A stretch of 32,000 nucleotides of DNA from Ferroglobus placidus DSM 10642 (GTDB lineage: Archaea > Halobacteriota > Archaeoglobi > Archaeoglobales > Archaeoglobaceae): the NCBI RefSeq assembly GCF_000025505.1, contig NC_013849.1:1710001-1742000 (forward strand), written 5' to 3'. How positions within the stretch are numbered: position 1 is the first letter of the stretch; each line of letters opens with the position of its first letter. The position numbers were made by a program, and so were the translations under genes. Positions 1-32,000 of the stretch are shown here, piece by piece. The notes under the pieces are model-generated. The model was not told the DNA's origin, did no database searches, and worked only from the letters and a program-made list of their open reading frames with translations.

Positions 1-360
1 AATCTGGGATGCGAGGTTGTTAGAGGAACGGGAAGAGGGTACATGGAAGACTTGTTTTTTGCGATCGAAGAGTACTCGATCTCCAAACCTTTTCTTGCGT
101 TGAACTCGGATCTTTACTACTATAAAAAAGGGTTTGTTTCCGAGGTAATTGCTGAGTACTTTAAAATAACATCTCCGGCTTTAAGCGTTAGATACGAGGA
201 CGGAAGACCCGTTGGAATAAACGTATTCGATCCTTTTTTTGGTGAGCAGGAAGAGGAAATTTTTATTACAAGCGAAAAAGTAGTTCTTAACGTAGACACT
301 TTCGAGGACTTAAAGGTGTTGGGATGGACGAGTACTTTGAAAGAAGGAGGAGGATGGTAG
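1..360 (+). CDS. NTP-transferase-fold protein, C-terminal part (CobY/MobA-like?); 5' end outside window
   Basis: Frame 1 is open from base 1 ([14 protein letters not shown] precedes the first Met at 43), so the 105-aa track ORF is probably the tail of a longer gene. It overlaps the pcm start by 37 nt. The family call rests only on weak motif resemblance (TGxGY..DL, SDL). Confidence 0.4.
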
Positions 361-971
361 AGAAATTGAAGGAGGAGCTGAACATAAGCGATAGGGTAGC
401 TGAAGCTATGCTAAAAGTTCCTCGCCACCTTTTTGTTCCGCCCGAATACAGAAGAGAAGCTTACAACGACTATCCTTTGCCGATAGGCTACGATCAGACT
501 ATAAGCGCTCCTCACATGGTTGCGATAATGTGCGAGCTTCTTGATTTGAAAGAAGGAATGAAGGTGCTTGAGATCGGCACAGGAAGCGGATATCATGCGG
601 CTGTCGTTGCCGAGCTCGTGGGAAAGAGGGGAAAGGTAATAACCGTAGAGAGAATTCCCGAGCTCGCTAAGAGAGCTGAAAAAACGCTTAAAGAGCTCGG
701 ATACGATAACGTTATCGTTGTTGTTGGGGATGGGAGCGAAGGTTACGAAAAAGAAGCTCCCTACGACAGAATTTACGTTACAGCCACAGCCCCAGACGTT
801 CCTCCTCCGCTCATCGAGCAGCTTAAGGAAGGAGGAAAGATGGTGATTCCCATCGGCAACTTTAGCCAGTACTTGTATTTGATCGAAAAGAAAAAGGGGA
901 AAATAGAGAAGAGGAACATGGGTCCTGTTAGGTTCGTTCCCCTCATAGGCAAGTTCGGTTTCAAGGATTGA
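324..971 (+). CDS. pcm: protein-L-isoaspartate O-methyltransferase
   Basis: 215 aa. SAM-binding motif [14 protein letters not shown]-terminal VPRHLFVP and ISAPHMVA are typical PCM motifs. Confidence 0.92.
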
Positions 972-1010
972 ATCAGTAGGATTTATAAACTTTGAACTTA
1001 AAAAAGCTTT

Positions 1011-1967
1011 ATGGAAACGCTAATTCTCACGAAAAGAGACGTCGAGAGTCTTTTAACGATGGAAGAGACGATAGCTGCTGTAGAGACTGCTTTTAGACTC
1101 CACGGAGAGAAAAAAGTTCAAATGCCTCCGAAGATGTATCTAACTTTTGAAGAGGGAGATTTAAGGGCGATGCCAGCTCAGGTTGGAAATTGGGCTGGAA
1201 TAAAGTGGGTGAATTCCCATCCGAAAAATCCGGAGAAAGGTTTGCCGACGGTTATGGCAGTTTTTATCCTCAACGACCCCTCTACTGGTTTTCCTCTCTC
1301 TATAATGGACGCGACTCACCTAACAAACATGCGCACCGGTGCTGCTGGGGCTGTGGCTGTGAAATATCTCGCGCCAAAAAATGCTGAGAGCGTCGGTTTT
1401 ATCGGGTGCGGAGTCCAAGCGAGATTTCAGTTTCTGGCTTTGAAAGAAGTTATGGACGTTTCTTTCGTCAGAGCTTACGATATAAGAAGTGAGACTACTG
1501 AAAACTTCGTCAACTTCGTCAAATCCTTTGGAGTCGATGCTGAAGTAGCTGAGGCTGAAAAAGTTTGCAAATGCGACGTCCTCGTAACTACCACCCCGAG
1601 CAGAAAGCCGGTGGTAAAGGATGAGTGGATCGAAGCTTTGCACATCAACGCCATAGGCGCTGACGCTCCCGGGAAACAGGAATTGGAGGAAAAAACGCTT
1701 CTAAGGGCGAAGATAGTCGTTGATGACATGGAGCAAGCTTTGCACAGCGGAGAAATCAACGTGGCGATATCCAAGGGAATCTTAAAGCCGGAAGACATCT
1801 ACGCAACTCTTGGAGAAATTGTGGCTGGTAAAAAGAAGGGGAGAGAGAATGATGAGCTGACGATTTTCGATTCCACGGGCTTGGCGATACAAGATGTTGC
1901 GACAGCTTCGGTTGTTTACGAGAAGGCTATTAAAGAAGGTTACGGAATCAAGCTGAGGATGTTTTGA
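1011..1967 (+). CDS. ala: L-alanine dehydrogenase, ornithine cyclodeaminase/mu-crystallin family
   Basis: 318 aa. Colinear, as far as I recall it, with the A. fulgidus OCD-type AlaDH (METLILT..., GDLRAMPA, KWVNSHPKNPEKGLPTV, HINAIGADAPGKQEL, IFDSTGLAIQDV). Rossmann motif GFIGCGVQA. Confidence 0.85.
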   Translation: METLILTKRDVESLLTMEETIAAVETAFRLHGEKKVQMPPKMYLTFEEGDLRAMPAQVGNWAGIKWVNSHPKNPEKGLPTVMAVFILNDPSTGFPLSIMDATHLTNMRTGAAGAVAVKYLAPKNAESVGFIGCGVQARFQFLALKEVMDVSFVRAYDIRSETTENFVNFVKSFGVDAEVAEAEKVCKCDVLVTTTPSRKPVVKDEWIEALHINAIGADAPGKQELEEKTLLRAKIVVDDMEQALHSGEINVAISKGILKPEDIYATLGEIVAGKKKGRENDELTIFDSTGLAIQDVATASVVYEKAIKEGYGIKLRMF

Positions 1968-2632
1968 TGAGGCTCGCGGCTTTCGTTTCTGGCGGGAAAG
2001 ATTCGATGCTCGCTTTACACAAAGCGAGTGAAAAGCACGAAGTAGTTTGTTTAATAGCGGTTAAACCGGCAAATCCAGACTCCTACATGTTTCACACGGT
2101 CAACGTCGATTTAGTTGACTACATCGCTATTTGTTTGGAAAAACCACTCTACAAAATTTTTGTTTCGGGAGAGAAGGAAAAGGAAGTTGAGGAGGTTTCT
2201 AAGGCTTTGAGCAATTTGAACGTGGACGGAATAGTTATAGGAGGAATTGAAAGCGAGTATCAAAAGAGGAGGTTCGAGAAAATTTGCGAAGAGAACGGAT
2301 TGAAGATGCTCGCTCCTTTGTGGAAGAAAAATCCCGAAGAAATTTTAAAAGAGGTAGCTGAAAAGTTTGAAGCTGTAATAGTAAAGGTTTCGGCTGAGGG
2401 ACTCGACGAAGAATGGCTCGGAAAGAGAATTGATCTAAAAGCCGTGGAAAAACTTTTGGAGTTGAATAAAAAGTACGGGATACATCCTGCAGGAGAGGGT
2501 GGCGAATTCGAAACTCTCGTTTTAAATGCTCCACTTTACAAGAAAAAGTTGAAAATAAACAGATGGAGAATTCAAAAAGAAGCTTTAGCTTCTTCACTCA
2601 TCGTTGAAGAAATTGAACTCGAGAGTAAATAA
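1967..2632 (+). CDS. PP-loop ATPase of the MJ0570/Dph6 family (diphthine-ammonia ligase-like)
   Basis: PP-loop SGGKDS near the N-terminus and AGEGGEFETLVL near the C-terminus. The ATG at 1967 overlaps the ala stop (TGATG); the track ORF begins 3 nt earlier at a TTG. Confidence 0.75.
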   Translation: MRLAAFVSGGKDSMLALHKASEKHEVVCLIAVKPANPDSYMFHTVNVDLVDYIAICLEKPLYKIFVSGEKEKEVEEVSKALSNLNVDGIVIGGIESEYQKRRFEKICEENGLKMLAPLWKKNPEEILKEVAEKFEAVIVKVSAEGLDEEWLGKRIDLKAVEKLLELNKKYGIHPAGEGGEFETLVLNAPLYKKKLKINRWRIQKEALASSLIVEEIELESK

Positions 2633-2680
2633 AGAGAAAGATTTATCTATGAGCCTTTCTTATCTGTTTAAGGTGATGGG

Positions 2681-3067
2681 ATGAGCTGCGAGAACGATCT
2701 GTTTTGCGGGATAAACAGCGTCGCTGGCAAAAGCGTTGATGAAATGACCGAGCTTGAAAAGAAGCACACTCCGGTAATAACCGCTCCGGATAAAGTTAAG
2801 GCTGGAGAACCTTTCGAAGTTAAAGTTGAAACGGGAGTTTACGTCAAGCATCCAAACGAATACGGACACTACTTCTCCTGGATCGAAGTATACTTAGACG
2901 ACACTCCAGTGGCAAGATTCGATCTTCAGCCGGTGATGAGTTCGCCGTCGGTTACCGTTAAAGTTACTGCCACCCACTCCCATGAAGGAAAGAGAAAAAT
3001 TAAAGCCCGTGCCTTCTGCAACCTTCATGGGGTGTGGGAAAACGAAAAAGAAGTAGAGGTGGAGTGA
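2681..3067 (+). CDS. sor: superoxide reductase (1Fe neelaredoxin / desulfoferrodoxin ferrous-iron-binding domain)
   Basis: 128 aa. Metal-ligand pattern EKKHTP ... HPNEYGHYFSWIE ... CNLHGVW (4 His + Cys). SD-like AGGTGA lies upstream of the ATG. Confidence 0.85.
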   Translation: MSCENDLFCGINSVAGKSVDEMTELEKKHTPVITAPDKVKAGEPFEVKVETGVYVKHPNEYGHYFSWIEVYLDDTPVARFDLQPVMSSPSVTVKVTATHSHEGKRKIKARAFCNLHGVWENEKEVEVE

Positions 3068-3229
3068 ATGGCGAGATACCAATGTAAGGTTTGTGGCTAC
3101 GTGTACGACGAAAACGAGGGAGATCCGGACAACGACATCCCGCCGGGAACCAAGTGGGAGGATTTGCCGGAAGACTGGGTTTGTCCCGTTTGTGGAGCAA
3201 GCAAAGAAGATTTCGAAAGGATTGAATAG
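3068..3229 (+). CDS. rub: rubredoxin
   Basis: Not in the ORF track (53 aa): [53 protein letters not shown]. It has two CxxCG knuckles. The ATG directly abuts the sor stop codon. Confidence 0.93.
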
Positions 3230-3263
3230 TCCTCTTTTCTTTTAATTTTTTGAGGTGAGGTGA

Positions 3264-4424
3264 ATGAAGATAGCGGATAATGTGTACTGGGTAGGTGTTG
3301 TGGACTGGAACGTAAGGGACTTTCACGGATACAGCACGATGTACGGCACGTCCTACAACGCTTATCTGATCAAAGATGAGAAGGTTGTTTTAATCGATAC
3401 AGTGAAGTTCGGGTTTGAGGAGGACCTTCTTGGAAAAATTGAGGAGATAACTGACAGAATTGATTATGTCGTCGTCAATCACGTCGAAATGGATCATGCC
3501 GGAGCTTTGAAAGCCGTTCTCGAAAAGTATCCTGAAGCGAAGATAGTCACCAATGCGAGGGGGAAGAGAGGATTAAAGGAGGCTTACGGAATAGAAAGAG
3601 ATGTTGAAGTTGTTAAGACCGGAGATAGGTTGAAGATAGGAAAGCAGGAGCTCATGTTTATAGAGACGCCTATGGTTCATTGGCCGGACAGCATGGCAAC
3701 TTATCTAATTGAGCAGAAAATACTCTTTCCGAACGACGCTTTCGGTATGCATTACGCAAGCTCCAAGCTAATTGATGTCGAACTTAGCGAAGAAGACCTT
3801 GAAAAGGTATTCTTCGAGGCGGCGAAGTACTACGCTAACATAGTTCTGCCTTACAGCCAGCAGGTGAGGAAGGTTTTGGATGAACTTAAAAAGATTGAGT
3901 TGAAAATGATCTGCCCTTCCCACGGAATAATATGGAAGGACAACATAGAAAAAATCGTCAAAAAGTACGATGAGTGGAGCAGCGGAAAGGCTGATAGAAA
4001 AATTGTAATTGCCTACGATTCGATGTGGGGTTACACCGAGAAAGCTCTGAAGAAGATCGTTGAAGGAATTGAGGAAGTGGGCGTGCCTTACAGAATTTAC
4101 AAGCTTAGAAATTCGGATTTCACTGAGCTGATGGCAGAAGTGATGCAGTCGAAGGGGTTGATAGTTGGCAGTTCAACTCTGAACAGAGAAATCTTCCCGA
4201 GCGTTGCAGCGTTTTTAACTTACATGAAGGGTTTGAAACCTTTTGACAAGGTTGCAGCAGCTTTCGGAAGCTACGGATGGAGCGGAGAGGCTGTAGATAA
4301 GATAGTGCAGGTTTTCAAGGAGCTCAACTTCGAAGTTGTCGGAGCTGTCAAGTTCAGATTCAGCAGCGATGAGAAGTCGGAGGAGCTGAAAGAGCTGGGA
4401 AGAAAATTGGCTGAGAAGCTATGA
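3264..4424 (+). CDS. fprA: flavodiiron protein (FprA / rubredoxin:oxygen oxidoreductase type)
   Basis: 386 aa. Metallo-beta-lactamase-like diiron motif HVEMDHAG, C-terminal flavodoxin domain (KIVIAYDSMWGYTEKA). Strong SD GAGGTGAGGTGA upstream. Confidence 0.9.
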   Translation: MKIADNVYWVGVVDWNVRDFHGYSTMYGTSYNAYLIKDEKVVLIDTVKFGFEEDLLGKIEEITDRIDYVVVNHVEMDHAGALKAVLEKYPEAKIVTNARGKRGLKEAYGIERDVEVVKTGDRLKIGKQELMFIETPMVHWPDSMATYLIEQKILFPNDAFGMHYASSKLIDVELSEEDLEKVFFEAAKYYANIVLPYSQQVRKVLDELKKIELKMICPSHGIIWKDNIEKIVKKYDEWSSGKADRKIVIAYDSMWGYTEKALKKIVEGIEEVGVPYRIYKLRNSDFTELMAEVMQSKGLIVGSSTLNREIFPSVAAFLTYMKGLKPFDKVAAAFGSYGWSGEAVDKIVQVFKELNFEVVGAVKFRFSSDEKSEELKELGRKLAEKL

Positions 4425-5452
4425 GGGGCATTTTAATTTCTTCCGTTGAAGAGAAAGCTGGAAAAACCTCGTTGATTCTCGCTCTAAACGAAATTTTTTC
4501 AGGCTATAAAACCGCTTACTTCAAACCCTTCGGAACGAGTCCGGTTAGAGAGGGAGAATACTTGGTGGACGAGGATTTGAAAGTAGTCGAGGGGAATTTC
4601 AGCAAGAGCTCGAATCCCATCGTCCTTGACATGCCCTACGCCGAGTTCGTTTATTCGAGCGATTCCGTTGAGTTGAAGAAGGCTATAATCGAAGCTTACG
4701 AGGAGCTTGATGCGGATATTGTTTTCGTGGAAGGCTCTTCCGAATACAAGGTTGGAAAGTCCCTCGGCATTAGCGATGATATGGTTGCGGAAATTCTCGA
4801 TTTGAAAGTGTTACTCGTCGCAAAATACTCGAACGACTTCGTGATAGACAGGGTTCTTACGGCGAAGGATGTTTTTAAGGAGAGGTTGCGGAAAGTTTTA
4901 ATCAACCAGCTTACTGGGTACAAAACCTCCTACGTGAGTGCTGTAGTCGGGAAGGTTTTCGCTGAAAACGATCTTAGCGTTGTTGGCGTTTTGCCGAGGG
5001 ACCCCCTTCTCGCGGGAATGTCCGTCGAAGATGTGAGGAGAGCGGTGGAAGGGGAATTTGTTGTTAAGGCTGAGGAAGGGATAATCGAGCATTTCATAAT
5101 CGGTGCGATGTCGAAGAAGTCTGCTGAGAAGTTTTTAGCAGGAAAGGATAACTTGGCAGTAATTACCGGCGGAGACAGAAAAGACATTCAGCTTCTCGCA
5201 TTAGATTACGACAACGTCAGGTGCTTAATTCTCACCGGAAACCTTTATCCGGAGAGGGAAGTGGCAGAGAAAGCGAGAAAGAGAGGAGTTTCGATAATAG
5301 TCGTTCCAGAAGACACTTTAACAACCACCGAGCAGCTTGAGGAAGCTATGAGGAAGGCTAAAATAAGGGGGAAGGAGAAGATAAAGAGAATGGTTGAGCT
5401 CGTTAAAATGCACGTGAACGTTGATGAGATAGATAAATACATTTTCGACTGA
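4421..5452 (+). CDS. DRTGG-domain protein with N-terminal P-loop-like (Pta N-terminal / CobQ-BioD-like) domain
   Basis: 343 aa. N-terminal EEKAGKTS, internal LAVITGGDRKDIQLLAL (DRTGG signature). The ATGA overlap with the fprA stop implies translational coupling. Confidence 0.7.
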   Translation: MRGILISSVEEKAGKTSLILALNEIFSGYKTAYFKPFGTSPVREGEYLVDEDLKVVEGNFSKSSNPIVLDMPYAEFVYSSDSVELKKAIIEAYEELDADIVFVEGSSEYKVGKSLGISDDMVAEILDLKVLLVAKYSNDFVIDRVLTAKDVFKERLRKVLINQLTGYKTSYVSAVVGKVFAENDLSVVGVLPRDPLLAGMSVEDVRRAVEGEFVVKAEEGIIEHFIIGAMSKKSAEKFLAGKDNLAVITGGDRKDIQLLALDYDNVRCLILTGNLYPEREVAEKARKRGVSIIVVPEDTLTTTEQLEEAMRKAKIRGKEKIKRMVELVKMHVNVDEIDKYIFD

Positions 5453-7096
5453 TCACATTCTTTCCGGTGCTTCTATTCCGAGCAATTCGAGTCCGTTTCT
5501 CAGAACTATCCTCGTCGCGTCGACTATAGCAAGCCTGTGCATCCTTATCCTTTTATCGTCAACGAGAACCTGATGATCCGTGTAGAAGTCGTTGAAAGCG
5601 TTGGCAACGCTCATGAGGTATTCGGCAAAGACGCTCGGCTTCAGCTCGTTGACGGCTTTTTCAAGATAGAAAGAAAACTTAGACAATCTCATCACGAGTT
5701 CTCTCTCTTTCTTCGTAATTATTGCCGGATCGAATTCCAGCTCAGTTCTTCCAGCTTCTACAGCCTTTCTGAGTATGCTGCAAGCTCTTGCGTGGCTGTA
5801 CTGTATGTAGCTTGCAGTCTGTCTTTCAAAGTCGAGTGCTTTGCTCCAGTCGAAGGTGAAAGGTTTTTCCGGTGAAACCTTCACGAAATCGTACCTTATC
5901 GCTCCTACAGCAACTATCTTCGCTATCCTCTCGTCTACGCTTCCTCTTTCTCTCAAAATCTTTTTAGCCTCTTCAAACGTTTTCTCAAGAAGCTCGTCAG
6001 CTGAAACGAACTTACCTTTCCTCGTGCTCATCGACCCTTCAGGCAGAGAAACGAACTCGAAAAACAAAACTTCTGGAGGTTTTAAACCGAGCAATTCGAG
6101 TATTTTCGAAAGCTGTTCTGAGTAAAGCTTGTGATCAGCACCGAGGACGTTGATAAACCTCTCGAAGTTCTCGTTCTTCCACAGGTGGTAGGCAAGGTCT
6201 CTTGTTATGTATAAAGTCGTTCCGTTCTCCCTTCTCAGGATTACTTCCTTCTCTATTCCGTAATCTTTGAGATCGACCTTCCAAACGTCGTCTTTTTCCA
6301 GCAACCCTTTCTCCTCGAGCATTCTTAGGATTCTCTCAACGTAGCCGTTCCTCACGAAATCGGATTCGTATATGAAATCATCGTGGTGGATATCGAACTT
6401 TTCGAGAGTTTCTTTTATTCCCTCCAAAGCCTTGTCAACAACGAACCTGAACTTTTCTGAGATTTCCTCATCTCCCCTCTCGAATTTCAGCATAAGCTCG
6501 TCAACTTCTTTTTCGAGCTCTGGATTTTCCTCAATGTCTCTGTTTATCCTTATGTATGCTTCCGCTACCGCGTGATCTGGCTTTTTCTCGCTCAATCCGT
6601 ACTTCAAGTAACCTAAGACTGCCGCCGCTATTTGCCTTCCCATGTCGTTTACGTAGTAGTGAGTTGTGACTCTCATTCCCGCTTTTTCCATCATTCTGGC
6701 TAAAGTGTCTCCTATAATCGCGTTCCTGAGATGACCGACGTGAAGAGGTCCGTCGGGATTTGCTGAGGTGTGCTCTATTAAAACTTCTCCTCCAAGGTTT
6801 AGGCTACCGTAGTTCTCGTCCTCGTCGAGAATTCTTTCTACAGTGTCTGAAAGAAACTCCTCGTTTACGAAAAAGTTTATGTAACCGTTCACAACTTCGA
6901 CGCTGCCAATGTACGTGCTTCTTTCGAACTCGATTTCGGAAACGAGCTCTTCAGCAACCTTTTGAGGAGGTTCTTTCCTCTCTTTCGCAATTTTAAAGGC
7001 TATGGTTGTCGACAAGTCGGCAAACTCGCTCTCTCTGATGTACTTGTCCTCGCAGTTCAGGAGCTTTTTGACCTCTTTGTAGAACGCTCTGAACAT
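5453..7096 (-). CDS. argS: arginine--tRNA ligase
   Basis: 547 aa. HIGH-type motif SANPDGPLHVGH, KMSKS-type MSTRKG, C-terminal DALR-type anticodon-binding region. Confidence 0.95.
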   Translation of the reverse strand: MFRAFYKEVKKLLNCEDKYIRESEFADLSTTIAFKIAKERKEPPQKVAEELVSEIEFERSTYIGSVEVVNGYINFFVNEEFLSDTVERILDEDENYGSLNLGGEVLIEHTSANPDGPLHVGHLRNAIIGDTLARMMEKAGMRVTTHYYVNDMGRQIAAAVLGYLKYGLSEKKPDHAVAEAYIRINRDIEENPELEKEVDELMLKFERGDEEISEKFRFVVDKALEGIKETLEKFDIHHDDFIYESDFVRNGYVERILRMLEEKGLLEKDDVWKVDLKDYGIEKEVILRRENGTTLYITRDLAYHLWKNENFERFINVLGADHKLYSEQLSKILELLGLKPPEVLFFEFVSLPEGSMSTRKGKFVSADELLEKTFEEAKKILRERGSVDERIAKIVAVGAIRYDFVKVSPEKPFTFDWSKALDFERQTASYIQYSHARACSILRKAVEAGRTELEFDPAIITKKERELVMRLSKFSFYLEKAVNELKPSVFAEYLMSVANAFNDFYTDHQVLVDDKRIRMHRLAIVDATRIVLRNGLELLGIEAPERM

Positions 7097-8314
7097 TTAC
7101 TCCACCTTGTATCTGAGTATTGCAGCTATTCCTCCAAAAGCGTTCATCAGCATAGCTCCTTCCTCTGATTCAGTTGAGACGAAAACGACCTTTGCTCCAG
7201 AAGCTTCAGCAAGCTCGGCAAGCTCCATAACGACGTCTTTCCTCTCAACTTCCTCCATTTCCACGTTGTCATTCTCGCAGTACATCTTCTTGCTCGTGTT
7301 GTCCTTCAGAGTCACTTCTACAGTTTTGCCACACTTCGGGCATCTGTAGGTTACTCTTTCGTATCTCAGGTCTTCGGAGATTAGTAGTGTATCTACTGCT
7401 CCGTAGCTAAGGTATTTCCTCACCTCTTCCTCTCCATAAGCAGCCAATCCGTCTTTGACGACTTCTTTGAGGAACCTGTTCATTATCTTCTTCTCCTTTA
7501 TTATGTCCAGCTCCTGAAGAACATCTTCTGCTTTTTCCACAAGCTCGTACAAACCGCTTTCGTCTGTATAGCCGACGTCGAAAAGCCCGAGAACTTTCCT
7601 CTGAAGCTCGTGATGCAAGTATTCTCCCTCGTAAAACTCCTCTTTCGTAGGAGAGGGACCTCCTATCAATATTCCTTCGAGTTCGTCTTTAATCGGAAGG
7701 AATGCCTCGTTCGCTTTGTCTCCAACTCTTTTGTAGAACTCGTGGATAGCAATTTCTCTCAGCCTTTCGAATCTGACGCTGCTCTGCCCTCCCTGCCTGT
7801 GCTTCCCGGGAACGTTGGAAGTGGCGTGGGCGAGAACTTCAATTCTGTTTCCCCTCAAAACACCTATCGTTGCCTCTCTTCTATCGAGCACTATTAAGCC
7901 GTAAACTTTCTTCTCCTTCAGCATTTCTTTTAGCGGTTCAAGATAAAACCTCGAATCGCAGTGGTACTTGTACATGGGAACCGGCTCGGGGGGAATTATT
8001 ATTTCGGTTATGTGCTTCTCTTTTCCTCCTCCCAAGTCTATTACTCCACTTATTATCACCATTCCGTTCTCAGGTGGCTTTTTGAACATCTTCAACCTCT
8101 GCAGAATAGCCTCAAGCCCAGCTAAAACGTTCGTTCTCGTCTGCTTCGATTTGATGTTCGAAGCTTGGCTGAGCTCGTTTCTAAGCTGGTTTGCAACGTC
8201 TGCTATATTTTTATTTGGAGGAATGTAAAGGGTGATGAGTTCAGTTCCTCTACCTTTGTATTTTTCGAGCTCTTCGAGCTTCCTCTTGAACTCGTATTTA
8301 AGCTTGGCGTCCAT
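7097..8314 (-). CDS. prf1: peptide chain release factor aRF1
   Basis: 405 aa. NIKS (SNIKSKQTR) and GGQ (HRQGGQS) motifs. The stop codon abuts the argS start. Confidence 0.95.
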   Translation of the reverse strand: MDAKLKYEFKRKLEELEKYKGRGTELITLYIPPNKNIADVANQLRNELSQASNIKSKQTRTNVLAGLEAILQRLKMFKKPPENGMVIISGVIDLGGGKEKHITEIIIPPEPVPMYKYHCDSRFYLEPLKEMLKEKKVYGLIVLDRREATIGVLRGNRIEVLAHATSNVPGKHRQGGQSSVRFERLREIAIHEFYKRVGDKANEAFLPIKDELEGILIGGPSPTKEEFYEGEYLHHELQRKVLGLFDVGYTDESGLYELVEKAEDVLQELDIIKEKKIMNRFLKEVVKDGLAAYGEEEVRKYLSYGAVDTLLISEDLRYERVTYRCPKCGKTVEVTLKDNTSKKMYCENDNVEMEEVERKDVVMELAELAEASGAKVVFVSTESEEGAMLMNAFGGIAAILRYKVE

Positions 8315-9053
8315 CCAACCACCTCTCTACTCTTTTCTGCCAAGATCTTATCGCTCTTAGCAAGTCTATTCTTCTGAACTCCGGCCAGTACACGTCGCAG
8401 AAGTAAGCGTATTTTGAAGCGGATTGCCAGATGAGGAAGTTCGACAACCTCATCTCTTTTCCCGTTCTGATTATTATATCCACGGGCATATTTTCGTAGA
8501 GGTTTTCTTCTATCATTTTGAGGTCTATCTCCTCTGCTTTTACCTCGCCATTTAAAACTTTTTCCAACACCTTTCTTACAGCTTCAGCTATTTCTTGCCT
8601 CGCTCCGTAGGCTATGGCAATGTTTAGCCTGAAGTTGTCGTATTCTTTCGTCCTTTTTTCAACGAAAGAGGCAGCTTCTAAAACGTATTTTGGTAAAAGC
8701 TCCTTTTTTCCGATTATTCGAACTTTTACTCTGTTCCTGTGAATTCTCTTGTCTTCAGCGAGTCTGAAAAGCTCTCTTCTAATTAGCTGAAACAAATTTC
8801 TCTTCTCCTCCTCATTTCTTTTAAAGTTTTCAGTCGAAAAAGCAAAGACTGTCAGCGTTTTAATTCCAAGCTCGTAGCACCACTCGAGAACCTTCTCAGC
8901 TTTTTTCGATCCAAAAAAATGTCCCATCTGGGGAGGTAATCCCCTCTTTCTTGCGTACCTTCTATTTCCGTCCATTATTATCGCAATGTGATTTGGCAAC
9001 CTCTTCTTCTTAACCTCTCTTTCTAAAAGGAGCTCGTAAATTTTCCTTATCAT
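8298..9053 (-). CDS. uppS: cis-prenyltransferase (undecaprenyl-diphosphate synthase type)
   Basis: 251 aa. IIMDGNRRYA and RTGKEMRLSNFLIWQ motifs. The 3' end overlaps the prf1 start by 17 nt. Confidence 0.92.
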   Translation of the reverse strand: MIRKIYELLLEREVKKKRLPNHIAIIMDGNRRYARKRGLPPQMGHFFGSKKAEKVLEWCYELGIKTLTVFAFSTENFKRNEEEKRNLFQLIRRELFRLAEDKRIHRNRVKVRIIGKKELLPKYVLEAASFVEKRTKEYDNFRLNIAIAYGARQEIAEAVRKVLEKVLNGEVKAEEIDLKMIEENLYENMPVDIIIRTGKEMRLSNFLIWQSASKYAYFCDVYWPEFRRIDLLRAIRSWQKRVERWLDGRQA

Positions 9054-9349
9054 TTTTTCTCGAACTCCTGCAAGATTTCTTTAACTACGCTTTCGTACTC
9101 CTTTTTTAGATAATATTTGTTCTTCTCTCCGATTTCAAGCTTTAATATTCCGAGTCTCGCGCTCATCAATCCAACCATTGCCGAAACTCCCCGAATGTTC
9201 AAGTTGTATCCCATTTCTGCGAGTCTTTTCTGAATTTCTTCGGTAGTAAGCTTTTCCCCGCTAAGGACGATTTTAAGGAGAGCCCTTCTTATTCCGCTCC
9301 TATCTCTTTCCAAATACTTCCTTAGCCTTCTTATAACCTCCTCGTTCAC
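9050..9349 (-). CDS. small conserved archaeal protein, probable winged-helix fold
   Basis: 99 aa. 4-nt overlap with uppS and a 4-nt gap after the radical SAM gene, so it is embedded in an operon. The pattern LSGEKLTTEEIQKRLAEMGYNLNIRGVSAMVGLM resembles a wHTH. I am not sure of the family name. Confidence 0.6.
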   Translation of the reverse strand: MNEEVIRRLRKYLERDRSGIRRALLKIVLSGEKLTTEEIQKRLAEMGYNLNIRGVSAMVGLMSARLGILKLEIGEKNKYYLKKEYESVVKEILQEFEKK

Positions 9350-9353
9350 GAAC

Positions 9354-10349
9354 TCACCTCAGAGGAGTTTTCGAGATTAGCAATCTGTTGTAGGTCGGAT
9401 ATCTTTCGACGATGTAAACCTCTATTCCCTCCTTCCTGAGCTTTTCGGCATTTTCCTCTGCGAACTCCATACTTACCTCGAATCCTTCATCTGTTTCGAA
9501 GAAATCAATACCCATGGACGTTAATATTTTTCTAATTTTTTCCTTGTCTCCCTCCAAGTATCCGCAGAGAACAGTGCCTTCACTCGTGACCTTGTAAAAC
9601 TCTGGTAAGTTGAAACCCATTCTTATGAGCCTTCTTCTAAATTGAGCAATATCTTTGAATCTCACGCTGCAAAAGTGAAACTTTTTGACTTTTTCAGCGT
9701 ACTTCATAGCTATTTCCTTGCTATTTTTAGCCTCGTAAAACTCCCCTATTTCCCATCCCCTCTTTTCGAGTTCGAGGTAATTTGTCGCCGAAAATTCGAG
9801 CTCGTTAACGTTGAGAAATATATCCTCCTCGTTTACGAGCTTTACTATCTCCTCTTCATACTTTATAGCCGGAATTTCAATGCCGGTCTCAATTCCGTAC
9901 TTTTTCGCAATTCTAACGCTTTCTCTGTAGATTTCGGAGTTTTCGAGATGGGGTGGATGGAATCTGATCTCATCCAAGCCGGCTTCGGCAAGTTTTTTTA
10001 TGACCTCCTCTTTTGCCGGAACGCTCGTGTATAAATGAATGTGCAGGTCGTCAAAAGCTTCTATGACTTCCAGAACGTAGTCGAGCTTTAGCAAAGGCTC
10101 TCCTCCGGTTATCGCTATTCCTTCAGCGCTCATCGCATTTATCTCTTCGGCGATATCTTCCAAGCTTCTCACCGGTCTTTCGTTTGCGTAAACTACATCT
10201 TTTCCCTTTTTCTCCTCGCTTATCGGACAGTAATAACAGCTGCTGCGACATTTTCCCGTGACAAATAGGACGAGTTTCGCTCCTCTCCTGCAGATCTTAC
10301 AGCCTTCGCTTAGGTAGCTGTAAAAACTTCCGGCTTCGATCCTTTTCAT
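9354..10349 (-). CDS. radical SAM protein (uncharacterised, PFL-activase-related group)
   Basis: 331 aa. CRSSCYYC (CxxxCxxC) cluster motif preceded by CKIC; GGEPLL glycine-rich SAM motif. ATGA-type 4-nt overlap with the lysS stop. Confidence 0.8.
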   Translation of the reverse strand: MKRIEAGSFYSYLSEGCKICRRGAKLVLFVTGKCRSSCYYCPISEEKKGKDVVYANERPVRSLEDIAEEINAMSAEGIAITGGEPLLKLDYVLEVIEAFDDLHIHLYTSVPAKEEVIKKLAEAGLDEIRFHPPHLENSEIYRESVRIAKKYGIETGIEIPAIKYEEEIVKLVNEEDIFLNVNELEFSATNYLELEKRGWEIGEFYEAKNSKEIAMKYAEKVKKFHFCSVRFKDIAQFRRRLIRMGFNLPEFYKVTSEGTVLCGYLEGDKEKIRKILTSMGIDFFETDEGFEVSMEFAEENAEKLRKEGIEVYIVERYPTYNRLLISKTPLR

Positions 10350-11821
10350 ACTTTTTTAAACCTCTTCTTCACCCACTCGATGCCGAGGGACTTTATGAAG
10401 TATCCTGCTCTTGGACCGTAGTTTTTGCCGAGAATCGCTTTGTATATCGCCTGAAAAGCCTTTGCTGGCTTTACGTTTAACTCCCTCGCAACCTCGTAAA
10501 CGAGCTGGTGAATTCTTTCAGGGCTCATATCTTCTTCAAGCCTCTCCGCAAAAGTTCTTAGGAATCTCCTTTCGTCTTCGCTGAATTCCACCTCTATCTC
10601 TTCCTTAATCTCAAACTTCAGGTTTTCCGGAGCGAACTTTTCGAGCCACCTCTTAGCGTATATCAGCCTTCTCTCCACGTCTCTCCTCACCGTCTCATCG
10701 ACGTGATAAGTTCTCGACAATATTTCGAGGGCTTTTTCTAAATCCCAGTTTGCTATCTGCCCAACAACAACGAGGTGTCTGAAGGAAACGTCGGAGTAAA
10801 CTACATCTCCAACTATCGAAAGCTGAACGCTCCTATCTTTTCTCCTGTAAGCATCCTCAAACTCGTCGAAAACCTCAAGAATCATCGAGGGATCGAACTC
10901 TATATGCCTTTCCGGCTTCGTTCTGATTATTATGTACCTGATTATTTCCGGAGGTAGAGCTTCTACGAGGTCCTTCACCGGCACGACTATTCCCTTCGAG
11001 CTTTTCATCGCTCCAACGCCTTTCAAATGAATCCACTCGTAAACGATAGGATAGGGTGGCTCGAAACCGTAAACTTCCCTTGCTATCCTCACTCCCGTAT
11101 CGTAGCTCCCTCCAGCAGCTGCGTGATCTTTTCCAAAGGGTTCGCAGGTTATTTTGAGGATGTCCCATCTAGCTACCCAGTCCACTCGCCAAGTAAGCTT
11201 TCCCTCCCTAAAGCTCGCGTATCCGCTGTATCCGCAGGAGCAGGAGTAGTAAGCACCTTTATCGTCGAAGCTCTTAACTTTAGCCGAGTTTATCCTTCCG
11301 CAGTTCTTGCATAGCGGATTGAAAGGACTCCAATCTTCTTCCACTTCTCTACCACTAACTTCTTTGAGAATTTCGGCAATTTTGTCCCTTTTTTCCAGAG
11401 CTATTCTAATGTGCTTCTCGTACTCTCCGGATTTGTACATTTGATCCGCTCTTTTTACGATTAAATCTATTCCCAGAACGTCTAACGACTCTAAAAAAGG
11501 TTGAAGGAAATGTTCAGCGTAATTTTCATGGCACCCTCCTTCAGGATCAGGAATCTCGCTTAAAGGCATTCCCACGTATTTCTCAAACTCTTCTGGAAGA
11601 AAGGGATACCTCCTCCTCAGAGGATCGAAAGTGTCGGCAACGTAAATTACTTCAGCCTTTCCTCCCTTTTCCTCCACAGCTCTTCTCACAGCATCAGCTA
11701 TTATTATCTCTCTCAGGTTTCCGAAATGGATGTGTCCTGAAGGAGTTATTCCGGTGGCTATTCTGTGCTTATCTCCTCTTTTGAGTAAATCTTCGGCGAT
11801 CACGTCAGCCCAGTGAGTCAT
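10346..11821 (-). CDS. lysS: lysine--tRNA ligase, class I
   Basis: HIGH-variant SGHIHFGN, KMSKS-variant AMKSSKG, internal Cys-rich insertion. I chose the ATG at 11821 because it gives MTHWADVIAE, the usual class I LysRS N-terminus. The track ORF extends to a GTG at 11866, only 3 nt after GGAGG; that remains an alternative start. Confidence 0.92.
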   Translation of the reverse strand: MTHWADVIAEDLLKRGDKHRIATGITPSGHIHFGNLREIIIADAVRRAVEEKGGKAEVIYVADTFDPLRRRYPFLPEEFEKYVGMPLSEIPDPEGGCHENYAEHFLQPFLESLDVLGIDLIVKRADQMYKSGEYEKHIRIALEKRDKIAEILKEVSGREVEEDWSPFNPLCKNCGRINSAKVKSFDDKGAYYSCSCGYSGYASFREGKLTWRVDWVARWDILKITCEPFGKDHAAAGGSYDTGVRIAREVYGFEPPYPIVYEWIHLKGVGAMKSSKGIVVPVKDLVEALPPEIIRYIIIRTKPERHIEFDPSMILEVFDEFEDAYRRKDRSVQLSIVGDVVYSDVSFRHLVVVGQIANWDLEKALEILSRTYHVDETVRRDVERRLIYAKRWLEKFAPENLKFEIKEEIEVEFSEDERRFLRTFAERLEEDMSPERIHQLVYEVARELNVKPAKAFQAIYKAILGKNYGPRAGYFIKSLGIEWVKKRFKKV

Positions 11822-11939
11822 CGAGGAAAAATCTGAAGTAGTTTTAAAAACGTTTCTCGTCCCCACTCACCTCCGATTTTTCTCTCCCTTATTAAGTAGA
11901 CACTTCTGTAAACATCATCGTCGAAAGGCTTATACCTAC

Positions 11940-12191
11940 TTGTTGTATACAACACGGATTGTAGCGGAAACGGAAGTTATAAGCGTGAGAGTACGAAAAG
12001 GAACTAAAAAACTGCTTGAAGAAGTGGGGTTAAACGTGAGCGAAGAGGTAAGGAAATTCCTTGAAGAGCTTGTATGGAAGGTAAAGATAAAGAAAAAACT
12101 GGAAGAGTGGGAAAAAATTCTGGAAAACGTGAAACCTTCGGAAAGCGGATTTGCAGCTACCAGCGTGAGGGAAGATCGTGATAGTCGTTGA
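11940..12191 (+). CDS. vapB: VapB-type (ribbon-helix-helix) antitoxin
   Basis: 83 aa. EVISVRVRKGTKKLLEEVGLNVSEEVRKFLEELV ... SVREDRDSR matches the archaeal VapB pattern I recall (ISVRV beta-strand, SEEVRKFLEE, C-terminal REDRDS). The 3' end overlaps a PIN-like start by 14 nt. The start codon is uncertain: TTG at 11940 or 11943, with no ATG available. Confidence 0.7.
   Translation: MLYTTRIVAETEVISVRVRKGTKKLLEEVGLNVSEEVRKFLEELVWKVKIKKKLEEWEKILENVKPSESGFAATSVREDRDSR
11941..11954. promoter_or_regulatory. 14-bp perfect palindrome TGTTGTATACAACA, candidate VapB operator
   Basis: Read directly from the sequence; it is its own reverse complement. It overlaps the two TTG candidate start codons of vapB and lies downstream of TATA-like CTTATTAA (11888-11895) and GCTTATAC (11928-11935). 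Confidence 0.4.
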
Positions 12192-12255
12192 CTCTTCGCT
12201 GCTGGTTAAATTCTTTTCCAAAGAAGAGGGTTTGAGTGTAAGACTGATAGAATGA
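12178..12255 (+). pseudogene. vapC: vapC (PIN-domain toxin) remnant, only the first 25 codons
   Basis: A GTG at 12178 opens VIVVDSSLLVKFFSKEEGLSVRLIE, then TGA. IVVDSS..L.KFF is the canonical N-terminal PIN strand with the first catalytic Asp. I could not find the rest of a PIN domain in any frame downstream, or beyond the inserted segment. Confidence 0.6.
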
Positions 12256-12276
12256 AAAACGTAAAGCAGCAATTCA

Positions 12277-12285
12277 AATTCATCG
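12277..12285. repeat. direct repeat AATTCATCG, left copy (candidate target-site duplication)
   Basis: Identical 9-mer at 14931-14939. It lies 3 nt outside the left inverted-end core. Confidence 0.5.
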
Positions 12286-12679
12286 GGGGTGTCCAACAAT
12301 TTAAGAAGCTCGCACTTCCACCTTAAAGCCAATTTTATACAATAAACTACCTTTCTAGCGAGAATCCTCGTTTCGTTGCTTTTTTCTCTCGATTTCGACC
12401 TCTCGCCGAATTCAACGCTTAGTGCTCCGAAGTTTTTTCGGCTTCCTTCCTCTACGCTTTTCAAATCTTTCATCAATCTTCAACAATGTTAAAATCACAT
12501 GAAGGAATTTGTAAATTAGCTCGATGTCGTAGACGAGAGTATCCACCTCTTGAGCATGAAGAAATTTAATTTAGCAATTGTATTTTGTGATGCCATCTAA
12601 GAAAGTTGTTTTTAGACAGGTCGTCATTATGGTAATTATTAAATACTCCTAGTACTAAACTAGTTATGGGGGAATAAAA

Positions 12680-14557
12680 ATGAGTGATGGTAAGAATCTA
12701 ATTTTAGAAAGTGACAAACTATCCGACGAAAAATGGATTGTAAACTTTATAAAAGCGATGCCTGGGATTATAATTTTTGTGGGGGTAGATGGAAAAATAA
12801 AATTTGCAAATGACAATGCAGCTAGACTTGCTGGATATGACAGTGCAGAACAAATTATTGGGTTAAAACCCAAAGATGTAGCTGTTTTTAGTGAAGAATA
12901 TGCAAATATAGGAAAAAAATTTATAGAAAAAATTAAAAAAGGAGAACCAGTAAAATTAGAGACAAAACTTATTCCGAAAGTTGGCAAGGAGTTCTATGCT
13001 AGGATTGAGGTTAATCCATTTTACTCTAACGGAGAACTTGTAGGATATATTGAGTCATTCTATGATATCACCGAGCTAGTCAAGAAAAACGAATTTATCA
13101 AAAAAATATTCTTTGAGATGCCAGCCCCAGTTTATGCAATGTTCGTTGGTACTGATGGTAGAATTCGCTACGTAAATAATGAACTTGTAAGATTAACAGG
13201 ACTATCAATTGACGAGATTGTTGGAAAAAGAAGTGGAGAAATTATAAAAACACCTACAGGAAAAACACTTGCTGACAAAATTTTAAAGACTCGTAAAAGT
13301 GTTATCAACTTTGAGGGGGTTGTAAACGTAGGTGATACAATTATCCCGGCTTTAGTTTCTTGTGTACCAATATATATGGATGATGAGTTAATGGGTGCTA
13401 TGTATATATTTATAAGTATTAAAAATCTCAAAGAAAAAGAAAAAGAGATTAGAGAAATACTTGAATATATGAGAGAAAACCTTTCGAAGCTCAGTAATGC
13501 TATTAAAGAATTACAATCTGGTAACCTTGACATAAAAATTGAGAAAACTCGCGATGATGAATTCGGAAAAACGTTTGAAGCTTTCAATGAGTTTGTTAAA
13601 AAGTTAAGGGAGATTATTACGGACATTACTGCAGATATGAAAGATGTAAAAGGTGGTGTGCAGGAAATTGAAGAAGCATTATCTCAAATGAGTTCTGGAA
13701 TGGAACAAATTAGCACATCATCTCAACAGATTGCTAACGGTAGTGAAAATCTTTCAAGATTAGCCAACGAATCGATGGCACACCTTAAAAAGACCGAAAA
13801 AATATTCAGCGATTTAGTTCAAGAAGCAGTGGAATATTCTGAAGTTGCTGATGATGCAGCTAAAAATGCTAATAGAGCTGCAGAGTTGGGAGTTGTTGCC
13901 CTTCAGGCAATAGACAAAATAACCGAGGTTATGGAGTCCACTTCACGGGTTGTCGAATCTCTGGAAAAGGCTGTTAGAGATATTGGAAAGGTTACAGACA
14001 AAATTAGAACAATTGCTGATCAGACCAATTTGCTTGCTTTGAATGCTGCTATTGAAGCTGCGAGGGCTGGGGAGCATGGGAGGGGTTTTGCCGTTGTTGC
14101 GGATGAAGTAAGAAAACTTGCTGTAGAAGCCAAAAAGAGCACTGAAGAAATTAATGAAATAGTTACCAAAGTTCAAGAAGAAACTAAAAAAGTTATCGAA
14201 ACTACACAATCGGCGAAGAGTATAAGTTTAGAGAGTAGTAAAAACATTACTGAAGCTTTGAATATGGCTAGATCGATAGCACAATCTGTTAACGAATTAG
14301 CTAAAATGTTTGGAAAGTTATCAGAGGTTGCCCAAGAAGGGCTCAGAAGTCTCGAAGTTCTTACAAAGAATTTCGAAGAAGTTGCATCAACTGCTGAAGA
14401 AAATGCGGCATCTACTGAAGAAACTTCTGCAGCAATAGAAGAACAAACTGCATCGATCCAACAAGTATATAACACGATTTCCAATATTAAAAGTATTGCC
14501 GAAAGTACGTATGTAAAAATGATAGAAACTTTCAAATTTGAGAAAATAGAAAAATAG
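12680..14557 (+). CDS. methyl-accepting chemotaxis protein, soluble, two PAS-like domains + HAMP + MA signalling domain
   Basis: 625 aa. Highly conserved hairpin-tip motif [39 protein letters not shown]-like [39 protein letters not shown]. Two N-terminal PAS-like modules ([16 protein letters not shown]..., [16 protein letters not shown]...). I saw no hydrophobic segment long enough for a TM helix. G+C is far below the flanks. Confidence 0.9.
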
Positions 14558-14600
14558 TTAATGTATTGTATAATATTATAAATATTATAGTTACTCCAAT

Positions 14601-14618
14601 ATTATTTTATTATTTTTT
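14601..14618 (+). terminator. oligo-T tract downstream of the MCP gene (archaeal-type terminator candidate)
   Basis: ATTATTTTATTATTTTTT lies about 45 nt after the stop codon. Archaeal RNAP terminates at T-runs. Confidence 0.35.
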
Positions 14619-14783
14619 AAATTCTTTAGCTTTGTTTTACAAGACACTATATAAATAAATATATAAATAATATTGGCAAAATTCACGTTGACTGAAAAAG
14701 CTTAGGAGTACATTGCTGGAACATAAATATCGGAAAAATTCGCCTTTGATTGCCATAAACTCAACACCGGGGGTGTCCAGAGA

Positions 14784-14926
14784 GTGTCCAAAATTCTCAA
14801 ACTTTTAAGATGATTTCTAACTTCAAACAGATCAAAAATTCATCAAAAACTTGTTTGATCTTGTTTATCCGGAAATCTGATTAGCTTGAATTTTATTGAC
14901 TCCAAAAGCGTTGAATTATTGGACAC
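14784..14926. repeat. 143-bp MITE-like unit with terminal inverted repeats and a central hairpin
   Basis: The ends are GTGTCCAAAATTC (14784-14796) and the reverse complement of 14913-14926, GTGTCCAATAATTC; they are identical apart from one extra T. Similarity continues inward (CAAaCTTTTaaG vs CAAcgCTTTTggaG). Centrally, AAACAGATCAAA (14825-14836) pairs with TTTGATCTTGTTT (14854-14866). Confidence 0.5.
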
Positions 14927-14930
14927 GCTC

Positions 14931-14939
14931 AATTCATCG
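14931..14939. repeat. direct repeat AATTCATCG, right copy (candidate target-site duplication)
   Basis: Identical to 12277-12285. It lies 4 nt outside the right inverted-end core. Confidence 0.5.
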
Positions 14940-14944
14940 CAAAC

Positions 14945-14952
14945 CTTAAATA
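14945..14952 (+). promoter_or_regulatory. TATA-box candidate for rpl40e
   Basis: CTTAAATA is centred about 25 nt upstream of the ATG at 14974, implying a leaderless or very short-leader mRNA. The same TTAAATA core sits in front of trpC. Confidence 0.4.
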
Positions 14953-14973
14953 ACTACCTCCTTAGCCGAATTT

Positions 14974-15126
14974 ATGGCGAGATTTCCAGAGGCTGAAGCG
15001 AGGCTATTCAACGTGAAAATCTGCATGAGGTGCAACGCAAGAAATCCGATGAAAGCGAGAACTTGCAGAAAGTGCGGATACAAAGGTTTGAGACCTAAAG
15101 CCAAAGAAAGAAAGGGTAGGAAGTAA
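14974..15126 (+). CDS. rpl40e: 50S ribosomal protein L40e
   Basis: Not in the ORF track (50 aa): [50 protein letters not shown]. It has the CxxC...CxxC zinc ribbon and the [11 protein letters not shown]-terminus typical of archaeal L40e. Confidence 0.92.
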
Positions 15127-15315
15127 TCAGCTTCTCCAAATTTTGTCCAGCTCCTCGTCTTCTTTCTCGCTTATAACTCTGATTTCCATCAATCTCCATC
15201 CGAGTCTATCTTTTACTAAAGCTAAGGGCTTTCCTTTACAGCTCACAACCTGAATTTCCGCTTTGTATCTGTGACTTTTTCTGCATACCGGGCAGCTAAC
15301 TTCAACTTCTTCCAT
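15127..15315 (-). CDS. hypothetical small protein (62 aa)
   Basis: The ATG is preceded by GAGGA at 6-nt spacing and overlaps the manC 3' end by 14 nt, so it may be coupled. There is one CPVC pair plus one more Cys, and an acidic tail. I recognise no family. Confidence 0.4.
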   Translation of the reverse strand: MEEVEVSCPVCRKSHRYKAEIQVVSCKGKPLALVKDRLGWRLMEIRVISEKEDEELDKIWRS

Positions 15316-16639
15316 ACTCGTCCTCGTATCTGATTATGTCGTCTTCTTCTAAATACTCTCCTATAGATACTTCTATGACCTCCAGAGGTATCTTCCCGGG
15401 ATTTTCGAGCCTGTGCTTTACTCCAGCTGGAATGAACGTGCTTTCCCCCCTTCTTAAATAAAACTCTTTGTCTTCCACCGTAACCTTCGCTATTCCGCTC
15501 ACTATGACCCAGTTCTCGCTCCTGTGCATGTGAGCATGCAAGCTCAGCTTTTCCCCCGGCTTGACGACGAGTTTGTTTATCTTGTAAAATGTCGAACGCT
15601 CTAATGCTGTCACGCTTCCCCAAGGTTTCGCTATTGTCAAGTGCTCCTTAACTCTTCTATCCCCCCTCTCCTTCAGAATTTCCACTACCTTCTTAACCCT
15701 TTCAGCTTCACCTCTTTTGCAAACGAGCAAAACGTCTTTCGTGTCGATTATCAGATAGTCTTCGAGGTTTATTCCTGCAACGAGTCTGTCGCTAATTACC
15801 AAATTTCTCTTCGAATCTATCCCAATAAACTCACCGAGAATCGCGTTCTTGTCTTTGTCCTTCTTCATCACTTCGTAGAGCGAGTCGTAGCTGCCGAGGT
15901 CGCTCCAGAAAATGTCGACAGGAACTACGGCAGCTTTGTCAGTCTTCTCCATCACCGCATAGTCTACGCTTATGTTTTCGCAAGCTTCGTATCCGTCTTT
16001 TACGCTCCTCTTAAAAGCCTCTACGATCCCGGGGTAAAGCCTTTCTACTTCCTCCAAGAAGAGCTCGGCGTCGAACATGAACATTCCGCTGTTCCAGTAG
16101 TAACCCGAGTTTACGTATTCCTTAGCTTTCTCAAAATCCGGCTTTTCTATGAATCGCTCGACTTTATAAATTCCATCTCCAATGCTTTCTCCGGGTTTTA
16201 TGTATCCGTAGCCGGTGTGAGGCTTGTTCGGCTTTATCCCGAAGGTAATGAGGTATTCTCTTGCGAAGTTCTTTGCCATTCTAAAGTAGCTGTACAAATC
16301 CCCTTCGACGTAGTGATCTGAAGGAAGAACGAGCATCGTCCCCTCCTCAATCTCTAAAGCTCCGTAAACTATTGCCGGAAAAGTGTTTTTTCCTTCCGGC
16401 TCTACTAAAATGTTGCAGTCAGCGTTTATTTCGTTCAGCTGCTCGCTTATAATAAATTTGAACTCCTCTCCGGAGATTATGTAGATGTTACTCTCATCTG
16501 CAAACTCAAGAGCTCTTTCCACGGTGAGCTGAAGAAGTGATTTGTTGTTCCAGATTTTCAAAAACTGCTTGGGAAAGTTTTCTCTGCTAAGAGGAAAGAG
16601 TCTCGTCCCCTTTCCTCCGGCGAGTATTAAAACCCTCAT
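15302..16639 (-). CDS. manC: bifunctional mannose-1-phosphate guanylyltransferase / mannose-6-phosphate isomerase (type II PMI, cupin)
   Basis: N-terminal LILAGGKGTRLFPLS nucleotidyltransferase motif, C-terminal cupin (HAHMHRSENWVIVSG ... PAGVKHRLEN). The start is set at MRVLILAGG (16639); the track ORF runs 42 nt further upstream. Confidence 0.9.
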   Translation of the reverse strand: MRVLILAGGKGTRLFPLSRENFPKQFLKIWNNKSLLQLTVERALEFADESNIYIISGEEFKFIISEQLNEINADCNILVEPEGKNTFPAIVYGALEIEEGTMLVLPSDHYVEGDLYSYFRMAKNFAREYLITFGIKPNKPHTGYGYIKPGESIGDGIYKVERFIEKPDFEKAKEYVNSGYYWNSGMFMFDAELFLEEVERLYPGIVEAFKRSVKDGYEACENISVDYAVMEKTDKAAVVPVDIFWSDLGSYDSLYEVMKKDKDKNAILGEFIGIDSKRNLVISDRLVAGINLEDYLIIDTKDVLLVCKRGEAERVKKVVEILKERGDRRVKEHLTIAKPWGSVTALERSTFYKINKLVVKPGEKLSLHAHMHRSENWVIVSGIAKVTVEDKEFYLRRGESTFIPAGVKHRLENPGKIPLEVIEVSIGEYLEEDDIIRYEDEYGRS

Positions 16640-16778
16640 AGATATTAGTGAATCTCGAAAACTTAAAACGCTTCCGACCAAAATTTTAAAGAAAATTTTA
16701 TAAACTAAATTTGAATATAATATTTTAATCGGTTTTAGATAAATTCACGTGATTTTATGATTATGCTCTTTAGCAAAG

Positions 16779-16788
16779 CTTAAATATT
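16779..16788 (+). promoter_or_regulatory. TATA-box candidate for the trp operon
   Basis: aaagCTTAAATATT is centred about 28 nt upstream of the trpC ATG (16812), which implies an essentially leaderless transcript. There is no room for a leader peptide or attenuator. Confidence 0.4.
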
Positions 16789-16811
16789 AAATACGAGATT
16801 AGTCATGTAAT

Positions 16812-17507
16812 ATGAGAACAGACCTCTCATCCATGATTAGAAAGAGGAAGGAAGAAAAGCTTAATCCGGTTGTGGCGGAGATTAAGGTTCACTCGCCAAA
16901 GTTCGGGGATTTGCTCGGAAAGAGAGATCCGATAGAAATTCTGAAAACTTACGAAAGTTGCAGAGTTGCTGGAATATCTTACATAACCGAAAGAAAACAC
17001 TTCAAAGGCGATTTCGAGCTTTTCAAAAGAATTTGTAAGCTTTCACACCTTCCGGTTTTAAGGAAGGACTTCGTAACGAGTAAAGTCGAAATAGAAAGGA
17101 CTGCCGAAGCTGAAGCTGATGCCGTTCTGCTTATAGCGAGAATTCTCAAGGACAAAACTGCTGAATTTGTCGATTTCGCTTTAGAACACGGATTGGAGAG
17201 TGTTGTTGAAGTTCACAGCGAAAAAGAAGTTGAGTTTGCCGTCGAAACGAATACTCCGATTATCGGCATAAACAACAGGGACATTTCTAAGCTGGAAAAG
17301 GATGGTGGGAGTGTCGAAGTGACTAAAAAGCTCGCCAAACTAATTCCGAGGAGGTTCGTAAGGATTAGCGAGAGCGGAATAGCGAACTTAAATGATTTGA
17401 AGATAGCTCTAAGCTACGCAGATGCCGCTTTAGTAGGCACGGCTTTCATGAAAGCAGATAGGGTTGAGGACGTTGTAAGGTCTTTTGTGGAGGCTAAGTT
17501 ATGTTGA
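16812..17507 (+). CDS. trpC: indole-3-glycerol-phosphate synthase
   Basis: 231 aa. VVAEIKVHSPKFG, LRKDF and GINNRD motifs. First gene of the trp cluster. Confidence 0.88.
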   Translation: MRTDLSSMIRKRKEEKLNPVVAEIKVHSPKFGDLLGKRDPIEILKTYESCRVAGISYITERKHFKGDFELFKRICKLSHLPVLRKDFVTSKVEIERTAEAEADAVLLIARILKDKTAEFVDFALEHGLESVVEVHSEKEVEFAVETNTPIIGINNRDISKLEKDGGSVEVTKKLAKLIPRRFVRISESGIANLNDLKIALSYADAALVGTAFMKADRVEDVVRSFVEAKLC

Positions 17508-18475
17508 GCAAAATAGTTGAGAGAAGAAATCTCAGTTTTGAAGAAGCTTACGAGCTTTACAATGAAATTGTAAAAGAAAGTCCGGTTAGAATCGCAGCGT
17601 ACCTTTCAGCCCTCCAGACCAAAGGATTTACAGCTGAGGAGCTTGCAGGCTTCGCAAAGGCTATGAGAGACTCAGCAATAAAAATTGAGCTTGGAGAAGT
17701 TTGCGACACCTGCGGAACTGGTGGAGATGGAGCTTCGACTATAAACGTGAGCACTGCTTCAGCCATAATAATTTCGATGTTCGGAAAAGTTGCCAAGCAC
17801 GGCAACAAATCTGTAACATCCAAGAGCGGCTCGGCCAACGTTCTCGAAGCCTTTGGAATTAAAATAAACTTGAATCCAGAAGAAGCTAAGAAAATGATCG
17901 AAAAAACGAACTTCGCTTTCCTTTTCGCTCCTCTTTACCATCCTCCCCTTAAAAATGTCATGGATGTTAGAAGAGAGCTTAAGATAAGAACGATATTCAA
18001 CGTTCTCGGTCCTTTAGCGAATCCAGCCAATCCAGCGTATCAGCTCGTTGGAGTCTTCTCCGAAAACCTCGTTGAAAGAGTTGCAGAGGCTATGGAGTTT
18101 CTCGGAGTTAAGAAAGGCGTGGTTGTTCACGGAAACGGACTGGATGAGGTTAGTCCGAGAAAGGAGACGATCGTTGCTGAGGTAAACAAGAATGTAGAGA
18201 CCTACAAGCTAACTCCAGAGGATTTCGGGGTTAAAAGAACGAAAATAGTTCCTTGCAACTCCCCAGAAGAGAGCGCGAAAAGGATAGCTGCTGTCCTCTC
18301 CGGGAGAGGTTTAGAAGAGGATAGAACGTTTGTACTCCTCAACGCGAGCATGGCTCTCTACTCTTCCGACTTCGGAGAGCTCAAAGATTGCGTTGAAGCT
18401 GTTAGAAATATTCTCGACGAAGGAAGCGCTTTGAAAAAACTGGAGGAGATAGTCGATGCTTCTAAGAAAAATTGA
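17501..18475 (+). CDS. trpD: anthranilate phosphoribosyltransferase
   Basis: 324 aa. DTCGTGGDGAST, KHGNKSVTSKSGSA. 7-nt overlap with trpC. Confidence 0.93.
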   Translation: MLSKIVERRNLSFEEAYELYNEIVKESPVRIAAYLSALQTKGFTAEELAGFAKAMRDSAIKIELGEVCDTCGTGGDGASTINVSTASAIIISMFGKVAKHGNKSVTSKSGSANVLEAFGIKINLNPEEAKKMIEKTNFAFLFAPLYHPPLKNVMDVRRELKIRTIFNVLGPLANPANPAYQLVGVFSENLVERVAEAMEFLGVKKGVVVHGNGLDEVSPRKETIVAEVNKNVETYKLTPEDFGVKRTKIVPCNSPEESAKRIAAVLSGRGLEEDRTFVLLNASMALYSSDFGELKDCVEAVRNILDEGSALKKLEEIVDASKKN

Positions 18476-19757
18476 TTACGTCGATCCGCTAAAAGTTTAC
18501 TCGGTTTTGAGGGAGGAGGGTTACCCTTTCATTCTCGAGTCAGCCACGAAGCACGAGAGAAAAGCGAGGTTCTCCTACGTTGGATCTAATCCGGAGTTTG
18601 TTGTAGAAGTTAGCGGAAGAGGGGCTAAAGTAGACGGAAAGAGGGTTTCCAAGGAAAGCAATCCTTTCAAAGCTTTAAAAGAAATTAAAAACTTCGAAGG
18701 ATCTGGGGAGAAGTTTGCCGGAGGTTTTGTAGGCTACGTTGCTTACGATGCGGTTCACAACTACTTGGGGGGAGAGATAAAAGAAGCTTCGAGATTCGGA
18801 TTCTACGAGAATGTCTTCGTTTTCGACCACGTTAAAGGAGAAGCGTATTTTCTCAGTTTGAACGGCAGCGACATAAATCCGGAAAAGATAGTTGAAAAAG
18901 CAAAAAGGGAGGAATTTAAAGAAGAGAAAGAATCTTCCAGCATTTTAAGATGCGACGCAGATAGAGATGTGTTCGTAGAGATGGTGGAGAAAGCGAAGGA
19001 ATACATCTACGAAGGGGAAGTCTTTCAGGTCGTTCTTTCGAGAGAATACGAGCTTTCCACAGATCTATCTCCGATTCAAATTTACGCAAACCTCAGAAAA
19101 ATAAATCCGAGTCCTTACATGTTTCTTCTCGAGTTCGAAAAGAGTTTGGTCGGAGCCTCTCCGGAAACGATGGCTTCCGTCGAAAACAACCTTCTCAAAA
19201 TAAATCCCATCGCCGGAACTGCCGAAAGGGGGAGAAATTATGAGGAAGATAGGATGATAGCGGAAGCTCTCCTTTCCGATGAGAAAGAGAGAGCCGAACA
19301 CGTTATGCTCGTCGATCTGGCTAGAAACGACGTGAGAAAGGTTTGCAAGGCTGGGAGCGTTAGAGTTACGAGGTTCATGGAGGTGATAAAATACAGTCAC
19401 GTTCAGCACATAGAAAGCGAAGTCGTCGGGGAGATTAGAGAAGACGTGAGCTGCTTTGAAGCAATTGAAGCAGCTTTTCCAGCCGGAACTTTAACCGGAG
19501 CTCCTAAGCTGAGAGCGATGGAGATAATAGACGAACTCGAGAAGTCGAGGAGGAGAGTTTACGGAGGTTGCGTCGGTTATTTTTCGGTTAACAACTCAGC
19601 CGACACAGCTATTGCGATAAGAATGGTCGAAATTGACGACGTTTGCAGGGTTAGAGCCGGAGCAGGAATTGTCGCTGATTCTAATCCGGAAAGGGAGTTT
19701 TACGAAACTGAAAGAAAAATGAGGGCAGTTTTAAAAGCTTTGGAGGTGGTGGAATGA
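18456..19757 (+). CDS. trpE: anthranilate synthase component I
   Basis: 433 aa. FQVVLSR, SPYMF, GTLTGAPKLRAMEII, RVYGGCVGYF. 20-nt overlap with trpD. Confidence 0.93.
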   Translation: MLLRKIDYVDPLKVYSVLREEGYPFILESATKHERKARFSYVGSNPEFVVEVSGRGAKVDGKRVSKESNPFKALKEIKNFEGSGEKFAGGFVGYVAYDAVHNYLGGEIKEASRFGFYENVFVFDHVKGEAYFLSLNGSDINPEKIVEKAKREEFKEEKESSSILRCDADRDVFVEMVEKAKEYIYEGEVFQVVLSREYELSTDLSPIQIYANLRKINPSPYMFLLEFEKSLVGASPETMASVENNLLKINPIAGTAERGRNYEEDRMIAEALLSDEKERAEHVMLVDLARNDVRKVCKAGSVRVTRFMEVIKYSHVQHIESEVVGEIREDVSCFEAIEAAFPAGTLTGAPKLRAMEIIDELEKSRRRVYGGCVGYFSVNNSADTAIAIRMVEIDDVCRVRAGAGIVADSNPEREFYETERKMRAVLKALEVVE

Positions 19758-20314
19758 TAGTTGTCGTCGACAATAGGGATTCTTTCGTCTGGAACTTAGC
19801 CGAATACGTGTCTATTTTCACGGGAGTTAAGGTAGTTAGTAACGCGGCAAAAATAAGCGAGATTAAAAAACTCGATCCAGACGGAATAATCCTTTCTCCC
19901 GGACCATCCTCGCCTAAAAATAGGGAAGGAATAGGCAATTGTCCGGAAATTCTGCTGGAATTCGATTTGCCGATACTCGGAGTATGCTTGGGGCATCAGA
20001 TTATTGCCCACGTTTTCGGAGGAGTTGTTGGAAAAGTAAAGCCGGTTCACGGAAAGGCAAGTGTTGTCGAGCACGACGGAAAAACGATATTCCGAGGAGT
20101 TGAAAATCCCCTTAAAGCCGGAAGGTACCACTCCTTAGCGGTTCTAAGAGTTCCAAAAAAGTTTGAAGTTTCCGCGAAGTCCGAAGGAATTGTCATGGGA
20201 ATCAGGCACAGAAAAAAGCCTATAGAAGGAGTGCAATTTCATCCGGAGAGCGTTCTAACTCCGAGGAGTGAGGGGCTCAAAATCATAAGAAATTTCGTGG
20301 AGATGTGCAAATGA
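19754..20314 (+). CDS. trpG: anthranilate synthase component II (glutamine amidotransferase)
   Basis: 186 aa. GVCLGHQ catalytic Cys, GVQFHPES. ATGA overlap with trpE. Confidence 0.93.
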   Translation: MIVVVDNRDSFVWNLAEYVSIFTGVKVVSNAAKISEIKKLDPDGIILSPGPSSPKNREGIGNCPEILLEFDLPILGVCLGHQIIAHVFGGVVGKVKPVHGKASVVEHDGKTIFRGVENPLKAGRYHSLAVLRVPKKFEVSAKSEGIVMGIRHRKKPIEGVQFHPESVLTPRSEGLKIIRNFVEMCK

Positions 20315-20934
20315 TCGTGAAGATTTGCGGAATAAAAAATCTGAAGGAACTCGAAATCGTTGAAAAGTACGCTGATTTCTGCGGAGTGGTTCTCGCACAT
20401 TCAAAAAGAAGAATTAGCGTTGAAAGAGCGAAGGAAATAATAAGCGTGGCTGAAATTCCGGTGTTCGTCGTTTCGACATCTACGTCTTTCGACGAATGGG
20501 CTTCGCTAATTCAAAAAACGGATGCCGAATTCGTTCAGGTTCACTCGGATGCTGAAGTAGAAGTGATTGATAGAATAAAAGAGATGGGCGTGGTTGTAAT
20601 GAAGGCTTTCAGAGTTCCGGAAGCATGCGAAGACTACGAAGAAGAAGCTGAAAGACTTATTGGCAAGATTAAAGAGTATAAAGCTGATTACATCCTTCTC
20701 GACACGGGAAAGGGGAGCGGAAAAACTCACGATCACAGAGTTAGCAAAATCGTCGCCGAAAAGTTCGAGATTTTTATTGCCGGAGGTTTGACTCCGGAGA
20801 ACGTCTCGAGAGTTGTGAATTTCGTAAAACCCAGCGGAGTTGACGTTTCGAGCGGGGTTGAGATTAAAGGAGAAAAGGACGAGCTTCTCGTGAGGGATTT
20901 CGTCAAAAAAGCCAAAAGTGGTTTTGTGAGGTGA
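20311..20934 (+). CDS. trpF: phosphoribosylanthranilate isomerase
   Basis: MIVKICGI N-terminus. The ATG at 20311 overlaps the trpG stop (ATGA). The track ORF begins 6 nt earlier at a GTG. Confidence 0.88.
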
Positions 20935-20938
20935 AATC

Positions 20939-22096
20939 GTGAAATTCGGAGAATTTGGCGGAATGTACGTTCCCGAAACTCTGATAGCTCCGTTGAAAGA
21001 GCTTGAAAAATCTTACGAAAAAATAAAGGCTGACGAACAGTTTTGGAATGAATTCCATTTTTACCTAAAAAACTACGCCGGAAGACCGACACCCCTTTAC
21101 TACGCGAGAAATCTGAGCAAGAAGATAGGAGGGGCGAAAATATACCTTAAAAGGGAAGATCTTCTTCACAGCGGGGCTCACAAGATAAACAACACTATAG
21201 GGCAGGCTTTGTTGGCTAAGCGTATGAGCAAGTCAAGACTTATCGCCGAAACGGGAGCCGGACAGCACGGAGTTGCCACTGCGATAGCGGGAGCTTTGTT
21301 CGGAATGAAGGTGGACATTTACATGGGAGCTGAAGACGTAAGGAGGCAGAAGATGAACGTTTTCCGCATGAAGCTCCTCGGGGCTAATGTGATAGCCGTA
21401 GAGGGGGGAAGCAGAACTTTGAAGGACGCGATAAACGAAGCTCTTAGAGACTGGGTTTCGAGTTTCGAGTACTCTCATTATTTAATAGGCTCGGTCGTAG
21501 GACCTCACCCGTATCCGACGATCGTAAGGGACTTTCAGTCGGTGATAGGGAAAGAAACCAGAGAGCAAATAATTGAAGCGGAAGGTCGCTTGCCGGATTT
21601 GATTGTTGCTTGCGTCGGAGGTGGAAGCAATGCGATAGGGATTTTTCACGAGTTTCTAAACGAGAAAGTAAAACTTGTAGGGGTTGAAGCAGCCGGAAAG
21701 GGTTTGAATAGCGGAAAACATTCAGCTTCGCTTTGCGCAGGAAAAAAAGGAGTGCTGCACGGAATGCTTTCATACTTCCTTCAGGACGAAGACGGGCAGA
21801 TTAAAGATACGCACAGCATCGCAGCCGGTTTAGATTACCCAGGAGTCGGTCCGGAGCATGCGTGGCTTAAAGAAAGTGGAAGAGCGGAGTACGTTGCAGT
21901 GAATGATGAAGAAGCTTTAAAAGCCTTTGTCGAACTCTCAAAGACCGAGGGAATTCTGCCTGCTTTAGAATCTGCTCACGCCGTTGCCTACGCGATGAAA
22001 GCCGCTGAGGAAATGAGCAGGGATGAGATAATAGTTGTTAATCTCTCAGGAAGAGGGGATAAGGATCTCGAGATAGTTATGGGGGCTTTGAAATGA
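20939..22096 (+). CDS. trpB: tryptophan synthase beta chain
   Basis: 385 aa. PLP-Lys motif [20 protein letters not shown] start 5 nt after GGTGA. Confidence 0.95.
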
Positions 22097-22848
22097 TAAA
22101 AAAACCGGCTTTAATAACTTTCATAACCGCCGGCGATCCAAATATCGATGCAACTCTCGAATTCATGCTCGTTCTGGAGAAATATGCTGACGTAATAGAG
22201 CTCGGAGTTCCTTTTAGCGATCCGATGGCAGACGGAAGGACGATTCAAAAAGCAAATTACAGAGCTTTAAAGTCGGGAACGAGAATTAAAGATGTTTTCA
22301 AAGTGGTAGAAGAGTTCAGGGAACATTCAAGCAAACCGGTCGTTTTGATGACCTACTACAATCCCGTTTACAGGTTCGGAGCGGAGAATTTCATTGCTGA
22401 AGCGAAGAAATCGGGAGTTGATGGTCTAATTGTAGTCGATCTGCCGATTGAGGAGGCTAAAGAGTACGTCGAAATTTGCAGAAAGCTGGAGATAGGCACG
22501 ATATTCTTGGCTGCTCCAAACACTCCAGATGAAAGACTTAAGATGATAGATGAAGCAAGTTCAGCCTTCGTCTACTTAATTTCTCTCTACGGAACAACCG
22601 GATCGAGAAGTGAGATTCCGGAAAGTGCCTTTAGCTTGCTTTCGAGGGCTAAGAGAATTTGTAGAAAGCCAGTAGCTGTTGGCTTCGGCGTTTCAAAAGC
22701 GGAGCATGTGAAAACGCTTGTGGAGGCTGGAGCTGACGGAGTTGTCGTTGGTAGTGCGATCGTGGAGATTGTAGAAAAGTTCGGTGAAAACGCTTCGGAA
22801 GAGATTGAGAGAAAAGTCAGAGAACTTAGAAGTGGTCTCCAGCTTTAA
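22093..22848 (+). CDS. trpA: tryptophan synthase alpha chain
   Basis: 251 aa. [22 protein letters not shown] overlap with trpB. Confidence 0.93.
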
Positions 22849-22868
22849 ATTCGAAGACTACCGCAACC

Positions 22869-22876
22869 CTTATTAA
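22869..22876 (+). promoter_or_regulatory. TATA-box candidate for tRNA-Val
   Basis: CTTATTAA is centred about 28 nt upstream of the mature tRNA 5' end. The same CCCTTATTAA decamer occurs at 11885-11894 in the lysS/vapB divergent region. Confidence 0.4.
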
Positions 22877-22900
22877 TCTTTTCTTAAGGCAATCTTTTAA

Positions 22901-22973
22901 GGGTCCGTGGTCTAGCGGTTATGACGTCGCCCTGACGAGGCGAAGGTCCCCGGTTCGAATCCGGGCGGACCCA
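22901..22973 (+). tRNA. tRNA-Val (anticodon GAC)
   Basis: Hand-folded cloverleaf. Acceptor GGGUCCG/CGGACCC, anticodon stem UCGCC/GGCGA, loop CUGACGA, T arm CCCGG-UUCGAAU-CCGGG, discriminator A. No intron and no encoded CCA. Confidence 0.9.
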
Positions 22974-22995
22974 CTTAAACTTTTGAAGCAAGGTA

Positions 22996-23011
22996 CAAAA
23001 AAATTAAAAAA
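22996..23011 (-). terminator. oligo-T tract downstream of mdh (T5-AA-T7 on the minus strand)
   Basis: The minus strand reads TTTTTTAATTTTTTTG immediately after the mdh stop. Confidence 0.4.
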
Positions 23012-23899
23012 TCAGTATCCGAGCTCTTTCAGCCTTTCTTTTAAAATGTTTGCCGAATTTTTCAAAGCTTCGAGTTCTTCTTCAGTCAGCTCGTACTCCA
23101 CTATCTTTTCAACTCCGTTCTTTCCGAGAATAGCTGGAACTCCAACAGCCACATCGGAAATTCCGTACTCTCCCTGAAGAACGACGCTTGTAGGAATTTC
23201 TTCCTTCGTGTCGTTGACGACAGCGTTAACCATCCTGTATATCGACACAGCCGGACCGTAAACCGTTGCCCCTTTTCTCTTTATTACCTCGGCAGCTACG
23301 AATCTTACCTCTTCGAGTATTTTCTCTCTTGGAACATCTCCGTCAAAATCAGCTAAGCTCCACGGTATGAACATGCTGTCTCCGTGTTCTCCGATTATCC
23401 AAGCCTTTCTGATGTTTCTCGCCCCGAAAGAGTGGAGCCTCTCCTTCAATCTTGCCGAGTCGAGCATGTTTCCCATCCCGAAAACCTCGTTTCTCGGCTT
23501 TCCAGTTTCCTTCCACATTACGTATGTCATTAAATCCATGGGATTCGTGACGACGATTATCTTACTCTCCGGGCTCGATTCCATTATTTTTTTGGCAATG
23601 TCTTTAATTATTCCAGCATTTTTCGTTGCCAAATCGAGCCTGCTCATCCCCGGCTTTCTCGCCATTCCGGCAGAAACGACTATAACATCGCTACCTTTCA
23701 ACAAAGAATAATCGCTACCTCCCACGATTTTGGGGTACTTGTCTACGGCAGCAGCTGCGTGGCTCAAATCCATCGCTTCTCCAACGGCAAGGTCTTCGGC
23801 TATGTCAACCAAAGCCACTTCGTCAACGTCCATGTAGAGTATGCAGGTAAAAGCGGCAGTAGAACCGACTCTTCCAGCTCCAACGAAACCGATCTTCAT
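23012..23899 (-). CDS. mdh: malate dehydrogenase (LDH-like, archaeal type)
   Basis: 295 aa. MKIGFVGAGRVGST, VALVDIAEDLAVGEAMDL, VVTNPMD, GEHGDS. Colinear, as far as I recall it, with A. fulgidus MDH. Confidence 0.93.
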   Translation of the reverse strand: MKIGFVGAGRVGSTAAFTCILYMDVDEVALVDIAEDLAVGEAMDLSHAAAAVDKYPKIVGGSDYSLLKGSDVIVVSAGMARKPGMSRLDLATKNAGIIKDIAKKIMESSPESKIIVVTNPMDLMTYVMWKETGKPRNEVFGMGNMLDSARLKERLHSFGARNIRKAWIIGEHGDSMFIPWSLADFDGDVPREKILEEVRFVAAEVIKRKGATVYGPAVSIYRMVNAVVNDTKEEIPTSVVLQGEYGISDVAVGVPAILGKNGVEKIVEYELTEEELEALKNSANILKERLKELGY

Positions 23900-24025
23900 A
23901 TAGGTTTTTCTCGTGCTTAGTAGTTAAGCTTTACTTTTTAGGACTTTTCAAGACGACTTCACCAAAAGGTTTATCCACGAAAGGTAAAAATAACAGTTTC
24001 AATCTGGTTTAGTGAGGTGAAGCTT

Positions 24026-25027
24026 ATGGATATCGAAAAGCTCAGATTCGGAACGGAACTCGTGAAAAGAGGATTTGCGAAAATGCAGAAAGGCGGAGTG
24101 ATAATGGACGTTACAACTCCAGAACAAGCTGCAATAGCTGAAGATGCTGGAGCTGTTGCTGTAATGGCTCTTCACAAAGTTCCCGCTGATATAAGGGCAA
24201 GTGGTGGAGTTGCGAGGATGGCCGACCCGAAAATAATCGAGGAGATAATGGACGCTGTGACGATTCCCGTAATGGCTAAAGTGAGAATAGGTCACTATGC
24301 TGAAGCGAGGGCTTTGGAGGCAATAGGAGTCGACATGATAGACGAAAGCGAAGTTTTAACCCCTGCTGACGTTTTCTTCCACATAGACAAAAGGAAGTTT
24401 ACCGTCCCATTCGTTTGCGGAGCGAGAAGCTTGGGAGAGGCGGTTAGAAGAATCTGGGAAGGAGCGGCGATGATAAGAACGAAGGGAGAAGCCGGAACCG
24501 GCAACGTCGTCGAAGCTGTAAAGCACATGAGGATAATGAACTACTCTATTCAGCTCGTCTCGAAGATGGACGAAGAAGAGTTGAGGGTTCTTGCCGAAAA
24601 CTACGCGAGAGCGTATTTAAGGCTTGCTAACACCGTTTGCGAGGAGATGAGTCTTCCAGAAGTATGCACGAGAAACGAGCCGGTTTACGAGGAATACACT
24701 TATGAAGAGATAGTCGAAGGAATTTACGAGGTTCTGAAAGAAGTCAAGGATCTGAAAAGACTGCCAGTTGTGAACTTCGCAGCTGGAGGAATTGCCACTC
24801 CGGCGGATGCAGCTTTCATGATGCAGCTCGGAGCTGACGGAGTTTTCGTTGGCTCGGGAATTTTCAAGTCATCGAATCCAGAGGCTTATGCGAGAGCTAT
24901 AGTCGAAGCTGTCGAACACTACGACGAGCCGGAAGTTGTTGCAGAAGTAAGCAAGAACTTGGGCGAGCCTATGAAAGGTCTCGACATCTCTCAGATTGAA
25001 GTTCAAATGCAGGAAAGGGGAGTATGA
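24026..25027 (+). CDS. pdxS: pyridoxal 5'-phosphate synthase subunit PdxS
   Basis: [35 protein letters not shown]. The ATG at 24026 lies 5 nt after GAGGTGA. The track ORF begins 9 nt earlier at a GTG inside that SD. Confidence 0.95.
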
Positions 25028-25614
25028 AAATTGCGGTAGTCGGCGTTCAGGGAGATGTGGAAGAGCACGTTATTGCTTTGAAAAAAGCCCTGAGAAATTT
25101 AAAAATAGACGGGGAAGTAGTGGCTACAAGGAGAAAAGGTGTTGTAAGCAAGAGCGATGCTGTTGTTATCCCCGGAGGAGAAAGCACGACGATAAGCAGG
25201 CTAATTTGGAGAGACAGCATAGCGGAGGAAATTCTTTCTCTCTACGAAGAGGGAAAGCCTATAATGGGAACTTGCGCCGGACTGATAATACTGGCTAAGA
25301 GGGGAGACGAGCAGGTTGAGAAGACAAGAACGAAACTTCTCGGAATTTTGGACGTTAAAGTTAAAAGAAACGCCTTCGGAAGGCAGAGAGAAAGTTTTGA
25401 GGCGGAGATAGACGTTAAAGGAATCGGGAAGTATAAAGCTGTCTTCATTAGAGCTCCAATCGTCGAAGAAGTTGGAGAAAAAGTTGAGGTTCTCGCAAAG
25501 TTTGAGGACAAAATCGTGGCTGTTCAGCAGGGGAAAGTTCTTGGACTGGCTTTCCATCCCGAGCTAACGGACGACACAAGAATTCATGAATACTTTATAA
25601 AAATGATTGATTAG
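25024..25614 (+). CDS. pdxT: pyridoxal 5'-phosphate synthase glutaminase subunit PdxT
   Basis: 196 aa. GTCAG catalytic Cys, AFHPELT. ATGA overlap with pdxS. Confidence 0.93.
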
Positions 25615-25767
25615 TTATTTCTTCATATTTTCAGCTGATCTTTCGTAACTCTCGGGGAGAATCAATCTGAGCCTTAGAGCGGTGGTGGGTATTGGATACC
25701 TTATTCCTCTTTTATGTGTTTCCTCCAGATTTTTAGCAAGAACTTCTTGCAGCTCCTTCGGGTTCAT
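25615..25767 (-). CDS. hypothetical small protein (50 aa from the internal ATG)
   Basis: MNPKELQEVLAKNLEETHKRGIRYPIPTTALRLRLILPESYERSAENMKK. TATA-like CTATATTG (minus strand, 25788-25795) is centred about 25 nt upstream of this ATG, which fits a leaderless mRNA. I recognise no family, and the longer 75-aa track ORF would run into the flippase promoter. Confidence 0.3.
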   Translation of the reverse strand: MNPKELQEVLAKNLEETHKRGIRYPIPTTALRLRLILPESYERSAENMKK

Positions 25768-25855
25768 ATTAGATTTCTCTGAGCAATCAATATAGCTTTG
25801 TCGATTTTGCTGCGGAATCCTAACTTTTATATTGGGCAGCAAAGCTTCTTTTCTC

Positions 25856-27298
25856 GTGCTCGTCAGGAGAGTTGCGAGAAACGTTATTTACAACAGCTTC
25901 TCGATAATTATCTCCAACGCGGCGGGATTGTTAATCTCGGTTTACCTCGCAAGAACGCTGCAAAAAGAGCTGTTCGGAATTTACTCTTTAACGATTTCGG
26001 TGGCTTTTCTCCTCATGGCGTTCACTGATTTGGGGATAAACGCAACTACGGTGAGGTTCTGCGCTCACGCTTTTTCGAAAGGAGATTACGAGGAGCTGAG
26101 AGGGTACTTCAAATTTTTAACGAAAATTAAAGTCGCTCTCTCGATTTTTTCGTCACTTCTTCTCTTTCTACTCTCCGATTTTCTTTCTCAGAACGTTTTC
26201 CACGAAGAAACCCTTTCTCTACCTCTAAAATTTGCTTCCCTCTTTTTATTGTTTCTACCTCTCGCCGGATACTTAACGAGCGTTTTTAACGCTTTCAACG
26301 ATTTTAAGGCGAATTTCGTAAGAGCAGTTTCTTACGAATTTTCTCGAGTAATAACCATAATTTCCCTCGTTTCTCTCGGCTTTTCCGTAATCGGAGCGGT
26401 GCTTGGATACGTTGTGGCGAGCGTAACGGCGACGACAGTTCTATTCTTCCTTCTGGTTAAAAAGTACGGAAAAATTTTGCTGGGGAAGGGGAAGAAAATA
26501 GAAAAAAGAGGAGTTCTTAAATTTACGAGCTATCTCACGATTGGCTCCATTACTTGGACGATTTTTGCTTACGTCGATTCGGTTATGATCGGAATGTTCA
26601 TGCCGGTTGAGTACGTTGGATATTATAGAATAGCTCTTTTAGTCGTTTCAGCCATCTCCGGAATTCTTTCAGTTCCAGCCGTCATGTTTCCGGTTTTCGT
26701 AGCTCTCGAAGGAGATGATTTGAGGAACGCTTTCAAAAGAGCTTTTAGGTACAGTTCGATGGTAGCAGTTCCAGTAGCTTTTGGCTTGCCGGTAATAGCG
26801 AAACCGGTAATAAGAGTTGCCTTCGGCGCCGAGTATCTGCCGGCTGTAACAGCTTTGTGGATTCTCTCTCTATTAATTTTGAGAGCAGCCCTCGGCTTTT
26901 GGGGGAACATTTTCAACGCCAAAGGTTTGCCAGAATATCCGGTCTACGTTCTTTCTTTAGCTATGGTCATGAACGTTTTGCTTAACTACCTACTCATCCC
27001 GATTTTCGGCATTTCTGGAGCGGCATTAGCAACTGTGGCGTCCAACGCTTTTAACTGGATAGTCCTCGCTTTTCTATCTAAGAAAGTCTTTAACGTGTTT
27101 TTCGACGCTCGGGACTTGATAAAACCGGTAATCTCAAGTCTCGTCATGCTTGCGGTAATTCTGAACGTCAAACCGAAAACGATTCCTGAAGGAATTTTAA
27201 TGATTTTCGTAGGAGCAGTAGTTTATTTCTTCGTTCTCTGGCTTTTGAAGGGGGTAAGAAGAGAAGATGTCGATTACTTGTGGAACGCTTTTAAGTAG
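25856..27298 (+). CDS. polysaccharide/oligosaccharide flippase (Wzx / MOP-superfamily membrane protein)
   Basis: About 480 aa, hydrophobic throughout (more than 10 predicted TM stretches by eye), with a RRVARN...S.....N.....L...L.R N-terminus typical of Wzx-type exporters. The TTG at 25832 lies inside a TTTTATATT TATA-like box (25825-25833), so I prefer the in-frame GTG at 25856, about 26 nt downstream (leaderless). Confidence 0.8.
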   Translation: MLVRRVARNVIYNSFSIIISNAAGLLISVYLARTLQKELFGIYSLTISVAFLLMAFTDLGINATTVRFCAHAFSKGDYEELRGYFKFLTKIKVALSIFSSLLLFLLSDFLSQNVFHEETLSLPLKFASLFLLFLPLAGYLTSVFNAFNDFKANFVRAVSYEFSRVITIISLVSLGFSVIGAVLGYVVASVTATTVLFFLLVKKYGKILLGKGKKIEKRGVLKFTSYLTIGSITWTIFAYVDSVMIGMFMPVEYVGYYRIALLVVSAISGILSVPAVMFPVFVALEGDDLRNAFKRAFRYSSMVAVPVAFGLPVIAKPVIRVAFGAEYLPAVTALWILSLLILRAALGFWGNIFNAKGLPEYPVYVLSLAMVMNVLLNYLLIPIFGISGAALATVASNAFNWIVLAFLSKKVFNVFFDARDLIKPVISSLVMLAVILNVKPKTIPEGILMIFVGAVVYFFVLWLLKGVRREDVDYLWNAFK

Positions 27299-27539
27299 TT
27301 CTTGAAAAAAATTCTCTGACTTTGCCCCCGGCAAGCTGACCGGAAAAATATGCGAAAAAGAAAACGGGAATGTGGTAGATCGAGGATGAGCTGAGAAATC
27401 TCAACGTTGCTACGAAAGGAATAGGAGCGTGTACTGCTAAAAACCACTCCTTAGACATCCTCTTCGTTCCAGCTCTCCAGTAACCGAAGGGGACATTAAG
27501 AAGGAAGGTAAGAATGAGTGCTAAAGTTTCGAATAACAT
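27291..27539 (-). CDS. small hydrophobic membrane protein (82 aa), unknown function
   Basis: It starts 4 nt after the coaD stop, so it looks operonic. It has 2-3 hydrophobic helices. The 3' end overlaps the convergent flippase gene by 8 nt. Confidence 0.5.
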   Translation of the reverse strand: MLFETLALILTFLLNVPFGYWRAGTKRMSKEWFLAVHAPIPFVATLRFLSSSSIYHIPVFFFAYFSGQLAGGKVREFFSRTT

Positions 27540-27543
27540 GTAA

Positions 27544-27990
27544 TTATATAAGTCTGCCGTATCTATCTATTTCACCCCTTTTTATTCTCGTAGCAGAAAT
27601 AGGTTTTCCGTCTTCTGCAAGAACGAAATCAACCTTGACTATTTTTATCTCCTTTTTTCCGAGCTCTCTCCTCTTTTCATTAATTTTTTTAGCCATTTCG
27701 TAAGTTTCGGGACTAACTACCAAGTACTCGAAATCGACTTCGAGGGTTTTTCCGTAAGGGTTCGTGATCTTGACTATCATCGGCTCGAACCCGTACTTCC
27801 TCTTTATGTACTGTCTCACGTTCTCAGCTCTGATCTCGAAAGGGAGGACGCTCCTTATTCTTTGCCTCGCCATCTCGTCGCTGGTAATTCCTATGGTCAT
27901 CTCCTTTCCTCCAAGCTTCACAGCTACGTCGAGAAGCTTCTTGTGACCTTCGTGCAGCGGCTCGAAAGTCCCGCCGACAGCCACTTTCAT
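27544..27990 (-). CDS. coaD: phosphopantetheine adenylyltransferase, archaeal type (cytidylyltransferase family)
   Basis: MKVAVGGTFEPLHEGHKKLL (T/HxGH nucleotidyltransferase motif) and C-terminal ISATRIKRGEID. The start is set at MKVAVGG; the track ORF extends 36 nt upstream. Confidence 0.85.
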   Translation of the reverse strand: MKVAVGGTFEPLHEGHKKLLDVAVKLGGKEMTIGITSDEMARQRIRSVLPFEIRAENVRQYIKRKYGFEPMIVKITNPYGKTLEVDFEYLVVSPETYEMAKKINEKRRELGKKEIKIVKVDFVLAEDGKPISATRIKRGEIDRYGRLI

Positions 27991-28071
27991 CGAGAGTTTT
28001 GAGGGAAAAGCGATTATAAAAATCAATCGGAATAAAGTAAACTATTAAATCTCTTCGAAATACTTAACTCC

Positions 28072-28896
28072 ATGAACATAGTTCCGGGAAACGCGTCTCC
28101 GATCCTTTCTTCGAGAATTGCCGAAAAGACTGGCGGAAAGTTGATAGAAGCTGAATACAAACGTTTTCCAGACGGAGAACTTTACGTTAGGATCAAAGAG
28201 ATTCCCGATGATTGCGTAGTCGTTCAAAGCATAAATTCCAACGACGATCTCGTGTATTTAATTCTCGTTCTCGACGCCTTAGAAAATTCCGACGTAACTC
28301 TCGTCGTTCCCTACATGGGTTACGCAAGGCAAGATAAGAAGTTCCTCGAAGGAGAGGCTGTAAGCATCAGGGCTGTGGCGAAAATTCTCGAGAGCTATGC
28401 TGAAAGAATTTTTACGGTGAACATCCACAGTAAAGATGCTGAAAGCTGGTTCAAAAAGCTTGAAAATCTCGATGCGATGCCTCTTATCGGAGAAAAATAT
28501 AAAGGAAAGGATGTGGTGATGATAGCTCCTGACAAAGGTTCTCTCGAAAGAGTTAAGGTTGCTGCGAAGTACGCTGGATGCGACTACGATTATCTGGAAA
28601 AGAGGAGAGTTGACGCAGAGACGGTGGAAATTTTTCCCAAAAAATTGGAAGTGGAGGGGAGAGACGTTGTGATCGTTGACGACATCATCTCGACCGGCGG
28701 AACGATCGTTGAAGCAGTTAAAAATCTGGAAGCGAAAAGCGTTGAAGTTGCTTGCGTTCACGCTGTTCTTGCTGGAAACGCTTTGAACAGGATATATTCT
28801 GCCGGAGTTAGAAAGGTTGTGGCGACCGATACAGTCGAAAAAGCTGTAAGCGAAATAACCGTCTCATCTCTTATTTCGGAGGTGCTGCAATGCTAA
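28072..28896 (+). CDS. prs: ribose-phosphate pyrophosphokinase
   Basis: 274 aa. FPDGE, YMGYARQDK, PRPP-binding loop VIVDDIISTGGT. Confidence 0.93.
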   Translation: MNIVPGNASPILSSRIAEKTGGKLIEAEYKRFPDGELYVRIKEIPDDCVVVQSINSNDDLVYLILVLDALENSDVTLVVPYMGYARQDKKFLEGEAVSIRAVAKILESYAERIFTVNIHSKDAESWFKKLENLDAMPLIGEKYKGKDVVMIAPDKGSLERVKVAAKYAGCDYDYLEKRRVDAETVEIFPKKLEVEGRDVVIVDDIISTGGTIVEAVKNLEAKSVEVACVHAVLAGNALNRIYSAGVRKVVATDTVEKAVSEITVSSLISEVLQC

Positions 28897-29291
28897 GCTT
28901 TGAAGTGGAAGTGTGGTTCGGGGATGTGGTTTCTTTCGGGCACGTGAACAACGTGGCTATAGCGAGATACCTTGAGACTGCGAGGGTTAAGTACTTCATG
29001 GAGAAACTCGGATACAAAAAGCTCGAACCTATCTTCGTTTTGAGGAGGATCGAGATAGATTACCTCTCACCGCTTTACTTGGGAGAAACAGCGGTTGTCG
29101 AAATATGGGTCGAGAGAGTTGGCAACACGAGTTTCGATTTCGGATACAGAATTTACGAAAAGAAGAGCGGGAGAGAAGTAGTTAAAGCCAAGAGCGTTCA
29201 GGTTTGGTACGATGTGAGGGAGAACAAAAAACTTCCAATTCCCGAAGATGTAAAGGAAATTATGGTTAAAGATGCGAGGAGAGGAGAATGA
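28890..29291 (+). CDS. hotdog-fold acyl-CoA thioesterase (4HBT/YbgC-like)
   Basis: 133 aa. N-terminal [21 protein letters not shown] matches the 4HBT D-x-x-G-H-V-x-N pattern. 7-nt overlap with prs. Confidence 0.75.
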
Positions 29292-30427
29292 AATACCTAA
29301 TTTTGATCCCCGACGGTTTAGCTGATTGGAGCATCGAGAAACTCGGAGGAAAAACACCTCTCGAATACGCCCAGACGGAAAACATGGACTTCATAGCCAG
29401 AGAGGGAATTTGCGGAATTGCCAAAACGATTCCGGAAGGATTCGAGCCGGGAAGCGACATAGCGAATTTGTCAATTCTCGGAGTCGATCCGAGGAAGTAT
29501 TACACCGGAAGAGGACCGATAGAGGCTTTGGCTAAGGGAATTAAAGGAGACGTCATTTTCAGGTGCAATCTGGTTTACATCGAAAACGGGGTGATGGTGG
29601 ATTACAGCGGAAACAGAATTACGGATAAGGAAGCGAAGGAGGTGATCAGAGAACTAAACGAAAATAAGCCTTTCGACTTCGTCGAATTCCATCACGGCTT
29701 CGCTTTCAGAAACCTTCTCGTCGTTAACGGAATTGAAGGGAACGCTAAAACCTTCCCGCCCCACGACATAATGGGGGAGAAAATCGAGAAGTATCTTCCC
29801 TCTAACGGTGAGCTTGCAGAGCTTTTGAGAAAGCTAATATACTGGAGCATGGAGTTCTTGCCAGACGTAAGCGAGAAGGTCAACGCTGTGTGGCCCTGGA
29901 GCGGGGGAAAACTTCCGAAAATGCCGAGCTTCGAGGAAATGCACAAGCTGAGAGGGTGCATAATTTCCGAAGTAGATTTGCTCTACGGAATTGCCAACGC
30001 GCTGAAAATGGATTCTCTTAAAGTTGAAGGTGTGACAGCTTTCGTCGACACGAACTACAAAGGTTTGGCTAAAGCTGCGATAAAAGCTTTGAGTAAGTAC
30101 GACCTCGTCGTTCTTCACACTGAAGGAATAGATGAAGCTGGACATGAAGGTGACGTGGAGCTGAAGGTTGAGGCTATAGAGCTTTACGACGAGAAAATCG
30201 TCGGATACATAATAGACAGAATAGATCTCGAAGACACTAAGATCATGCTTCTTCCCGACCACCCTACTCCGATAAAGGTGAGAACCCACGTGGCTGAGCC
30301 GGTGCCCGTGGCTATTTACTGCGAAAGAAAGGATGACGTGAAGAGATACAGCGAAAAAGATTGCAGAAGAGGAAAACTTGGACTTGTAAACGCTACGGAG
30401 CTAATAAAAATAATGAAAAGGGTTTAA
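29288..30427 (+). CDS. apgM: 2,3-bisphosphoglycerate-independent phosphoglycerate mutase, archaeal type
   Basis: 379 aa. [35 protein letters not shown]. 4-nt overlap with the thioesterase gene. Confidence 0.9.
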
Positions 30428-30864
30428 ACTCTTCTCAGCTCCACGAGAGTTAGTTTTTTACCGTTTTTGCAATCGACGTTACCCCCTATAACCTTCTCGA
30501 CGACGAAAGCATCGTTTTCGAACTCTATAGGATTGCAGAGGTTGTAATAAACGCAGCTTACGTCCGAGCAATTTCCTTCTATGGATATCTTCATTCCCTC
30601 CACAGCCATTTTTGGCTCCACCGCTACTATTAGGGGAACTTCGACCACTTCAACCGCCACAACTCCCTCGTCGTGCAACGGGCACGGATGGACATCTCCG
30701 TTCCGTAATCCGACGATCTTGTACTTACCCCCTTTTTTAAGCTTCAAACAAACCTTATTGATCTTGCAATTTTCACACTCCTTTCCACCACCGAGATACG
30801 TGAATTCAACTCCAATTTCAGCCCAATCTTTACCGCATACGGTAATTATTTTTTGAGCGTCCAT
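30424..30864 (-). CDS. UPF0179-family Cys-rich archaeal protein
   Basis: The pattern [15 protein letters not shown]...VCL.L..G.KY.IV.LR....PC.LHDEGV.AVEV matches my recollection of UPF0179. The ATG at 30864 is preceded by AGGTGGTG. The track ORF begins at a GTG at 30873. Confidence 0.75.
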
Positions 30865-30873
30865 CAGCACCAC

Positions 30874-30909
30874 CTTTGCAGAATTATAGTAAGTTTTTCA
30901 TCTGCAAAG
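30874..30909. promoter_or_regulatory. 9-bp inverted repeat CTTTGCAGA-N18-TCTGCAAAG in a divergent promoter region
   Basis: Read directly from the sequence. The arms are at 30874-30882 and 30901-30909. The spacer contains TATA-like AATTATAG. The left arm abuts the SD of the UPF0179 gene, and the right arm is 20 nt from the regulator ATG. Confidence 0.4.
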
Positions 30910-30928
30910 TATTAAAATTTGTCTGAAG

Positions 30929-31870
30929 ATGAAGGTAGCTGAAAAAATTTTGGATGAGCTTAGGAAAAGTAAGGAGCGTGGTTTGCTTCAGTCGGAACTT
31001 GTTAGAAGGATCGGAGCTTCGAAATCAACGGTCTCGGATGTTCTTTCCGAGCTTGAAGGAAAAGGAATCGTCGTGAGAGAGAAGGAAGCTGGAAAATCGC
31101 TGAGGGTTTGGTTAGCCGAGTTTTATCCAAAACCAATAAAAGGTAAGCTGAAACTTGGAATTTTAAAATCCTCCGAGTACGCGTGCCTCTTAAGCAGATT
31201 TAGAGGAATCGTAAGAGTTTACAACAACGCTATGGACTTAACGAGGGATCTCGTTCTCGGAAGAATAGATCTTGCCGCATCTCCTTTCGTAACGCAGGTT
31301 ATGTTTGGCGTAATGATGAAAAACATCAGAATAGTTAGGGGAGTAGCTTACAACGGCTCGGGAGTCGTTTTTGGAGACGAAAAAAATGGAATCTTTGGCT
31401 CGAGCGAACTTTCGGCTATGGAAATAATGCTCAGACTCGTGAAAGACGAAATAGGTTTGAAAAAATTCCGCTACTTCTCATCTCCGGAAGAAATGATCTC
31501 CTCCCTTAAATATTTAAACGGCATAGGTATTTGGGAGCCCTATTTTTCATCTCTGGACAGAGACAAAGTTTTTTTCAAAGACATAATCGGCGATCATCCT
31601 TGCTGCACTCTTGCGGTGAATGTAGAGAGCTTCGAGGAAAACAAAAGCTTAATTAAGGATTTTCTCGCCGACTACGATAAAGCCAAGCCGAACGCTGAAA
31701 AACTCGCTGAAATCTGCGGATTTAGTAAGGAAGATGTTGAGAAGAGTTTGAAAAGCTACATCTTCGTGAAAGAGGTTAGGGAAGATGAGCTCATCGATTT
31801 TTTGAAGCTCGCCAAGATAGAGATTTCGAGGGAGAGCTTAGAGTCCCTCTTTGAACTTCAAAATGTCTGA
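30929..31870 (+). CDS. putative transcription regulator: N-terminal winged HTH fused to a periplasmic-binding-protein-like (NMT1/SsuA-like?) domain
   Basis: 313 aa. The first ~65 aa (LLQSELVRRIGASKSTVSDVLSELEGKGIVVRE...SLRVWL) form a MarR/ArsR-style wHTH. The remaining ~245 aa alternate beta/alpha in a way that recalls type II binding proteins. The second-domain call is inference only. Confidence 0.6.
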   Translation: MKVAEKILDELRKSKERGLLQSELVRRIGASKSTVSDVLSELEGKGIVVREKEAGKSLRVWLAEFYPKPIKGKLKLGILKSSEYACLLSRFRGIVRVYNNAMDLTRDLVLGRIDLAASPFVTQVMFGVMMKNIRIVRGVAYNGSGVVFGDEKNGIFGSSELSAMEIMLRLVKDEIGLKKFRYFSSPEEMISSLKYLNGIGIWEPYFSSLDRDKVFFKDIIGDHPCCTLAVNVESFEENKSLIKDFLADYDKAKPNAEKLAEICGFSKEDVEKSLKSYIFVKEVREDELIDFLKLAKIEISRESLESLFELQNV

Positions 31871-32000
31871 AAGCTTCAACACGGAAATTGGATTCAGAGA
31901 ACTTTCTTCTCTGTCAACAGCACAGGAGAAAGCCACGACTTCAGCGTTGAATTTTTTCAACCTCTCCTCTATCGATTTGGCTGATGAGCCAGTTGTGATA
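31838..32000 (-). CDS. phosphoribosyltransferase, C-terminal part (orotate PRTase-like); 5' end outside window
   Basis: The minus frame reads ITTGSSAKSIEERLKKFNAEVVAFSCAVDREESSLNPISVLKLSDILKFKEGL then a stop. (D)xITTGxS is the PRPP-binding loop, and the ...AEVV...V.VDREE tail is typical of PyrE-type enzymes. The 3' end overlaps the convergent regulator gene by 33 nt. Confidence 0.5.
   Translation of the reverse strand, partial: ITTGSSAKSIEERLKKFNAEVVAFSCAVDREESSLNPISVLKLSDILKFKEGL

Follow-up and report, generated by a model that had tools for sequence, protein, structure and literature searches.

The chromosome of Ferroglobus placidus carries a 2645-bp insert (12286–14930; all positions are those of the window, the 32-kb stretch of DNA analyzed here) that is probably a cassette-type DNA transposon (a 'mobile insertion cassette'), non-autonomous, passenger-carrying, and mobilized in trans. 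In the mechanism we propose, the whole segment would have moved as a single unit, using two ends, the outer one on the left (12286) and, on the right, that of an embedded MITE-like copy (14930), with a DDE transposase acting in trans for both cutting and joining. The enzyme would derive from a divergent IS5-like group with GGGC-GTGTCCAA.AATT ends and 9–10-bp duplications, and the cargo would have been donated by a lower-GC organism. Movement of all 2645 bp together is suggested by the 9-bp repeat, which brackets only the full segment (the 151-bp mini-element by itself is not flanked by a target duplication), and by the left end, which fits the family consensus over 13 or more nucleotides, beyond the 10 nt that are repeated internally. 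The features of the locus are collected in Table 1.

Table 1. Features of the insert and its neighbors, in window positions
Feature	Position	Strand	Remarks
vapB antitoxin gene	11985..12191	+	Left neighbor, outside the element; NCBIfam TA_anti_VapB_Sulfo, 62 bits, E 5e-17
vapC remnant	12178..12255	+	N-terminus fused to C-terminus; alignment with sister locus L011
Target-site duplication AATTCATCG, left copy	12277..12285	.	Single in empty sites L011–L020
Left terminal inverted repeat, GGG-GTGTCCAACAATTTAA	12286..12304	+	Inverted-repeat pair I5; fits GGGC-GTGTCCAA.AATT
Leader of the insert, non-coding, 375 bp	12305..12679	.	No Pfam or NCBIfam match in any frame
Passenger gene, intact cytoplasmic chemoreceptor, 625 aa	12680..14557	+	PAS-PAS-HAMP-MCP signaling domain
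Very AT-rich spacer, 24% G+C	14558..14769	.	Local inverted repeat 14596–14676 (pair I3)
Truncated extra left-end tip GGGGTGTCCA, direct orientation, relic	14770..14779	+	Direct-repeat pair D14, CATCGGGGGTGTCCA / CACCGGGGGTGTCCA
MITE-like mini-element, 151 bp	14780..14930	.	Own inverted ends GAGA-GTGTCCAAAATTC ... GAATTATTGGACAC-GCTC (pair I2)
Right terminal inverted repeat	14912..14930	-	Reverse complement GAGC-GTGTCCAATAATTCAA
Target-site duplication AATTCATCG, right copy	14931..14939	.	Homology with relatives restarts here
rpl40e promoter and gene	14940..15126	+	Right neighbor; promoter TTAAATAA 14945–14952, gene 14974–15126

Inverted ends and a duplicated target

The left end of the insert (12286–12301) reads GGGGTGTCCAACAATT, and the reverse complement of the right end (14914–14930) reads GAGCGTGTCCAATAATT. 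Their 13-nt cores, GTGTCCAACAATT and GTGTCCAATAATT, are inverted and identical at 12 of 13 positions, as the first-pass annotation of this DNA had claimed. Compared over 19 nt (GGGGTGTCCAACAATTTAA versus GAGCGTGTCCAATAATTCAA), the terminal inverted repeats share 15 positions with a 1-nt offset, and their tips are unequal in length (GGG on the left, GAGC on the right). The only matches to GTGTCCAAYAATT in the window are these two ends, even at two mismatches. The flanking 9-mer reported by the same annotation is exact: AATTCATCG occurs twice in the window (chance expectation anywhere in it, 0.46), each time abutting an end of the insert. We count the repeat as 9 bp because the neighboring bases differ (A versus C outside, G versus C inside); assigning the G at 12285 to the element as its first base would shorten it to 8 bp. 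Inverted ends together with a short duplication at the site fit transposition rather than integrase-type integration, and hallmarks of integrative elements were not found, neither an integrase in the insert nor a tRNA at the insertion site.

The empty site in related species

The sister-species evidence comes from 10 independent contigs (L011–L020), obtained from different samples and assemblies. Here, the locus consists of LysRS, 467 bp (118 bp in one contig), and rpl40e, and the site is empty: ...CAAATTCATCG is directly followed by CAAACCTTAAATAAC..., the 9-mer (reading AATTCATCG or AATCCATCG) being present once and the insert absent. An unoccupied site with the sequence ...CAAATTCATCGCAAACCTTAAATA... 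had been predicted for relatives, and all ten contigs contain it. Homology between the sister species and the window, as detected by blastn, ends at 11866/12228 on the left and restarts exactly at 14931. A more distant Ferroglobus has a single ACTTCATCG adjoining the rpl40e promoter and no trace of the insert. We rejected the possibility that the right end is ancestral promoter-proximal DNA, since conservation with this species starts only at the 9-mer. These sequence comparisons show that the insert arrived in the F. placidus lineage after its split from the sister species, in the intergenic DNA between the 3′ end of vapC and the rpl40e promoter, with a staggered cut that duplicated the 9 bp AATTCATCG. 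The proposal of a transposable element bounded by terminal inverted repeats (TIRs) and a target-site duplication is thereby supported.

The insertion lies a few nucleotides upstream of the conserved rpl40e promoter block, in which A(A/C)TTCATCGCAA.CCTTAAATAAC is shared by all relatives; the Rpl40e protein of the window is identical to ADC66128.1. On the other side, the protein cluster of the vapB product is named 'VapB family antitoxin [Ferroglobus placidus]'. The sister locus L011 retains the middle of vapC, and the 3′ end of the gene (GGTTTGAG...CAAATTCATCG) is homologous in the two species. On this alignment, the internal deletion in vapC is independent of the insertion.

The insert could in principle be ancestral and have been lost precisely between the 9-bp repeats in the sister species; the empty site would then be secondary, and the ends and the repeat would be uninformative on the direction of the event. 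Short direct repeats can recombine to leave one copy, and each lineage has lost other sequence here (vapB in the case of the sister species, the middle part of vapC in that of F. placidus). We nevertheless regard such a loss as very improbable: the more distant Ferroglobus has a single motif by rpl40e, and the strongly deviant GC3 of the cargo (0.25) argues for recent arrival instead of long residence. Even if a loss had occurred, an insertion would have had to precede it to produce the duplication.

A chemoreceptor of probable foreign origin

The passenger is recognized by Pfam as MCPsignal (1.7e-38), PAS_9 (2.8e-19), and HAMP (1.3e-9). Its closest homologs, from Geoglobus and Archaeoglobus, are 49–53% identical, and a search of 5.8 billion clusters returned no protein above 53% identity. 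The G+C content of the insert is 34.3% versus 44.4% elsewhere in the window, and the gene itself has a GC of 0.349 and a GC3 of 0.254, compared with a GC3 of 0.49–0.55 for host genes. The low G+C and GC3, combined with the lack of any protein above 53% identity, point to a foreign origin of the insert. Two public assemblies (L002 and L005) both stop within the chemoreceptor gene, near 14044–14071, at the conserved signaling motif.

Outside this gene, the insert gives no Pfam or NCBIfam signal and contains neither a transposase nor an integrase, which bears out the earlier description of the chemoreceptor as the sole intact gene; no transposase is found anywhere in the 32-kb window. Directly before the chemoreceptor ATG, the leader has a GGGGG ribosome-binding motif, and it also includes a promoter-like stretch rich in A/T. 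It had been described as frame-broken debris, a label that we could not substantiate, as 12305–12679 is not demonstrable as coding debris and holds remnants of neither vapC nor the MCP gene. The segment 12305–12620 was considered as a decayed remainder of vapC and rejected: it has no PIN signal in Pfam or NCBIfam, and the sister locus places the vapC 3′ end to the left of the insertion. Lost PAS domains of the MCP were likewise rejected, as tblastn with 46 MCP homologs found nothing upstream of 12680.

The nested mini-element and the history of the insert

The AT-rich spacer and the nested mini-element of the first-pass annotation are both present, and the mini-element and the whole insert share a single right end. 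A two-step history is a rival reading that we consider unlikely. A 151–161-bp MITE (14770/14780–14930) would have inserted first and made the 9-bp duplication, and ~2.5 kb of MCP DNA would later have joined at its left tip, either by illegitimate recombination or through a circular molecule integrating at the short C(A)YCGGGGGTGTCCA repeat. The mini-element indeed has complete inverted ends of its own (pair I2), and GGGGTGTCCA with four of the five preceding nucleotides is directly repeated at 12281–12295 and 14765–14779 (D14), therefore bracketing the MCP block in the manner of an att-type or duplication repeat. However, the left end continues after the shared 10 nt with ACAATT, completing GTGTCCAA.AATT, which is unexpected for the edge of an arbitrary fragment, and the hypothetical 2.5-kb insert (12296–14769) would have neither inverted ends nor an integrase. 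Moreover, the DNA upstream of 14770 does not significantly resemble the target region: with 14700–14769 taken as a relic target copy upstream of the internal tip, 211 of 2000 shuffles reach the observed similarity. Finally, no relative carries the MITE alone, all 10 of 10 sister contigs being completely empty.

The 12-mer AATTCAACGCTT in the leader (12409–12420), 123 nt inside the left end, exactly matches the inner portion of the right end, and several end-like motifs cluster at both extremities. Such an arrangement might be the relic of a compound transposon, in which two MITE or IS copies once flanked the MCP gene, the left one having decayed to its outer end (12286–~12420), and the outermost two ends served for mobilization as in classical composite transposons. 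We find this improbable. The 12-mer is wrongly oriented for the inner end of a left copy and its upstream 13 nt match at only 4 of 13 positions, while local alignment of 12286–12680 with the mini-element yields nothing beyond the 10-nt tip and the 12-mer. Such a relic would also overlap with our main explanation, a unit moved in trans, and differ from it only in prehistory. The extra left-type ends (GGGGTGTCCA at 14770 and AATTCAACGCTT at 12409) do show a history more complex than that of a single clean element.

A metagenomic family with matching ends

The ends of the insert match a metagenomic terminal-repeat family, GGGC-GTGTCCAA.AATT, found by a paired-core scan of metagenomes in which the 12-nt core was imposed by the search pattern. 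Of the 15 loci recovered, 12 carry ~135-bp elements of archaeal type (10 distinct, two loci being duplicates); the other three, soil metagenome loci L047, L049, and L056, belong to an unrelated longer-palindrome family and were set aside. The ~135-bp elements have GGGC or GGAC tips, and eight of the 10 copies are flanked by 9–10-bp duplications. Both the tips and the duplication lengths fall outside the search pattern, and both agree with the F. placidus element. The interior of the mini-element shows borderline similarity to its closest metagenomic counterpart (L052), a level reached by 51 of 1000 shuffles.

Contigs with ~135-bp elements also bear the ends of a longer element, a 974-bp insertion sequence whose intact copy (L060, 1468–2441) encodes a 265-aa protein with D...D...E spacing (DST ... 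GDGAFD ... GERIFG). Full-length relatives of this protein pass Pfam DDE_Tnp_1 with 25–46 bits (cutoff 23), and their best NCBIfam models are of the IS5 family, with scores of 30–56 bits against cutoffs of 110–140 (140 for transpos_IS5_2). Scores this far below the NCBIfam cutoffs set these enzymes apart as a divergent, unnamed group rather than curated IS5 equivalogs. Hot-spring metagenomes of Thermoproteota-like character are the source of the transposase-bearing copies, none of which is from Archaeoglobi; the one named member is Ca. Geocrenenecus. The IS5-like link to the insert consists of ~13–17 nt of end similarity and the duplication length, with the core imposed by the search and the hosts being different archaeal lineages. 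Judged by sequence features, the ends of the F. placidus insert are apparently no orphans, as the core, the G-rich 3–4-nt tip, and the 9–10-bp duplication are common to this MITE/IS family.

Searches elsewhere returned little. Across 185,579 species genomes (F. placidus not among them), the strict end pattern RGSGTGTCCAAYAATTYAAS gave no archaeal match and 16 singletons from unrelated bacteria, consistent with chance. Viral contigs gave no match to the paired-core pattern and seven singletons with a looser end pattern, which we take as chance matches. A literature search for IS elements or MITEs of Ferroglobus, for ISFpl names, and for the end sequence found nothing relevant.

Relation to known mobile elements

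Mobile insertion cassettes (MICs), in the ISfinder/ISsaga definition, have TIRs around one or more passenger genes, lack a transposase, and are expected to be mobilized in trans by a cognate IS (PMC3129680). An example is MIC231 of Bacillus cereus, mobilized by the IS231A transposase (references in PMC2266710). The insert resembles these elements in having TIRs, a flanking direct repeat (here a duplication backed by evidence of insertion), and a passenger unrelated to transposition with no transposase. It differs in its archaeal host, its chemoreceptor cargo, a right arm that is itself a complete MITE-like unit, and ends of the IS5-like GTGTCCAA type instead of the IS4/IS231 type; IS4-family ends start with CA or CT (Table 1 of PMC2266710). 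The first-pass annotation had called a transposon-like vehicle with sensory cargo unusual in archaea, a fair remark that was nonetheless overstated, as the kind is known from bacteria in the form of mobile insertion cassettes and passenger-carrying IS derivatives (PMC3129680).

The insert and the metagenomic family share with the IS5 family a G-rich tip followed by a conserved core and an 8–10-bp duplication, and the autonomous metagenomic relative (~974 bp, ~265 aa) has relatives that pass DDE_Tnp_1. In the IS903 group of the IS5 family, ends begin with GGC and the duplication is 9 bp. Unlike IS5 members, the F. placidus element has no transposase, and the metagenomic enzymes fall below the NCBIfam IS5 cutoffs.

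Among archaeal MITEs, Redder and colleagues reportedly described SM1–SM4 of Sulfolobus in 2001, which are said to be mobilized by ISC elements. Like these, the 151-bp mini-element is short, non-coding, and bounded by TIRs, as are the ~135-bp elements from metagenomes, which also have target duplications. Measured against the usual description of a MITE (under about 0.5 kb, non-coding, with TIRs and a duplication), the mini-element fits in size and ends only, whereas the inserted unit, at 2645 bp with a 1.9-kb gene, is beyond any such definition. Composite transposons likewise hold their passenger between element ends and use the outermost ends for movement. In contrast to their two IS copies, the insert has a solo left end and a right MITE, with no transposase, and the sequence common to its left 395 bp and the mini-element amounts to only 10 + 12 nt.

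Implications

That a DDE transposase can act in trans on DNA bounded by TIRs is an established principle, and the insert has no wider mechanistic novelty. Its value is as a clean, sequence-verified case of a signaling gene horizontally acquired by transposition in a hyperthermophilic archaeon, for which both the filled and the empty form of the site are available, as are the duplication and the inverted ends. Transposase-less passenger elements are well described in Bacillus and scarcely in archaea. Two defined ends and a defined target make a testable substrate for archaeal transposition assays, and the metagenomic copies indicate an IS/MITE family not yet catalogued, whose transposase is divergent and IS5-like and which is a candidate addition to IS annotation resources.

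More speculatively, and on balance doubtfully, an unnamed IS5-like archaeal transposon family present in at least two archaeal phyla may package and move whole sensory genes in Archaeoglobi. If so, the F. placidus copy would still be mobilizable in trans, whether the transposase is resident or visiting, and cargo cassettes without a transposase would be reshuffling chemoreceptor repertoires among species of hyperthermophilic archaea.

The ends of the insert and its empty site

The first-pass annotation described window 12277–14939 as an element with inverted ends between direct repeats, and all of its sequence statements there are correct on re-checking. The insert begins at 12286 with GGGGTGTCCAACAATT and ends at 14930 with the reverse complement of GAGCGTGTCCAATAATT. 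A degenerate core, GTGTCCAAYAATT, matches only these two ends in the 32 kb (up to two mismatches allowed), and the window has just two copies of the 9-mer AATTCATCG, each abutting an insert end from outside. Because the bases adjoining the two 9-mers differ, the direct repeat is exactly 9 bp; counting the G at 12285 as part of the element gives a repeat of 8 bp and two tips of 4 nt.

A sister Ferroglobus species bears out the predicted insertion with target duplication: in ten contigs it shows an unoccupied site with a single 9-mer. These contigs were retrieved by look-up of a one-residue Rpl40e variant and represent distinct samples or MAGs (ENA REYS20-1 samples, ERZ27262676, GCA_015522185.1, GCA_015521575.1, GCA_015520115.1, GCA_027049935.1). 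Their lysS–rpl40e gap is 467 bp (118 bp in contig L019) versus 3107 bp in F. placidus. At the junction, ...gcgacaactcAAATTCATCG|caaaccttaaataactacc..., a single 9-mer (AATTCATCG or AATCCATCG) joins the left and right flanks known from F. placidus; homology on the left runs for >55 nt up to the 9-mer, and on the right blastn homology restarts exactly at window 14931. With flank identities of ~87% (left) and ~78% (right), the sister is a separate species rather than a strain. These comparisons show that the 2645-bp segment inserted in the F. placidus lineage and, in doing so, duplicated 9 bp of target. In the more distant Ferroglobus GCA_964463865.1, lysS and rpl40e lie in separate neighbourhoods, with one ACTTCATCGCAATCCTTAAATAAC 5′ of rpl40e and conservation starting at the 9-mer. 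Since a contig of the more distant Ferroglobus MAG (L001) carries a tRNA and different genes 5′ of rpl40e, the lysS–rpl40e junction is a synteny breakpoint within the genus.

Features of the insert, its surroundings and related loci (window positions unless a contig is named)
Feature	Position	Strand	Remark
lysS	ends at 11866	minus	left of insert
vapB/vapC pair			left of insert
15-nt direct repeat CA(T/C)CGGGGGTGTCCA	12281–12295 and 14765–14779		flanks the MCP block; 5 nt lie outside the element tip
Insert	12286–14930		2645 bp
12-mer	12409–12420		identical to inner right end, in left-end orientation
MCP gene	12680–14557		passenger
Breaks of public F. placidus read assemblies (L002 start, L005 end)	~14044–14071		conserved signalling-motif stretch
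Truncated tip GGGGTGTCCA	14770–14779		immediately 5′ of mini-element
Mini-element	14780–14930		151 bp, MITE-like
Imperfect hairpin CAAACAGATCAAA ... TTTGATCTTGTTT	14822–14873		inside mini-element
rpl40e	14974–15126		right of insert
Decayed vapB/vapC	L011 7680–7935		sister species
Intron-containing tRNA	L001 5320–5419		100 nt, Rfam 57.9 bits, missed by ARAGORN
Intact IS copy	L060 1468–2441		974 bp
Family member	L059 79–809
MITE 18 nt from longer same-family end (GGGGTGTGTCCAACTATT...)	L045 3108–3135; L055 2011–2038
IS5-type transposase N-terminus fragment (...LAVDSTGLRED...)	L052 9427–9672		contig with most similar MITE ends

The window's Rpl40e is identical to ADC66128.1, its VapB belongs to the same cluster as WP_211204320.1 and its LysRS has 100% identity to the F. 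placidus protein. On the left, ~30 nt separate the insertion point from the vapC stop; on the right, a conserved rpl40e promoter block follows within a few nucleotides. In F. placidus (window 12178–12255), vapB is intact and an internal deletion in vapC joins the N-terminal ...FSKEE to the C-terminal GLSVRLIE*. In the sister species, most of vapB is gone, and vapC is longer than in F. placidus but frame-broken. This toxin–antitoxin pair is eroding independently in the two lineages, and the vapC truncation is therefore not the insertion's doing.

A foreign segment with a chemoreceptor gene

The one intact gene inside the insert encodes a 625-aa chemoreceptor (PAS-PAS-HAMP-MCPsignal). The rest of the interior gives no protein-family signal, an Rfam search of the element returned no credible match, and 5′ of the MCP start there are no leftover extra PAS domains. 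The composition of the insert is foreign, with a G+C content of 34.3% versus 44.4% for the remainder of the window and a GC3 of 0.25 for the MCP gene versus 0.49 for lysS and 0.55 for manC. Among 5.8 billion protein clusters, the closest MCP relatives are 49–53% identical; they come from Geoglobus, Archaeoglobus and Archaeoglobaceae MAGs, and the majority are longer, with extra PAS domains. The exact 625-aa protein has no record in the protein collection because assemblies break inside the gene, presumably owing to a conserved stretch common to MCP paralogues.

An IS/MITE family with similar ends

In 185,579 species genomes, a strict end pattern found chance singletons only; the collection lacks F. 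placidus, so this negative does not bear on copy number in that host. A paired-core pattern (GTGTCCAA[N]AATT ... AATTNTTGGACAC, ~118 nt apart) scanned in JGI metagenomes gave 15 loci, of which three, from soil, were set aside as another family. The other 12, mostly from hot-spring samples, hold ~135-bp elements (ten distinct copies after removal of two duplicates). The pattern dictated neither their tips nor their duplications, yet both fit what is seen in F. placidus: the tip is 4 nt, GGGC or GGAC (GGG and GAGC in F. placidus), and eight of the ten copies show a target duplication of 9–10 bp (e.g. TGGTTAGGAT, CAGTGGACCA, TAGAAAAGA, TTAA(C/T)CCTAA). The nearest ends, GTGTCCAATAATTTAAC, are those of L052, a 35%-GC contig, with 16/17 identity to the F. 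placidus right end; L052 also shares the motif AAATCTGATT with the mini-element (window 14822–14873).

Ends of a longer element (GGGGCGTGTCCAAC...) are found on the same contigs, at contig breaks. Its ORF has ~60 homologues, mostly truncated, and a profile search recovered full-length relatives of 256–295 aa. Five of these pass Pfam DDE_Tnp_1 (25–46 bits, cutoff 23), and their best NCBIfam matches are IS5-family models, far below cutoff. The intact IS copy encodes a 265-aa transposase between GGGCGTGTCCAAAAAAT and ATTTTTGGACACGCCC; the sole named host is Ca. Geocrenenecus (Thermoproteota). The GTGTCCAA-type ends are thus those of a genuine mobile IS/MITE family, whose DDE transposase is divergent and IS5-like. 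Similarity over ~13–17 nt of the ends, the tip and the duplication length suggest that the F. placidus element is a member.

This archaeal family, apparently undescribed, comprises L044–L055 and L057 (JGI hot-spring loci) and the L059 and L060 copies. Its ~135-bp MITEs have the ends GGGCGTGTCCAAAAATT. Many decayed copies of the family lie where contigs end, and the proximity of MITE and longer element in L045 and L055 suggests clustered or nested insertions.

Probable movement as a unit

The insertion has inverted ends, a 9-bp duplication of the staggered-cut type and no enzyme on board. We consider it probable that the whole segment moved as a unit: a DDE transposase of the divergent IS5-like group, supplied in trans, would have acted on the outermost left end and, on the right, on the end of the embedded MITE-like copy. 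In support, the 9-mer repeat flanks the entire segment, whereas the mini-element taken alone lacks a duplication, and at the left end the match to the family consensus extends past the 10 nt that recur internally. The truncated internal tip and the 12-mer raise two less likely histories, in which a MITE arrived first and the MCP block later, or a left MITE/IS copy eroded to its outer end. Four of the five bases upstream of the tip equal the target-repeat end; this flank shows no significant target likeness. Arrival in two steps would require a secondary insert of 2.5 kb without inverted ends, and no relative carries the mini-element alone. In its present form the element is not a composite transposon, as it has no IS copies. 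The 15-nt direct repeat around the MCP block is not explained by simple transposition of the unit.

Relation to known elements

Mobile insertion cassettes (MICs) are passenger genes bounded by terminal inverted repeats, without a transposase, and expected to move through a cognate IS acting in trans (PMC3129680). The F. placidus element would work alike and shares three of four defining features; the fourth would be a cognate IS elsewhere in its host's genome. We infer a MIC-type element. At 2645 bp it is too large, and coding, for a MITE; an integrase-type island is ruled out, and so is an IS4-like element by the end sequence, IS4-family ends starting with CA or CT (PMC2266710 Table 1).

The principle of such movement is already established. 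The element would be a rarely documented archaeal example of the MIC kind, with a chemoreceptor as cargo, alongside an uncatalogued IS5-like family; the case is unusually clean and gives defined substrates for work on archaeal transposition.
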